Positions 1 to 64,000 of a DNA stretch of 64,000 bases are shown here, in pieces; position 1 is the first letter of the stretch, and every line of letters starts with the position of its first letter. Both the position numbers and the translations under genes were made by a program. The stretch covers positions 3,104,001 through 3,168,000 of the forward strand of contig OZ253470.1 of NCBI GenBank assembly GCA_965261735.1, in the 5' to 3' direction. The DNA comes from Alphaproteobacteria bacterium. GTDB taxonomy: Bacteria > Pseudomonadota > Alphaproteobacteria > SHVV01. Below the pieces are notes generated by a model. That model was not told the DNA's origin. It did no database searches and was given only the letters and a program-made list of their open reading frames with translations.

Positions 1-1051
1 TTAGGCCGACCTCGTTGACGAATATCTCCGCCTCCTTGGCGTGGTACATGCCGTAGGTCATCCAGGTGCAGTTACCGGTATCGCTCCCGGCCAGCAGCCG
101 GATGCCCCGGGCGTGCGCCTTGCGGCAGGTTTCGATGCAGGCGTTCATATGGCGCATGAGCAGCGCCTCCTCGTCGAGGTAGAAGCCGAAGCCGCCCTCG
201 CGCTGCAGCGCCAGGATGGCGCTGGTGAAGGTCGGCATGAGGGCGGTGCCGGCGGCGGCCATCGCATCGAGGTCGTCCTCGGTCGCGAAGTCGGCGTGCA
301 GGACCCAGTCGACGCCAGCCTCCGTCGCCGCGCGGGTCGAGGCCGAGCCGCGCGAGTGGATGGTGACCTTAAGATGGCGGCGGTGGGCCTCAGCGACCAC
401 GGCCGCGAGCTCGTTGTCGGGAAAGGCCTGAAAGTCGCCCCAGTCGCTGTCGATCATCTTGATGAAGTTGACGCCGTTCTTGGCTTGGCGCCGCACTTCC
501 TTGACCAGCGCTTCCACGCCGTCGCACAAGACAGAATGGACATGGCGCGGCGTACCGACCCAGGTCGGCTCGCGATCGCCGCCGGCGCCGACCGTGCACA
601 GGATACGGCCGGCACAGAAGATGCGCGGCCCCTCGATCAAGCCGGCGTTGATGGCCTCACGCACGGCGACGTCGGTGAACCAGGCGCCGCCCGGGACCGA
701 GATGCTGGTGACGCCGGCGCGCAGCACCTGCTGGGCGTTCATCGCCGAGCGCAGGGCACCGAATTCCGGGCTGGTGTTGGCTTTTGCGACCTTGACTCCG
801 ACGTAGCCGGGTTGGCCGAAGGTCAGATGGACATGCGCGTCGATCAGGCCGGGCATGATCCACTGCCCTGCCGCGTCGATGACCTCGACCCGATCGCGGT
901 CGTCGAGGTTGACGCCGCGCGGGAGCGCGCCGATGCTCATGATGCGATTGCCCGATATGACCACGGCGTCGCTGCTGGCGGCCGGACTGCCGGTGCCGTC
1001 GATGAGCGTACCGCCCCGGATCACGATCGTCTTGTCCGCGCTCCCTATCAT
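1..1051 (-). CDS. Metal-dependent amidohydrolase (runs off the window edge)
   Basis: Not in the ORF track. Translated by hand from ATG at 1051: MIGSADKTIVIRGGTLIDGTG...IMPGLIDAHVHL...VTIHSRG...LLAGSDTG, with the HxH metal motif. Open to position 1. Confidence 0.85.
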   Translation of the reverse strand, partial: MIGSADKTIVIRGGTLIDGTGSPAASSDAVVISGNRIMSIGALPRGVNLDDRDRVEVIDAAGQWIMPGLIDAHVHLTFGQPGYVGVKVAKANTSPEFGALRSAMNAQQVLRAGVTSISVPGGAWFTDVAVREAINAGLIEGPRIFCAGRILCTVGAGGDREPTWVGTPRHVHSVLCDGVEALVKEVRRQAKNGVNFIKMIDSDWGDFQAFPDNELAAVVAEAHRRHLKVTIHSRGSASTRAATEAGVDWVLHADFATEDDLDAMAAAGTALMPTFTSAILALQREGGFGFYLDEEALLMRHMNACIETCRKAHARGIRLLAGSDTGNCTWMTYGMYHAKEAEIFVNEVGL

Positions 1052-1182
1052 GCCGATCACCCCTGCAAATCCCGCCTTTCGACCGTCTCTTTCGATGGTA
1101 AGGGCGCACCATGAGCCGGTCAACCGGACGCGCGGGGTGTCCCCGCCTGCGCGCTTGCCCGCTGGAGCGTAGGCTTCTCCTC

Positions 1183-2103
1183 GTGAACCTCGGGACCATT
1201 CTCCGCGAGATCGTCGTAGAGGCCGATCCTCAGCTCGGCATCGGCAAGGTCGCCGACTACATCCCGGCGCTGGCGGCGGCCGATCCGCGCCAATTCGGGA
1301 TCGCGCTGACCACCATCGAGGGCGATCACTTCGAAGCCGGCAACGCGCAACGGGCTTTCTCCATCCAGAGCATATCCAAGGTCTTCACGCTGACGATGGC
1401 GCTCGAGCTCGTGGGCCCGCAATTGTGGTCGCGGGTCGGCCGCGAGCCGTCGGGGACACCCTTCAACTCGTTGGTTCAGCTCGAGTACGAGCACGGCATC
1501 CCGCGCAACCCGTTCATCAATCCGGGTGCGATGATCGTCACCGACGTCATCCTGTCGCACTGCGCGGCGGGTGACGGGATTGGCGCCATCCTTAGGTTCG
1601 TGCGCGGTCTCGCCGACGACGAGACGATCCGCATCGATCCCGAGGTGGCCCGATCGGAGAAGGCGTACGGCCACCGCAACGTCGCCCTGGCCAGCCTGAT
1701 GAAGAGCTTCGGCAACGTCCACAACAACGTCGAGGACGTCCTCGACATCTACTTCCACCAATGCGCGCTGGAGATGAACTGCGGCGAGCTGTCGCGCTCG
1801 CTCCTCTATCTGGCCAACGACGGCGTCGACCCCTAGACCCACCGCACCGTCGTGGCGCCGGAGCGGGCCAGGCGAATCAACTCGCTCATGCTGACCTGCG
1901 GCCACTATGACGCGTCGGGCGATTTCGCGTTTCGCGTGGGCCTGCCGGGCAAGAGCGGGGTCGGCGGCGGCATCGTGGCCGTCGTGCCGGGCCGCCTCGC
2001 GATCGCGGTATGGTCACCGGCGTTGAACCCACAGGGAAGCTCGCACGCGGGCACCCTCGCGCTGGAAGCCTTCGCGGCCAAGACCGGGTTCTCGGTCTTC
2101 TAG
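1183..2103 (+). pseudogene. glsA: Glutaminase with one in-frame TAG at 1834-1836
   Basis: GKVADYIPAL, FSIQSISKVF, PRNPFINPG and [11 protein letters not shown] motifs. ORFs 1111..1836 and 1852..2103 are in the same frame. Start taken at GTG 1183 (307 codons). Confidence 0.85.
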
Positions 2104-2126
2104 CCAGCCGCCCCGTGGGGCGATGC

Positions 2127-2552
2127 CTAACGGCCGGGGCTCTCGATCACCTCGAAATCGTGCGTGATCTCGGCCGTCTTGCCGATCATCGCCGAGGCCG
2201 AGCAGTACTTCTCGGCCGATAGCTCGATGGCGCGCTCGACCTTGGCCGGGTCGAGGCCGCGGCCGGTGACCGTGAAGTGCACGTGAACGCGGGTGAAGAC
2301 CTGGGGATCCTCCTCCTCACGCTCGGCCTCGAGGTCGACCACACAATCCTCAATCGGCTCACGGCCGCGCTCGAGGATGTGCACCACGTCGAACGCCGTG
2401 CAACCGCCCAAGCCGATGAGCACCAACTCCATGGGACTTGCGCACAGCGTCGGCGAGTCGGGGCTCGAGCGTGCGCCCAACGTCATCGTGTAGCCGCTCC
2501 CCGATTCGCCGACGAACATCCGGTTTTCGATCCACGTGATGCGCGCTTTCAT
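2127..2552 (-). CDS. OsmC/YhfA family protein
   Basis: SPMELVLIGLGGCTAFDV and SAEKYCSAS conserved Cys motifs. Confidence 0.85.
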   Translation of the reverse strand: MKARITWIENRMFVGESGSGYTMTLGARSSPDSPTLCASPMELVLIGLGGCTAFDVVHILERGREPIEDCVVDLEAEREEEDPQVFTRVHVHFTVTGRGLDPAKVERAIELSAEKYCSASAMIGKTAEITHDFEVIESPGR

Positions 2553-2624
2553 ACGGCTCCGCCTTCCCGGCGCAAGCACGGGCGGGTGTCTATCGAGGCG
2601 GCGTGTGCCGCCCTACGTGCGCGC

Positions 2625-3266
2625 CTAGAAGCGATAGGCGACACCAACGCCGAACACCCAGGGGTCGAGATCGACACCGGCCAGAATGGCCCCACCGTTG
2701 AGCGCAACATCCGTATTTAGAAAAACCTTCTTAAGGTCGAAGTTGAGGGCCCAGCGCCGATCGATCGCGACGTCGAAACCGACCTGCAGCGCCCATCCGA
2801 AGTTGTTCTCGTAGTCAATCGCGGTCACCGTCCCGCGGGGTGCGTCCTGGTCGTAGAAGATCGTGTAGTTGACCCCGGCACCGACGTAGGGGCGGAGGTT
2901 CCGGTCGGGAAAGAGATGATACTGCAGCGTCAATATCGGCGGCAACAATGACACGCGCCCGAGATCGACGTTGCCGAGCGTCGAGCCGTTGTCGTGCATG
3001 TTATGGCGGGTCGTGGCGGGAACGAGTTCGGCGGCCCAGTTCTTGTTGAAGAAATAGGTGATATCGAGCTCAGGCACGTAGTCGTTGTCGGCATCGACGC
3101 TGCCGCCGATCGCGCTGACGCTGCTGCTGACATCGGGCATGAACGCCACCGTGCGCACCCTCACCAGCCAGGAGTCCGCGGCCTCGGCCAATCCAACGGA
3201 TGCGCCGAGGACGAACGCCACGATCATCAGGATGTGGGCGCCCTGGCGACGCGATGGCCGCGTCAT
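2625..3266 (-). CDS. ompW: OmpW family outer-membrane protein
   Basis: Signal peptide, PELDITYFF, LPPILTLQYH, RPYVGAGVNYT, terminal YRF. Confidence 0.9.
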   Translation of the reverse strand: MTRPSRRQGAHILMIVAFVLGASVGLAEAADSWLVRVRTVAFMPDVSSSVSAIGGSVDADNDYVPELDITYFFNKNWAAELVPATTRHNMHDNGSTLGNVDLGRVSLLPPILTLQYHLFPDRNLRPYVGAGVNYTIFYDQDAPRGTVTAIDYENNFGWALQVGFDVAIDRRWALNFDLKKVFLNTDVALNGGAILAGVDLDPWVFGVGVAYRF

Positions 3267-3352
3267 TCCTGGGGATGGCGTACCGCGACCGGGGCGAGGC
3301 CCCGGGTGGCCGCGGCCCGCTGCAAGGGCCCGCCCGGGACGCCGGTGGGGCG

Positions 3353-4507
3353 CTAGTAGTTGGGCCCGTTGAGCGCGAGCCAGACCAGCTTGTCGAAGTG
3401 GTGCGTGCCGTGCTCGCTCTGCCACGACCGCTCACGATCGACCATGAGCCGCCCTTGCGTGTAACCGCGCGCGTGCACGCCGAGCTGCTGCTTCTCCATC
3501 GTCGTAATATCCTGGGGCGCGAGCACGTTGCGCCAGTAATTCATGCTTCCAAGGTCCTTCTCGGTGGCCGGCTCGTGGAGGCAGAAATTGTCGACGTTCT
3601 GGAGACACGACTCGAGGCCGGTAGGCATGATGTGGATGACCTTGATGTTGCTGTCGCCGCGGTGGGCCACGAAGAGCAGGTTGGGCCAGATGAACCAGAT
3701 ATGTCCGTCGGTGATGTCGTCGTCGGGCCCGAAATCAAAGGGGAGCGTATCCCGCTTCTCACGGATGACTTCTTTGTTGCCGCGGGTAATCGTGGTCGAC
3801 CAGAACTCGTGCTCGGTGACCTCGAAGCTCGGGACCAGGTAGGTGTCCTTGCCCATGATCTGCGGGTGAATCACCGGGCAGTGGTAGCACTCCATTTGAT
3901 CGAAGCTGAACTTCCAATTGGCCTCGATCACGTAGGGATCGCGGCGAGCCAGCACGAGGTCGTCGAAACCGGGGATCGCGTCCTTGAACTCCTGCGCGAT
4001 GCCTCCCGCCATGCTTTCGAGCGTCGGCGCATCCGCATCGAAGTTGACGAACACCATATGGGCGAGCTGCTCGACGCGGATCTCGGGTAGGCAGAAGTCG
4101 TCGTGCGCGAACCCGGCGACATTTTCCGAGTTGCCGGCCGCCTTGAGGTTGCCGTCGAGATCATAGGTCCAGGCATGGAACGGGCAGGTGATCATGCGCG
4201 TATTGCCCTTGTCCGCCAGCAGGATGTGGCCGCGGTGCATGCACACGTTGTAGAAGGCGCGCAAGCGCCCGTCCTTGGCCCTGACGACAAAGACCGGTTG
4301 ATCGATGATGGTCGCGGTGATGTAGTCGCCGGGCTCCGTGAGGTCATGCCGGTAGCCGACGAACTGCCAGGTCTTGAAGAAGATCTCCTCCTTCTCGCGG
4401 GCGAATATGTCGGGATCGTGGTAGTAATGCCCGGGCAGGGTGTAGGAAAGCTCCGCGTTCGGGTGGAACCTGCTCTTCGTCCGCAACGCCGACACGTTCG
4501 ATGCCAT
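3353..4507 (-). CDS. Rieske non-heme iron oxygenase alpha subunit, CntA/YeaW-like
   Basis: Rieske CMHRG...CPFH, mononuclear site ECYHCPVIH with bridging Glu, C-terminal GYTQGRLMVD...SEHG as in CntA/YeaW. Confidence 0.8.
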   Translation of the reverse strand: MASNVSALRTKSRFHPNAELSYTLPGHYYHDPDIFAREKEEIFFKTWQFVGYRHDLTEPGDYITATIIDQPVFVVRAKDGRLRAFYNVCMHRGHILLADKGNTRMITCPFHAWTYDLDGNLKAAGNSENVAGFAHDDFCLPEIRVEQLAHMVFVNFDADAPTLESMAGGIAQEFKDAIPGFDDLVLARRDPYVIEANWKFSFDQMECYHCPVIHPQIMGKDTYLVPSFEVTEHEFWSTTITRGNKEVIREKRDTLPFDFGPDDDITDGHIWFIWPNLLFVAHRGDSNIKVIHIMPTGLESCLQNVDNFCLHEPATEKDLGSMNYWRNVLAPQDITTMEKQQLGVHARGYTQGRLMVDRERSWQSEHGTHHFDKLVWLALNGPNY

Positions 4508-4601
4508 GATCGACCTCCTTCGACACACCCCGCTCGCGCCCAGCGCGGCGGCGACCGTGCCCGGAGTGTGGCGCGACGACGCCACCCGGTCAACGAATCT
4601 G

Positions 4602-5351
4602 ATGACGGCCGCGCCGCACCGGGCCGCGAGCTCGGTGGCCTGCTGGGCCCGACCACGCTGGGCGCTCTGCCTGCTGTCGGCAGCCGCGGGCCTCGTCATG
4701 GCGGCTACGGCGGCGGCCCAGGACGGCGGCGCGCAGCGGACCGTGTCGGTGACCGGCCAGGGCCAAGTGGCGATGGCACCGGACACCGCCCGAATCGCCG
4801 CCGGCGTGACCACGCAGGCCGCCACCGCCAGCGCGGCGCTCAAGACCAACTCAGCGCACATGAACGAGGTTCTCTCGGGCCTCGCCGGGCTCGGCATTGC
4901 GGCCAACAGGATCCAAACTTCGGGCTTCTCGGTGACCCCTCAGCTCGAGCAAAGATCGCCGGGCTCCAGGTCTCCGCCCAGGATCGTCGGCTACCGCGTC
5001 GCCAATCGGGTCAGCGTCTCCGTCGACGACCTGGCGCGGCTGGGGACCGTGCTCGACCGCCTGGTTGCGCTCGGCGCGACCGACCTCCACGGCATCACCT
5101 TTGGCGTCGCCGAGCGGGCGCGCGCCCTGGACCCGGCGCGCGAAGCCGCGTTTGGGGACGCGCGGCGCAAGGCCGCGCTTTATGCCCAGGCCGTTGGGGC
5201 CGTGCTGGGGCCGGTCCTGACGATTCGCGAGGGCGAGGTCGCGGCGCCGCGGCCGCTGGCGGTGATGCGCGCCGCATCCGGGATCGTGCCGGTGGCCAAG
5301 GGAGAGCAGATCCTGACGGTCACCATCTCGGTGACGTTCGCGCTCCAGTAG
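4602..5351 (+). CDS. SIMPL (DUF541) periplasmic protein
   Basis: Signal peptide, RTVSVTGQGQV..PD, IQTSGFSVTP, GYRVAN, ends VTFALQ. Confidence 0.85.
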   Translation: MTAAPHRAASSVACWARPRWALCLLSAAAGLVMAATAAAQDGGAQRTVSVTGQGQVAMAPDTARIAAGVTTQAATASAALKTNSAHMNEVLSGLAGLGIAANRIQTSGFSVTPQLEQRSPGSRSPPRIVGYRVANRVSVSVDDLARLGTVLDRLVALGATDLHGITFGVAERARALDPAREAAFGDARRKAALYAQAVGAVLGPVLTIREGEVAAPRPLAVMRAASGIVPVAKGEQILTVTISVTFALQ

Positions 5352-5395
5352 CCGGCTTGGCCGCGCCGATCGCGGCGGAACGAGGGGACGCCGCG

Positions 5396-6202
5396 ATGGC
5401 GGACGCAATGATCGAATCTGGGCTGCCCGAGGCGCCGATCTCGGTTCTCGGCAAGGTCGCCCTCGTGACCGGCGCGACCTCGGGTATTGGACGCGGCATC
5501 GCCGAGCTTTTCGCCCGCTCCGGCGCGAAGGTGGTACTGAGCGGGCGCGACGAGGCGCGCGGCGCACAAGCCTGCGAAGCCATCACGCGCAGCGGCGGCG
5601 AGGCCGCGTTCATCGCCGGCGACATTCGTGACGCCGCATTCTGTGCGACGCTGGTCGAGGACGCCGCGGCCCGGCACGGCCGCCTCGACATTCTCGTCAA
5701 CAGCGCGGCTATTCTCCATCCGGGTCCTGCCGAGCGCATCAGCGACGCGCAATGGCACGAGACTCTGGCCATCAACGTAAGCGCGGTGTTCTTTCTCAGC
5801 CGGGCGGCGGTCGCGGTCATGCAGCGCCAGGGCGGCGGCGCCATCATCAACGTCGCGTCCGACTGGGGGCTGGTCGGGGGGCGCGGCGCCGTCGCCTACT
5901 GCGCGAGCAAGGGGGCCGTCATCCAGATGACGCGGGCGATGGCGCTCGACTACGCGACACAGGGCATTCGCGTCAACGCAATGTGCCCCGGCGCGACCTA
6001 TACGCCGATGCTCGACAACGAGTTCAAGGATCTCGGTATCAGCGCCGCGGAGGGCGAGAAGTACACGAGCGAGGCTGTGCCCCTACAGCGCATCGCTCAG
6101 GTTGCGGAAGTGGCGCCGGCCGCCTTGTTTCTGGCCTCGGACGCGGCCGCCTACATTACCGGCATCGCCCTACCGGTCGACGGCGGCAGCACCGCCGATT
6201 GA
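5396..6202 (+). CDS. SDR family oxidoreductase
   Basis: TGATSGIG, YCASK, DGG C-terminus. Confidence 0.9.
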   Translation: MADAMIESGLPEAPISVLGKVALVTGATSGIGRGIAELFARSGAKVVLSGRDEARGAQACEAITRSGGEAAFIAGDIRDAAFCATLVEDAAARHGRLDILVNSAAILHPGPAERISDAQWHETLAINVSAVFFLSRAAVAVMQRQGGGAIINVASDWGLVGGRGAVAYCASKGAVIQMTRAMALDYATQGIRVNAMCPGATYTPMLDNEFKDLGISAAEGEKYTSEAVPLQRIAQVAEVAPAALFLASDAAAYITGIALPVDGGSTAD

Positions 6203-6230
6203 CCCATCGGCGCGGCCGCGGCGCGCGGCT

Positions 6231-7076
6231 CTACTCCTTGGCTTGTTCCCGATCGCTGCCGTCGGGATTGAACAGCGTCACCCGGGCACCCTGGCGCGCG
6301 TTGGCGACGATCTCCGTCATCACGCGACGCGCCTCCTCCTCGCGCAGCGCGTCGACCGAATCCTCGAAGCTCGGCGGCGCACCCTGGCGGCGGCCCTCGA
6401 CCCTGATGACGTGCCAACCGAACTGAGTCTTGACCGGCATCGTCGTGATCTCTCCATCGCCGATGGCGAAGGCCGCGTCGGCGAATTCCGGCACCATCTT
6501 GCCGTGGGCGAAGTACCCGAGATCGCCGCCACTGGACGCCGAGGGGCCGCGCGATCTCATACTCGCCAGGTCCACGAAATCGGCGCCCGCCTGAAGCTCG
6601 GCGATGACCGCGAGCGCATCTTTCTCGTTTTCCAGCAGAATGTGCCGGGCGTGGACCTCCGTCTCACCGCCCTGCGCGGCGATCGTCTCCGAGTAGGCGA
6701 TGCGAAGCCGCTCGTCGGTCACCGCTGCGTCGATCCCGCGCACGATGTAGGTCTCATGGAGGATACCCTCGATCGACAGCGCGATGCGGCGCTTGATCTT
6801 GGTGTCCTCCAAGAGCCCGGCCCCGCGCGCAAGGTTCGCAACCACGACACGGTCGACAAGGCTCTCGACGAGTTGATCGAAGAGGAGATCGACCGGCATG
6901 CGCCGATATTGTTGCGGCAGGGTCGAGTGCAGGAGGGCCACGTCGGAGCTGTAGATCTCGGTGCCATCGACGCGAGCCACGACAACATCGTCCGCGGAGC
7001 CGCTCTGCGCCAGCGCTCCGCCGGCCGCGCTGATCGCGCCAGCAAGGATCGCGGCGCGGAAGATGGATCGGCTCAT
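6231..7076 (-). CDS. Parvulin-type peptidyl-prolyl isomerase (PpiC/PrsA-like)
   Basis: HARHIL, GGDLGYF, MVPEF, KTQFGWHVI; signal peptide. Confidence 0.9.
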   Translation of the reverse strand: MSRSIFRAAILAGAISAAGGALAQSGSADDVVVARVDGTEIYSSDVALLHSTLPQQYRRMPVDLLFDQLVESLVDRVVVANLARGAGLLEDTKIKRRIALSIEGILHETYIVRGIDAAVTDERLRIAYSETIAAQGGETEVHARHILLENEKDALAVIAELQAGADFVDLASMRSRGPSASSGGDLGYFAHGKMVPEFADAAFAIGDGEITTMPVKTQFGWHVIRVEGRRQGAPPSFEDSVDALREEEARRVMTEIVANARQGARVTLFNPDGSDREQAKE

Positions 7077-7272
7077 GCATAGCTCCTTCTGTCAGGTCGT
7101 CGCTGCGCGACACGCTGTGGCACCGTGGGTAGCGGGGCCCGGCTGACTTTAACCATGGGCCCACGGCGCCCGAAGGGGCGGCCGACACACGATATCGTGA
7201 ACCCCTCATCGTATCGCTGGGCTACAGGGTTGTCGTGTATATTTGGGATGTTGCCAGCGCCTGGACACCGAG

Positions 7273-7953
7273 ATGGCAGAACCCGCGGAACCCGCAGACT
7301 TCGCCACCCTGCGCCACGAGATGGTGGAGCAGATCGCGCTCAATGCGAGCTTGGTGTGCGACAAGACCGGTAGGAGCGCCTTGAGGGAGCGGGTCATGGA
7401 TATCATGGCCAAGGTGCCCCGCCACGAGTTCGTACCCGCCGAACTCAGGTTGTTCGCCTACATCGATTCGCCGCTACCCATCGGCTACGGCAAGACGATC
7501 TCGCAACCCTTCATCGTCGCTCTCATGACCGATCTGCTCGAGCTCGACCCCGACGATCGTGTGCTCGAGATCGGTACCGGTCTCGGCTACCAGGCCGCCG
7601 TGCTAGCCGAGCTGGTGCACAAGGTCCGCTCGGTCGAACTCATCGAGGAGCTCGCCGACGACGCCAGGCGGCGCTTGCGCGCTTTGGGGTATAGCGGGGT
7701 CGAAATGCGCGTCGGCGACGGCAATCAGGGATGGCCGGAGCACGGACCGTACGACAAGATCATCGTCACGGCGGCACCCGACCTGATACCTCCCGCGCTG
7801 CTCCAGCAGATCAAGCCCGAGGGCAAGATGGTTATTCCCGCGGGCCTCGAGTCGTCCCAGGTATTGATGCTGGTCGAAAAGGACAGCGCCGGCCGCACCA
7901 GCACGCGCGAGATCCTTCCGGTCCGCTTTTCCCGACTCGTCACCAGCCACTAG
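7273..7953 (+). CDS. pcm: Protein-L-isoaspartate O-methyltransferase
   Basis: VPRHEFVP, TISQPFIVA, VLEIGTGLGYQAA, PYDKIIVTAA. Confidence 0.9.
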   Translation: MAEPAEPADFATLRHEMVEQIALNASLVCDKTGRSALRERVMDIMAKVPRHEFVPAELRLFAYIDSPLPIGYGKTISQPFIVALMTDLLELDPDDRVLEIGTGLGYQAAVLAELVHKVRSVELIEELADDARRRLRALGYSGVEMRVGDGNQGWPEHGPYDKIIVTAAPDLIPPALLQQIKPEGKMVIPAGLESSQVLMLVEKDSAGRTSTREILPVRFSRLVTSH

Positions 7954-7965
7954 CACCTCACGCGG

Positions 7966-9033
7966 TCACCGTCGATCACCCGGCAGGACGCCGCCATCGA
8001 ACTCGCCGCCGGACGGCAACGGGGCCCCCACGTCATTTATCCAGGCCAGGATGTCTCGCCACACGACCTCCGCCTGAAGGTCGCGCAGCAGCATGTGGTA
8101 GCCATCGGGATAATGGGCGGTGCGGTGGCGCCCCGCGACGCGGCGCAGCATCATCGCCGTCGGCTTCCTGCGAATGATCTCGTCGTTGGCGCCGTATAGA
8201 ATCAGCGCCGGATGAGCGAGCCGCGGAGCCTCGGCCAGCGCGGCGTCCATGAGGTTGACGAGGCCGTACGTCGAGTCGATCCGCGTCTCCTTGATGACCA
8301 GCGGATCGCGCCCGAGCGCGCGTAGCATGTCGGTATTGTCCGATGGCGTGATGCCGAGGCCGCGGGCGCTAACCAGGTTCCACGGCGCGACATGCGCGCC
8401 GAGCCACAGCGCCGCCCGGTAGAGCGGGTTCATCGTTGCCCGGCCCCATACGGCGGGCGCCACCAGGACAACCCCGGCGACGCCGCGCGGCGCGGGATCG
8501 GCGGCCATGGCGACCATGATCACCGCGCCCCCCATGCTATGGCCGAGAAGGTAGAGCGGCGTTGCGGGGTGTCGGCGATGAACGAACGCCGTGAACGCGC
8601 GCAGGTCCTCGACCAACGCCACAATCCCCGGCCACAGGCCGGGCTCCCCGGTGGCGCCGAAGCCGCGCTGGTCATAGGCGTAAGTGGTGATGCCGCCCTC
8701 CGCCCACCAGGTGGCCGGTGCCGCGAAGGCGTTGCCGTAGTCGTTGAAGCCGTGGAGCGCGATGATGACCGCGCGTGGCTCGGGTGAGCCGGCGCGCGGA
8801 TGCCACACGCGATAGGCGAGGACGCGGCCGTCGCCGGCCACGAGGTGGAGCCCCTCGAGCGCCGGCGAACCGCCGAGCGGTCCTGGTGCCTGCACCTGCG
8901 GGGCGCAGGTCGTCAGCGCCAGCCCGAGGGCGAGCGCTCGTCCCGCCCCGAACACGCGCTTTGCCTTGCGCGACGCGGACCGCCACCTTACAGCGGTCGC
9001 CCCTCTTCCATGCACGACGGGCTCATGGCGCAT
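7966..9033 (-). CDS. Alpha/beta hydrolase, lysophospholipase-like (start uncertain)
   Basis: LHGFND, DQRGFG, GHSMGG nucleophile, GYHML. Confidence 0.85.
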   Translation of the reverse strand: MRHEPVVHGRGATAVRWRSASRKAKRVFGAGRALALGLALTTCAPQVQAPGPLGGSPALEGLHLVAGDGRVLAYRVWHPRAGSPEPRAVIIALHGFNDYGNAFAAPATWWAEGGITTYAYDQRGFGATGEPGLWPGIVALVEDLRAFTAFVHRRHPATPLYLLGHSMGGAVIMVAMAADPAPRGVAGVVLVAPAVWGRATMNPLYRAALWLGAHVAPWNLVSARGLGITPSDNTDMLRALGRDPLVIKETRIDSTYGLVNLMDAALAEAPRLAHPALILYGANDEIIRRKPTAMMLRRVAGRHRTAHYPDGYHMLLRDLQAEVVWRDILAWINDVGAPLPSGGEFDGGVLPGDRR

Positions 9034-9166
9034 TGCGGCCCGGCTCGTGTGCGCGAAATCAGCAGCGGGCTTACCGGAAAGGCTTTTCACACGGTTCCGC
9101 ATTCAATAGGTTTGGCGCCCAGGCGCGGGGGCAGCTATCGCGGCGCCGGGCGGTTTGAGGGGACCC

Positions 9167-9931
9167 ATGGCATCACTAGACGACGAAAAACTCATACATC
9201 TCTTCACGACGCCGATCCTCAAATACATTTGGCCCGACAGCGAGCAGCTCAATCGCCGACTACGCCGGGCCATTCTCAAGGAGGAGAGCGTCAGCGCGGG
9301 TACCACCTACAGCTCGGTCGGCGGCTGGCAGTCGAACGAGGACTTCCAGAGCTGGGCCGGCGAGGCCGGCCGGACGATCGTCCAGCAGGTCGCGGAGATG
9401 GTCCAGCACGCGACCCACGAGATCCACTCCACCTACCGCGGCCAGGTCGAGCGCAACACCTGGTCGATCTCGGTATGGGCCAACGTGAACCGCAAGGGCG
9501 ACTACCACCGCAACCACCTCCACCCGGGCTCGACCTGGTCGGGCGTCTACATCGTCGACAGCGGCAACGTCAAGACGAGCCCGCCACAGAGCGGCATGCT
9601 GGCACTCATGAACGCCAATCTCGCGTCGCCGATGAGCTTCTACCGCGACGCCATTCCGCTGCGCTACGGTATTCACCCTGAGCCCGGGCTCATGGTGATC
9701 TGGCCGAGCTATCTCGTCCACATGGTGCATCCGCACCAGGGCCGGCGAACCCGCGTCTCGATCTCCTTCAACATCAAGAAGGAACCTTGCCTATCCGGGT
9801 TACACCCACACCCACTAGGGCTAGAATGGGCGCAACCCGGATATAGGGGAGCGCGCCATGGATGTTCTCGACCGCGCCGATCTCCCATTCCCGCATTCGC
9901 TACCCGAGTTCCAGCGACTTTTCCCCGATGA
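9167..9931 (+). CDS. TIGR02466-like putative 2OG-Fe(II) oxygenase, C-terminus replaced by IS sequence
   Basis: GGWQS, WANVN, HLH..STWSGVY, PSYLVHMVHP, RVSISFN. Native ending (YP-stop) is displaced to 10899-10909. Confidence 0.8.
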   Translation: MASLDDEKLIHLFTTPILKYIWPDSEQLNRRLRRAILKEESVSAGTTYSSVGGWQSNEDFQSWAGEAGRTIVQQVAEMVQHATHEIHSTYRGQVERNTWSISVWANVNRKGDYHRNHLHPGSTWSGVYIVDSGNVKTSPPQSGMLALMNANLASPMSFYRDAIPLRYGIHPEPGLMVIWPSYLVHMVHPHQGRRTRVSISFNIKKEPCLSGLHPHPLGLEWAQPGYRGARHGCSRPRRSPIPAFATRVPATFPR

Positions 9932-10890
9932 TGCGGCCTGCGCCGCCTACCTGGAGAAAGCCCGCTGGGGAGACGGCTTTGCCTGCCCGCACTGCGGCAC
10001 GGCGGGAGAGCCGTTCCACTTTGAAAACCGCCCTGGCGTCCTGCGCTGCCGCAAGTGCCGCCAGAACACCGGGCTGACGGTGGGAACAGTGATGGAGCGT
10101 AGCCACACTCCGCTGAACGTCTGGTTCTGGGCCGCTTATCTGGTCGCCAGTCAGACGCCCGGCATGTCCGCCGTGCAGTTTCAGCGGCAACTTGGTCTTT
10201 CGCGCTACGAGACGGCCTTTCAAATTCTCCACAAGCTCCGCTCGGGCATGGTGCGGCCCAACCAAGACAGGATCGGTGGACAGCCCAAGAACCATGTTGA
10301 GGTGGACGAAACCTGGGTTGGCGGGCGAACGCGTGGGGAAGGCCGTGGTGTTCACCACAAGGTTCCCGTCTCCTGTGCCATCGAGGTGCGTCATCGAAAG
10401 CCGGGCACCAAGCTCGACAACCGGAAAGACGGACGCTATGCCGGACGCGTTCGGCTCGCCGTCGTGCTCGACCGTAGCGCCGAGTCGCTCTGTGGGTTCG
10501 TCGAGAGCACCGTCGCGCCGCGATCGCTGATCGTTACTGACGATTGGAGCGGCTATGCTGGCCTCGGTAAGCGCGGCTATGAGCACTTCGCTGTTGCCGA
10601 GTGTGGTGATCCAGAGGTTGCCGAGCAATACCTGCCGATCATCCATCTGGTTTTCGCCAACCTGAAGACGTGGCTGATCGGTATCCACCACGGCGTTAGC
10701 CACCAGCACCTACAAGCCTACCTCAACGAGTTCACCTTCCGCTTCAACAGGCGGTTCTACCCGTTCAACGCCTTCCGCTCATTGCTCGGCATCGCGGGCG
10801 ACACCTCTGCTCCAACCTATGCCGAGCTTTACTCGGGAGAGTGGCGGCACCCTACATGTAGCGGTCATGGGCGTTAACCGGATAGGCAAG
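9786..10890 (+). mobile_element. IS1595 family (ISSod11 group) element, copy 1, 1105 bp
   Basis: Terminal IRs CTTGCCTATCCGG/CCGGATAGGCAAG; 8-bp TSD GAAGGAAC at 9778-9785 and 10891-10898. Confidence 0.95.
9858..10877 (+). CDS. IS1595 family transposase
   Basis: Zn ribbon CPHC..CRKC, VEVDET, VTDDW, IIHLVFANLK, YLNEFTFRFNRR. Confidence 0.95.
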   Translation: MDVLDRADLPFPHSLPEFQRLFPDDAACAAYLEKARWGDGFACPHCGTAGEPFHFENRPGVLRCRKCRQNTGLTVGTVMERSHTPLNVWFWAAYLVASQTPGMSAVQFQRQLGLSRYETAFQILHKLRSGMVRPNQDRIGGQPKNHVEVDETWVGGRTRGEGRGVHHKVPVSCAIEVRHRKPGTKLDNRKDGRYAGRVRLAVVLDRSAESLCGFVESTVAPRSLIVTDDWSGYAGLGKRGYEHFAVAECGDPEVAEQYLPIIHLVFANLKTWLIGIHHGVSHQHLQAYLNEFTFRFNRRFYPFNAFRSLLGIAGDTSAPTYAELYSGEWRHPTCSGHGR

Positions 10891-10949
10891 GAAGGAACCG
10901 TACCCATGATACGCGGGGCGCGGCGCCGGTCGCGCGGATGGATCCGCCC

Positions 10950-11789
10950 ATGACTAAGTCGACGGCGCCCGAGGGCGATCTTGCGCGTGTCCGAGTGGCA
11001 GTGCGGCCACGGATTCCGCCGCGCCTTAGGAAGCGCATAGCGCCGCTGCTTCTCGTCCTCGCCATCGTCCTCTTCTGGGAGAACTTCAACTGGCTGTTCG
11101 ATCAGCCCGACTACATCCTGCCGCCGCTGTCGCAAATCGTCGAGACGGCGATCGTCGGTGCGCGGGACCGCTACATCCCCAACGGCTGGATCACGCTACA
11201 GGAGATCATCTACGGATTCCTGATGGGTGTCAGTGTGGGCCTCATTCTGGGCGTGGCCGTCTTTCACTCCGAAACGATCAAGGACGCGGTGCTGCCGCTG
11301 ATCATCAGCTCGCAGGCGATCCCAACGCTCGCCATCGCCCCGATACTGGTGATCTGGTTCGGTTTCGGCATGCTGCCCAAGGTGCTGATCGCCGCGATTA
11401 TCGTGTTCTTCCCGGTGTTCGTGAACACCTTTGCCGGGTTCAACTCGATCGACCGCGACTCGATCAACCTGATGGACTCGCTGGGCGCGAGCAAATGGCA
11501 GATATTCTGGAAGGTTCGCACGCCGGGCGCCGCACCGTACATCTTTACCGGCCTCAAGATCGCGGCGACGATCAGCCCGATCGGTGCGATCGTCGGCGAA
11601 TGGGTCGGCGCGTCCAAGGGCTTGGGCCCGGTCATGATCGCCGCCAACGCGGGCTTCAAGACCTCCATCGTCTTCGCCGCGATTCTCTACCTCGCGCTGA
11701 TGGCGGTGACCCTGTTCCTGCTCGTTGGCTTGGCCGAACGCTGGCTCATCCCCTGGCACTTCATCAAGACCGAGAAGCAGCGCTCGTAG
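10950..11789 (+). CDS. ABC transporter permease (NitT/TauT/SsuC type)
   Basis: ILPPLS, IPTLAIAPILVIWFGFG, SLGASKWQIF, GAIVGEW. Confidence 0.9.
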   Translation: MTKSTAPEGDLARVRVAVRPRIPPRLRKRIAPLLLVLAIVLFWENFNWLFDQPDYILPPLSQIVETAIVGARDRYIPNGWITLQEIIYGFLMGVSVGLILGVAVFHSETIKDAVLPLIISSQAIPTLAIAPILVIWFGFGMLPKVLIAAIIVFFPVFVNTFAGFNSIDRDSINLMDSLGASKWQIFWKVRTPGAAPYIFTGLKIAATISPIGAIVGEWVGASKGLGPVMIAANAGFKTSIVFAAILYLALMAVTLFLLVGLAERWLIPWHFIKTEKQRS

Positions 11790-11811
11790 GGCGCCTTCGG
11801 GCGCACCGCTT

Positions 11812-13080
11812 CTACTCGGCAGCTGCGGCGGCGGCCGCCACAGGAACCCCCATCAGCTCGCAGTAGTTCTTCCAGAAGCCGCGCACCGCGACCTCGGTAA
11901 TCACGGTGCTCTGGTCCTCGATCGGGCCCTTGCCGCCGATTTCGATCACCGAGTGCGCATCGCGCTCGCGCAGGACGCCCATTTGGACGAGGCGCCCGGC
12001 CTCGCCGTCCTCCATGGAGACAACGCCCGCCGGGCCGATGAGATTGTTCTGCTTCAGCCGCATCTCGCGAATTTCGGCGTCATCGTCGGCGTAGCCGAAG
12101 ACGGTCCAGTAGAGCTCGAAGGAATCGGCGGCGCGCGGCCGAACCTGGCGCGTAGCCAGCGTGTTCGAGAATTGCTGGAACACCGTGCATGGGAAGAGCG
12201 AGAGGAAGGTCGACGACACGTTGTCGTCCCACTCCTGCCGATAGTCGACGATCGAGGTGTCGCGGAGCCGGAACTCCGAATTGAAGGCGCTCACGCCCTC
12301 GTAGCCCTGCGCCGCCTCCTCCACCGTGTCGGTATCGAGGTAGCCCGTATGTATCTCGTGGCGCTTGCGGCTGTCCATGATCGACTCGCCCGATTGGGTA
12401 TTGCGCCACAGCCCGAAGGTCGTGGGCACCTGATGCAGCAGGCCCGCGTGATTGGGGTCCTTCAGGTTTTCGATATAGAGCTTCCAGTTGGCCGGAATGA
12501 CCTGGCGCATGTAGCCCAGCACTTCGATGGGCCTGCCGAAAATGCGGTCGAGGAACTTGAGGGCCTTGGGACCGAAATAGTCGGCCAAGTTCTCGGTATT
12601 CTCATCGAAGGTCGCAAAGATCGCGCCCTGGTACGTCTCCACACGGAGCTTCCTGAGTCCGTGCTCGGCCATCTTGAAGTCCGTCGGCATACCCCCCTTG
12701 CCGTGAAGGCCGCGCAGGAACGGAACGCCGATCAAGCCGCCCTGCAGGTTGTAGCACCAGTGGTGATAGATGCAGGTGAAGTCCTTGGCGTTGCCGCATT
12801 GCTCGCGCACGAGCAGCGTGCCGCGATGGGCGCAGCGGTTGACGAAGCCGTGCAGGGCGCCATCCTCGGCGCGGCAGACCACGACCGCGGTATCGCCAAC
12901 GAAGGAGGACTTGTAGTCGCCCGGCTCCGGGACCTCGGCCTCGAGCGCGACCAGGGTCCATGACGGCCCACGAAAGATCTTCGCCTGCTCTTCCTCGTAG
13001 ATCTCGGGGTCGGTGAACACGCCATAGGGAACGCGGCTGTAGTCGGCCGCGGGCCAAGTCAAGTCATGCCAAGTCTGCAT
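11812..13080 (-). CDS. Aromatic ring-hydroxylating oxygenase alpha subunit (NagG/AndAc-like)
   Basis: DYSRVPY, CAHRG...CIYH, NWKLYIENLKDPNHAGLLH, GPAGVVSMEDGE, VRGFW. Confidence 0.85.
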   Translation of the reverse strand: MQTWHDLTWPAADYSRVPYGVFTDPEIYEEEQAKIFRGPSWTLVALEAEVPEPGDYKSSFVGDTAVVVCRAEDGALHGFVNRCAHRGTLLVREQCGNAKDFTCIYHHWCYNLQGGLIGVPFLRGLHGKGGMPTDFKMAEHGLRKLRVETYQGAIFATFDENTENLADYFGPKALKFLDRIFGRPIEVLGYMRQVIPANWKLYIENLKDPNHAGLLHQVPTTFGLWRNTQSGESIMDSRKRHEIHTGYLDTDTVEEAAQGYEGVSAFNSEFRLRDTSIVDYRQEWDDNVSSTFLSLFPCTVFQQFSNTLATRQVRPRAADSFELYWTVFGYADDDAEIREMRLKQNNLIGPAGVVSMEDGEAGRLVQMGVLRERDAHSVIEIGGKGPIEDQSTVITEVAVRGFWKNYCELMGVPVAAAAAAAE

Positions 13081-13159
13081 GGGCGACGCCTCTCGGTAAA
13101 GTCGGGGCTGTGCCGAGTATCGCGTTCTTTTTGGTGCTCGTCCACCGGCCGGCGACGGC

Positions 13160-13188
13160 TTGACGCCCGCAGGGTGATGGCCGACACT
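13160..13188 (+). promoter_or_regulatory. Candidate sigma70 promoter for the substrate-binding protein gene
   Basis: TTGACG-17 nt-GACACT, followed by SD GGAGGAGG before ATG 13242. Confidence 0.4.
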
Positions 13189-13241
13189 CCGCGCCCTAAT
13201 CTCATCCAAGAAGAACCGTCGATGCAGGGAGGAGGCGTGAA

Positions 13242-14270
13242 ATGGTCAAATTCAGCGTAGGCACGCTCGGCAGCATGGCCGCGGCCGTCGTGATTTCCAT
13301 GGGTGTTTGGGGCTCGAGCCCGGCGCAGGCGGCTAGCTGCGCGGGGCCGGCCGAGGTATCCAAGGTCATACTCATGGCCGACTGGATACCGGTAACAGTG
13401 TCCCAGGGCCCGTTCTGGGAGGCCCTGCTCCGGGGTTACTACAAGGACGAAGGCCTCGACGTCGAGATCATCGCGCCGGCCAATCCGGCCGATCCGATCA
13501 AGCTCGTCGCCCGTGAGAGGGTGACCTTCAGCCTCACCTACGTGCCCGAGGTCATGATCTCGCGCGATACCGGCATTCCGGTCATTGCGGTGGCGACCAC
13601 GCTGCGTAAGCTGGTCTCGGGCTTCATGTCGCTTAAAGAGTCGAGCATCATGTCGCCGGCCGACCTCAAGGGGAAAATCATCGGCAGCGGTCCCAAGCTC
13701 GACGCCCAGGCCTTTCTCGACACGCTGCTCGCGAACGGCGGGCTCACGCGCAAGGACGTGCAAGTCGTCGACCCCGGCTTCGCCCACATTCCCTTCGTGA
13801 TCGAGAAGAAGGTGCACGCGGCCCACTCGCTCACCTATTTCGAGCAGGCGATCGCCGACTTGATCCTCAAGGGGCAGGGCAAGGCGCCGGTCAACTTCAT
13901 GCCCTACACCGACTTCGGCGTGCCCCAGTTCTACTATCAGCTCATCGTCGCCAGCGAGAGCTGGACCCAGAGGAACCCCAACGCCACCTGCCGCTTCCTC
14001 AAGGCTTCGCTCATGGGCCTGGAGGACTGGCGCAAAGACGGCTCGACGTCGCTCGACTACGTGGTCAAGAACAACGACGTGTTCTCCAGGGCCGAGCACG
14101 AGGTCGGCTACCACATGTCGGTCAACGATTGGGTCGCGGCCGACGGCACCGCCTTCCGCCAGGAGGTCGGCCCGTGGAAGACGGCGCAGGACTGGGCGAT
14201 GAAGTACAAGCTCATTTCCGTCGGATCCGATCCCACCGAGTACTTCACCAACGACTACCTGCCGAAATGA
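13242..14270 (+). CDS. ABC substrate-binding protein, NMT1/THI5-SsuA-like
   Basis: Signal peptide, DW motif, GYYKDEGLDVEI, DFGVPQFY. Confidence 0.85.
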   Translation: MVKFSVGTLGSMAAAVVISMGVWGSSPAQAASCAGPAEVSKVILMADWIPVTVSQGPFWEALLRGYYKDEGLDVEIIAPANPADPIKLVARERVTFSLTYVPEVMISRDTGIPVIAVATTLRKLVSGFMSLKESSIMSPADLKGKIIGSGPKLDAQAFLDTLLANGGLTRKDVQVVDPGFAHIPFVIEKKVHAAHSLTYFEQAIADLILKGQGKAPVNFMPYTDFGVPQFYYQLIVASESWTQRNPNATCRFLKASLMGLEDWRKDGSTSLDYVVKNNDVFSRAEHEVGYHMSVNDWVAADGTAFRQEVGPWKTAQDWAMKYKLISVGSDPTEYFTNDYLPK

Positions 14271-14296
14271 GCAGCCTCTAAGGGACGATCAGCGTC

Positions 14297-14336
14297 GCGC
14301 GGGCCGGATCCGACAATCCGGTCCGCGCTCTCTTTC
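14297..14336 (+). terminator. Intrinsic terminator
   Basis: GCGCGGGCCGGAT-loop-ATCCGGTCCGCGC stem followed by TCTCTTTC, between convergent genes. Confidence 0.6.
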
Positions 14337-14371
14337 TGTCCCTAACGATCTGGCTGTCTCTAACGATCAGG
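14336..14371. repeat. 2 x 18-bp imperfect tandem repeat over the MFS stop codon
   Basis: CTGTCCCTAACGATCTGG / CTGTCTCTAACGATCAGG. Confidence 0.7.
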
Positions 14372-15733
14372 CCACACCAGATGGTGTGGGTCGATCACAT
14401 ACGCGTGCTTGTGTTTCTGCGCGTCGTGGCGGTGGGCGTGCCGGTGTGGCTCGGGTCCCTCCCAGCCCTCGTGCGCGTACGCGTGGTGTTCGTCGTGGAC
14501 GTGAGGGTGCTCGTGCGCCAGCGCCTCGTGCCGGTGCTCGAGCTCACCGGGATCAGGGGCCGGCCACAACACCACGGCGGCGACCGCGGCGGCCACCGCT
14601 ACGAAGCCCAGTACCGAGAACGCGGCCGCCGGGCCAAAGGCGCCACCGAGCCATCCGGCCAAGGGGCAGGCGATCAGCCAACACGCGTGCGACAAGGCAA
14701 ATTGCGCCGCATAGATGGCGGGCCGGTCGCCTTCATGGACCGAGCGCTTCAGCAGCCGTCCCGCCAGGGTCTGGACGAGCGACGAGGCAGCACCGAGCCA
14801 CACCCAGATCGACAGCAGCGCGATGGCGCCGGGAGCCGTCACGCCGAGCACGAGGCCGACGCCCAGAAGCACCCCGCCGGCGAGCATGAAGGGGCGATCG
14901 GAGTGGCGGTCGAGGAGGCGCGGCAGCACCAGCGCGACGACCATCGATCCTGCGCCCGCGGCGGCGAAGGCGACGGCGGTATCGCTCTCCGAGCCAGCCA
15001 GGTGGTCGCGCACGTAGACCACGGTGTTGACGACGACCATAGCGCCCGCGGCGGCGACCGCGAGCGAGAGAGTCAGCAGCCCGCGCAGCCTCGGCGTCTT
15101 GAGGTAGGCGCGAATGCCGTAGGTGATGTTGTGCCATGCGCCCCGCTCACGCTCGGGCGCGCGCGGCGCGGGCAGCGTCACCGAAAGGACCAGCAGGGCC
15201 GAGATGAGAAAGGCCACCGCGTTGGCCGCGAACAGCGCGTCATAGCTGAGCACGACAAGGGCGTCGGCGGCCAGCGTCGGGCTCAACAGGTTTTCGAGGT
15301 CGTAGGCGAGGCGCGAGAGGGATAGGGCGCGGGTATAGCGGGCTTCGTCGGGCAGGACGTCCGGGATCGTCGCCTGAAGGGTGGGCGTAGAGCCGGCCGA
15401 GCAGGCGTTCATGAGGAAGATCAGCAGGTAGATCTGCCACACCTCCGTGACGAACGGCAGGCACGCCACGAACGCCGCGCGGGCCACATCGAGGGCGATC
15501 AGCAGCCCGCGCCGGGGTAGCCGGTGCGCGAAGCCACCGACGATCGGGGCGATGCCGACGTAGGCCAGCATCTTGAGGGCGAGGGCGGTACCAAGGACGA
15601 CTCCGGCATTTCCGCCGGCGAGGTCGTAGGCGAGCAGGGCGAGCGCGACGGTCGACAGACCGGTGCCCCCGAGGGCGACGACCTGAGCCGTGAACAGCCG
15701 GCGGTACGTCCTATCGCGAAGCGGCGACGTCAC
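14360..15733 (-). CDS. NreB/NrsD-like MFS metal exporter with His-rich tail
   Basis: LALLAYDLAG, RLAYDLENL, AAQFALSHACWL, C-terminal HEHPHVHDEHH. Confidence 0.85.
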   Translation of the reverse strand: MTSPLRDRTYRRLFTAQVVALGGTGLSTVALALLAYDLAGGNAGVVLGTALALKMLAYVGIAPIVGGFAHRLPRRGLLIALDVARAAFVACLPFVTEVWQIYLLIFLMNACSAGSTPTLQATIPDVLPDEARYTRALSLSRLAYDLENLLSPTLAADALVVLSYDALFAANAVAFLISALLVLSVTLPAPRAPERERGAWHNITYGIRAYLKTPRLRGLLTLSLAVAAAGAMVVVNTVVYVRDHLAGSESDTAVAFAAAGAGSMVVALVLPRLLDRHSDRPFMLAGGVLLGVGLVLGVTAPGAIALLSIWVWLGAASSLVQTLAGRLLKRSVHEGDRPAIYAAQFALSHACWLIACPLAGWLGGAFGPAAAFSVLGFVAVAAAVAAVVLWPAPDPGELEHRHEALAHEHPHVHDEHHAYAHEGWEGPEPHRHAHRHDAQKHKHAYVIDPHHLVWPDR

Positions 15734-15921
15734 ACCCGGAGGGTAACGGACTTTCGGCGCACGCTGTAGGTAATCGCCTTACGCGAGCCGACGCCTCGGC
15801 GGAAATTGCCGCGGCGTCGGGGGGTCGTCTTCGTTCAGCCGACGACTGCCTCGACCCCCCGCGCTACCGCCTAGGCGGTCCGCGAAGTAACGAGCTCAGA
15901 TTCAATTTGGGTCGATGTCGG

Positions 15922-16092
15922 TCACGCGCCGGGGCTATCGACGACTTTCTCATCGGCATCGCCAGCCGCTTCGCTATCGGCACCGGGTGGATTGCGGCGG
16001 TCGGCCTTGGCCTTGAGGCGCGCCGCCTTCTTCGCAGCCTTTGAGCGTTCGCGCTCGAGGCGCTCGAACTTGTAATTAGGTTTGCGTGGCAG
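15922..16092 (-). CDS. Small basic protein (56 aa), apparent CTG start
   Basis: SD GAAGGAGG 6 nt before CTG; (M)PRKPNYKFERLERERSKAAKKAARLKAKADRR...; TGA at 15922-15924. Not in the ORF track. Confidence 0.7.
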   Translation of the reverse strand: MPRKPNYKFERLERERSKAAKKAARLKAKADRRNPPGADSEAAGDADEKVVDSPGA

Positions 16093-16259
16093 GATGTTCC
16101 TCCTTCAGCGCTTCATACGGAGCAGGTTTCGATCGGGGGCTGGGTGCTGGCCCTGTCTCCGAGACTAAGGATAGGTCGGGTGGTGCGACTTTGCCACCCT
16201 ATGTTGGGACCAGCTTGAACCTTCGCAAGGGGCGTACCGGTCGTCCGTGGTTCGCTCGT

Positions 16260-17322
16260 CTAGTGGAAATCGCGTGAGGGGAAGAGGCGCCGGGACTGAC
16301 CGCGGGTGTCGGGTCCGCCACCACCGCCGCCCGCCTCGTCGCCGCGTCCGGCGGCGAAGGCGAGGAGGGGTGCGGCCGGCGCGGGCGCAGCGCGCGGGGC
16401 ATGTGGCATCTGCGCCAGCGCCCTTTTGGCATCGCCGAGCGCGAGCAACCGATCGGTCATATCGATGAGGCGGTCGGCGACGACGTGGATGACGAGGCCT
16501 TCGCGCTCGAGCTTGCCGATGACGGCGAGCAGGCGCGATCTCAGCACCGCCTTGCGCGCACGCTCGAACAGGCGCGGCCAGATGATCAGGTTGGCGACAC
16601 CGGTTTCGTCCTCGAGGGTGATGAAGATGACGCCCGAGGCGGTGCCCGGGCGCTGGCGGCACATGACCAGCCCGGCGACGCGCACCCGCTTGCCGGCGTC
16701 GATGTCGGCGAGGCGGCGGCTCTCGACATAGCCCTCTCGCGCCAGACTCGGGCGCAGCAGGGCCAGCGGATGGCGCTTCAGGGTGAGGCGCAGCGCCGCG
16801 TAATCATTGATCACCTCCTCGCCGATGGTCATGGCGGGAAGGCGCACCTCGGGCTCGCGATCCGCCTCCGCCGTGGGCGGTGCGGCGGCGAACAGCGGCA
16901 GCGGCGCCGGCCCCAATCCCTTGACCGCCCACAGCGCCTGGCGCCGCGTTAGCCCGATCGAGCGAAAGGCATCAGCCTCGGCGAGGCGTTGCAGCACCGG
17001 GACCGCAAGCCCGCTCCGCCGCCATAGCGCACGCATGTCCTCATAGCCCGCATCGCCCGCGCCGCCCGCGCCGCGCGCCGCCACGAGCTCTTGGCCTTGC
17101 GCTTCGGCGAACCCCTTGATCTGGCGCAAGCCTAGGCGCAGGGCAACACCCGCCGACTCCTCGGCCGCCCCCACCGGGCACGGCTCCAGCGTGCTGTCCC
17201 AATCGCTGTGGTTGACATCGACGGCGCGCACCTCGCCGTTATGGTCGCGCAGGTCGCGCACGATCTGCGCGGGCGCATAAAAGCCCATCGGCTGGCTGTT
17301 CAGCAGGGCGCAGGCGAAGGCC
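16260..17322 (-). pseudogene. dnaE2: 3' third of error-prone DNA polymerase DnaE2
   Basis: AFACALLNSQPMGFY, RQRPGTASGVIFITLEDETG, terminal SRDFH. PHP and catalytic regions absent. Confidence 0.9.
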
Positions 17323-18225
17323 GACGACCGAGCTCACTATCCCGGCCTGTTCGAGCACCATCGTGTAGTGCGTGCCCACAGAGCGCGAGTCGTCGACGAC
17401 GAGCACGCGGATCGGCTCGGGCAGTTGGCGCTCGGTCAGGGCATCCAATCTCTCGATGAGGCCAACGACGTCCACCGGTTTGGTGAAGTAGCCGTCGGCA
17501 CCGGCGCGTGCGGCCCACAGCCGGGCGCCGAAATCGTCGCGCGAGGATATGTAGACCACCGGCAGGACGCGGTCCGATTCGGAGGCTGCACGGGCGTTGT
17601 TGATTCCGTCGAAGGGGTGTGCGCCCAGGGGTTCCCCCTCGGGAAAGACGATGTCGCAGACGACGGCGAGGGGTCGGGCGCGCCGGATCGCCTTTTCGAC
17701 CGAGGTCCGGTCGGCGAACGTCTCGACCTCATAGCCGAAGCATGCGATCTGATGAGCGAGGTCATCGGCCACCTCCTGGTAGTCGTCGACTACATAGATG
17801 GCGCTGGCCTTATCGGTCGGCGGGGACGAAATAGCCGCGGGCCGCTCGACCTCCGGCATGGCGGGAAGAGCCTCGGGTAACGATCCCGCGGCGTCGTCGC
17901 CGCAGCGCTGAACCTCGCCGAGCATCGCGTCGATCTCGGCGGCGTAGGGCGCCGTGTCACCGTCGGCGTCGCGCCAAATCTCGTTAAGCCTGAGTTCGAG
18001 CGCCTTGGCGTGGACGCTGACCTCGGAGAAGCCGAACGTCGCCGCAGAGCCGACGATGTTATGGGCCAGGCGAATGAGCGTTCGCAGGTCTTCGGCAGAA
18101 TCGCCGCCCTCGCTGTAGCGGCGCCAAACCTGAACGACTTCGCCGATGCGCGCCGCCAGGCCGCGCGCATAGCCAACCCGCAGCGCTTCTAGACGCGAGC
18201 GAGTGTGGGCGTCGAATTCAGCCAT
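17323..18225 (-). pseudogene. Hpt-REC-(REC) signalling protein, 3'-truncated
   Basis: AHNIVGSAATFG (Hpt), one full receiver, second receiver RVLVVDD breaks off into out-of-frame dnaE2 sequence. Confidence 0.8.
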
Positions 18226-18612
18226 GATGACGCGCCCAAAGGGTCTGCACGGCTTCCGCGAGGGTCATCGGGTTGAACGGTTTGGCGATGACGTCGATCG
18301 CCCCGAGCTCGAGGTATCCCTCGATCTCGTGGGGCTGCACCTTTGCGGTCATAAAGATGACCGGCACCGTGGCCGCTTCCGGAACCGCCCGCAGTGCCCG
18401 CAGTGTCGAGGGACCGTCCATGTCGGGCATCATGACATCGAGCAGGATGAGGTCGGGGGGGGGCGCCTTCTGATCTCGGAAAGCGCCTCGGCGCCCGAGC
18501 CGCACAGCGTGACCTCGAAGCCGCCCGTGGCTTCGAGCGCGAGCGATGCGACCCTCTGAATATCGGGCTCGTCGTCCACGTACAGGATGCGCTCGAGGGC
18601 TGGCGTGGGCAT
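18218..18612 (-). pseudogene. Single-domain response regulator frameshifted at a C9 tract
   Basis: RILYVDDEPDI in one frame, PDLILLDVMMP...FMTA...KPF in another; switch at G9 run 18455-18463. Confidence 0.8.
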
Positions 18613-18760
18613 GGCGCTCGCTACTCGCTCTTGCTGGCGCCGAAGGGTCGGCCGGCCGAGGCCCGCGTCGATCCGCAACCGGCGCGCCGGCGCTCGCTGG
18701 TGTCGCGTCGATGACCGCCAGTGTGCGCAGGAAAGATGCAGAATTGCTTAAGTGGCGCGG

Positions 18761-19132
18761 CTAGGGCTTCTTGAGGATGTCGCGCACGGTGGCGAGCAGA
18801 GAGGCTCGATCGAAGGGCTTGGTCAGGCTCCCCTCGGCGCCCAGCTTTTTCGCAATCGAGAGGAAGTCGGGTGGACCGTTCAAATCGATTCCCGACATCG
18901 CGACGATCTTGTCACCGGGAAACGCCCGGCAAAGGTTGCGGATCGTTTCGATCCCTTCGCTCTTGGGCATGTAAATGTCCGTCAAGACGAGGTCGGCGGG
19001 GTTAGCGGCGTACAGATTGAAGCCGCTATCGCCGTTATCCGCGTCAATCACCTCATAGCCGGCGTCCTCGAGGAGATCGCGAAGAAGCGTGCGCACCCCG
19101 GAATCGTCGTCAATGATCAGGACTCGGGCCAT
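18761..19132 (-). CDS. Single-domain response regulator
   Basis: VLIIDDD, DLVLTDIYMP, AMSG, KPF. Confidence 0.9.
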   Translation of the reverse strand: MARVLIIDDDSGVRTLLRDLLEDAGYEVIDADNGDSGFNLYAANPADLVLTDIYMPKSEGIETIRNLCRAFPGDKIVAMSGIDLNGPPDFLSIAKKLGAEGSLTKPFDRASLLATVRDILKKP

Positions 19133-19294
19133 GCTTCGTATTTAGGCTGCCGGGCGTTTGGAGAGGGCGGCCGCAGCCGCTAACCCTCGCATCGAATGCT
19201 CACGCCCGCAAACGAAAAAGTTGCGGCAGAGATCTACTGTTCTATTTATGCGGGCAGCATGCCGGTCGCATCCGCGCGACCTCGCGAGCGAGCG

Positions 19295-19663
19295 CTAGGC
19301 GTCCGCTAGGGCACCGCGCACGGTGTCGACGAGTTGGGCCTGGTGAAAGGGCTTGATCAAGGTGCGACGGGCGCCCAGCTTACGTGCAAAAGCTAGGTAG
19401 TCGGCTTCGCCCGCGGTGTGGCCGGTCATGGCGACGATCTTCACGGCGGGGAACATGCGGCGCAGGTTCAGGATGGTCTCCATGCCTTCGCCTACGGGCA
19501 TGAAAATGTCGGTTATCACGAGGTCTGTCGGGTGGGCGCAATACCGGCTTAAGCCAGTCCTACCATTGTCGGCCTCGGTAACCTCGAACCCCTCCTCCTC
19601 CAGGAGTAGTCGCACCAGCGCGCGGACGTCGGCGTCGTCATCGATAACCAGGATACTCGTCAT
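19295..19663 (-). CDS. Single-domain response regulator
   Basis: ILVIDDD, DLVITDIFMP, AMTG, KPF. Confidence 0.9.
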   Translation of the reverse strand: MTSILVIDDDADVRALVRLLLEEEGFEVTEADNGRTGLSRYCAHPTDLVITDIFMPVGEGMETILNLRRMFPAVKIVAMTGHTAGEADYLAFARKLGARRTLIKPFHQAQLVDTVRGALADA

Positions 19664-19859
19664 CGCCCCCGGTCCCCTCGGGCTAGGGCAGAGCCGCGAA
19701 TATGTCCCGTGAGTTGTACCCAAACAGTTAATGCTTTCGACCTTCAGCGAGAGCGCCCGCGGCGCGGTGCTTGACGTCACAAGGCCTCCGGTGTTGCACT
19801 CGCGCCGCCTGGGCACGGGCCGTGCTTGCCGGCGGGCCAGACGAGCGAGTGACGTGGGC

Positions 19860-20642
19860 GTGGGCGATCGACGCGGTGACCTGCAGGCTCTGACAACTTC
19901 GGTATGCGAGATTGCGCGCGCCGCGGGCGCGGAGATCATGCGCCACTACGAAGGTGCCGTGCGCGTGCGCAGGAAGCACGATGATTCACCCGTCACCGAC
20001 GCCGACGAGGCTGCCGAACGGTTGATCCTCTCCGGGCTCCGGGAAATCGCTCCGGCGACCCCTGTGGTGGCCGAGGAGCAGACATCGCGCGGCGGGGCGG
20101 CTGCCGTCGGGGAGGGCCGATTTTGGTTGGTCGATCCGCTCGACGGCACGCGCGAGTTCATCAGCCGCAACGGCGAGTTCACCGTGAACGTGGCGCTCGT
20201 CGAGAGCGGCCGCCCGATCCTAGGGGTCGTCTACCTACCGGCGCGGCGACTCCTCTATTGCGCCTATGCCCCGGGTGCCGCGTTCGTCCAGGGAGACGGC
20301 GCAGCTCCGAAGCCGATCGCGTGCCGGCCCGTACCGCAGGCCGGACTCGTCGTGGTCGCCAGCCGGTCGCACCGCGATGAACGCACCGAGGCGTATATTA
20401 ATGGGCTCGATGTTGCGCGCTTCACGGCTGCCGGCAGTTCGCTCAAGTTCTGCCGCGTCGCCAGCGGGGAGGCCGACCTTTATCCGCGTTTTGGGCGCAC
20501 CATGGAATGGGACACCGCCGCCGGTCACGCGGTGCTGGCCGCCGCCGGCGGCAGCGTGAAGACCTTGGACGGTGCCGAGCTGGCGTACGGCAAGCCGGGC
20601 TACGAGAACCCCGAGTTTATCGCCCGCGGCCGCGACTCGTGA
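19860..20642 (+). CDS. cysQ: 3'(2'),5'-bisphosphate nucleotidase
   Basis: SPVTDAD, WLVDPLDGTREF, GSSLKFC, TMEWDTAAGHA. Confidence 0.9.
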   Translation: MGDRRGDLQALTTSVCEIARAAGAEIMRHYEGAVRVRRKHDDSPVTDADEAAERLILSGLREIAPATPVVAEEQTSRGGAAAVGEGRFWLVDPLDGTREFISRNGEFTVNVALVESGRPILGVVYLPARRLLYCAYAPGAAFVQGDGAAPKPIACRPVPQAGLVVVASRSHRDERTEAYINGLDVARFTAAGSSLKFCRVASGEADLYPRFGRTMEWDTAAGHAVLAAAGGSVKTLDGAELAYGKPGYENPEFIARGRDS

Positions 20643-20650
20643 TCGGCGCC

Positions 20651-21646
20651 TTAGGCCGCGAGGTCGATGACGATGCGCCCGCGCACCTGGCCGGCGAGGA
20701 TCGCCTCGGCGAGCTTCGGGACGTCGGCCAGCGGCGCGACGTCGGTCATCGAGTCGAGCTTGTCCTTGGGCAGGTCGCGGTCGAGCCGGCGCCACGCCTC
20801 ACGCCGGACATCGCCCGGGCAGGTGACCGAGTTGATGCCGACCAGGCTGACGCCGCGCAGAATGAAGGGCAGTACCGTGGTCGAGAAATTGACGCCGCCG
20901 GCGAGCCCACAGGCGGCAACGGCCCCGTTGACGCGGGTCGCCCTCAACAGGCTCGCCAGCGTTTCGCCGCCAACCGAATCGATGGCCCCGGACCAGCGCT
21001 CGGGCTCGAGCGGCCGCGTGGCCCCGGCGGCGAGTTCGGCGCGCTCGATGATCGTCGTAGCGCCCAGCCCCTTCAGGTAGTCGTGGAGTTCCGGCCGGCC
21101 GGTCGAGGCGGCCACGCGATGGCCGAGGGCGGCGAGCAGGGCGATAGCGACGCTGCCGACGCCGCCGGCCGCACCGGTCACGATGACTTCGTGCTCCCCC
21201 GGTGCGACCCCCATGTGCTCGAGCGCCATCACGCTCAGCATCGAGGTAAAGCCCGCGGTGCCGATCGCCATCGCCTGCTCGAGACTCAAGCCCTCCGGCA
21301 AGGGAACGAGCCACGCCGCCGGCACCCGGGCCTTGCCGGCGTAGCCGCCCCAGTGAGTCTCGCTCAGGCCCCAGCCGGTGCACAGGACCTCGGCACCCGG
21401 TGCGAAGTCCGGGACCGTCGAGCTCTCGACGGTGCCGGCGAAGTCGATGCCAAGCACCATGGGAAAGCGGCGCGCGATCTTGCCCTTGCCGGTAACGGCG
21501 AGGCCGTCCTTGTAGTTGAGCGTGGAGCAGGCGAGCGCGACGGTGACCTCACCCTCCGGGAGATCGGCGGTGCTCAGCTCCCTGAACTCGGCCCTGCTCC
21601 TGCCATCGACTTCGTCGGCGACCAGCGCCGTAAAGGTATCGCTCAT
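20651..21646 (-). CDS. acuI: Acryloyl-CoA reductase AcuI/YhdH family
   Basis: STLNYKD, IGTAGFT, TGAAGGVGS, TVLPFILRGV. Confidence 0.8.
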   Translation of the reverse strand: MSDTFTALVADEVDGRSRAEFRELSTADLPEGEVTVALACSTLNYKDGLAVTGKGKIARRFPMVLGIDFAGTVESSTVPDFAPGAEVLCTGWGLSETHWGGYAGKARVPAAWLVPLPEGLSLEQAMAIGTAGFTSMLSVMALEHMGVAPGEHEVIVTGAAGGVGSVAIALLAALGHRVAASTGRPELHDYLKGLGATTIIERAELAAGATRPLEPERWSGAIDSVGGETLASLLRATRVNGAVAACGLAGGVNFSTTVLPFILRGVSLVGINSVTCPGDVRREAWRRLDRDLPKDKLDSMTDVAPLADVPKLAEAILAGQVRGRIVIDLAA

Positions 21647-21653
21647 CGGCGTC

Positions 21654-23240
21654 TCATACTCCTTCGCCCTCAACCAAATCGCCGCGCGCATAGAGCTCGC
21701 CGCGGATCAAATGTTTGGGCACCTTGCCATAGGCCGACTTCGGTACCTCGTCCCAGAAGAAGAACCGGCGCGGACGCTTGTAGCCGGCGATGCGGCCCTC
21801 GAGGTAGTCGGCCAGGTCCTGGGCGCTCGTGCTTTCGCCCGCCTTGGTCACGACGACGGCAACGCCCGACTCGCCCCACTTGGGGTCGGGGACGCCGAGC
21901 ACCGCGGCCTCCGAGACCGCGCCATGCGTGAGCAGCACCTCCTCGATCTCGCGCGGGTAGATGTTGGTGCCGCCGGAGATGAACATGTCCGAGGCGCGGC
22001 CCGTGATGTACAGGAAGCCTTCGCCATCGAGCTGGCCGAGGTCGCCGGTGTGGAACCAGCCCTCCCTGAAGCACTGCGCGTCGGCGTCGGGGTTGTCGAA
22101 GTAGCCCTTGAGCACCGCCGGCCCGCGCACGCAAATCTCGCCCTGCTTGCCGGTCTCGAGCCGGCGCCCCTCGGCGTCGCGAATGGCGATCTCCATGCCG
22201 ATACGGGCCAGGCCGCAGGTGCCGGGGCGCGCCATCGGGTCATCATCGTCGGCCGTGTGCATGTGGGCCGGGAGCGCGGTGATGCAGCCCGGCACCTCGC
22301 CCATGCCGTAATACTGCACCAGCACCGGACCGAGGACAGCCAGCGCCTTTTTCTGATCCTCGCGATACATGGGCGCTCCGGCATAGACGACGTGGCGCAG
22401 CGAGGAATGGTCGTGGCGCTCTACGGCCGGGTGCTCGACCAGCATCTTCACGATCGTCGGTACGGTGAAGAGGTTGCTCACACGGTGCCGCTCGACCAGC
22501 CGCCAGCACTCCTCGACGTCGAGGCCTTGGGCCTCCGGGATCACGGTCTTGGCGCCGCGCGCCACGTTGGGCAGCAGGTGCGCGCCGGCGCCGTGCGACA
22601 GCGGCGCGACGACCAGCGAGGCGTCCTCGTGCGTCAGCCCCGGGACCAGCTCCGCCAGCATGCTGGTGGTGACGAATCCGAGCAGGCCGTGGGTGAGGAC
22701 CGCGCCCTTTGAGCGCCCCGTGGTGCCCGAGGTATAGAAATGCCAGCACGGATCGTCGGCGTCGACCTCGGCCTCCCAGGCTGGCGCCCCGAGGTGAGCG
22801 GCAACCAGGGCATCGTAGAGGTGGGCGCCGTCGCCGGGCTCGGCGATGGCGATGACGTGGGCGAGTTCCGGCGTGGCCGCGCGCGCCGCCGCCACGTGCT
22901 CGTCGTAGCCGGCATCGTGGATGATCGCGCTGGCGCGGCAGTTCTGGGCGATATAGGCGACCTCGGGCGGGGCCAGGCGAAAGTTGCACGCAACCCACAC
23001 GGCGCCGAGCTTGAATGTCGCCCACATGGCCTCGAACATCTGCAGGTTGTTGCGCGAGAGCACCAGGATACGGTCGCCCTTGGCGAGCCCGAGGCCCTTG
23101 AGCGCGGCGACCATGGCGTTGACGCGGTCGTCGATCTCGCGCCAGGTCCGCGACTCGTTGCCCTTGACGAGGCCGATACGGTCGGAATGGAGCCGCGCCG
23201 TATCCGACAGCAGCCGGCCGAGATTAGGGGTGGCTCGCAT
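21654..23240 (-). CDS. Acyl-CoA synthetase
   Basis: YTSGTTGRSKG, FHTGD, KSAYGKV. Confidence 0.9.
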   Translation of the reverse strand: MRATPNLGRLLSDTARLHSDRIGLVKGNESRTWREIDDRVNAMVAALKGLGLAKGDRILVLSRNNLQMFEAMWATFKLGAVWVACNFRLAPPEVAYIAQNCRASAIIHDAGYDEHVAAARAATPELAHVIAIAEPGDGAHLYDALVAAHLGAPAWEAEVDADDPCWHFYTSGTTGRSKGAVLTHGLLGFVTTSMLAELVPGLTHEDASLVVAPLSHGAGAHLLPNVARGAKTVIPEAQGLDVEECWRLVERHRVSNLFTVPTIVKMLVEHPAVERHDHSSLRHVVYAGAPMYREDQKKALAVLGPVLVQYYGMGEVPGCITALPAHMHTADDDDPMARPGTCGLARIGMEIAIRDAEGRRLETGKQGEICVRGPAVLKGYFDNPDADAQCFREGWFHTGDLGQLDGEGFLYITGRASDMFISGGTNIYPREIEEVLLTHGAVSEAAVLGVPDPKWGESGVAVVVTKAGESTSAQDLADYLEGRIAGYKRPRRFFFWDEVPKSAYGKVPKHLIRGELYARGDLVEGEGV

Positions 23241-23272
23241 GCGCTCCTTCAGCCCCTATCCGACGGTCTGCC

Positions 23273-24439
23273 CTAGCGCAGCGCCTCGAGGATGCTGACG
23301 AAATTGGCCACCGCCGAGCCGCCCATATTGAACACGCCGGCGAGCTTGGCGTCCTTGATCTGACAGCCGTCGGCGCTGCCGTTGAGCTGGCGCGCGGCCA
23401 TGACGTGCATGGAGACGCCGGTGGCGCCGATGGGGTGGCCCTTGGACTTGAGGCCGCCCGAGGGATTGACCGGCAGCCGGCCGTCCTTCTCGGTCCAGCC
23501 CTCGTCGATCGCGCGCGCCCCCTCGCCCTGCGAGGTCAGACCCATGGCCTCGTATTCGAGGAGCTCGGCGATGGTGAAGCAATCGTGGCTCTCGACCATA
23601 CTGAGGTCGTCGAGTGCGACGCGCGCGCTCGCGAGCGCCTGCCGCCAGGCCTGCGCCGGCCCCTCCATCGCCAGGATGTCGCGGCGGCTGAAGGGAAGGA
23701 AGTCGTTGACCTGCTCGGCCGCGCGAAAGACGATCGCCTTGTCCAAAGTGAGCGCCGTCTCGACGTCGGCCAGCACCACGGCGGCGGCCCCGTCCGACAC
23801 CATCGAGCAGTCCGTTCGCCTCAGGGGGGCGACGAGGATCGGGTTCTTGTCCGACACGGTGCGGCAGAACTCGTAGCCGAGGTCCTTCTGCATGTGTGCC
23901 AGCGGATTGACGGCGCCGTTCTTGTGGTTCTTCGCGGCAATACGGGCGAGCGCATCCGAGCGATCGCCGTAGCGCTGGAAATATTGCTGCATCATGAGCG
24001 CGAACATGCCGGGAAAGGTCATGCCCTGCCCCGCCTCTTCCTTGTAGTAGCTGCAGCGGGCGAGGGCGTTGGTAACCTCGGGCGTGGACACCCCCGTCAT
24101 CTTTTCGACGCCGACCACGAGGACGATGCGGGCGCGCTTGGCGGCTATCACGTTGAGCCCCTGGTGGATCGCGGCCGAGCCCGTGGCGCACGCATTCTCG
24201 ACCCGCGTCGTCGGCTTGAAGCGCAAGGAATCGTCGAGCTGCAGGACGAGCGAGGCCGGGAACTCCTGGACATCCATGCCGCCGTTGTAGGTGCCGAGGT
24301 AGATGGCGTCGATGTCGGCCGGCGCGATACCGGCATCTGCGACGGCCTCGGCGGCAGCTGAGGTGACCAGGCCCTCGAGGTCCATGTCCTCGAGCTTGCC
24401 GAAGCGCGTGTGTCCCCAGCCCACGATACAAGCAGTCAT
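23273..24439 (-). CDS. Thiolase-like protein (SCP2-type)
   Basis: VENACATG, HDCF, GHPIGATG. Confidence 0.85.
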   Translation of the reverse strand: MTACIVGWGHTRFGKLEDMDLEGLVTSAAAEAVADAGIAPADIDAIYLGTYNGGMDVQEFPASLVLQLDDSLRFKPTTRVENACATGSAAIHQGLNVIAAKRARIVLVVGVEKMTGVSTPEVTNALARCSYYKEEAGQGMTFPGMFALMMQQYFQRYGDRSDALARIAAKNHKNGAVNPLAHMQKDLGYEFCRTVSDKNPILVAPLRRTDCSMVSDGAAAVVLADVETALTLDKAIVFRAAEQVNDFLPFSRRDILAMEGPAQAWRQALASARVALDDLSMVESHDCFTIAELLEYEAMGLTSQGEGARAIDEGWTEKDGRLPVNPSGGLKSKGHPIGATGVSMHVMAARQLNGSADGCQIKDAKLAGVFNMGGSAVANFVSILEALR

Positions 24440-24592
24440 GACGGCGCCCTCCAAGGATCGTCGCACCGAGCATAGCAGACTCGCTTACGCCCGGTAACGG
24501 CGAGCGGCGCTTGGACCTGCGCTAGGCGCGGCTTGGCCAATGCGCCGTTTTCGTGCGATGAGGTGCCGTCCGCCGAACCAAACGGAGGCCAG

Positions 24593-25246
24593 ATGTACAC
24601 GCTCTATTGGAACCCGAGCGCATCGTCGCTTGTGGCGATGGCGGTGCTGGAGGAAATCGGCGCCGACTACGAAGGGGTGCTGATAGACGCCGGCGCCGGC
24701 GAGCACCGCAAGCCCGAGTACCGCAAGATCCATCCTCTCGGCCTCATACCGGCGCTGCGGCTGGCGGACGGCCGAGTGATGTTCGAGTCCGCGGGTATCG
24801 TCCTGCATCTCTGTGACCGCCATGCCGAGGCCGGGTTGGCACCCTCACTGGTGGATCCCGAGCGGACGTTCTACTATCAGTGGCTGCTTTTCCTGGCCGA
24901 TACCCTCTATCCAACCTACAACCGGTTCTACCACGCCGAACGCTTCTCCTCGGACCCGGGCGATGCGCACAAGGTGATGGATCAGGCGCGAAAGCATTTG
25001 GCGGATCAATGGCAGGTTGTCGAGGACGCGCTCCAGGGCCGACGCTGGCTGCTCGGCGAGCGCTTTTCGGCCGCCGACATCTACATGCAGATGGTGACGA
25101 CCTGGGACGAGAATGGCGCAGCCTTTGCCGCGCGCCACCCGAATATCGCGCGCTGCGCCGCAGGCGTTGCCGAGCGGCCGGCGGTCAAGCGCGCGCTCGA
25201 CAGGCATGTCATACTCTCGGCCGCCGCCAGCGATCGGGAGGCGTGA
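24593..25246 (+). CDS. Glutathione S-transferase family protein
   Basis: HPLGLIPAL, FESAGI, FSAADIY. Confidence 0.9.
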   Translation: MYTLYWNPSASSLVAMAVLEEIGADYEGVLIDAGAGEHRKPEYRKIHPLGLIPALRLADGRVMFESAGIVLHLCDRHAEAGLAPSLVDPERTFYYQWLLFLADTLYPTYNRFYHAERFSSDPGDAHKVMDQARKHLADQWQVVEDALQGRRWLLGERFSAADIYMQMVTTWDENGAAFAARHPNIARCAAGVAERPAVKRALDRHVILSAAASDREA

Positions 25247-25252
25247 CGGTCC

Positions 25253-27556
25253 ATGACCATCGAAAAGGTTAGCCGCACCTCAACCCATTGGGGGGCCTAC
25301 GACGTCAAGGTGGTGGAGGGGCGAATCGTCGCCGTCGAACCCTTCGCGGGCGATCCCAATCCGTCGTCGATCGGCCAATCGATCGTCGACGGGATACAGC
25401 ACGAGTCCCGCATCGAACAGCCCATGGTGCGCCGCGGCTGGCGCAGTGGCGGGCGAGCCAGCACCGGCAACGGGCGCGGCAGCGATCCCTTTGTCCCAGT
25501 AGGTTGGGACGAGGCGCTCGACCTGGTCGCCGGGGAACTCGACCGCATCAGGGGCGCGCACGGCAACGCGGCCATCTTCGGCGGCTGCTACGGTTGGGCG
25601 AGCGCCGGACGCTTCCATCACGCGCAGAGCCAGACCCATCGCTTTCTCAATCTGCTCGGCGGCTATACCAGCTCGGTCAACTCCTATAGCTACGGCGCCG
25701 CCGAAGTCATCATTCCCCGCGTCCTCGGTCACGGCTTTACCAGCCTTCTATGGCAGTTCACCTCGTGGCCCGTGATCGCCAGACACACCGGTCTGGTCGT
25801 GATGTTCGGCGGCATCCCGCTGAAGAATTCCCAGGTGAGCTCGGGCGGCATCGGCGGGCACGCCACCCGCGATTGGCTGAAGCACTGTCGTGACCGGGGC
25901 GTCGCCTTCGTCAACATCGGCCCCATCGAGGACGACGCCGCGGACTTTCTCGCGGCCGATTGGCTGGCGCCCCGGCCCAACAGCGACACCGCCCTCATGC
26001 TCGGGCTCGCGCACACGCTTCTGGTCGAGGGGCTCCACGATAGCGGCTTCCTTGAAACGCACTGCGTCGGCTTCGAGCGCTTTCGGCCCTACCTCCTGGG
26101 CGAGACCGACGGGCAGCCGAAGAGCGCCGATTGGGCGGCCGAGATCTGCGCTTTACCCGCCGAGACCATCCGCGCGTTGGCGCGGCGGATGGCCGCGAAC
26201 CGCACCCTGATCAGCGTCTCGTGGTCGCTCCAGCGCAGCGATCACGGCGAACAGCCCTACTGGATGGCCGCCGTCCTCGCGGCGATGCTGGGCCAGATCG
26301 GCCTCCCCGGAGGCGGGATCGGCTACGGCTATGGCGCCACAGGTGCGATCGGCAACCCGGTGAAGCGGCTCGACGGCATGGCGCTGCCCCAGGGCCGCAA
26401 CCCGGTCGAGACCTTCATCCCGGTGGCGCGCATCGCCGACATGCTGCTGCACCCGGGTAGCGCCCTCGACTACAACGGACACAAACTCACCTATCCCGAC
26501 ATACGCCTCGTCTATTGGTGCGGCGGCAATCCCTTTCACCACCACCAGGACTTGAACCGCCTGGTCCGCGCCTGGCAGTGCCCCGAAACGATCGTGGTCC
26601 ACGAGCCCTGGTGGAATGCGAACGCCCGCCACGCCGACATCGTCCTGCCGGCGACGACATCGCTGGAGCGCAACGACATCGGCCGCGCCGGGAGCGATCC
26701 CGTCATGTTCGCCATGCATCAGGCCATCGCACCCGTCGGCGCGGCGCGCAACGACCACGACATCTTCGCGGCGCTCGCCGATCGCCTCGGCTTTCGCGAA
26801 GCGTTCACCGAGGGCCGCGGCGAGATCGACTGGCTGCGCCACCTGTACGACGTCTTCCGTCAGAAGATCGCGCGCGAGCGGATCGAGCTGCCGGACTTCG
26901 ACGAGTTCTGGGAGCTCGGGCATGTCGAGGTGGCGGCCGCGCCCGAAGAGAAGGTGTTGTTCGAAGCCTTTCGCCGCGATCCCGAGCGCCACCCCCTGCC
27001 GACGCCGTCGGGGCGGATCGAGGTCTTTTCCGAAGCCATCGATGGATTCGGCTACGATGATTGTCCCGGGCACCCGGTGTGGCTAGAACCGGCCGAGTGG
27101 CTGGGCGATGCCGCCCGCCGCTATCCTCTGCATTTGATCTCGCACCAGCCGGCAACGCGACTGCACAGCCAGCTCGACTGTGCGGGCACCAGCCTTGCCG
27201 GAAAGGTACAGGGCCGCGAGGCCCTGAGAATTCACCCCGACGACGCGGCGCCGCGCGGCATCGCGGACGGCGACGTCGTGCGCGTGTTCAACGACCGTGG
27301 CGAATGCCTGGCCGGGGCGCGCGTCACGCGATCCGTGCAGCCCGAGGTCGTCGTCTTGCCCACGGGGGCGTGGTACGACCCCGAGCGATTGGGCGGCCTC
27401 GACCGGCACGGCAATCCCAACGTCCTTACACGCGACAAGGGAACCTCGCGCCTAGCTCAGGCGACCACGGCGCACACGGCGCTCGTCGAGATCGAGAAGC
27501 TCGATCAAGATCCCCCGGCCGTGCAAGCGCACAAGGCGCCGGCCATCGTGTCTTGA
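25253..27556 (+). CDS. Molybdopterin S/N-oxide reductase, BisC-type (no Tat signal)
   Basis: THWG, YGWASAGRFH, SYSYGAA, GGNPFHHHQD, RLHSQ, HGNPNVLT. Confidence 0.85.
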   Translation: MTIEKVSRTSTHWGAYDVKVVEGRIVAVEPFAGDPNPSSIGQSIVDGIQHESRIEQPMVRRGWRSGGRASTGNGRGSDPFVPVGWDEALDLVAGELDRIRGAHGNAAIFGGCYGWASAGRFHHAQSQTHRFLNLLGGYTSSVNSYSYGAAEVIIPRVLGHGFTSLLWQFTSWPVIARHTGLVVMFGGIPLKNSQVSSGGIGGHATRDWLKHCRDRGVAFVNIGPIEDDAADFLAADWLAPRPNSDTALMLGLAHTLLVEGLHDSGFLETHCVGFERFRPYLLGETDGQPKSADWAAEICALPAETIRALARRMAANRTLISVSWSLQRSDHGEQPYWMAAVLAAMLGQIGLPGGGIGYGYGATGAIGNPVKRLDGMALPQGRNPVETFIPVARIADMLLHPGSALDYNGHKLTYPDIRLVYWCGGNPFHHHQDLNRLVRAWQCPETIVVHEPWWNANARHADIVLPATTSLERNDIGRAGSDPVMFAMHQAIAPVGAARNDHDIFAALADRLGFREAFTEGRGEIDWLRHLYDVFRQKIARERIELPDFDEFWELGHVEVAAAPEEKVLFEAFRRDPERHPLPTPSGRIEVFSEAIDGFGYDDCPGHPVWLEPAEWLGDAARRYPLHLISHQPATRLHSQLDCAGTSLAGKVQGREALRIHPDDAAPRGIADGDVVRVFNDRGECLAGARVTRSVQPEVVVLPTGAWYDPERLGGLDRHGNPNVLTRDKGTSRLAQATTAHTALVEIEKLDQDPPAVQAHKAPAIVS

Positions 27557-27590
27557 CCGCCCTACCCGGCTGATCGTTAGGCGCTCGGCC

Positions 27591-28184
27591 TCACACCAGG
27601 CCCCTTTCGAGGGCCCGCCGCGTCTCGGGATCGCTCTCGAAGTGGGCCGCATCGGGCACCACGCCGAGCGCGCTGGCGACGCGCGCGACGTAGTTGCGGT
27701 ACGCGGCAAGCGCCGCGATCTCCAGAATCTCGATGTCCTCGAACCCGCGCTCACGGAGCAAGTCGATATCGCTCTCGGTCACGGTGTGGGGCGCTATGGT
27801 GATCTGTTCGGCATATTCCAGCATCGCCTCGTCCTGGGCACTCAACCCGGCGACTCGGAAATCGCGTTTGATCGCCACGACCAGCTCGGCGTCGTCAACC
27901 GTGTCGAGGGAACACAGCATCGCGCCGTGCGAGATCGTGCAGTACTTGCACATGAGCAGCGAGGACACGAGCACCGCCACCATCTCTTCGCGCCGGCGCC
28001 CCAGACTCGAGCCGCCAAAGGTGACGGCACCTGAAAACGCCTGCCACTTCGCCATCAGCTCGGGCTTCAGGCTGTGCGCCTTTAGGATATTGGCGACGAA
28101 TCCGTGTTGCTGCCGCGTGGCATCGTAGAGCTCCGCGAGTGGGCCCTCCGCCTCGGATTCGTCGACCGTCTCTATCCACGCCAT
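27591..28184 (-). CDS. AhpD/CMD-like peroxidase-related protein
   Basis: MAWIETV, ANILKAHSL, CKYC..H. Confidence 0.8.
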   Translation of the reverse strand: MAWIETVDESEAEGPLAELYDATRQQHGFVANILKAHSLKPELMAKWQAFSGAVTFGGSSLGRRREEMVAVLVSSLLMCKYCTISHGAMLCSLDTVDDAELVVAIKRDFRVAGLSAQDEAMLEYAEQITIAPHTVTESDIDLLRERGFEDIEILEIAALAAYRNYVARVASALGVVPDAAHFESDPETRRALERGLV

Positions 28185-28250
28185 GAACCTCACCGCCGTT
28201 GTCAGGGGATTGTCCGCCGATCCGCGCGCGGCGGATCATACCTCAAGTCG

Positions 28251-29585
28251 CTAAAGGCTAAGCGATTCCAAGAAGCGCATCCGCATGCCCGTGGGCTCGC
28301 CGATGATTTCGTCTTCCTTCATGACGACGCGCCCGCGCACCACCGTGGCCACCGGCCAACCCGTAACCTCCATCCCGGCATAAGGTGTCCATCCGCTTTT
28401 GCTCGCGATCCAGTCGTCGGCGATGACGCGCTTGTGGCCGAGATCGACGATTGAGAAGTCCCCGTCATAGCCGACCGCGATCCGCCCCTTGCGGGCGATT
28501 CCGAAGACCCGCGCCGGGCCTGTGCACACCAGGTCCACCAGCTCGGAGAGCCCGAGCCGGCCCGCGTTCACGTGTTCGAGCATGATCGGCAGCAGGGTCT
28601 GGACGCCGGGCATCCCGGAGGGGCTGTTCGGATAGGGGGCCGCTTTTTCCTCGCGCATGTGAGGCGCGTGGTCCGAGCCGATGACGTCGACGATGCCTTC
28701 GCGCACGCCACGCCAAAGCCGCTCTCGATGTTGCGCCTCGCGGATCGGCGGGTTCATCTGCGCCAGCGTGCCGAGGCGCTCGTAGCATTCGGGGGCGGCA
28801 AGCGTGAGGTGCTGCGGCGTGACCTCGACGCTGGCGATGTCCCTGTTGCCGGCCAGGAAGTCGATTTCCTGCGCGGTCGAGACATGGAGCACGTGGACCC
28901 GCCGGCCGGAGACCTGGGCGAAGCTCAGAAGGCGCCGGGTCGCGAGAAAGGCCGTCGTCTCGTCGCGCCATTCGGGATGCTGCGCGACACCCCCAGCCTC
29001 AGCGAGGGCGCGGCGTTCGACAAGGCGATCCTCGTCCTCGCAATGAACGGCGATGCGCCGGCGGCCGCTGCTGAGGATGCGTTGAATCGTCGCGTCGTCG
29101 GCCACCAATAGATCGCCCGTGGACGAGCCCATGAAAAGCTTGACCCCACAGCAACTCGGCATTTGCTCGTAGCTGCCGAGGTCGTCCGCGTTTTCCGCCG
29201 TGGCACCCACATAGAAGGCGAAGTCGCACCAGGCGCGGCCGCGCGCGCGCGCGCGCTTGGCGCTCAGAGTCCCTTCGTCGGTCGTGGCGGGTTTGGTGTT
29301 GGGCATGTCGAAGACCGCGGTGACCCCGCCCAGGACCGCACCGCGGGTGCCGGTCTCGATGTCTTCCTTGTGTTCGAGCCCGGGCTCGCGGAAATGAACC
29401 TGCGTGTCGATCACGCCGGGCAGCACGTAGAGGCCTGCGACATCGAGGATAGTGCCGGCTGAAGCCCGCGCCAGCGATCCGATGGCCGCGATGCGTCCAT
29501 CGAGCACGGCGACGTCGGTTTCCTCCTGGCCGCGATGCGAGACGACGGTACCGCCACGTATGATCAGGTCGTAGGTTGGGGCCAT
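28251..29585 (-). CDS. pyrC: Dihydroorotase
   Basis: DTQVHFREPG, DMPNT, QMNPPIR, GSDHAPH, GWTPY. Confidence 0.9.
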   Translation of the reverse strand: MAPTYDLIIRGGTVVSHRGQEETDVAVLDGRIAAIGSLARASAGTILDVAGLYVLPGVIDTQVHFREPGLEHKEDIETGTRGAVLGGVTAVFDMPNTKPATTDEGTLSAKRARARGRAWCDFAFYVGATAENADDLGSYEQMPSCCGVKLFMGSSTGDLLVADDATIQRILSSGRRRIAVHCEDEDRLVERRALAEAGGVAQHPEWRDETTAFLATRRLLSFAQVSGRRVHVLHVSTAQEIDFLAGNRDIASVEVTPQHLTLAAPECYERLGTLAQMNPPIREAQHRERLWRGVREGIVDVIGSDHAPHMREEKAAPYPNSPSGMPGVQTLLPIMLEHVNAGRLGLSELVDLVCTGPARVFGIARKGRIAVGYDGDFSIVDLGHKRVIADDWIASKSGWTPYAGMEVTGWPVATVVRGRVVMKEDEIIGEPTGMRMRFLESLSL

Positions 29586-29630
29586 TTGTCGGCTCTTCAT
29601 TCTCCGGTACGGCTCGCGCACAGACATAAA

Positions 29631-31391
29631 CTACGGCACGGCGGCCAAGGTTTCAAAGATATCGCCCTCCGGCGGGCGCCCGAGCACGTGGGCGCGATGC
29701 CACAGGGCGTAGAACAGGAGCGTCCAGCCGGCGAAACCGACACGCTTGCCGCGCGCGACGTAGAGTGCCTCGACGCGGCCCGGCAGGCAGATCTCGCGAA
29801 TGCCCGGCTGCCGGGCCACGAGTGGCCCGAGCTCGCGGCCGCGCGTCGCGATCCATTCGGCGACGGGGACGCTGAAGCCGCGCTTGCGGGAAAAGGGCTT
29901 GGCTTCCGGAAAATGCTCTGCCAACCAACGGCGCAGAAGGTACTTGCCGCGGCCCTGGTGAAGCTTGAGCTGATCGGGCAGCCTGAACGCCACGTCGGCC
30001 ACTGCCGGGTCGAGCAACGGGGTGCGTCCCTCCACGCCGTGAGCCATCAGGCAGCGATCGAGCTTGATCAGGAGATCGTGCGGCAGCCAATCCGTACAAT
30101 CGGTAGCTTGGGCGATCTGTAACCGCGAGCGCCCGGCCTGCGTGGCCGTGCTCTCGGCGGCCACGATGCCGTCGCGCCAGCCGGCAACCTCGTCGCGCAG
30201 CAGGCCAAGCCCATCACAGATGCCGCGCGGGCGCATGGCCCGGCCGCCCTGCCACCACGGTCGCGTCGCGCTGCGGTAGCGGCCATAGCCGGCGAACAGC
30301 TCGTCGCCACCCTCGCCGGTGAGGATGACCTTGAGCTCCTGGCTCGCTTCGCGCGCCAGCTTGTAGGTCGGTAAGACGGCATAGTCTGCGGCGGGGTCGT
30401 CCATCGCCGCGGTGATCTCCGGCAGCAGGTTCCACAGGTCGCGCTCGTCGACCTCGACCTCGACGTGGTCGGCGCCGACGCGCTCGGCCAGCGCCCGCGC
30501 ATGGGCGCGCTCGTCATGCACGACGCCGGCAAAGCCGGCCGTGAACGCGCGCACCGGGCGCTCGTTGAGGCGAGCCATGAGCGCCAGCAGTGTCGCACTG
30601 TCGATACCGCCCGAGAGGAACATGCCGTAAGGAACGTCGGCGCGCTGATGGACCGTCACGCTTTCGGTCAGGGCCCGATCGAGCCTCAAGAGCGCCTCGG
30701 CCTGGTCCCAGTCGGCGGGACCGCCCGCGGGCAACGCCGCGACGCGGTGCCGCTCGATGATGCGGCCGCCGCCGATCACCAGCGTCTCGCCCGGAAGGAC
30801 GCGCTTCACGCCGGCGAAAATCGTGTCCGGCCCGGTCGTGAATTGGAGCTCGAGGAGTTCGCTACGGGCCTGAGGTGCGAGCTCGCGCTTGGCGAACCCG
30901 GCGGCGATGAGCGCCTGCGGCTCGGAGGCGAAGGCCACGCCGCGCGCATCGTCGACGTAGTAGAGAGGTTTGATTCCAAAGGGATCGCGGGCCAGCAGTA
31001 GCCTATCCGCGGGCCGGTCGTGCACTGCAAGGGCATACATCCCACGCAAGCCCCGAATGAAATCGGCACCGTCGCGGCGGTAGAGGAAGACGGGGGGCTC
31101 GCAGTCGGAAGAGGTGGCGAAGGGCTCCCCTGCGAGCTCGTCGCGAAGCTCAACGTAATTGTAGATCTCGGCGTTGGCTATGAGGGCCGCGCCGCCGGGC
31201 TCGCGCAGCGGTTGATCGCCGGTCTCGAGGTCGATAACCGCGAGCCGGCGATGCACCATCGCGACGTTGCGCGCGCGGTAGTGGCCGACGCCGTCGGGGC
31301 CGCGATGGGCCAGCGCCTCGCCCATTCTATCGACGCGGGCGAGATCGCCCTCGCCGCCGTCGGCAACCATCAGGCCCGCGATCCCACACAT
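29631..31391 (-). CDS. asnB: Asparagine synthase-like glutamine amidotransferase
   Basis: MCGIAG, HRGPD, LSGGIDS, GEGGDELF. Confidence 0.85.
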   Translation of the reverse strand: MCGIAGLMVADGGEGDLARVDRMGEALAHRGPDGVGHYRARNVAMVHRRLAVIDLETGDQPLREPGGAALIANAEIYNYVELRDELAGEPFATSSDCEPPVFLYRRDGADFIRGLRGMYALAVHDRPADRLLLARDPFGIKPLYYVDDARGVAFASEPQALIAAGFAKRELAPQARSELLELQFTTGPDTIFAGVKRVLPGETLVIGGGRIIERHRVAALPAGGPADWDQAEALLRLDRALTESVTVHQRADVPYGMFLSGGIDSATLLALMARLNERPVRAFTAGFAGVVHDERAHARALAERVGADHVEVEVDERDLWNLLPEITAAMDDPAADYAVLPTYKLAREASQELKVILTGEGGDELFAGYGRYRSATRPWWQGGRAMRPRGICDGLGLLRDEVAGWRDGIVAAESTATQAGRSRLQIAQATDCTDWLPHDLLIKLDRCLMAHGVEGRTPLLDPAVADVAFRLPDQLKLHQGRGKYLLRRWLAEHFPEAKPFSRKRGFSVPVAEWIATRGRELGPLVARQPGIREICLPGRVEALYVARGKRVGFAGWTLLFYALWHRAHVLGRPPEGDIFETLAAVP

Positions 31392-32428
31392 CAGCGGACG
31401 ATCCGCTCGAGGAAATCGACGTATTTGGCCACGACGGCAGGCTCGGTGAAGCGCGCGTGGTAGTCGCCCCGGCCCGCAGCGGCGAGGCCGGCCGCGAGGT
31501 CGGGCGCGGCCAACAGGCGCGAGATCGCGGCGGCCAGCGCCTCGGCATCGGCGACCGGCGCGAGCAGGCCGTTGATGCCGTCAGCGATCAGCGCCTTCGG
31601 CCCCACGGCCGCGGCGGCGACCACCGGCACGCCGTGCGCCCAGGCCTCGATCACCACGTTGCCGAGAGGCTCATGGCGCGACGGGCACACGACGACGTCG
31701 GCGGCCCGATAGAGCGCCGCGGCGTCGTCGCGCCAGCCCAGGAAGCGAACCTTCGTGCCGACGCCGAGCGCGGCGGCGTCGGCACGAAGCCGCGCCTCGA
31801 GCGGGCCCGAGCCGGCGAGCCACAGGTGGCACTCCGGGAGCTCGGCGAGTGCCCGCAGCAACACATCGAAGCCCTTGTTTTCATGGAGCCGACCGAGCGC
31901 CAGGATCAGCGGGCCCGAGGCTGGCGTGTCCAGGCTCTCGCGCGGCACCGGGGGCAAGGGATCGGCATCGACGAAGTTGGGCAGATAGTGCGCGCGCGCC
32001 GGCGGCCAGCCTGCTTCGACGACATATCTGACGATGTCGTTGGTGTTGGCGATGAGGTGGTCGCAGTGGCGATAGTATTTGAGCTTGTAGTAGCCGCCGA
32101 GCCGGGCGACGTGAACGAACCGGTGCCGCATACGGCGCGCGCGCGGGCACAGGCGTGTCGCGCGGCTCATCCAGGTGAGCACGACGGCGGGGCCGAAGGC
32201 TTCGATGGCGCGCCGGAAGGCGGGCCGGGAATGAACGTCGAGGCGTCCGCCGAACGGCAGCTCCTCCGTGGCAAGCCCACGCTGCGACAGCTGTGCGAGC
32301 GCCGGCGAGCCGTATCGCAGCAACAGATACTGCTCGACGCCGGCGCGCGCCAAGGCCGGGCACAGCCTGGCAAAAAAGGCCTCGGCGCCGCCGAAGCGGG
32401 CGCTCCCCATGGCCTGAATCACCCGCAC
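31391..32428 (-). CDS. GT4 glycosyltransferase
   Basis: GGAE, GRLHENKG, PSRHEPLGNVVIEAW. Confidence 0.9.
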   Translation of the reverse strand: MRVIQAMGSARFGGAEAFFARLCPALARAGVEQYLLLRYGSPALAQLSQRGLATEELPFGGRLDVHSRPAFRRAIEAFGPAVVLTWMSRATRLCPRARRMRHRFVHVARLGGYYKLKYYRHCDHLIANTNDIVRYVVEAGWPPARAHYLPNFVDADPLPPVPRESLDTPASGPLILALGRLHENKGFDVLLRALAELPECHLWLAGSGPLEARLRADAAALGVGTKVRFLGWRDDAAALYRAADVVVCPSRHEPLGNVVIEAWAHGVPVVAAAAVGPKALIADGINGLLAPVADAEALAAAISRLLAAPDLAAGLAAAGRGDYHARFTEPAVVAKYVDFLERIVR

Positions 32429-32461
32429 GGCGGCCCCGCCAACCCAACGATGCCACGCGCG

Positions 32462-33226
32462 CTATTCATTCTCGAGCCGCGCCTTGAGGTGGGACAGTAG
32501 CGGATAGAGCCCCGCGAACAGTGCGACCAGGATGCCGAGCGCGCCTTCGCGGTACCCCTTGCGCGCGACGTAGCACTTGTAGAAGCGGGTGAACAACCGC
32601 CGCAGGTTGGCGCCCAGGCTTCCGATGTCGCCGGCCTCGCGGAGGTCTTGCGCGCGCGCGGTGGTGTAGCGGTCGAGCCTGTCGATCATGGCCGAGATGT
32701 CGCGGTCGACATAATGCGCCATCGGCGCTCGCAAAACCCCGCGCGGCTGCGCCAGGTCGAGGCGGGGGTGGATACGCTGGCGCCCCCATCGCTTGGCGCC
32801 GCGCGAGAACAGGCGCGGCGCCGCGGCCACGCCCCAGGACGCGCCCCAGCCGTGGCGGACGAGCCGATCGCCCACATAGTTGTCGAAGGGGACGAGAAAA
32901 TAGCCGGCCTTCGCCGTCGCCGCGGTGTCGCGTATTTCCGCGGCCAGGGCTTCCGAGACCCGTTCGTCGGCGTCGACCTCGATGATCCAGTCGCCGGCGC
33001 AGGCATCGATGCCCGCGTTGCGGCGATCGCCCTCGATGGGCCAGGCGCCCTCGATGAGGCGTTCGGTGAATCGGCGCGCAACCGCGGCGGAGCCATCCTC
33101 GCAACGGTCGAGCACGACAACCAGCTCGTCGGCAAATCCGAGGCGCTCGAGGCACGCGGCCAGCTGCCGCTCTTCGTTATGAGCAACGACCAGCGCCGAT
33201 ATCCTGGGCCTCGTCGCCTCGCTCAA
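32462..33226 (-). CDS. GT2 glycosyltransferase (WaaE/KdtX-like)
   Basis: AHNEE, VDADE, YREG; TTG start overlapping the upstream stop. Confidence 0.85.
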   Translation of the reverse strand: MSEATRPRISALVVAHNEERQLAACLERLGFADELVVVLDRCEDGSAAVARRFTERLIEGAWPIEGDRRNAGIDACAGDWIIEVDADERVSEALAAEIRDTAATAKAGYFLVPFDNYVGDRLVRHGWGASWGVAAAPRLFSRGAKRWGRQRIHPRLDLAQPRGVLRAPMAHYVDRDISAMIDRLDRYTTARAQDLREAGDIGSLGANLRRLFTRFYKCYVARKGYREGALGILVALFAGLYPLLSHLKARLENE

Positions 33227-34185
33227 GCGGCGTCCCCGCGCGCGCGGCGCCACAATGCGACCGCTGCGTCCTCCACGGCGTCGACGCCGAGCGAGCCCAT
33301 CAGCGTGTCTTGGCGCCGGTAGTCGTAGCCGGGCGCGCCCACGAGGGCCTCATAGGAGAGCGCCGTGCGCACGACCGCCGCGTATTCGCCGACCGGCGCG
33401 TAGTGGACCTCCCGGCTCGGCCCGAACAGCCCCAGCGTTGGCACGCCGCTTGCCGCCGCGAGGTGCATGAGGCCCGAATCATTGCCGATATAGAGTGAGG
33501 ATCGCTCGAGGCACGCGTACGCCGTCAACAGGTCGGTGGTGCCGACGAGGTCGATACGCCGCGGCTCGGGAATGCTGTCGATGACCGGGGCCGCGGCGCC
33601 GCGCTCACCCTCGGCGCCGAGCACCGCGACCGTCGCGCCGGCGAGGGCCGCGCCGGGCGCGGTAAGGCGGGCTATGAGTTCGGCGAAGCGGAGCGCCGGC
33701 CATTGCTTGGCACCCCAGTTGGCGGTCGGGCCCACGGCCAGCACCGGCCCGTCGCCGGGGATGAGCCGCGCCGCCGCCTGCCGGTGCGATGGCGCTAGCC
33801 AGATGCGTGGCGCCAGCGGTGTCTCCAGCCCGATCGTCGCCGCGAATTGCCGGGTGCGGTGTTCGAGGGCGTCGCTCGGGCGGGTGACGGAGCGGGTACG
33901 GGCGCGCACCAGCCAGGCGAGGGCCGACGCCCGAAGATCGACGACGATATCCCAGTGCGTGCCGACCGCTTGGCGCCACAGGTCGAGCCAATGCCCGGCC
34001 CAGCGCCGCTTGACGAGGACAATGCGCCGCGTGACGCCCGGTGTGGCCTCGAACAGCGGTGCCGCCGCCGGGCCGCAGGCGAGGGTGATGCGCGCGTCCG
34101 GATAGCGCTCGATGAGGTGGTTCAGCACCCCCGACGACAGCACGGCATCGCCGATGCGAGTCGAAGCAACGTACAGGATTCTCAC
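33223..34185 (-). CDS. GT9 heptosyltransferase-like protein
   Basis: RIGDAVL, KQWP, GNDSGLMHLAAA, LFGPS. Confidence 0.85.
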   Translation of the reverse strand: MRILYVASTRIGDAVLSSGVLNHLIERYPDARITLACGPAAAPLFEATPGVTRRIVLVKRRWAGHWLDLWRQAVGTHWDIVVDLRASALAWLVRARTRSVTRPSDALEHRTRQFAATIGLETPLAPRIWLAPSHRQAAARLIPGDGPVLAVGPTANWGAKQWPALRFAELIARLTAPGAALAGATVAVLGAEGERGAAAPVIDSIPEPRRIDLVGTTDLLTAYACLERSSLYIGNDSGLMHLAAASGVPTLGLFGPSREVHYAPVGEYAAVVRTALSYEALVGAPGYDYRRQDTLMGSLGVDAVEDAAVALWRRARGDAA

Positions 34186-34196
34186 TTTCCGGCCCG

Positions 34197-34697
34197 TTAC
34201 AGACGCGCCAGCCAGGCTTCCACCCGCTCGCGGTTGATGCCGAAGTCGGCGCGGCCATAAAGCGCACGGCTGAAGACCGCGAGCGACGCACCATCCGCAT
34301 CGAGATCGTAGAACCGCACCGTGATGATGTCGGGAAACCGAAACACGGCAGAGCGCTGAACGTAGTCGTGCTGGCGCAGGGAATCGTCGCGCCCGAGTAC
34401 CACGACACGAGGCTCGAGCGCGATCATCGCCCGCCAGCGGGCTTCGAGGGCGGCCACCGGTTGCACAAACACCGGGCTCTCGGCGTGTGTCGCATCGGCG
34501 CATTGGTCCGGCGGGCATGCGAGATACTGGTTCGAGGCCTCCGAGAGCGCGATGTGATCGAAGTCCACCTTGTCGAGCGGGCCGATGCCGAAGATCCGAT
34601 CGCGAGGGTCGCCGTCGCATGCCGCCAGCAGGGCGGCGACGACGCCGATCACGAGAGACCGGCGGCAAGCGGTGATGGCACCACGGCACAGGCTCAT
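34197..34697 (-). CDS. DUF1499 family lipoprotein
   Basis: LAAC lipobox, NQYLACP, FRFPD, SRALYGRADFGINRERV. Confidence 0.8.
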   Translation of the reverse strand: MSLCRGAITACRRSLVIGVVAALLAACDGDPRDRIFGIGPLDKVDFDHIALSEASNQYLACPPDQCADATHAESPVFVQPVAALEARWRAMIALEPRVVVLGRDDSLRQHDYVQRSAVFRFPDIITVRFYDLDADGASLAVFSRALYGRADFGINRERVEAWLARL

Positions 34698-34816
34698 TTC
34701 CGGCCCTTATACGTCCGCCCCGAGTCCGTGCCAAGGGCCGTGCGCCACTTGCCAAAGAGGGGCGCTTCGCCTAAGTGATGAGCGATGACGCCCCTCACCT
34801 TCCCGTGCCAGGTGCC

Positions 34817-35728
34817 ATGACATCGAAAACCTCGATCGTGCTGGATGACCGCGCCCTTCTCGCGGTATCGGGGGAGGACGCGCGGCCCTTTCTCCAGGGC
34901 CTCATCTCCAACGACGTCAACAAGGTTGGGCCTGGGTGCGCGATCTACGCGAGCCTCCTCACCGCGCAGGGCAAGTTCCTGCACGACTTCTTCGTCACCG
35001 AGCTCGCGATGGACGGCGAGCGGGCGCTCGTGCTCGACTGCGAGGCCGGGCGTTGCGCTGATCTCGAACGTCGCCTCACCCTCTACAAGCTGCGCGCCAA
35101 GGTAACGCTCACGAACCTCACCGACGACTATGTGGCGGCGGCGCTGCTCGGCGAGGCCGTGCTTGCCGATCTCGGGCTCGCGGCTGAGGCCGGTGCCGCC
35201 TGCCTATGGGGCGGTGGCGTCGTCTACGTCGATCCGCGCCTCTCCGCCATGGGCGCGCGCGCCCTGTTGCCGCGGCGGGGCGCCGACGAAGCGCTCGCCG
35301 AGGCTGGCTTCGCGGCCGCGGACCGGGCCGACTACGACCGGCTCCGGCTCGCGCACGGCCTGCCCGACGGCAGCCGCGACATGGTGGTCGAGAAGTCGTT
35401 CCCGCTCGAGTGCGGCATCGAGGACCTCAACGGCATCGACTACGACAAGGGCTGCTACGTCGGCCAGGAACTGACCGCCCGCACCCACTACCGCGGCACC
35501 ATCCGCAAGCGGCTGATCCGTGTCGACATCGAGGGACCGGTGCCGGCGCCGGGCACGCCGATCATGCTCGGCGACAAGCAGGCCGGCGAGGTGCGGTCGG
35601 GTCGGGATGGTTCCGCCATAGCGCTGTTGCGGCTCGAACAGCTGGCGGCGGTGCAAGCAGGTGGCGGCCCCTTCACCGCGGGCGAGGCCCGCGTCACGCC
35701 CGTCAAGCCCGAATGGGCCCGCTTCTAG
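34817..35728 (+). CDS. ygfZ: Folate-binding Fe-S/tRNA-modification protein YgfZ
   Basis: FLQGLISND and the KGCYVGQE signature. Confidence 0.9.
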   Translation: MTSKTSIVLDDRALLAVSGEDARPFLQGLISNDVNKVGPGCAIYASLLTAQGKFLHDFFVTELAMDGERALVLDCEAGRCADLERRLTLYKLRAKVTLTNLTDDYVAAALLGEAVLADLGLAAEAGAACLWGGGVVYVDPRLSAMGARALLPRRGADEALAEAGFAAADRADYDRLRLAHGLPDGSRDMVVEKSFPLECGIEDLNGIDYDKGCYVGQELTARTHYRGTIRKRLIRVDIEGPVPAPGTPIMLGDKQAGEVRSGRDGSAIALLRLEQLAAVQAGGGPFTAGEARVTPVKPEWARF

Positions 35729-35756
35729 ACGATCCGCCCTCGGACCGACCGGGGTG

Positions 35757-36329
35757 GTGACGCGGTGCCCATGGCCGAGCGAGGACCCGATGTACCTCGC
35801 CTACCACGACGAAGAGTGGGGCGTGCCCGAGCATGACGACCGTGCCCTGTTCGAGAAGCTCGTCCTCGACGGCTTCCAGGCCGGCCTGAGCTGGCTCATC
35901 ATCCTGCGCAAGCGCGAGAACTTCCAGCGCGCCTTCAGCGGCTTCGATCCCGTCAAGATCGCCCGCTATCGCCCCGCCAAGGTCGCCGCGCTGATGAACG
36001 ATGCCGGCATCGTGCGCAACCGGGCCAAGATCGAAGGCACCATCGCCAATGCCCGCGGGTTTCTCGCGATCCTCGAGGAGGGCCAGAGCTTCGACTCCTA
36101 CTTGTGGCAATTCACCGACGGTCGGACGATCAAGAACGCCCACCGCTCGCTCGACGATCTGCCCGCGCAATCGCCCGAGTCCAAGGCGATGAGCAAGGAC
36201 CTGCGGGCGCGCGGCTTCAAGTTCGTCGGCCCGACCATCTGCTACGCCTTCATGCAGGCGGTCGGCATGGCGAACGACCACCTGGTCGACTGCTTCCGCT
36301 ACCGGGAGGTGGCGCGGCGCCGACCATGA
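35757..36329 (+). CDS. tag: DNA-3-methyladenine glycosylase I
   Basis: YHDEEWG, FQAGLSW, FVGPTICYAFMQA, NDH...CF. Confidence 0.9.
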   Translation: MTRCPWPSEDPMYLAYHDEEWGVPEHDDRALFEKLVLDGFQAGLSWLIILRKRENFQRAFSGFDPVKIARYRPAKVAALMNDAGIVRNRAKIEGTIANARGFLAILEEGQSFDSYLWQFTDGRTIKNAHRSLDDLPAQSPESKAMSKDLRARGFKFVGPTICYAFMQAVGMANDHLVDCFRYREVARRRP

Positions 36330-36773
36330 TCCGCGACTGCACGTCGGCCGACTTCGCTGCCATCCACGCCGTTATCAACGAGGCCGCGGCCTCCTACCAG
36401 GGCGTTATCCCTGCCGACCGCTGGCACGAGCCCTACATGGCGGAGGACGAGCTGCGCGGGGAACTCGCGGCGGGCGTCGCCTTCCTGGGCTACGAGCGCG
36501 AAGGGGAGCTGGCCGGCGTGATGGGCATCCAGCCGTTCGCCGACGTTGTGCTGATCCGCCACGCCTACGTGCGCCCCACTAGCCAACGCCGCGGCATCGG
36601 CGGCCGCTTGCTGGCGGCCGCGCGTGACCGCGCCCGTGCGCCGGTGGCTCGTCGGCACGTGGGCAGCCGCGGTCGGGGCCGTCAGCTTCTATGAGAGGCA
36701 CGGGTTCCGCGTCGTCTGCGAAGCGGACAAGGCCGCGCTGCTGGATCGATATTTCCGGAGCTGGCTGGAGTAA
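36326..36773 (+). pseudogene. GNAT acetyltransferase, frameshifted near 36647 and 3'-truncated
   Basis: QRRGIG motif; removing one G restores PVLVGTWAAA...FYERHGF; runs into low-GC DNA at about 36752. Confidence 0.75.
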
Positions 36774-37002
36774 GTGTGCTTGATGGACCAACGAAGATTT
36801 TTATAAGTATGAATCTTGCCGCCGCCTTGGCCACTATCTTTGCATTGTATCGCCGTGCCGCAAGTATGATGTTGCTCTTGTTTATGATGGTCTTTCTGCA
36901 GGATATACCGGATTATGCTTTAGCATTATCTCAGGGGAATACTTGTTCCCGTTTGTTCTATTCTTGATCTTCGTCATCTGGGTGCCATCTGCTTGGGGTG
37001 TT
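36752..37002 (+). pseudogene. Low-GC fragment of a small membrane-protein gene
   Basis: 44% GC counted over 36781-36900; hydrophobic frame continues after a 1-nt shift at the G run near 36935. Confidence 0.45.
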
Positions 37003-37128
37003 CTTGCCTACCGCGCAGTCGCCTGGCGACCGCGCCCGCCTCGCCGCCGTCCATCGACATGATGACGCCAGCGAGATTTCCCATCTCCTCGGCTCGTGCC
37101 GCTGATTCCTCGCCGGTAGCCCGCAGCT

Positions 37129-37168
37129 CTAATGGGACGCACCCTAATCCGTCTTAGGGGGACACACC

Positions 37169-37178
<10 letters not shown>
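37129..37178. repeat. 2 x about 25-bp imperfect tandem repeat over the ppdK stop
   Basis: GGGACGCACCCTAATCCGTC / GGGACACACCCTAGTCCGTC. Confidence 0.7.
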
Positions 37179-39859
<2,681 letters not shown>

Positions 39860-39870
39860 GGCGCTGGCGA

Positions 39871-41994
39871 CTACCCTTCGATCTGCGAAAAGTCGGCGAC
39901 CGTGTCGAACGGCTCGCGAATGTTCGACAAGAAACGCAGCCGCCTCTCCCTAAGTTTCCTATCCACATCGTTTACGGTGATTCGATCGAAGAACATATCG
40001 ACCGGCTGACGCAACGGCGCCAGTTCGGACATAGCGCCGGTGAAGTCTCCACTCTTCAGCGCTTGTTTACTTGCCGTCATCGAGGCCGTCAGACTGGAGT
40101 ACAGTGCCCTTTCCTCGGGCTGAGCGTACTCCATCCAGTCGGCCAATTCGTTGTTGGACAATCCCTTGTAAGAACGGCCGTCCTTCTTTTCCTCGATGCG
40201 GACGATATTGGCGGCGCGCTTGTAGGCTGTGAGCAGGTTGCCACCGTCATCGGTATCGAGGAATTCTTGCAACGCCTCGACCCGCGCCATGAGCCGCACC
40301 AGGTCGTCCTCGCCGGTGAGCGCAAAGACCGCCGCAATGAGATCGTGGCGCACGCCGCGCTCGCGCAGATGCACCTTGAGTCGGTCGGCGATGAATCCTA
40401 AAACATCGTCAGCCACCTGCTCCGTTTGATAGCGCAGCATCGCACCCTGCCCAGAGTATGCTTTCCAAGATCCCGCCAGTATCGTTCGCAGCGGAAGTCG
40501 AAGGTCGTTCTCCAAAATAATGCGAATCACGCCGAGCGCTGCGCGCCGTAGGGCGAAGGGATCCCTTGAGCCGGTCGGCTTTTCGCCTCGCCCGAAGAAT
40601 CCGGTTAGTGTGTCAAGTTTGTCTGCTAGTGCCACTGCGACGGATATCGACGCACTGGGGCATGTGTCGTTCGGGCCCAAGGGCGAATAATGATCCCTGA
40701 TGGCGTCGGCGACGTCCGCCGACTCACCGTCAGCGAGCGCATAATATCGCCCTGCAACGCCCTGTAGTTCGGGGAACTCTGCCACCATGGCTGTCGTAAG
40801 GTCAGCTTTAGCGAGTCGCGCCGCGGCGCGTACGTGACTCCGGTCCGTTTGAGGAACAAACGGAATCAAATCGAGGGCGAGTGACTCCATTCGGTCGGCT
40901 TTTTGATCGAGAGAGCCCAGACCGGCAAAAAAAACAATGCCCCAGAGCGCCGGTACTCGGCTCTCAAGCGTTGACTTGCGGTCCTGGTCCCAGAAGTACT
41001 TGGCGTCGGCGAGGCGGGCGCGTAAGACCCGCTCGTTGCCGGCGATGATGGCGGCGCCGCCGTCCTCGGCCTCGATGTTGGCGACGACGATGAAGCGGGG
41101 CGCGAGGTCGCCGGCGGCGTTGCGGAGCGAGAAGTACTTCTGGTGGGTGCGCATTGAGGCGCGCAGGGCCTCCGGTGGAAGCTCCAGGAACGCCTCGTCG
41201 AACCGCCCCATAAGCACCACCGGCCACTCGACGAGCCCCGCGTTCTCCGCGACCAGCGCTTCGTCCTCGACGAGGGTCAACCCCTCCCCCGCCGCCAGTT
41301 CGTTCGCGCTGTCGCGGATGATGCGCTTGCGCTCCTCCGCATCGAGGATGACGTACGCCCCGCGCAGTCCTTGTTCGTAGTCGGCGAAGTTTTTGACCTC
41401 GAATGCTTCGGGTGCGTGGAATCGATGTCCGCGTGTTTTCCCAGTGGCAACCAAACCTCTTCCTACAGGTTCATCATCTATCAGTTCGATGGAATACGGT
41501 ATCGACTTACCCCCAAAAACTGCCAGCAATGAATGAATGGGGCGGACCCACAGAAACCTATTCGCGCCCCAACGCATCGACTTGGGCCAATGCAACGACG
41601 AAATCGCCCACGCCACCGCCAGCCCGGCACCTATTTGGGTCGGCTGCCCTTCCTTTTCGACAACAGCAAACAACACCTTGCCCCTGTCGGTATCGCGCTC
41701 CTCGACGCGCTCATCCTGCGCTCGATCGAGCGAGTTCATGAAGCCGTCGATCGCTTTTTGCGGCGCATCGACTCGCGGCCCTTTTCGCTCCTTGTGGACC
41801 TTGGGCTGCTGTTCGGGCAGGCCGTCGACGACCAGTGCGAGGCGGCGCGGCGTCGCGAAGGCGCGCGCATTGTCAAAAGACAGGCCGGCCTCATCGAGCC
41901 CCTTGGTGACGAGGCGCTTGAGGTCGGCCGCCGCGCGCTCCTGCATGCCGGCCGGAATCTCCTCCGACAGAAGCTCTAGCAGCAGTTCGGCCAC
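39871..41994 (-). CDS. glyS: Glycine-tRNA ligase beta subunit
   Basis: ELLSEEIP, WPKSMRW, GNERVLRARLADA, EFPELQG, PTGSRDPFALRR. Confidence 0.95.
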   Translation of the reverse strand: MAELLLELLSEEIPAGMQERAAADLKRLVTKGLDEAGLSFDNARAFATPRRLALVVDGLPEQQPKVHKERKGPRVDAPQKAIDGFMNSLDRAQDERVEERDTDRGKVLFAVVEKEGQPTQIGAGLAVAWAISSLHWPKSMRWGANRFLWVRPIHSLLAVFGGKSIPYSIELIDDEPVGRGLVATGKTRGHRFHAPEAFEVKNFADYEQGLRGAYVILDAEERKRIIRDSANELAAGEGLTLVEDEALVAENAGLVEWPVVLMGRFDEAFLELPPEALRASMRTHQKYFSLRNAAGDLAPRFIVVANIEAEDGGAAIIAGNERVLRARLADAKYFWDQDRKSTLESRVPALWGIVFFAGLGSLDQKADRMESLALDLIPFVPQTDRSHVRAAARLAKADLTTAMVAEFPELQGVAGRYYALADGESADVADAIRDHYSPLGPNDTCPSASISVAVALADKLDTLTGFFGRGEKPTGSRDPFALRRAALGVIRIILENDLRLPLRTILAGSWKAYSGQGAMLRYQTEQVADDVLGFIADRLKVHLRERGVRHDLIAAVFALTGEDDLVRLMARVEALQEFLDTDDGGNLLTAYKRAANIVRIEEKKDGRSYKGLSNNELADWMEYAQPEERALYSSLTASMTASKQALKSGDFTGAMSELAPLRQPVDMFFDRITVNDVDRKLRERRLRFLSNIREPFDTVADFSQIEG

Positions 41995-42038
41995 GGCTCG
42001 GATTCCGCTCGCGAGGAAAGAAGATGCGGCTCGACGCG

Positions 42039-42259
42039 CCCTCGCCCTACCCCCTCCCACCAGGGGAGGGGGATGTACGGGGTGGGTGCCCGCGCCAAAC
42101 GACAGCCAAGAGTAGGCTGCGTCGACCAGAGGAAACCTACTCGCCCTCCCCCTACCCCCTCCCACGGGGGGAGGGGGGCTACGTCAGCTCGCGCCCCACG
42201 GTCCCGTCCCTCCTTGTGCGGGAGGGATAGGGAGGGGGGTTCGCTGCGGGAGGGGGAGC
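42039..42259. repeat. Cluster of REP-like palindromic repeats between glyQ and glyS
   Basis: CCCTC(G/C)CCCTACCCCCTCCCAC..GGGGAGGGGG at 42039-42072 and 42144-42177, inverted copy 42207-42238, partial copy 42247-42259. Confidence 0.75.
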
Positions 42260-42307
42260 GGGTGCCGGGCATGGTGCCGGCGTTTCGCCCCTCCTGCCGC
42301 TCGGGGG

Positions 42308-43204
42308 TCATGCGCCCGTTCCGGGCTTCGCCCCGCGGCTGGCCAGCCACGTCTCGCAGCAGCCCTTGGCGAGCGCGCGGATGCGGGCGATGTACTGGGC
42401 ACGCTCGGTGACGCTGATGCGCCCGCGGGCATCGAGGAGGTTGAACAGGTGGCTCGCCTTCAAGCACTGATCGTAGGCCGGCAGCGCGAGGTCCGCCCGG
42501 AGCAGCGCGCCGCATTCGTCTTCCGCATCGGCGAAGTGCCGCACCAGCCGGTCCGCGTCCGCATGCTCGAAGTTGAAGGCGGAGAACTCGCGCTCGGACT
42601 GGCGGTACACATCGCCGTAGGTCACGCCCTGGCCGTTCCAGTCGAGATCAAAGACGTTGTCGACCCCCTGGACGTACATCGCCAGGCGCTCGAGCCCGTA
42701 GGTGATCTCGCCCGAGACGATGTCGAGGTCGAGCCCGCCGACCTGCTGGAAATAGGTGAACTGGCTCACCTCCATGCCGTCGCACCACACCTCCCAGCCG
42801 AGCCCCCAGGCGCCCAGCGTGGGGCTCTCCCAGTCGTCCTCGACGAAGCGGATGTCGTGGACACGCGAATCGATACCGAGGTCGTCCAGGCTGTCGAGGT
42901 AGACCTGCTGGATATCCTCAGGTGAGGGCTTGAGGATGACCTGGAATTGGTAGAAGCGCTGCAGGCGGTTGGGGTTGTCGGCATAGCGGCCGTCGGTGGG
43001 GCGGCGCGAGGGCTGCACGTAGGCGGCACGCCAGTGCTCGGGCCCGAGCGCGCGCAGCGTCGTCGCCGGGTGGAAGGTGCCGGCGCCGACCTCGAGGTCA
43101 TAGGGCTGCAACAGTACGCACCCCTGCCCCGCCCAAAACGACTGCAGCTTGAGGATCAGCTCCTGGAACGAGGCGCCGGTGGGCGCGGCGCCAAGCTCGC
43201 TCAC
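42308..43204 (-). CDS. glyQ: Glycine-tRNA ligase alpha subunit
   Basis: [39 protein letters not shown]. Confidence 0.97.
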
Positions 43205-43422
43205 GCCGAGTAGGGGCAGCCGTCGCGCTCACAAGCGGCGGCGGCCGGCGAGACGTAGGCGCTGCACACGGCGCAGCGCTCGAGGTCTTCCGTGACCGCG
43301 GTTGAGCTCCGGCGGAGCCCGCCGCGGGCGCCCGCGCCTGACGAAAGCGTGCGCGACACCAGGCGGTAGCCGTACAACACGGCGGCGATCACCAGTCCGG
43401 TAAAGATGATCTTCCAGATCAT
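43201..43422 (-). CDS. Small membrane protein with C-terminal Cys motif
   Basis: N-terminal TM segment, CAVCSAYV...CERDGCPY; ATGA overlap with glyQ. Confidence 0.75.
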
Positions 43423-43428
43423 GGTCGA

Positions 43429-43457
43429 GGTTTAGAAGGAAGCTCGCAGGCGGTCAA
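43429..43457 (-). promoter_or_regulatory. Candidate sigma70 promoter giving a leaderless orf-glyQS transcript
   Basis: TTGACC-17 nt-TAAACC, 6 nt before ATG 43422, no SD. Confidence 0.5.
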
Positions 43458-43563
43458 GGAGCGCTCCGTCCTTTTTGGCGACATGGCCCTTATGCCGGGG
43501 CCGACGGCGGGTTCGGTCCCGCGGCCCGGCCGCGCGCGCTCCTAACCTGGCGGGCCGCCTTGC

Positions 43564-43586
43564 TCAGGCGAAGCGATAAACCAGCC
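43564..43586 (-). pseudogene. DHFR/RibD-C-like gene, extreme 3' piece
   Basis: Removing the IS110 element restores ...FPCGVV-RLVYRFA-TGA. Confidence 0.8.
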
Positions 43587-43668
43587 TGATGGTATGGACG
43601 CCCCCTACGGCTTCACGATGAGCCATACTGGAGTGTGTTGAACAACCCAGACAGAGGGAGCGTCCACG

Positions 43669-44688
43669 ATGGATATTACGACAATTGGGTTTGATCTGGC
43701 AAAGACGGTGTTCCAGGTTCACGGTGCTGATGGTGAGGGACGACCGGTACTACGGCGGAAGCTGCGCCGCGGGAAGGTGCTGGCGTTCTTCGCCGGATTG
43801 CCATCCTGTCTTGTCGGTATGGAAGCCTGTGCCTCTGCGCACTATTGGGCTCGGGAACTGCAAGCACACGGGCACAAAGTTCAGCTGATTCCGCCTCAAT
43901 ACGTTCGTCCCTTCGTCAAAACGAATAAGAACGACGCAGCGGATGCGGAAGCGATCTGTGAGGCAGTGACGCGTCCGACGATGCGCTTTGCACCGGCGAA
44001 AAGCGCCGAGCAGCAGTCGGTTCTGATGCTGCACCGGGCCCGAGAGCTGTTGGTCCGTCAACGCACGATGGTGATCAATGCGCTTCGCGGCCACTGTGCG
44101 GAGTTCGGACTGATCGTCGCTCAGGGGGCGTCGAAGGTGGAGGAACTGGTTGCCATTATCGAAGATCCCGGCGATGTGCGACTGCCGCCTCTGGCACGCG
44201 AGGCGCTTGGCTCTCTGGTTGAGCAGCTCCGTTCTGCTCAGGCCCGGATCAAGCAGCTGGAAGTGACGCTTTTGGCATGGCACCGCTCCAACGAGGCGAG
44301 CCGCCGTCTTGCGACGATCCCCGGCGTCGGTGTCATCACCGCGACGGCGCTGGTCGCGACGATCGGCGATGGCGCACAGTTCCGCTCGGGCCGACAGCTT
44401 TCGGCCTGGCTCGGTCTCGTGCCCCGGCAGCACTCGAGTGGCGGCAAGGATAGACTGGGACGGATATCGAAGCGCGGGGATGGCTATATCAGGCGCTTGC
44501 TCGTGCATGGTGCGCGAACCGTGCTGCGCTGGCGCCGCGCCAAGCCGGGCACGGGGCCTGGCTGGACCGACCGGCTCCTGGCGCGGCGGCCGACAAACGT
44601 GGTGCTGGTCGCCATGGCCAATAAGGCAGCCCGTGTCGCCTGGGCACTGCTCAGGTACGAGCGTATCTACCGACCGACGCCGGCATAG
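43669..44688 (+). CDS. IS110 DEDD recombinase/transposase
   Basis: GFDLAK, GMEAC, KNDAADAEAI, IPGVG, HSSGGK. Confidence 0.95.
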   Translation: MDITTIGFDLAKTVFQVHGADGEGRPVLRRKLRRGKVLAFFAGLPSCLVGMEACASAHYWARELQAHGHKVQLIPPQYVRPFVKTNKNDAADAEAICEAVTRPTMRFAPAKSAEQQSVLMLHRARELLVRQRTMVINALRGHCAEFGLIVAQGASKVEELVAIIEDPGDVRLPPLAREALGSLVEQLRSAQARIKQLEVTLLAWHRSNEASRRLATIPGVGVITATALVATIGDGAQFRSGRQLSAWLGLVPRQHSSGGKDRLGRISKRGDGYIRRLLVHGARTVLRWRRAKPGTGPGWTDRLLARRPTNVVLVAMANKAARVAWALLRYERIYRPTPA

Positions 44689-44744
44689 CCAGCTGGCAAA
44701 CCGGGATCAAATTGCGAGGGTGACGACGATTTGATGGCGAAACA

Positions 44745-44890
44745 GGGTTCCACCCGAGATCGGCCAAACCCGAGGCATTGTCCGAGCATCAAGCTCGTTA
44801 GTCTGACTGGGCGTCGATCTTTCGGATTCCATCAGGGCCAGCGGTCAGCGTACCGCAGCGAAAAGGCCGGATACATGACTGCAAGCTCTA
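44745..44890 (+). ncRNA. Predicted bridge/seek RNA (boundaries approximate)
   Basis: Two internal loops carrying target-matching (44778-44782, 44798-44807) and donor-matching (44829-44834, 44871-44878) segments. Confidence 0.7.
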
Positions 44891-44940
44891 CCGCCGATTC
44901 AAATCGGTTTTCCCCTTGCAACACCGGGGGCGTCCATACA

Positions 44941-45220
44941 TGACAACGCCACAGGGAAACGACTGGGTTTCTTCCAAGCTCAGCCGCGCGTGGCGCGGGG
45001 ACCTCTCGAAAAGGGGCAGGCCGCTACCAATCAGCACGGGAATCACAAATAGCTCTATCCGATCGACGGCGTCATGGTCGAGGAATGCTCGGATTGTCTT
45101 CGCTCCACCAACGATCCAGACGTCTTCGCCGAGAGCTTTGAGTCGGCTCACCAGAGCCTGAATGCCGTCGTCCGATACTTCCGTATTCTCGGGAGGTGAC
45201 CCGATAGCTCGAGAAGAAAG
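44941..45220 (-). pseudogene. DHFR/RibD-C-like gene, middle piece
   Basis: LSSRAIG...DVWIVGGAKT...IPVLIGSGLPLF. Confidence 0.85.
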
Positions 45221-46325
45221 CTTGCCTATCCGGTTAACGCCCATGACCGCTACATGTAGGGTGCCGCCACTCTCCCGAGTAAAGCTCGGCATAGGTTGGA
45301 GCAGAGGTGTCGCCCGCGATGCCGAGCAATGAGCGGAAGGCGTTGAACGGGTAGAACCGCCTGTTGAAGCGGAAGGTGAACTCGTTGAGGTAGGCTTGTA
45401 GGTGCTGGTGGCTAACGCCGTGGTGGATACCGATCAGCCACGTCTTCAGGTTGGCGAAAACCAGATGGATGATCGGCAGGTATTGCTCGGCAACCTCTGG
45501 ATCACCACACTCGGCAACAGCGAAGTGCTCATAGCCGCGCTTACCGAGGCCAGCATAGCCGCTCCAATCGTCAGTAACGATCAGCGATCGCGGCGCGACG
45601 GTGCTCTCGACGAACCCACAGAGCGACTCGGCGCTACGGTCGAGCACGACGGCGAGCCGAACGCGTCCGGCATAGCGTCCGTCTTTCCGGTTGTCGAGCT
45701 TGGTGCCCGGCTTTCGATGACGCACCTCGATGGCACAGGAGACGGGAACCTTGTGGTGAACACCACGGCCTTCCCCACGCGTTCGCCCGCCAACCCAGGT
45801 TTCGTCCACCTCAACATGGTTCTTGGGCTGTCCACCGATCCTGTCTTGGTTGGGCCGCACCATGCCCGAGCGGAGCTTGTGGAGAATTTGAAAGGCCGTC
45901 TCGTAGCGCGAAAGACCAAGTTGCCGCTGAAACTGCACGGCGGACATGCCGGGCGTCTGACTGGCGACCAGATAAGCGGCCCAGAACCAGACGTTCAGCG
46001 GAGTGTGGCTACGCTCCATCACTGTTCCCACCGTCAGCCCGGTGTTCTGGCGGCACTTGCGGCAGCGCAGGACGCCAGGGCGGTTTTCAAAGTGGAACGG
46101 CTCTCCCGCCGTGCCGCAGTGCGGGCAGGCAAAGCCGTCTCCCCAGCGGGCTTTCTCCAGGTAGGCGGCGCAGGCCGCATCATCGGGGAAAAGTCGCTGG
46201 AACTCGGGTAGCGAATGCGGGAATGGGAGATCGGCGCGGTCGAGAACATCCATGGCGCGCTCCCCTATATCCGGGTTGCGCCCATTCTAGCCCTAGTGGG
46301 TGTGGGTGTAACCCGGATAGCCAAG
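45221..46325 (-). mobile_element. IS1595 element, copy 2 (inverted, 1105 bp)
   Basis: Same ends as copy 1 with one change in the left IR; its flanks match those of copy 3, not each other. Confidence 0.95.
45234..46253 (-). CDS. IS1595 family transposase
   Basis: Translation identical to 9858..10877. Confidence 0.95.
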   Translation of the reverse strand: MDVLDRADLPFPHSLPEFQRLFPDDAACAAYLEKARWGDGFACPHCGTAGEPFHFENRPGVLRCRKCRQNTGLTVGTVMERSHTPLNVWFWAAYLVASQTPGMSAVQFQRQLGLSRYETAFQILHKLRSGMVRPNQDRIGGQPKNHVEVDETWVGGRTRGEGRGVHHKVPVSCAIEVRHRKPGTKLDNRKDGRYAGRVRLAVVLDRSAESLCGFVESTVAPRSLIVTDDWSGYAGLGKRGYEHFAVAECGDPEVAEQYLPIIHLVFANLKTWLIGIHHGVSHQHLQAYLNEFTFRFNRRFYPFNAFRSLLGIAGDTSAPTYAELYSGEWRHPTCSGHGR

Positions 46326-47175
46326 GATCATTCTGGTGCCGCTCGCCGGCGTCGGCGACGCCACCGCGCAGCTCGAGACGGCGCTCAGTGTCGGTCGCGC
46401 TCACGATGCTCATGTCGAAGGCTTTCACGTCAGCCTAGATCCGCGCGAGGGCGTGGCTTTCGTCGGCGAGGGCATGACGAGTGCGATGGTGGAAGACGTC
46501 ATGGCGGCGACCGAGGCCGAGACAAGATCGCGCCTCGAGCGCGCCCGCGCCGTCTTCGACGAGACCTATAAGCGCCTTGACGTGAAGATTTCCGAGTCGC
46601 CAACGCCGTCCTTCTCGGCGAGTTTCAGCACCGCGACCGGGCGCGAATACGACCTCGTGGCGCGGCGTGGGCGCTTAACCGACCTGGTCGTCGCCGGGCG
46701 GCCGGCGGGCGAGGAAGAGGCGGCGGCTCAGGCCGTCCTCGAGGTCGCCCTCATGGAGACCGCGCGCCCGCTCCTCATCGCGCCACCGACGGCGGCCAAA
46801 ACGTTCGGCCGTTCCGTGATCATCGCCTGGAACGGCAGCGTCGAGGCGATACGCGCCGTCAGCAGCGCGTTGCCGTACCTGACGCGGGCCGAGAGTGTGA
46901 TCATCCTGGTCATCGGCGAGGGCGATCGCCCGCCTGCACTACCCGACGACCTCAAGACCTATTTCGCTTGGCACGGCATCGCCGCGACGGGCAAGCAAGT
47001 GGCGGCGGAATCCGCCCCGGTCGGTGCGCGCCTGCTCGAGGAGGCCGACGCCGCTGGCGCCGATCTCCTCGTCATGGGCGGCTACACGCACAGCCGCCTG
47101 CGTCAGCTCATCTTCGGCGGCGTCACGAGCCACGTCCTGCACCACGCCGAACTCCCTGTGCTCATGGCCCACTAG
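46326..47175 (+). pseudogene. Universal stress protein lacking its first codons
   Basis: IILVPL, DLVVAG, IAWNGS.EA.RA, DLLVMGGYTHSRLRQLIFGGVT; start lies at 62707. Confidence 0.85.
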
Positions 47176-47251
47176 GGGCCAGCTGAACCGTTGCCGGTGT
47201 CGCTCGTCGGGGAGCGCGCTAGCGGCCGGAGCCCGCTCGCCACCGCCGCCG

Positions 47252-48640
47252 CTACGCGGCCTCGCGCAGGCGGTTTTGTGCGACCCAGGCCTCGCCGGCG
47301 TCGAGGGCGCGACCGACGCGGTCGAACAGCTCGTCGATCTCGGCTTCCGTAATGATCAGGGGCGGGCAGAAGGCGATCGTATCCTGGAGCGCTCGGATGA
47401 TGAGGCCCTCGCCCTTGGCGTGCTCGGCGACGCGGCCACCCACCAGATGCGCGGGCTCGAAGGAGCGCTTGGTCGCCTTGTCGGCGACCAGCTCCAACGC
47501 GCCGATGAGGCCAACGCCGCGAGCTTCACCGACCAGCGGGTGGTCGGTGAGGGCGCGGAGCCGGCGCTGGAAATGGGGGGCGATGCGCTGGACGTGGCCG
47601 AGCACGTCGCGCTCCTCGTAGAGCTCGAGCGTGCGCAGCGCCACCGCGGCGGGTACCGGATGGCCGGAGTAGGTGAAGCCGTGGGCGAAGGTGCCGATCT
47701 TCCGGCTCTCAGCCACCATGGCCTCATAGATGGCCTCCGACAGGAGCACCGCCGAGATCGGTAAATAGGCCGACGACAACGCCTTGGCGACGGTAATGGC
47801 ATCGGGAGCGAGGCCGTACGCCTGGGCGCCCCACAGCGTGCCGATGCGGCCGAAGCCGGTGATGACCTCGTCGTCGAGCAACATCACGTCGTAGCGCTTG
47901 AGCACCGCTTGGACCTTGTCGAAATAAGTCGCCGGCGGGACGATGACGCCGCCGGCTCCCATCACCGGCTCGGCGATGAAGGCCGCAACCGTCTCCGGAT
48001 CCTCGTCGAGGATGAGCTGCTCTAGGCGGTCGGCGAGCCGCGTCGCAAATTCCTCCTCCGATTCGCCGGGCTCGGCGAAGCGGTAATGGTGCGGGCAGTC
48101 GGTATGCAGGATGTTCGCGATGGGGAGGTCGAAGTCGCGGTGGTTGGTGGCAATGCCGGTGAGGCTGGCGGCGGCGATGGTGACGCCGTGGTAGGCGCGG
48201 ATGCGCGAGATGATCTTTTTCTTCCGCGGCCGGCCGAGCGCGTTGTTCACGTACCAGACGATCTTGATCAGGCTGTCGTTGGCCTCGGAGCCGGAGTTGG
48301 CGAAGAACACCTTCGACATCGGTACCGGCGCGAGCGCGATCAGCTTTTCGGCAAGGTCGATCACCGGTAGCACCGACTTGTGAAAGAAGCCGTGGTACGA
48401 CGGCAGGGCGCGCATCTGGCGTACGGCGGCCTCGATGAGCTCGTCCTCGCCGAAGCCGAGCGAGGTGCACCACAGGCCTGACATGCCCTCGATATATTCC
48501 TTGCCATCGTCGTCGTAGACGTAAACGCCCTTGCCGGAGGTCACGATGTGGGGCTCGACCTCGGGGTGCAGCGCGAGGTTCGTGAAGGGATGGATGTTGT
48601 TCCGGATGTCGCGGCTCGCGGCCGAGTTCGGTTCTGTCAT
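47252..48640 (-). CDS. Class III PLP omega-aminotransferase
   Basis: SGLWC, NSGSEAND, DEVITGFGR, AKALSS, HGFTYSGHP. Confidence 0.9.
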   Translation of the reverse strand: MTEPNSAASRDIRNNIHPFTNLALHPEVEPHIVTSGKGVYVYDDDGKEYIEGMSGLWCTSLGFGEDELIEAAVRQMRALPSYHGFFHKSVLPVIDLAEKLIALAPVPMSKVFFANSGSEANDSLIKIVWYVNNALGRPRKKKIISRIRAYHGVTIAAASLTGIATNHRDFDLPIANILHTDCPHHYRFAEPGESEEEFATRLADRLEQLILDEDPETVAAFIAEPVMGAGGVIVPPATYFDKVQAVLKRYDVMLLDDEVITGFGRIGTLWGAQAYGLAPDAITVAKALSSAYLPISAVLLSEAIYEAMVAESRKIGTFAHGFTYSGHPVPAAVALRTLELYEERDVLGHVQRIAPHFQRRLRALTDHPLVGEARGVGLIGALELVADKATKRSFEPAHLVGGRVAEHAKGEGLIIRALQDTIAFCPPLIITEAEIDELFDRVGRALDAGEAWVAQNRLREAA

Positions 48641-48846
48641 GGCCTCCGCCGCCGTGGGGTCATCCCGCCAACCCACTGACGCGGGCCGTGGGCACCGGTT
48701 TTGAGCGACGCCCCCCTAATGTGGTGACGCCCGCGCGCGGTTGCCAGCGCCGCCGCGCGACCGGGCCTCGCGCCCGCTTTGACCGCGCCCGAGGCCCGGT
48801 CGTAGACTTGCAGGCGGGATCATAGTCGAGCATCGGGAGTACGACC

Positions 48847-50481
48847 ATGCGTGGCCTCATCATGGACCGGCCGTTGCTGATTTCGGCGCTGCTCGAGTAC
48901 GCGGCCGACTATCACGGCGAGCGCGAGATCGTGTCGCGGACGGTGGAAGGGCCGATTCACCGTTACACCTACGCCGACGCCCATCGCCGCGCGCAGCAGC
49001 TCGCCCATGCCTTGGCCGGCCTCGGCGTCGCCCAAGGCGATCGCATCGCGACCTTCGCCTGGAACGGCTACCGCCACCTCGAGATCTACTATGCCGTCTC
49101 CGGCATGGGCGCCGTCTGTCACACCGTGAACCCGCGCCTGTTCCCCGACCAGCTCGTCTACATCGTCAATCACGCCGAGGACTCTTACGTCTTCCTCGAC
49201 CTCACCTTCGTGCCGCTCGTGGAGCAGTTGGCAGACAAGCTGGAATCGGTGAAGGGCTTCATCATCATGACCGACGAAGCCCATATGCCCGAGACCAAGC
49301 TCAAGGGCGCCCTGTGCTACGAGACCCTCATTACCGGCGAGCCCGAGACTTACGAGTGGCCCCTGCTCGACGAATGGACGGCGTCCTCGCTGTGCTACAC
49401 CTCGGGCACCACCGGCAACCCCAAGGGCGCCCTCTACTGTCATCGCTCGACCGTGCTCCACTCGTTCGCCTGCTGCACCACGGACGTGATGGGGCTCGCC
49501 AGTACCGAGGTCGTGCTTCCGGTGGTGCCCATGTTTCACGCCAACGCCTGGGGCATCGCCTATGCGGCGCCGATGTCGGGGGCCAAGCTCGTCTTCCCCG
49601 GCGCCGCGCTCGATGGCGCCAGCGTTCACGAGCTGCTCGAGCAGGAGGGCGTGACCATGACCGCGGGCGTACCCACCGTGTGGTTCATGCTGCTCGACTA
49701 CATGAAGAAGAACGACAAGCGGTTCTCGAGCCTCGAGCGCGTCATCTGCGGCGGCTCGGCGATGCCGCGCTCGATGATCGAGGCCTTCGAGAACGACTAT
49801 GGGGTGAGGGCGATCCACGCCTGGGGCATGACCGAGATGAGCCCGCTCGGTACGATCGGAGCGCTCAAGGCGGGCATGGACACGTGGCCCGAGGCGCAGC
49901 GCATCGACGTCCAGGTCAAACAGGGGCGCGCGCTCTACGGCGTCGAGATGAAGATCGTCGACGACGACGGCGCCGAGGTGGCGCGCGACGGGATCGCCTT
50001 CGGCCACCTCAAGGTGCGCGGGCCATGGATTTCATCCGGATACTTCAAGGGCGCGGGCGGCGACATCCTCGATGAGGGCGGCTGGTTCTCCACGGGCGAC
50101 GTGGCGACCCTCGATGCGGCCGGCTACATGCACATCACCGACCGCGAGAAGGACGTGATCAAGTCGGGCGGGGAATGGATTAGCTCGATCGCGCTCGAGA
50201 ACACGGCGGTCGCCCACACGGACGTCAAGGAGGCCTGCGTCATCGGTGTGGCGCACCGCAAATGGGGCGAGCGGCCGCTGCTGCTGATCGTGCCGGCGGA
50301 GGGCGCGAGCCCGACCAAGGAGAGCCTGCTCGGCTTCCTCGAGGGCAAGATCGCCAAGTGGTGGATGCCCGACGACGTCCTGCTCGTCGATGAGTTGCCG
50401 CACACGGCGACCGGCAAGCTCCTCAAGGCGCAACTGCGCGAGGAGTACGGCGACTACCTGCTCTCGCGCGAGGCCGGCTAG
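48847..50481 (+). CDS. Fatty acid/methylmercaptopropionate-CoA ligase (DmdB-like)
   Basis: [47 protein letters not shown]. Confidence 0.8.
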
Positions 50482-51389
50482 CGCCGCTCCCCAGTCAGGC
50501 GATAGCGCGCGCCGACGGCGGGTTGCGCGTGGCAGGCCACGACACGTGACTCGATGAGGACGACCAAGTGGGCCAGCACCGAACGTTGGGCCGCCGCGTG
50601 CAGCGGCTTTGCGAGACCGACATACATGCGCTCGACCATCGCCGGGATGCGCTCGATCCCGGCCTCGAGGCAGGCGATGATCTGCATTTCACGTTCTTCA
50701 CGGTGGGCGAGGAAGGCGGCTACGTGCCGCGAGGGCTCGGTGATCGCTGGCCCGTGCGTCGGCCAATAGATGCGGTCTGAGCGGGCGAGGCAGCGGCGCA
50801 GGCTCTTCATGTAGGCGGCCATGTCGCCGTCAGGCGGCGCGATCACCGAGGTCGACCACCCCATGACGTGATCGCCGCTGAAGAGCGCGCCTTCCTCGGC
50901 CAGGGCGTAGCACAGGTGGTTGGATGTGTGGCCCGGCGTATGCACCGCTTCGAAGGTCCAGCCGGGCCCTTTGATGCGTGCCCCGTCAGCGAGCGCGACA
51001 TTGGGGACGAAGTCGCGGTCGGCCCCTTCCTCGACCTCGCCTCCCGCTCCCCGCCGCGCCCCACCGTGGGGGCCGAAGCCGTAGGTCGGTGCGCCGGTCG
51101 CACCGTGCAGCGCGGCGGCGGCCGGCGAGTGGTCGCGGTGGGTATGGGTGATCAGGAGGTGACTGATGGTCTCGCCGTGCAGCGCGGCGAGGATCGCCTC
51201 GACGTGCGCGGGCAGGGCGGGGCCCGGGTCGATCACGGCAACGGTGCCGTGCCCGATAATGTAGGTCCCGGTGCCGTAAAAGGTGAAGGGGCTCGGGTTG
51301 TGCGCGACGATGCGCCGGATCAGCGGTGAGACCTGCGCCGCGACGCCGTAATCGAAGGCCAGGTCCCTGACGAATGGAATGCTCGCCAT
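50478..51389 (-). CDS. MBL-fold hydrolase
   Basis: [30 protein letters not shown]. Confidence 0.9.
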
Positions 51390-51420
51390 CGCAGCCACTG
51401 ATGGCCCTGGGAGCTCGCGC

Positions 51421-51852
51421 CTACTGGATCCGGGTCCAGGTCTGGGTCTTGCAGAAGAACAGGACGCAGCCCTTCACTTTCAGGGTGCTCTCGTCCGCGA
51501 GGTTCATTTTCGATTTGTAGGTCTTGCCGTCCTCGGGATTGTAGATCTTACCGCCATCCCAGGCCTGCTCGCCTTTCGCCTTGAAGCCGTTGAGGAGCGG
51601 CAACCCGACGATGGGGCGGGCGCGCAGCGCCTCCTTCTCGTTCTCGACGTCGAGCTTGGCCGAACCGTCGGCGTTGGTCGGTTCCTTGAGCCATACGATC
51701 GTGCCACACAGTTGTTCTCCGCAGGAGACGATCTCGACGTGAGATTTTCCGTCCACGGTCAGCCATTTGCCGACCGCGTCGGACGCGGCGGCGGTGGTCG
51801 CGAAACACGCGAGAGCCGCGGCCGCGCACAGACCACACCATTTATCGAACAT
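51421..51852 (-). CDS. DUF2147 family secreted protein
   Basis: GKWLT, LCGTIVW, GKIYNPEDGKTY, CKTQTWTR. Confidence 0.85.
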   Translation of the reverse strand: MFDKWCGLCAAAALACFATTAAASDAVGKWLTVDGKSHVEIVSCGEQLCGTIVWLKEPTNADGSAKLDVENEKEALRARPIVGLPLLNGFKAKGEQAWDGGKIYNPEDGKTYKSKMNLADESTLKVKGCVLFFCKTQTWTRIQ

Positions 51853-52276
51853 GCTGGCCTCCAGAATTAGCGGCCACAGCTTGGCAGAATTGGAGGCCTC
51901 GCGAAAGTGAGACGGCGCGATGCTGGACACTAGCGAATCCGACGAGTCGCCGAGCGAACCCGCACGTAGCTCGTGACCGCGTAGGCCACGAGCACGGCGA
52001 GCGCGATTCTGCCGCGCCAGGCTGGGCCGAGGACCGGCGCCTTGGCGGCCGGTCGGGCCGCCGGCGCGCGGGCGCCCGGCCCCATGGTGACGAGGTTGCC
52101 CAATCCCCAGATCATGACCGAACGATAGCGAAGCGGCAGGTTGGCGGCAGTGACGGCGGTCACCGGCGAGGTCCGATGCGTTATACCGTGAGGCCCGCCT
52201 TACGCAGTCCCTCGACGTAGAGGTCGAGGCCCCTTGCCCCCGCTGTTCGGCATTGCCCCCGGCTGCGTTGCTCAGC

Positions 52277-53755
52277 TCATTGAAACTTATCGGCGTTGAC
52301 CAGGAAATGAACCCAGATGCTCGCGGCGTAGCCGAGCGCGATGGCCCAGCTCCATTTCAGGTGCGCGAAGAAGGTATAGGTTCCGCGCGCCTGGCCCATG
52401 ACGGCAACGCCCGCCGCCGACCCGATCGACAACATCGAGCCGCCGACGCCGGCGGTCAACGTCACCAGCAGCCACTGCCCATGGTCCATCTCGGGGAGCA
52501 CGGACAGTACCGCGAACATGATCGGGATGTTGTCGACGATGGCCGACAGCACGCCGACCAGGATATTGGCGATGGTCGGGCCAAGGTCGCCGTACATGAG
52601 CTGCGATCCGAGGGCAAGATAGCCGAGCGTGCCGAGTCCGCCCACGCACAGCACGATCCCATAAAAGAACATGAGCGTATCCCACTCGGCTCGCTCCAGG
52701 GACTTGAAGATATTGAAGGCCTTGTCCTCCGCCTTCGCCCTGGCGCTCGGCGCCGATTCCTCGATCTCCAGGCCGATTTCACCGAGGTCCTGATCCTCCG
52801 GCGGCGGGAACAGGATATCGCGGCGCTTGAGGCAGTAGCCGAAGAGTTTCAGGAACCCGAGCCCGGTCATCATGCCGAGGACGGGCGGCAGGTGCAGGAA
52901 GTTGTGCGCGGACACGGCCATCGCGATGGTAACGATGAAAAGCCCGACCACGACCCAGGCGCCATCGAGCAGCACCGCCTCCTCGGCGATCACGGCCGGC
53001 TTCTCCTTCGGCACCACGAATGCCATGATCACCGCGGGGACCAACCAGTTCACCACCGATGGCAGCAGCAGCGCGAAGAATTCGTGAAACGCGATAATCC
53101 CCTTCTGCCACACCATCAGCGTGGTGATGTCGCCGAACGGGCTGAAGGCGCCGCCCGCGTTGGCGGCGACGACGATGTTGATGCACGCGAGCACGACGAA
53201 GCGCTGGTTGGTGCCACCGATGGCCATGACCACCGTGGCCAGCAGGAGCGCGGTCGTAAGGTTGTCCGCCACGGGCGACATCACGAACGCCAGGCCGCCC
53301 GTGATCCAGAAGATGCCGCGGAAGGAGTACCCGCGCGATACCAGCCGCGCCCGCAGCACGTCGAACACGCCGCGTTCGTCCATGGTGTTGACGTAGGTCA
53401 TGGCGGCGAGCAGGAAGAGGAACAGCTCCGCGAACTCGAGCAGGTTGTGGCGGATGGCCTCCCCGGGGGTCGTGATGTCATCGTTCATCCCGTAGGCGAC
53501 GGCGACCAGGACCCAGATGATCCCCGCCGCGACCATGACGGGCTTGGATTTGCGCAGGTGCAGCGTCTCCTCGCCGATGACGAGCGCGTAGGCGATCACG
53601 AACACCGCCACCGCGATGAACCCCGCCCAATGTCCCGTGAGGTCGAGGAAGCCGCCGCCGGCCTCGGCTGCGACGGCCGGTAGCGGCAACAGCAGGATTA
53701 GTGCCGTGGCGAGAATGCGGCGTACGGCTATGGCCGCTCGTGTGTTCTCAGACAT
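52277..53755 (-). CDS. nhaD: Na+/H+ antiporter NhaD
   Basis: LRKSKP, ADNLTT, GDITTLMVWQ, IVDNIP, GSAAGVA. Confidence 0.9.
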   Translation of the reverse strand: MSENTRAAIAVRRILATALILLLPLPAVAAEAGGGFLDLTGHWAGFIAVAVFVIAYALVIGEETLHLRKSKPVMVAAGIIWVLVAVAYGMNDDITTPGEAIRHNLLEFAELFLFLLAAMTYVNTMDERGVFDVLRARLVSRGYSFRGIFWITGGLAFVMSPVADNLTTALLLATVVMAIGGTNQRFVVLACINIVVAANAGGAFSPFGDITTLMVWQKGIIAFHEFFALLLPSVVNWLVPAVIMAFVVPKEKPAVIAEEAVLLDGAWVVVGLFIVTIAMAVSAHNFLHLPPVLGMMTGLGFLKLFGYCLKRRDILFPPPEDQDLGEIGLEIEESAPSARAKAEDKAFNIFKSLERAEWDTLMFFYGIVLCVGGLGTLGYLALGSQLMYGDLGPTIANILVGVLSAIVDNIPIMFAVLSVLPEMDHGQWLLVTLTAGVGGSMLSIGSAAGVAVMGQARGTYTFFAHLKWSWAIALGYAASIWVHFLVNADKFQ

Positions 53756-53914
53756 CTTGACACCCCGTCAAGGAACGTGTGCTACGCGAGTCCTGCGCGC
53801 CCAGGGGGCCCCGCGATGCGGCGACCGCCTCGGCGGGCGAGACCGAGTATGGTTCGCACCATAAGCACAACATGAGGCGCAACCAATTGATTTTGCGTGA
53901 GTTAGGCTGACGAA

Positions 53915-55741
53915 ATGGGAGCGCGCGACGTTCGGGCGGGGGGCGGCCGACGCCGGACCAAGGCGCACGAACGCGCGGCCCGCCTCGTCAATCGCGGAGT
54001 CGAGGAAGCGGCGAAGCGGCAGTTCTCCTCGGCCTGCGCGCTATTTCGCGACGCTGTCGCGGCGGCGCCCGACTACGCGCTCGCCCACGACAACCTCGCC
54101 AAGGCCTATCTGGTGCTCGGCCAGGCCGATTCGGCGCTGCCCCACATGGCGGCGGCGCTCGCGCGAGATTCGGCCCTCGAAGACACCGCACACACCCTGG
54201 CCCGCCTGCTCGCCGCGCATCGGCTTGCCTATTCGCGCGACGCGGTGAAGGCGACGGCCGTTTGCCTCGATCTGCCGGATATCGAGCATCAGCGACTCGT
54301 GCCCGCCGCGACCGACCTCGTCAAGGAGAGCCCAGTGGTGGGGCGATGCCTCGCACACGCCCGCTCGCATGATTGGGATGCTGCCGCCGGGCGGTTCCTC
54401 GATGACGGCGCGCGTGTGGTCGGCGGCACGCTGCTCGCCCGCATCCTGAGTCAGTGCGTCCTCGAGGACGCCGAACTCGAACGTCTCCTGACGGCGGCCA
54501 GGCGGGCGATGATGATGGCGGCCCAGACGGCGCGCAAACCGCCGCCGCTGTGGTCGCGGCTCGCCGCGCTGCTCGCGACCCAGGGGTGGAACAACGAGTA
54601 TGCGTGGTACGTGGACGCCGACGAGACGTCGGTCCTCGATGAGATGGCGCGCCCGCTGGTGGAGGGACCCGATGCGGCGAAGCGTGATTGGAGTCTATTG
54701 CGCTGGGCGATGTACCGGCCGCTTGCTGCGTGGCCGGGGTGGGCGTCGGCGCGCCCGCGCCTCAGTGGCGCGCTCGCCGAGCTCGCCGTCGCGACGGTCG
54801 CCGAGCAGGAGGTCGAGGCCGAACTCGGCACCGGGATCGTGGCGCTCGGCGAGGTGCGCGATCCCGTGTCGCGGGCCGTCCGAGCGCAATATGAGGAGAA
54901 TCCCTATCCGCGTTGGCGCTCCCTGGAGGTCTATCCGCCGGGATCGCTGCTCGATCAGGTCCGGCGCTTCGACCGCGGCGACCGGGATCCGGCGCGCCTC
55001 GCCGGCGCGATCGACGTCCTGATCGCCGGCTGCGGGACCGGCCAGCACGCGCTCGCGTCGGCGCTGGGCTTCGGCCCCACGGCGCGCGTGCTGGCCACCG
55101 ACCTGAGCCGGGCCAGCCTCGCGCGGGCGGCGCGTGGCGCGCGCGACTACGGTGTCGACAACATCGAGCTTCGGCAGGCCGACATTCTAGAACACGCCCG
55201 CCTCGGGCGCCGCTTCGACGTCATCGAGTGCGTCGGCGTGCTCCACCATATGGCGGCACCCCTCGAGGGCTGGCGCGTGCTCGCCGGCTCCCTCAAGCTC
55301 GACGGCATGATGATGGTCGGGCTCTACAGCGAAGCGGCGCGCCGCGGCGTTGCGGCGCCGCGCCGGGCCATCGCCGCGCGCGGCCTCGTGGCGGACGCCG
55401 CGGGCATCCGGGCGCTGCGCCGCGAGATGCTGGAGGCGCCCCCGGGCGAGGCGGTGCGGGCGAGCCCCGACTTCTACGCCCTGAGCCCCTGTCGCGACCT
55501 CCTGCTCCACGCCAAGGAGCACCGCTTCACGATACCGGCCATCGCTACCGCGCTCGACGCGCTCGGCCTCGAATTCCGCGGCTTCGAGCTTGACGATGCG
55601 GGGACCGAGCCCGCGTACCGGCAGAGCTTTCCCGACGATCCGGACATGCGCGATCTCGCCAACTGGGCCGCCTTCGAGGACGACCACCCGTCCATCTTTC
55701 GCAACATGTATCAGTTCTGGTGCACGCCACGACGCCGCTGA
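53915..55741 (+). CDS. TPR-containing class I SAM methyltransferase
   Basis: N-terminal TPR, QYEENPYPRW, IAGCGTG, GVLHH, RDLLLH..E, MYQFW. Confidence 0.8.
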   Translation: MGARDVRAGGGRRRTKAHERAARLVNRGVEEAAKRQFSSACALFRDAVAAAPDYALAHDNLAKAYLVLGQADSALPHMAAALARDSALEDTAHTLARLLAAHRLAYSRDAVKATAVCLDLPDIEHQRLVPAATDLVKESPVVGRCLAHARSHDWDAAAGRFLDDGARVVGGTLLARILSQCVLEDAELERLLTAARRAMMMAAQTARKPPPLWSRLAALLATQGWNNEYAWYVDADETSVLDEMARPLVEGPDAAKRDWSLLRWAMYRPLAAWPGWASARPRLSGALAELAVATVAEQEVEAELGTGIVALGEVRDPVSRAVRAQYEENPYPRWRSLEVYPPGSLLDQVRRFDRGDRDPARLAGAIDVLIAGCGTGQHALASALGFGPTARVLATDLSRASLARAARGARDYGVDNIELRQADILEHARLGRRFDVIECVGVLHHMAAPLEGWRVLAGSLKLDGMMMVGLYSEAARRGVAAPRRAIAARGLVADAAGIRALRREMLEAPPGEAVRASPDFYALSPCRDLLLHAKEHRFTIPAIATALDALGLEFRGFELDDAGTEPAYRQSFPDDPDMRDLANWAAFEDDHPSIFRNMYQFWCTPRRR

Positions 55742-55763
55742 ACACCCTTTTGGAGAAGGGCGG

Positions 55764-56546
55764 TCAGAGTGCGATCGTTAAGCCGCCGTCCACGGGGATC
55801 ACGTGGCCGTTGACGTAAGAGGAGGCGGTCGAGGCGAGGAATACGGCGACGCCGCCGAGCTCGTCGGGCTCGGCGAATCGGCGCAGCGGTATGCGCTCGG
55901 CCGCGCGCGCCCGGCGCTCGGCCTCCGCCTTTTCCGAGGCCGGGGTGGTGGTCGGGAAGGGCACCGATGTCGTGAAGTACCCGGGCGCGATGGCGTTGCA
56001 GTTGATGCCGTGGGGCCCGAACGCGACCGCGAGCGCCTTGGTCAGCCCGATCAACCCGGCCTTCGCCGAGACATAGTGCGCGAGCCCCGCCGCCCCGTGA
56101 ACGCCCGCCACCGAAGCCGTATTGACGATACGGCCGCTACCTTGCGCCATCATGGGTTTGGCCGCCTCGCGCGCGAGATGGAAAGGAGCGGTCAGGTCGA
56201 TGTCGATGACCTCGCGCCAGTTCTCGAGCTCGAGCTCGACGGTCGGCGCCATGTTGCCGATGCCGGCATTGTTGAACAGCGCATCGAGCCGCCCGTGCTC
56301 GCGCACGATCGAGGAAATGGCGGCGGCGCGTGCGTCGGCGTCGCCGACGTCGAAGGGCAAACCGGTAACCTGAAGCCCGACGCGCTTCATCGCGGCAACC
56401 TCGTCCGCCAGCACCTCCGCGTCGATATCGTTGAGGATGATGTGGGCACCGGCGCGCCCGAGCGCGTACGCCATCGGCCGACCGAGCCCGCGCGCGGCAC
56501 CGGTGACAAGGGCGACCCGGCCCTCAAGTGAAAACAGCTTGTTCAT
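55764..56546 (-). CDS. SDR oxidoreductase (gluconate 5-dehydrogenase-like)
   Basis: FSLEGRVALVTGAARGLG, NNAG, YVSAK, IAPGYF. Confidence 0.85.
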   Translation of the reverse strand: MNKLFSLEGRVALVTGAARGLGRPMAYALGRAGAHIILNDIDAEVLADEVAAMKRVGLQVTGLPFDVGDADARAAAISSIVREHGRLDALFNNAGIGNMAPTVELELENWREVIDIDLTAPFHLAREAAKPMMAQGSGRIVNTASVAGVHGAAGLAHYVSAKAGLIGLTKALAVAFGPHGINCNAIAPGYFTTSVPFPTTTPASEKAEAERRARAAERIPLRRFAEPDELGGVAVFLASTASSYVNGHVIPVDGGLTIAL

Positions 56547-56730
56547 TCATGAACCAGGACGACAGTCCGGGTAACAGGCTAGATTCCGCACAACCATCTC
56601 GCCAACGAACCGATAGCCTTTGGCACTGAAGTGGCCAATGAACCCTAACGGATATAGGGCCGCTGGGTCAGGGAGCTGTTCCAGGGCCTCGAAAACGGGG
56701 ACGACTTGAATGTCGAGTTCTCGAACCAAC
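56547..56730 (-). pseudogene. 3' fragment of a probable SGNH/GDSL-type hydrolase gene
   Basis: GHFSAKGYRFVGE resembles SGNH block V; lower GC; 5' part ends at an IS-end scar. Confidence 0.5.
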
Positions 56731-56748
56731 CTTGCCCGGATAGGCAAG
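56731..56748 (-). mobile_element. 18-bp ends-only remnant of the IS1595 element
   Basis: Minus strand CTTGCCTATCCGGGCAAG equals the left terminus fused to the right terminus. Confidence 0.7.
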
Positions 56749-56810
56749 GATATATCTAGGCCATTCCCGACTAACACATTGAAATATCGCACATAAATAC
56801 ACCGTGGAAG

Positions 56811-56887
56811 TGGTCGGAGTGAGTGGATTCGAACCACCGGCCCCTGCCTCCCGAAGACAGTGCTCTACCAGGCTGAGCTACACTCCG
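56811..56887 (-). tRNA. tRNA-Pro (CGG)
   Basis: 77 nt, CGGAGTG acceptor stem, anticodon loop TTCGGGA, GGTTCGAATCC, encoded CCA. Confidence 0.97.
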
Positions 56888-56949
56888 ACCGGCGCCGAGG
56901 GCGCCGTTATAGCGCCATCAACGGCACGGCGACAAGGTGGTCGCCCCGT

Positions 56950-57969
56950 TCAATGCGCGCGCTCGACGCAAAAGTCGACGACGCCATCGAGCGCCTGCCG
57001 TTCCTCGCTGTCGGGGAAGATGGCGAGGGCATCGCGGGCCATCGAGCTGTAGTGGCGGGCGCGCTCGACGGTATCGCGCAGCGAGCCGTGCTTTTCGAGT
57101 AGCGCAACGGCGGTCGCGAAATCACTCGGCTCGCGCTCGCCCCGTTCCAGAGTGCGGCGCCAGAACACACGCTCCTCCTCGATGCCGCGGCGAAAGGCGA
57201 GGATCACGGGCAGCGTGATCTTACCCTCGCGAAAGTCGTCGCCGACGGCCTTGCCGAGGGTGGCTTGCCGGGCCGAGTAGTCAAGCGCATCGTCAACCAG
57301 CTGATAGGCGATGCCGAGGTTCTTGCCATAGAGTTCGAGCGCCTCCTCTTGGAGGCGTGGCCGCTCGCCGAGAACGGCGCCGATGCGGCAGGCGGCCGCG
57401 AATAGGGCGGCCGTCTTCGCGGCGATGACCTCGAGGTAGGCGTCCTCGCTGGTCGTCGTGTCCTGGGCGGTCGCGAGCTGCAACACCTCGCCCTCGGCGA
57501 TGACCGACGCGGCGTGGCTGAGAATGGCGAGGACCCGCAGCGAGCCGTCCTCGACCATGAGCTGGAACGAACGGCTGAACAGGAAATCACCGACGAGCAC
57601 GCTGGGCTGATTGCCCCACAGCGCGTTGGCCGTGGCATTGCCGCGCCGCAGGTCGCTGTCGTCGACCACGTCGTCGTGGAGGAGCGTCGCCGTGTGAATG
57701 AACTCGACGCACGCCGCCAGGCTGACGTGGCGCCGACCGCCGTAGCCGCACAGTCGTGCCGCCGCGAGCGTCAACATCGGCCGCAACCGCTTGCCGCCGG
57801 CGGCGATGATGTGGCCGGCGACCTCCCGAATGAGCTCGACCCGGCTCTGCATGCGCTCGAGGATGGTGTTGTTGACTTGTGTGAGATCAGCCCCGACCAG
57901 GCGCTGCAGGGGCAGCAGTGAGGTGGTCGTCGGTGGGCGCTCGCCCTCCACAGGTATAACGCTGGCCAA
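56950..57969 (-). CDS. ispB: Polyprenyl diphosphate synthase
   Basis: GGKRLRP, LLHDDVVD, RRG, QLVDD, GDDFREGK. Confidence 0.92.
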   Translation of the reverse strand: MASVIPVEGERPPTTTSLLPLQRLVGADLTQVNNTILERMQSRVELIREVAGHIIAAGGKRLRPMLTLAAARLCGYGGRRHVSLAACVEFIHTATLLHDDVVDDSDLRRGNATANALWGNQPSVLVGDFLFSRSFQLMVEDGSLRVLAILSHAASVIAEGEVLQLATAQDTTTSEDAYLEVIAAKTAALFAAACRIGAVLGERPRLQEEALELYGKNLGIAYQLVDDALDYSARQATLGKAVGDDFREGKITLPVILAFRRGIEEERVFWRRTLERGEREPSDFATAVALLEKHGSLRDTVERARHYSSMARDALAIFPDSEERQALDGVVDFCVERAH

Positions 57970-58080
57970 GTGCCGTCCCTTCTTGACGTCGGTCGAACCG
58001 CGCGCGAGCATAGAAGTCACTTCATCGGCTGGTCAAGCTTGCGGCGGGACCCGGCTGTACCACGGTGGGCCGTCACGGCC

Positions 58081-58293
58081 ATGGTAGAACTGCTGAGAAC
58101 CAACGATCCGGTACTGCTCTCGTGGCTCGTCGCGCTGCTCGCCGATTCGCGGATTGAGGCCGTGGTTTTCGACAGCCATACCAGCGTCGTCGAAGGCAGC
58201 ATCTCGGCCATACCGCGCCGCCTTATGGTCATCAACGAGGACGAGGCGCGAGCGCGCCGCCTATTGGTGGATGCCGAGGTCCTACAGGCGTGA
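58081..58293 (+). CDS. DUF2007 family protein
   Basis: ELLRTNDPV, EGSISAIPRRLMV. Confidence 0.85.
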   Translation: MVELLRTNDPVLLSWLVALLADSRIEAVVFDSHTSVVEGSISAIPRRLMVINEDEARARRLLVDAEVLQA

Positions 58294-59042
58294 GCGCGGG
58301 CGCGGGCGTGGCCCCGATGACCGAAGACCATTTGCTCGGAGGCCGCGTTGCGCTGCACCAACCGGCGGTCGGGGAGCGCGTCGCCATCGACCCGGTGTTG
58401 CTCGCGGCGGCGGTGCCCGCGCGCGCCGGCGACACGGCGCTCGATGCCGGTTGCGGCTCGGGCGCGGCCGCGTTGTGTCTCGCCCACCGTGTGGCGGGTG
58501 TCCGCGTGGTCGGCCTCGATCAGGCGCGCGAGGCGATCGCGCTCGCCACCGCCAACGCAGCACGCAACGGCCTCGGCGAGAGCGTGACGTTAACGGCCGG
58601 CGACATCCTAGCGCCGCCCCGCGATCTCGCCGCCTCCTTCGACCACGTCATGGCCAATCCGCCGCACCTCGAGGCCGAGCGCGCCGCTCCCTCGCCGGAG
58701 GCCCGCAGGCGCGCCGCGCGCATCGAAGGACCTGCCCGACTCCGCCATTGGATCGAATTCTGCGTGGCACGGGTGCGCCGCGGCGGCACCCTCACGCTCA
58801 TCCATCGCGCCGACCGGCTAGCCGATCTCCTGGGGTGCCTCGGCGGCGTCGCCGGCGGCATCGTCGTGTATCCGCTGTGGCCGGGCGGCGCCAAGCCGGC
58901 CAAGCGCGTCATCGTTCGTGCCGAGGCGGGTAGCGCCCGGCCGCTGCGACTGACGCCAGGCATGGTGCTTCATACCGCCGATGGCGCCTATACGCGCGCA
59001 GCCGAGGCGGTGCTGCGCCACGGCGCCGGGCTCGAGCTGTAG
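58290..59042 (+). CDS. TrmN6-like methyltransferase
   Basis: IDPVLLAA, DAGCGSG, MANPP, IHRADRL. Confidence 0.85.
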   Translation: MSAGAGVAPMTEDHLLGGRVALHQPAVGERVAIDPVLLAAAVPARAGDTALDAGCGSGAAALCLAHRVAGVRVVGLDQAREAIALATANAARNGLGESVTLTAGDILAPPRDLAASFDHVMANPPHLEAERAAPSPEARRRAARIEGPARLRHWIEFCVARVRRGGTLTLIHRADRLADLLGCLGGVAGGIVVYPLWPGGAKPAKRVIVRAEAGSARPLRLTPGMVLHTADGAYTRAAEAVLRHGAGLEL

Positions 59043-59093
59043 CCGGCACGCCGGCGATTGCACGACCGGGGTCGCAACCCTATGTTTAGCTCC

Positions 59094-59966
59094 ATGGCAA
59101 ACTCATCCTGGGCCGAGCGCGCTCCGATGACCTGGTTCCGCGGCCGCCGGCACCCTCCGACGGTTGCGGTGCTGCGTCTGAGCGGCGTGATTGGCGCGCC
59201 GGTGCGCTTTCGCGGCGGCCTCAGCCTACAGAGCCTGGCGTCCCGCATCGAGCGTGCCTTCCGCATGCGCGGCCTCGAGGCGGTGGCGCTCGCGATCAAC
59301 TCTCCCGGAGGCTCGCCGGTTCAATCCGCACTGATCCATCAGCGCATCCGCGCGCTCGCCGAGGAGAACAGCCGGCCGGTCTTCGCCTTTGCCGAGGACG
59401 TCGCGGCGTCTGGGGGCTATTGGCTTGCCTGCGCAGGCGATGAGATCTACGCCAACGAGAACTCGCTGGTGGGCAGCATCGGCGTCATCTCCTCGGGTTT
59501 CGGCTTCGTCGATCTGTTGAACAAGCTGGGCGTCGATCGGCGGCTCCATACCGAGGGCGACAAGAAGGCGCTGCTCGATCCGTTCGCGCCGGAGAAACCG
59601 GCCGACGTGAAGCGCCTCAAGGCGATCCAGAAGGACGTGCACGAAAGCTTCAAGGCGCTCGTGCGAAACCGCCGCGAGGGCCGCCTCAAGGGCACGGAGC
59701 GGGCGCTCTTCTCGGGCGAGTTCTGGACCGGCGCGCGGGCGCTCGAACTCGGCCTCATCGACGGCATCGGGGACATGCGCTCGGTCATGCGCGAGCGTTT
59801 CGGCGAGCGTGTCCGGCTGCGCCTGATAGGCGGTCGGCGGTCGCTATTGGGCCGCATCCGCTTCACGCCCTCGACGAGCGATGCGCCTCTGATCGCGGGT
59901 CCCTGGGTGCACGACCTCGTCGGCGCCTTGGAGGAACGCATGCTGTGGTCGCGCTACGGCTTGTGA
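59094..59966 (+). CDS. S49 family peptidase
   Basis: INSPGGSPVQS, AASGGYW, GSIGV. Confidence 0.9.
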   Translation: MANSSWAERAPMTWFRGRRHPPTVAVLRLSGVIGAPVRFRGGLSLQSLASRIERAFRMRGLEAVALAINSPGGSPVQSALIHQRIRALAEENSRPVFAFAEDVAASGGYWLACAGDEIYANENSLVGSIGVISSGFGFVDLLNKLGVDRRLHTEGDKKALLDPFAPEKPADVKRLKAIQKDVHESFKALVRNRREGRLKGTERALFSGEFWTGARALELGLIDGIGDMRSVMRERFGERVRLRLIGGRRSLLGRIRFTPSTSDAPLIAGPWVHDLVGALEERMLWSRYGL

Positions 59967-60011
59967 GGCGCCCGCAGTTCGGACCCCGAGCGGGCCGCGC
60001 GGACGCGGCTG

Positions 60012-60238
60012 ATGGCTTCGCCGCAAATTCAGATATACATCGCCACAAGCCTCGATAGCTTTATTGCGACCGCTGACGGCGGTGTGGATTGGCTCGAGCC
60101 TTTTCAGGCAGAGGACCTCGGTTACTCGGCTTTTGTCGCGACGATTGGCACGATCGTTATGGGCCGGACAACCTACGAACAGATCCGCGGCTTTGGGTCC
60201 TGGCCCTACGCCGGAAAGCGCACCGTCATTCTTTCTTC
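60012..60238 (+). pseudogene. DHFR/RibD-C-like gene, 5' piece
   Basis: YIATSLDSFIA...VMGRTTYEQ...WPY..KRTVILS, cut by IS copy 3. Confidence 0.9.
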
Positions 60239-60859
60239 CTTGCCTATCCGGTTTACACCCACACCCACTAGGGCTAGAATGGGCGCAACCCGGATATAGG
60301 GGAGCGCGCCATGGATGTTCTCGACCGCGCCGATCTCCCATTCCCGCATTCGCTACCCGAGTTCCAGCGACTTTTCCCCGATGATGCGGCCTGCGCCGCC
60401 TACCTGGAGAAAGCCCGCTGGGGAGACGGCTTTGCCTGCCCGCACTGCGGCACGGCGGGAGAGCCGTTCCACTTTGAAAACCGCCCTGGCGTCCTGCGCT
60501 GCCGCAAGTGCCGCCAGAACACCGGGCTGACGGTGGGAACAGTGATGGAGCGTAGCCACACTCCGCTGAACGTCTGGTTCTGGGCCGCTTATCTGGTCGC
60601 CAGTCAGACGCCCGGCATGTCCGCCGTGCAGTTTCAGCGGCAACTTGGTCTTTCGCGCTACGAGACGGCCTTTCAAATTCTCCACAAGCTCCGCTCGGGC
60701 ATGGTGTGGCCCAACCAAGACAGGATCGGTGGACAGCCCAAGAACCATGTTGAGGTGGACGAAACCTGGGTTGGCGGGCGAACGCGTGGGGAAGGCCTGA
60801 GGTGGCCTCGGTTTGTCGGACAGCTTGGCGGCTTGATTAAGGTGTATTCCAGTTGTCGT

Positions 60860-61795
60860 TCATGCCGCCAGAATCCCTTTGCATCGATCTCCTTGCCGTT
60901 GTTGTTGCGCCTGTGGGGATGTGGGCAAGGCGCGTAGCGGCTTGTCCATCATATCCACAGGCGGGGCGCCGCGGTAGGCCTCGGCCGGCGTTTCCCCCCC
61001 GAGCGCCGAGTGCGGCCTCTCGGTGTTGTAGAAGTCGATCCACTCGCCGATGACGCGCCGGGCCTCGAAGCCGTCGGCGAGCTCGCGCAGATAGACGGCC
61101 TCGTATTTGAGCGAGCGCCACAGCCGCTCAATGAAGATGTTGTCCAGGCACCGGCCCCTGCCGTCCATCGAGATCCGGATGCCGGTCTCCCGCAAGCGCC
61201 CGGTGAAGGCGAAGCCGGTGAACTGGCTGCCCTGGTCGGTATTGAAGATCTCCGGCGTGCCATGGCGGGCCAGCGCCTCGTCGAGCGCGTCTGTGCAGAA
61301 GCCCGCATCCAGGGTGTTCGACAGACGCCAAGCCAGCACATGCCGGTTGGCCCAGTCCATGATCGCCACCAGGTAAAGAAAGCCGCGCCGCACCGGGATG
61401 TAGGTGATGTCGGCGCACCAGACATGGTTCGCCCGCTCGATCGTCAAGCCTCTGAGCAGATAGGGGTAGACCCGGTGCTCGGGATGCGGATCGCTGGTGC
61501 GCGGCGCCCGATAGATCGCCTGAAGCCCCATCAGGCGCATCAGACGACCGGCCCGGCGACGACCGACGCGCACGCCCTCGCGGCGTAGATGACGGACCAT
61601 CTGACGGGCGCCGTAGAACGGATACTTCAGGAACAACTCATCAATGCGCCGCATCAGCGCCAGGGTCTCCGGGCTCTCGCCCTTGGGCGTGTAATAGAGC
61701 GAGGAGCGTCCGATCGACAGCAAACGGCATTGACGGCTCAAGCTCAGCGCCGGGTGAGCGCGTATCACCATCGTTCGCCTCTCGGCCCGGCTCAT
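60860..61795 (-). CDS. IS3 OrfB (DDE integrase core)
   Basis: WCADITY, FNTDQGSQF, IERLWRSLKYE, YNTERPH. Confidence 0.95.
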   Translation of the reverse strand: MSRAERRTMVIRAHPALSLSRQCRLLSIGRSSLYYTPKGESPETLALMRRIDELFLKYPFYGARQMVRHLRREGVRVGRRRAGRLMRLMGLQAIYRAPRTSDPHPEHRVYPYLLRGLTIERANHVWCADITYIPVRRGFLYLVAIMDWANRHVLAWRLSNTLDAGFCTDALDEALARHGTPEIFNTDQGSQFTGFAFTGRLRETGIRISMDGRGRCLDNIFIERLWRSLKYEAVYLRELADGFEARRVIGEWIDFYNTERPHSALGGETPAEAYRGAPPVDMMDKPLRALPTSPQAQQQRQGDRCKGILAA

Positions 61796-62073
61796 CGACC
61801 GGACCCTCGAGACAAAAAATCCCGCTCCACCGTCAACTCGCCGATCTTCGCGTGAAGATCACGGATCTCGCTCTCATGGTCCCGACGGCGGCGCTCGCCC
61901 CCGTTCGAAAACACTTCGCCAAGACCATCGATCGCCTGCCGCTTCCATGTGCTCACTTGGTTCGGATGAACCTGGTGCTGCGAGGCGATCTCCTGAAGCG
62001 TCCGGTCGCCACGAAGCGCCTCAAGCGCGATCTTCGCCTTCAGCTCCCCGGAAAACCTGCGTCTCTTACTCAT
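61792..62073 (-). CDS. IS3 OrfA (HTH)
   Basis: HTH VHPNQVSTWK; T-TTT-TTG candidate -1 slip site at 61813-61819; ATGA overlap with orfB. Confidence 0.9.
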   Translation of the reverse strand: MSKRRRFSGELKAKIALEALRGDRTLQEIASQHQVHPNQVSTWKRQAIDGLGEVFSNGGERRRRDHESEIRDLHAKIGELTVERDFLSRGSGR

Positions 62074-62688
62074 CGCGTATCCCTCCTCAGTCGGCGGAAT
62101 ACACCTTAAAAACCTGTCCGATTTTCCGGGGCCACCTCAGCCGTGGTGTTCACCACAAGGTTCCCGTCTCCTGTGCCATCGAGGTGCGTCATCGAAAGCC
62201 GGGCACCAAGCTCGACAACCGGAAAGACGGACGCTATGCCGGACGCGTTCGGCTCGCCGTCGTGCTCGACCGTAGCGCCGAGTCGCTCTGTGGGTTCGTC
62301 GAGAGCACCGTCGCGCCGCGATCGCTGATCGTTACTGACGATTGGAGCGGCTATGCTGGCCTCGGGAAGCGCGGCTATGAGCACTTCGCTGTTGCCGAGT
62401 GTGGTGATCCAGAGGTTGCCGAGCAATACCTGCCGATCATCCATCTGGTTTTCGCCAACCTGAAGACGTGGCTGATCGGTATCCACCACGGCGTTAGCCA
62501 CCAGCACCTACAAGCCTACCTCAACGAGTTCACCTTCCGCTTCAACAGGCGGTTCTACCCGTTCAACGCCTTCCGCTCATTGCTCGGCATCGCGGGCGAC
62601 ACCTCTGCTCCAACCTATGCCGAGCTTTACTCGGGAGAGTGGCGGCACCCTACATGTAGCGGTCATGGGTGTTAACCGGATAGGCAAG

Positions 62689-62724
62689 GAATGATCTTAA
62701 TAGCCATGCAGCCCACTCCTCCTC
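62689..62724 (-). pseudogene. Stranded RBS and first codons (MAIKII) of the USP gene
   Basis: GAGGAGGAG-8 nt-ATG GCT ATT AAG ATC ATT C joins in frame to 46334 onward through the TSD. Confidence 0.85.
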
Positions 62725-62812
62725 GTGACCAGCCGCGGAGATGCGAATTGGAGATCAGACTATTCGATCCTTTTTCGGAACGCCATGACGCCCGAGGCGC
62801 CTCCTCAATGCC

Positions 62813-63287
62813 CTACCGGGGCGCGGCGAGGGCCGCCCGCGCGGCTCGAACCACCTCGCCGGGCGTTGCCGCCGCGTCCACGCGGGACCAAGCGATCGTG
62901 CCGAGTTGATAGCCGAGCTGCGCGCGCAACACCGCGGCGGAGGCGTCCGAAGCGTCGCCCCGGCGGCCGACGATGCGGCCGGTGAGGACCGCCGCCGGCG
63001 CTTCGAGCCATAGCCCGGTGAACGCACATCCCGCTTCGGCCGCGATTCGCTCCAGTGCGCGCCGCTCCGACTCGCGTGCGTGAACCGCGTCAACGACAAC
63101 GCTGTGCCCGGCGGCGAGCAGTACGGCCGCACGCTCGCGCACGGCCTCGTAAACTCTGTTGTCGACGTCGGACACGTACGCGTCCGGCCCGAGCTGCACC
63201 TCGGGCGCCACGTTCATCAGCTCCTTGCGCACCAGGTCGCTGCGCAGGACGATGGCCCCGGGCGCGGGACCAAACCCTGCCGCGAGG
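62813..63287 (-). pseudogene. 3' fragment of an AAA_33/P-loop kinase (APH-AAA fusion type)
   Basis: GPAPGAIVLRSDLVRK, VVVDA, RRGDASDA; Walker A and upstream part missing. Confidence 0.75.
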
Positions 63288-63657
63288 GGGAGACGGCGCG
63301 CGCGAGGCTCGGCCCACATCTCTAAAGGGTGCCAATCTTCGCGCCGCCGGTATCGCCGGCGCAGATTTCCAGGGCGCCGACCTGAGCGGTGCGACGCTCG
63401 CCTCGGCCGACGTGGGCTCCGCCGAGTTCCTTGCCCCCAGTGGCCAGGGAACGGGCCAGTAGCGGGCCACGAGTTTCGCCGGCGCCAATCTGCGCGGCGC
63501 CGACCTCTCCGACGTCGATCTTGATCTTGCGACGACAACCGGCGCCGACACTACCGGCGCCGTCATGCCAAAGGTGGAGTCCAAGGCCTCCGAACCGAAA
63601 CCGTCCGCCGAGCCCCGGCGGGGCGGTCGCCGCCCGGGGGGGCCGCCTATCGGGTGA
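63288..63657 (+). pseudogene. 3' fragment of a pentapeptide-repeat gene with an in-frame TAG at 63460
   Basis: ANLRA/ADFQG/ADLSG before the TAG and ANLRG/ADLSD after it. Confidence 0.7.
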
Positions 63658-64000
63658 GGAAGTCGATCACCGTCTTGTTGAACTTCTCCGGATGCTCCGT
63701 GTTCGGCATGTGGCCGCATTTGTCGAAGATAACGAGCTCGCCGTTCTGCAGGCGCTTGACCCCGGCATGGAAGTCCTCGATCGGCGAGCGGGCGTCGTTG
63801 GCCCCGGCGATTATGAGCGTCGGCACTGTGATCTGCTCGATCCGGTCGCTGCAGCGGTAGGGGAGCGTGAGCTCGGCATCCATGTTCGCCTTGGCGATCT
63901 CCTCGTAAGCCGGAAGGATGTAGGGCTGGGCGTAGCTGGTGAGCTGAGCCAGCATCATCTCCTCGGGCACGCCGCTGGCGTCGTAGCAGACGTTGGCGAG
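63647..64000 (-). CDS. Alpha/beta hydrolase, C-terminal part (starts outside the window)
   Basis: VPTLIIAGAND, CGHMPNTEHPEKFN. Confidence 0.8.
   Translation of the reverse strand, partial: LANVCYDASGVPEEMMLAQLTSYAQPYILPAYEEIAKANMDAELTLPYRCSDRIEQITVPTLIIAGANDARSPIEDFHAGVKRLQNGELVIFDKCGHMPNTEHPEKFNKTVIDFLTR

What the first reader, a model, noticed from the sequence alone, without database searches (positions are those of the whole stretch)
43587..44943. IS1111-type bridge/seek RNA whose guides can be read against its own donor and target
Seen: the empty target is CCAGCC-TGACAA and the circle junction is CCATACA-TGATGG. In the 3' non-coding end, loop 1 (closing stem GAGATCGGC/GTCGATCTT, inner hairpin CGAGC/GCTCG) has TTGTC (44778-44782, reverse complement of target GACAA) and TTAGTCTGAC (44798-44807), matching CCAGCCTGAC with only C-to-T, G:U-compatible differences. 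Loop 2 has CCATCA (44829-44834, reverse complement of donor TGATGG) and ATACATGA (44871-44878, identical to donor). Both loops use the same guide order. Known: IS110/IS1111 recombinases are RNA-guided. Inference: an intact programmable recombinase with a predicted target near YYAGYCTGACAA, here inserted at a wobble-matched site.
Basis: partly seen in the sequence, partly recalled or inferred. Interest (0 to 1): 0.8.

Follow-up and report, generated by a model that had tools for sequence, protein, structure and literature searches.

The report
IS1111-type insertion sequence with guide RNA
This is a mobile DNA element of a known kind that carries its own guide RNA for choosing where to insert, and this copy landed at an imperfectly matching site inside an already broken gene.

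Summary
Window 43587-44943 is a 1357-bp IS1111-group insertion sequence. It has a 339-aa DEDD transposase (NCBIfam "IS110 family RNA-guided transposase", 351 bits), 14-bp subterminal inverted repeats and a 255-nt 3' non-coding region.

The host genome holds 12 left and 10 right ends of this element. Their flanks converge on GTTAGTC / TG / ACAATGCC, which the two strands of loop 1 match over 11 and 9 nt (0 of 2000 shuffles reach both). Across 32 relatives with many different targets, both target guides and the 3' donor guide follow their own DNA partners. The RNA helices covary (94% of cells paired, 19 of 32 pairs compensatory).

The window copy is an off-consensus insertion. All four left-flank differences are G:U-type and there is one A.C on the right. 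It sits in the 3' end of a RibD_C gene remnant. DNA contigs of two public runs carry the empty site.

One claim is not established. CCATCA (loop 2, 5' side) shows no partner-specific signal, and it covaries with an internal TGATGG as an RNA helix.

Verdict: a new member of a known kind, of modest interest.

The parts
43587..44943 (+). Whole insertion sequence (1357 bp counting one copy of the shared TG+A; the boundary is ambiguous by 3 letters)
   Evidence: There are 12 left and 10 right ends of the same element in the host genome. An empty-site joint 43586->44941 is seen in DNA contigs of runs X1 and X2.
43587..43588 (+). Core TG at the left junction (repeated at 44941-44942)
   Evidence: Relatives share only TG between the two junctions (L079 type, L085, L109). 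A second family in this genome shares CG.
43592..43605 (+). Left subterminal inverted repeat (14 bp)
   Evidence: Exact inverted match to 44926-44939. Conserved in relatives.
43669..44688 (+). Transposase/recombinase gene, 339 aa, with D9, E52, D89, D92 and S257-G258
   Evidence: Pfam PF01548 and PF02371. NCBIfam NF033542 at 351 bits against a cutoff of 140. The C-terminal domain aligns to the ISCro4 and IS621 structures with the SG motif in register.
44712..44720 (+). 5' strand of a possible long-range closing helix (partner 44913-44921); weakly supported
   Evidence: 79.6% of cells paired and 3 of 9 pairs with changes on both sides.
44732..44737 (+). Internal TGATGG, which has the same letters as the left end of the IS; 5' strand of helix Pa
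   Evidence: Pairs with 44829-44834. Paired in 98.6% of cells in A1 and 95.2% in A2, with 2 pairs compensatory.
44756..44764 (+). P1, outer stem of the target-binding stem-loop (partner 44813-44821)
   Evidence: 93-94% paired, with 6-7 of 9 pairs changed on both sides.
44769..44771 (+). P2, a 3-bp stem closing the target loop (partner 44809-44811)
   Evidence: 97-99% paired, with 2 of 3 pairs compensatory.
44774..44782 (+). Right-target guide (5' side of loop 1): complementary to the top strand of core G plus right flank
   Evidence: Matches 9 of 9 at consensus sites and 8 of 9 here. 21 of 27 right flanks are exact. It follows its own right flank across relatives: mean longest match 6.88 against 3.94 for non-self partners.
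44783..44797 (+). P3 inner hairpin (44783-44787 with 44793-44797)
   Evidence: 3 of 5 pairs compensatory (pairs 184-187 with 198-201).
44797..44807 (+). Left-target guide (3' side of loop 1): identical to the top strand of left flank + TG + AC
   Evidence: 11 of 11 identical at consensus sites. It follows its own left flank across relatives: 6.31 against 3.88.
44829..44834 (+).
   Evidence: Complementary to left-end bases 43587-43592. There is no partner-specific signal (5.22 against 4.69) and a 6-nt match is at chance level (794 of 2000). It covaries with 44732-44737.
44836..44868 (+). P4/P5 stem-loop between the two donor-side segments (44836-44839 with 44865-44868; 44841-44845 with 44852-44856)
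   Evidence: 98-99% paired, with compensatory pairs in P5.
44871..44878 (+). Right-end (donor) guide: identical to the last 5 bases of the IS + TG + first base of the left end (the circle junction)
   Evidence: Follows its own right end in relatives: 7.56 against 4.43, with self above every non-self partner in 27 of 32 elements. Also seen in families B and C and in an IS4321-family element.
44916..44921 (+). TTGCAA, a -35-like hexamer. After circularisation, 17 nt further on lies CATGAT, which spans the junction
   Evidence: Read from the junction printed. CTTGC is at least 90% conserved. No sigma-70-like site lies on the + strand of the linear IS. Inference only.
44926..44939 (+). Right subterminal inverted repeat
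43580..43586 (+). Left half of this copy's target (ACCAGCC)
   Evidence: Against the guide at 44797-44803 it gives 3 Watson-Crick pairs and 4 G:U-type pairs.
44944..44950 (+). Right half of this copy's target (CAACGCC)
   Evidence: One A.C mismatch against the guide at 44774-44782.
44944..45219 (-). RibD_C-domain gene remnant interrupted by the IS (its tail is at 43564-43586)
   Evidence: Pfam PF01872, profile positions 120-196 only. Removing the IS in silico restores an open frame that ends 7 codons later. An IS1595-like end lies at about 45220.

Best explanation
Window 43587-44943 is an intact-looking copy of an IS1111-group insertion sequence. It encodes a DEDD/Ser recombinase, and the 255 nt downstream of that gene encode a bridge (seek) RNA.

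The RNA folds into a stem-loop (P1-P2-internal loop-P3). The two loop strands read the target on both DNA strands.
- The 5' strand (44774-44782) pairs with the top strand of the core G plus the right flank.
- The 3' strand (44797-44807) pairs with the bottom strand of the left flank plus the core.

A second segment (44871-44878) reads the right end of the element across the circle junction. Recombination occurs at a TG core.

The preferred site is GTTAGTC / TG / ACAATGCC, found at the edge of a ~40-nt repeat. This copy used a unique-sequence site whose left half pairs only through G:U-type pairs.

Shown here: the boundaries, family membership, guide-target and guide-right-end correspondence, and RNA helices with compensatory changes.

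Inferred from the family: the RNA is made (probably co-transcribed with the recombinase from a promoter assembled at the circle junction), it binds the recombinase, and it directs insertion.
For: Family:
- Pfam PF01548 + PF02371.
- NF033542 'IS110 family RNA-guided transposase', 351 bits.
- The GL-P----SG motif, with D9/E52/D89/D92/S257 present.
- 14-bp subterminal repeats.
- An 82-nt 5' and a 255-nt 3' non-coding end.

Other copies:
- There are 12 left and 10 right ends in the genome.
- In the close group, 21 of 27 right flanks are exactly CAATGCC, 4 differ by one transition, 1 by two, and 1 is unrelated.
- 25 left flanks with a known guide give 128 Watson-Crick, 13 wobble and 34 mismatch cells of 175. 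This is a hand count.

Chance: against a consensus-site target, the 11-nt and 9-nt matches are reached together by 0 of 2000 shuffles.

Cross-family (32 elements), mean longest match to own partner against non-self partners:
- 6.88 vs 3.94 (right-target guide)
- 6.31 vs 3.88 (left-target guide)
- 7.56 vs 4.43 (right-end guide)
- Swapped-partner controls: 3.44 vs 3.41 and 3.59 vs 3.60

Structure: 94.0% of 1184 cells are paired against 83.3% in shuffles, 19 of 32 pairs are changed on both sides, 0 of 500 shuffles reach this, and slid controls give 31-45%.

Same scaffold and logic in an IS4321-family element: 10 nt complementary and 7 nt identical to its Tn21-type repeat target, and 7 nt identical to its right end.

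Precise insertion:
- Empty-site contigs occur in X1 and X2.
- In-silico removal restores the interrupted reading frame.

Recent activity: 4 other full-length copies encode the same 339-aa protein with 1 difference.
Against: - There is no direct evidence that the RNA exists or of where it starts and ends. RNA-library contigs (X6, X17) cover the region, but contigs cannot show transcription.
- No circle-junction joint was seen.
- No sigma-70-like promoter lies on the + strand of the linear element.
- Rfam has no matching family.
- The fold of the single sequence is only modestly better than shuffles (z -2.37).
- The window's own flanks match the guides no better than chance by exact matching. 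The wobble reading rests on the other copies.
- A guide variant (G to A at 44801 in other copies) does not sort with matching sites.
- The long-range closing helix is weak (79.6% paired).
- This copy carries private changes: 1 amino acid, and G at 44906 where all laid contigs and all other copies have A.
Confidence: 0.9

Rival explanations
1. The 5' segment of 'loop 2' (CCATCA, 44829-44834) is not a donor guide, or not only one. It is the 3' strand of a conserved RNA helix (Pa) with the internal TGATGG (44732-44737). That helix closes a three-way junction around the target-binding stem-loop. On this reading the left end of the element is recognised in some other way, for example by the protein on the subterminal repeat, or by only the 5' part of this segment pairing with left-end bases 3-9.
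For: - RNAalifold chose this helix on its own.
- It is paired in 98.6% of cells in A1 and 95.2% in A2. One pair is G-C in 23-24 and A-U in 11-13 sequences. Another takes G-C, C-G and A-U.
- In the sequences that carry A-U, the left end keeps G, so the change is compensated in the RNA, not in the DNA.
- Families B and C of this genome have CCATAC here and GTAAGG upstream. Read one base out of the alignment register, these pair at 5 of 6 positions. The left end of family C is still TGATGG (my reading of the printed rows).
- In an IS4321-family element, TCATCA pairs 6 of 6 with an upstream TGATGA, while the 6-nt left-end complement found there lies in the P3 loop.
- There is no partner-specific signal for this segment (5.22 vs 4.69), and a 6-nt match is at chance level (794 of 2000).
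Against: - The sixth position of the left end (G, C or A in different lineages) is matched by C, G or U in this segment in most lineages. That is not expected for a purely structural strand.
- In locus L112 the segment with its 5' extension is complementary to 7 consecutive left-end bases. In the window it is complementary at 8 of 9.
- L097 matches the left end but not the internal strand.
- By symmetry with loop 1, and with IS621, where each loop reads both halves of its DNA (PMC11208158, passages), a guide is expected at exactly this place.
- The compensatory changes probably stem from few evolutionary events.
- The two roles are not exclusive.
Confidence: 0.45
2. This particular copy is a dead or silent relic. 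The structure is that of an RNA-guided IS, but the copy in the window no longer moves.
For: - It has private substitutions (1 amino acid; G at 44906 against A in every other copy and every laid contig).
- It has no promoter of its own in the linear form.
- No circle junction was seen in contigs.
- The genome holds several interrupted or truncated copies.
Against: - The reading frame is open and all catalytic residues are present.
- Both ends and both subterminal repeats are perfect.
- The site is still empty in DNA contigs of two runs, which argues for a recent insertion.
- Contigs drop rare forms, so a missing circle junction says little.
Confidence: 0.2
3. The short matches between the non-coding end and the flanks are chance, or a by-product of the inverted repeats, and no RNA guide is involved.
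For: - With the window's own flanks alone, exact matches of 5 nt are reached by 1818 of 2000 shuffles.
- The 6-nt donor complement is at chance level (794 of 2000).
Against: - Against consensus sites, 0 of 2000 shuffles reach both matches.
- The guides change together with the targets across relatives, while swapped-partner controls are flat.
- Compensatory base pairs flank the guide loop.
- The mechanism is established experimentally for the family (PMC11187229 sections 8-10; PMC11208160 passages).
Confidence: 0.01

Closest known systems
IS1111-family seekRNA elements ISEc11, ISPa11, ISKpn4 and ISPst6 (Siddiquee et al. 2024, PMC11187229; sections 6, 8, 9, 10, 13 and 14 read)
   Same: - The transposase is 339 aa, with the GL-P----SG motif.
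- There are subterminal inverted repeats.
- The long non-coding region lies downstream of the gene.
[quoted passage not shown]
- Insertion is site- and orientation-specific, into a repeat.
   Different: - The target is different. Its preferred site is the edge of a ~40-nt repeat of unknown nature in an alphaproteobacterium.
- No RNA or activity data exist for this element.
- The paper does not describe a donor-reading segment in the sections I read. Its supplementary figures with the long-RNA folds could not be opened.
IS621 bridge RNA (Durrant et al. 2024, PMC11208160, passages; Hiraizumi et al. 2024, PMC11208158, passages; abstract of PMC13626964)
   Same: - The recombinase is a DEDD + Ser enzyme. 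Its C-terminal domain aligns to 8wt6 at E 4e-11.
- An internal loop reads the left and right halves of the target on opposite strands.
- A second part of the RNA reads the joined ends of the element.
- The core is a dinucleotide.
   Different: - The RNA lies at the 3' end, not the 5' end.
- The order of the two strand matches is reversed.
- The core is TG, not CT.
- The subterminal repeats are long (14 bp).
- The donor side is not a simple internal loop. Durrant et al. state that many IS1111 members place donor-binding bases in a multi-loop.
IS4321/IS5075 (IS1111 family; they target the terminal repeats of Tn21-type transposons). The title of Partridge and Hall 2003 was seen only in reference lists.
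   Same: - The transposase is 42% identical over 98% of its length.
- The non-coding end aligns to the same scaffold.
- The placement of target guides, the upstream TGATGA / downstream TCATCA pair and the right-end guide is the same.
- It inserts at the edge of a short repeat, in one orientation.
   Different: The target, the ends and the host group (enterobacterial plasmids) are different. It has an extra segment inside P4.

Membership tests
IS1111 group of the IS110 family | DEDD (RuvC-like) N-terminal domain plus the PF02371 C-terminal domain with a conserved S/T-G | tested here: met
   PF01548 at 6.9e-14 and PF02371 at 3e-28. NF033542 at 351 bits. D9, E52, D89, D92, and S257-G258 within GLVPRQHSSG.
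IS1111 group of the IS110 family | Subterminal inverted repeats of about 7-17 bp, set in from the ends | tested here: met
   14 bp, exact, starting 5 bases from the left end and ending 4 bases before the right end. Present in relatives. The range is taken from PMC11208160 (passage).
IS1111 group of the IS110 family | The longer non-coding region lies downstream of the transposase gene | tested here: met
   82 nt upstream and 255 nt downstream. The criterion is from PMC11187229, section 6.
IS1111 group of the IS110 family | Transposase of about 330-350 aa | tested here: met
   339 aa. The range is from PMC11187229, section 6.
IS1111 group of the IS110 family | Insertion at a specific sequence in one orientation, without a long target duplication | tested here: met
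   Flanks of 12 left and 10 right ends and of close relatives. The empty-site joint has only 3 ambiguous letters.
seekRNA / bridge RNA (IS1111 arrangement) | [quoted passage not shown] | tested here: met
   44774-44782 (top strand) lies 5' of 44797-44807 (bottom strand), and the two overlap in the core. They covary with targets across 32 relatives.
seekRNA / bridge RNA (IS1111 arrangement) | Guides lie in a loop flanked by conserved helices | tested here: met
   P1, P2 and P3 carry compensatory changes.
seekRNA / bridge RNA (IS1111 arrangement) | The RNA is produced, co-purifies with the transposase and is required for movement | not testable with these tools
   The only data are contigs of RNA libraries covering the region, which do not show transcription.
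Bridge RNA in the IS621 sense (bispecific) | A donor-binding loop with two guides reading both halves of the joined ends | tested here: inconclusive
   The 3' guide (44871-44878) follows the right end (7.56 vs 4.43). The 5' candidate (44829-44834) shows no specific signal (5.22 vs 4.69) and pairs with an internal strand.
Bridge RNA in the IS621 sense (bispecific) | Encoded in the left end, upstream of the recombinase; CT core | tested here: not met
   It is encoded in the right end and the core is TG. This is the IS1111 arrangement, not the IS110/IS621 one.
IS110/IS1111 transposition cycle | A circular intermediate whose junction assembles a promoter | tested here: inconclusive
   No junction joint appears in the laid contigs. 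The junction sequence would place TTGCAA 17 nt before CATGAT (my reading). The concept comes from PMC11187229 sections 8 and 14. The title of Prosseda et al. 2006 was seen only in a reference list, and the paper is not held.

The most novel reading that the evidence does not exclude
The bridge RNA of this IS1111 lineage carries an internal copy of its own left end (44732-44737). This copy base-pairs with the presumed left-end guide (44829-44834). The donor side of the RNA would then sit masked in a helix, and would have to be opened by the recombinase or by the DNA end itself before the element's ends can be bound. That would make it a built-in switch on donor binding. It appears conserved from this alphaproteobacterial element to the IS4321 family. 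A second point is that the natural insertion record here suggests that G:U-type pairs in the left-target guide suffice for off-target insertion into unique genes.
Probability: 0.25. Interest if true: 0.55.

Novelty: new member of a known kind. Interest (0 to 1): 0.3.

Why it matters
RNA-guided recombination by IS110/IS1111 elements has been known since 2024. It is reported to be predictable in 93% of catalogued IS1111 members (PMC11208160, passage). So the identification itself is ordinary.

The locus does add a small natural data set on specificity.
- About 27 right and 25 left flanks are available for one guide pair.
- The right half-site is nearly invariant and the left half-site is tolerant.
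- One insertion into unique sequence pairs on the left only through G:U-type pairs.

That is of some use for predicting off-targets of bridge recombinases.

The conserved helix that ties up the presumed left-end guide is the one feature not described in the text I could read. If it is a real switch, it would bear on how IS1111-type RNAs recognise their own ends, which the seekRNA paper leaves open (PMC11187229, section 14).

Tried and rejected
- **Rfam scan of 43300-45300** at E up to 1: no family matched.
- **Empty consensus site in the host genome:** 0 matches with up to 2 mismatches of 21, 3 matches at up to 3 mismatches and 5 at up to 4. One degenerate copy of the target repeat at about 434.7 kb is unoccupied.
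- **What the ~40-nt target repeat is:**
  - I first thought it was the terminal repeat of an IS256-like element. This was rejected because that element ends 116 bp before the site.
  - An IS1595-like end was also rejected. That element has roughly 200 copies, while the repeat has 6 at up to 7 mismatches plus one unrelated match.
  - An integron attC site was considered from the GTTAGTC motif. I dropped it for lack of an inverse core site and because the copies are dispersed (my reading).
  - The repeat's nature is unresolved.
- **Fixed-column comparison of guides and flanks** failed between distant subfamilies, because the register shifts by 1-2 nt. I replaced it with the longest-match test.
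- **My first structure string** put P3 one base out of register (helix 5, 25.6% paired). This was corrected.
- **Guide variant test:** copies with A instead of G at the position of 44801 sit at sites with G, A or C there. No single-base reprogramming is visible.
- **Wobble enrichment overall:** 13 of 47 non-Watson-Crick left-flank cells are G:U-type. That is about what random choice at G/U guide positions would give. The wobble pairs are concentrated in 5 of 25 sites (hand count).
- **RNA evidence:** RNA-library contigs of two studies cover the element. Depth is also higher at the 3' end in the DNA runs, so nothing can be said about expression. No circle-junction joint was seen.
- **Supplementary files** of PMC11187229 and PMC11208160 were not opened, as they are closed. 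They may already show folds of long IS1111 RNAs with the helix I call Pa.
- **Literature searches** for a structure of an IS1111-type complex or its donor loop found nothing beyond the IS621/ISCro4 work in the listed titles and abstracts. The searches were 'seekRNA' + 'cryo-EM' (7 papers) and 'IS1111' + 'donor-binding loop' (8 papers).
Full report
**What is there**

Every string and coordinate in the finding checks out against the sequence. Window 43587-44943 is a 1357-bp element.
- It holds one long reading frame (43669-44688, 339 aa).
- The frame carries the two Pfam domains of IS110-family transposases (PF01548, PF02371).
- It scores 351 bits on NCBIfam NF033542, 'IS110 family RNA-guided transposase', against a cutoff of 140.
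- The catalytic D9, E52, D89 and D92 and the S257-G258 of the GL-P----SG motif are present. The C-terminal domain aligns to the solved ISCro4 and IS621 recombinases at E 4e-11.
- A perfect 14-bp inverted repeat lies 5 bases inside the left end and 4 bases inside the right end.
- The non-coding ends are 82 nt on the 5' side and 255 nt on the 3' side.

These are the defining features of the IS1111 group as set out in PMC11187229 (section 6) and PMC11208160 (passages).

The host genome (5.03 Mb, one contig) holds 12 left ends and 10 right ends of this element. Five copies are full length at 99.6-100% identity, one is at 92%, and several are interrupted or truncated.

The last 7 bases of the 12 left flanks compare with GTTAGTC as follows:

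| Differences from GTTAGTC | Left flanks |
|---|---|
| 0 | 3 |
| 1 | 3 |
| 2 | 2 |
| 3-6 | 4, including the window's |

Nine of the 10 right ends are followed by a relative of CAATGCC. Five are exact and four differ by one transition. The tenth abuts an internal part of another copy.

I then added near-identical elements from other genomes.
- Of 27 right flanks, 21 are exact, 4 have one transition, 1 has two, and 1 is unrelated.
44774-44782 is the exact complement of the core G plus 8 right-flank bases. 44797-44807 is identical to 7 left-flank bases plus TG plus 2 bases.
- Against a consensus-site target assembled from two other copies, no shuffle of 2000 reaches both matches.
- Against the window's own flanks, exact matching gives only 5 + 5 nt, which 1818 of 2000 shuffles reach.

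**The window copy is an off-consensus insertion**

- Its left half (43580-43586) differs from the guide at four of seven positions. All four are differences that leave a G:U-type pair.
- Its right half has one A.C mismatch.
- DNA contigs of two public runs (X1 at depth 2.4, X2 at depth 2.7) join 43586 directly to 44941, with 3 ambiguous letters. The empty site therefore exists in related genomes.
- Removing the element in silico restores an open frame ending 7 codons later.
- That frame belongs to a RibD_C-domain gene. The gene is also cut at its 5' side next to an IS1595-like element.

I counted all 25 left flanks with a known guide by hand.
- Of 175 cells, 128 are Watson-Crick, 13 are wobble and 34 are mismatched.
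- Wobble pairs are not enriched overall. They are concentrated in 5 sites, of which the window is the clearest.
- The right half-site is far more constrained than the left.

**The core**

Relatives share only TG between their two junctions, and a second family in this genome shares CG. The crossover core is therefore most likely a dinucleotide. The third shared letter in the window is a coincidence between the first base of the left end and the first base of this flank.

**Relatives and covariation**

A scan of one genome per species confirmed 427 relatives among 593 matched stretches. The best 80 loci were kept, at 56-99% amino-acid identity, most of them from alphaproteobacterial assemblies.

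I aligned 36 non-redundant 3' ends. For 32 elements with usable ends, I measured the longest exact match of each RNA segment to its own DNA partner and to the partners of the others.

| RNA segment and DNA partner | Mean longest match, own | Mean longest match, non-self |
|---|---|---|
| Right-target guide vs core + right flank | 6.88 | 3.94 |
| Left-target guide vs left flank + core | 6.31 | 3.88 |
| 3' donor segment vs right end | 7.56 | 4.43 |
| 5' donor segment vs left end | 5.22 | 4.69 |
| Swapped-partner control 1 | 3.44 | 3.41 |
| Swapped-partner control 2 | 3.59 | 3.60 |

For the 3' donor segment, the own partner scored above every non-self partner in 27 of 32 elements.

The helices are supported independently.
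- On 38 sequences, 94.0% of 1184 cells pair, against 83.3% in shuffles.
- 19 of 32 pairs show changes on both sides, and 0 of 500 shuffles reach the observed values.
- Slid controls pair at 31-45%.

An IS4321-family element from a plasmid (42% identical transposase) shows the same scaffold. Its loop strands match its Tn21-type repeat target over 10 nt complementary and 7 nt identical. A 7-nt segment is identical to its right end.

**The doubtful part: loop 2, 5' side**

CCATCA (44829-44834) is complementary to the first six bases of the element. However:
- Those bases are nearly invariant in the family, so the segment shows no partner-specific signal.
- A 6-nt match is at chance level.
- RNAalifold instead pairs it with an internal TGATGG (44732-44737). 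That helix is paired in 95-99% of cells and has two covarying pairs.
- Where the RNA pair has become A-U, the DNA end still has G.
- Two other families of the same genome have changed the last two bases of this segment together with the internal strand, while one of them keeps the same left end (my reading, one base out of the alignment register).

Against a purely structural role:
- The sixth base of the left end (G, C or A in different lineages) is usually matched by the segment.
- In L112 the segment with its 5' extension is complementary to 7 consecutive left-end bases.

I therefore leave both readings open. They may both hold, with the helix masking the guide.

**How it most likely works**

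By homology with the tested IS1111 and IS110 elements, I infer the following.
- The RNA is transcribed with the recombinase gene. No sigma-70-like promoter lies on the + strand of the linear element. The circle junction would place TTGCAA 17 nt before CATGAT (inference).
- The RNA may then be trimmed.
- It is bound by the recombinase and used to align target and joined ends at the TG core.

No step of this was observed here. RNA-library contigs of two studies cover the element, but that does not show transcription.

**Comparison and verdict**

The element meets every testable criterion of the IS1111 group and of the IS1111-type seekRNA. It does not meet the IS621-type layout, which has a 5' location and a CT core. 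The two-guide donor loop is only half supported.

It is a new member of a known kind. The points of modest interest are:
- the natural specificity record;
- the wobble-only left half-site of this copy;
- the conserved helix that involves the presumed left-end guide. I did not find this helix described in the main texts I read. The supplements were closed and may show it.

Noticed in passing
window 45220-46253 (- strand), and genome-wide: An IS1595-family element (339-aa ISXO2-like transposase with zinc ribbon) lies about 280 bp to the right of the IS and cuts the 5' part of the same RibD_C gene. Its end sequence recurs roughly 200 times in the 5-Mb genome, and an IS256-like element at least 35 times. 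The genome is extremely dense in insertion sequences.
   Followed up: partly
host genome about 2942630-2944364 (loci L003/L012): One copy (bases 1-1356) is followed directly by bases 977-1357 of another copy. This is a partial tandem whose junction does not resemble the target. It may result from insertion into a sister copy followed by deletion, or from recombination at a pseudo-site.
   Followed up: no
host genome 418 kb, 1989 kb, 3802 kb, 4287 kb, 4340 kb and 4455 kb: The preferred target lies at the edge of a ~40-nt repeat of unknown nature. All 6 copies found at up to 7 mismatches are occupied by this IS (a 7th match looks unrelated). One degenerate copy at about 434.7 kb is empty. Two occupied copies lie about 640 bp downstream of a serine-recombinase-like reading frame.
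   Followed up: partly
host genome, e.g. 3689046-3690425 (family B, 14 near-identical copies listed) and 4173238-4174615 (family C, 5 copies): Two further IS1111-type families have the same RNA scaffold but other ends and targets. Family B uses a CG core.
   Followed up: partly
window 44809 (run X17, RNA library): One contig joins about 255 unrelated letters to window position 44809 onwards. Those letters end in a sequence that looks like an uninterrupted target: a relative of the left half, then TGA, then the right half (table 7). I have no explanation.
   Followed up: no
window 43673-43702 (- strand): The only sigma-70-like match in the region (TTGCCA, 18 nt, TAATAT) points outward across the start of the transposase gene towards the left end. 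ISPpu9 has an antisense RNA at a similar place (PMC12288879, passage). A single consensus match is not evidence.
   Followed up: no
window 42308-43204 (- strand): The 298-aa reading frame to the left of the element reads like the alpha subunit of glycine-tRNA ligase. This is my recollection of the protein's look and was not tested. It appears intact and is not touched by the insertion.
   Followed up: no
locus L050: In one relative, the left end is replaced by an inverted copy of the right end plus the right half of the target, giving a 25-bp perfect inverted repeat. It was left out of the counts.
   Followed up: no
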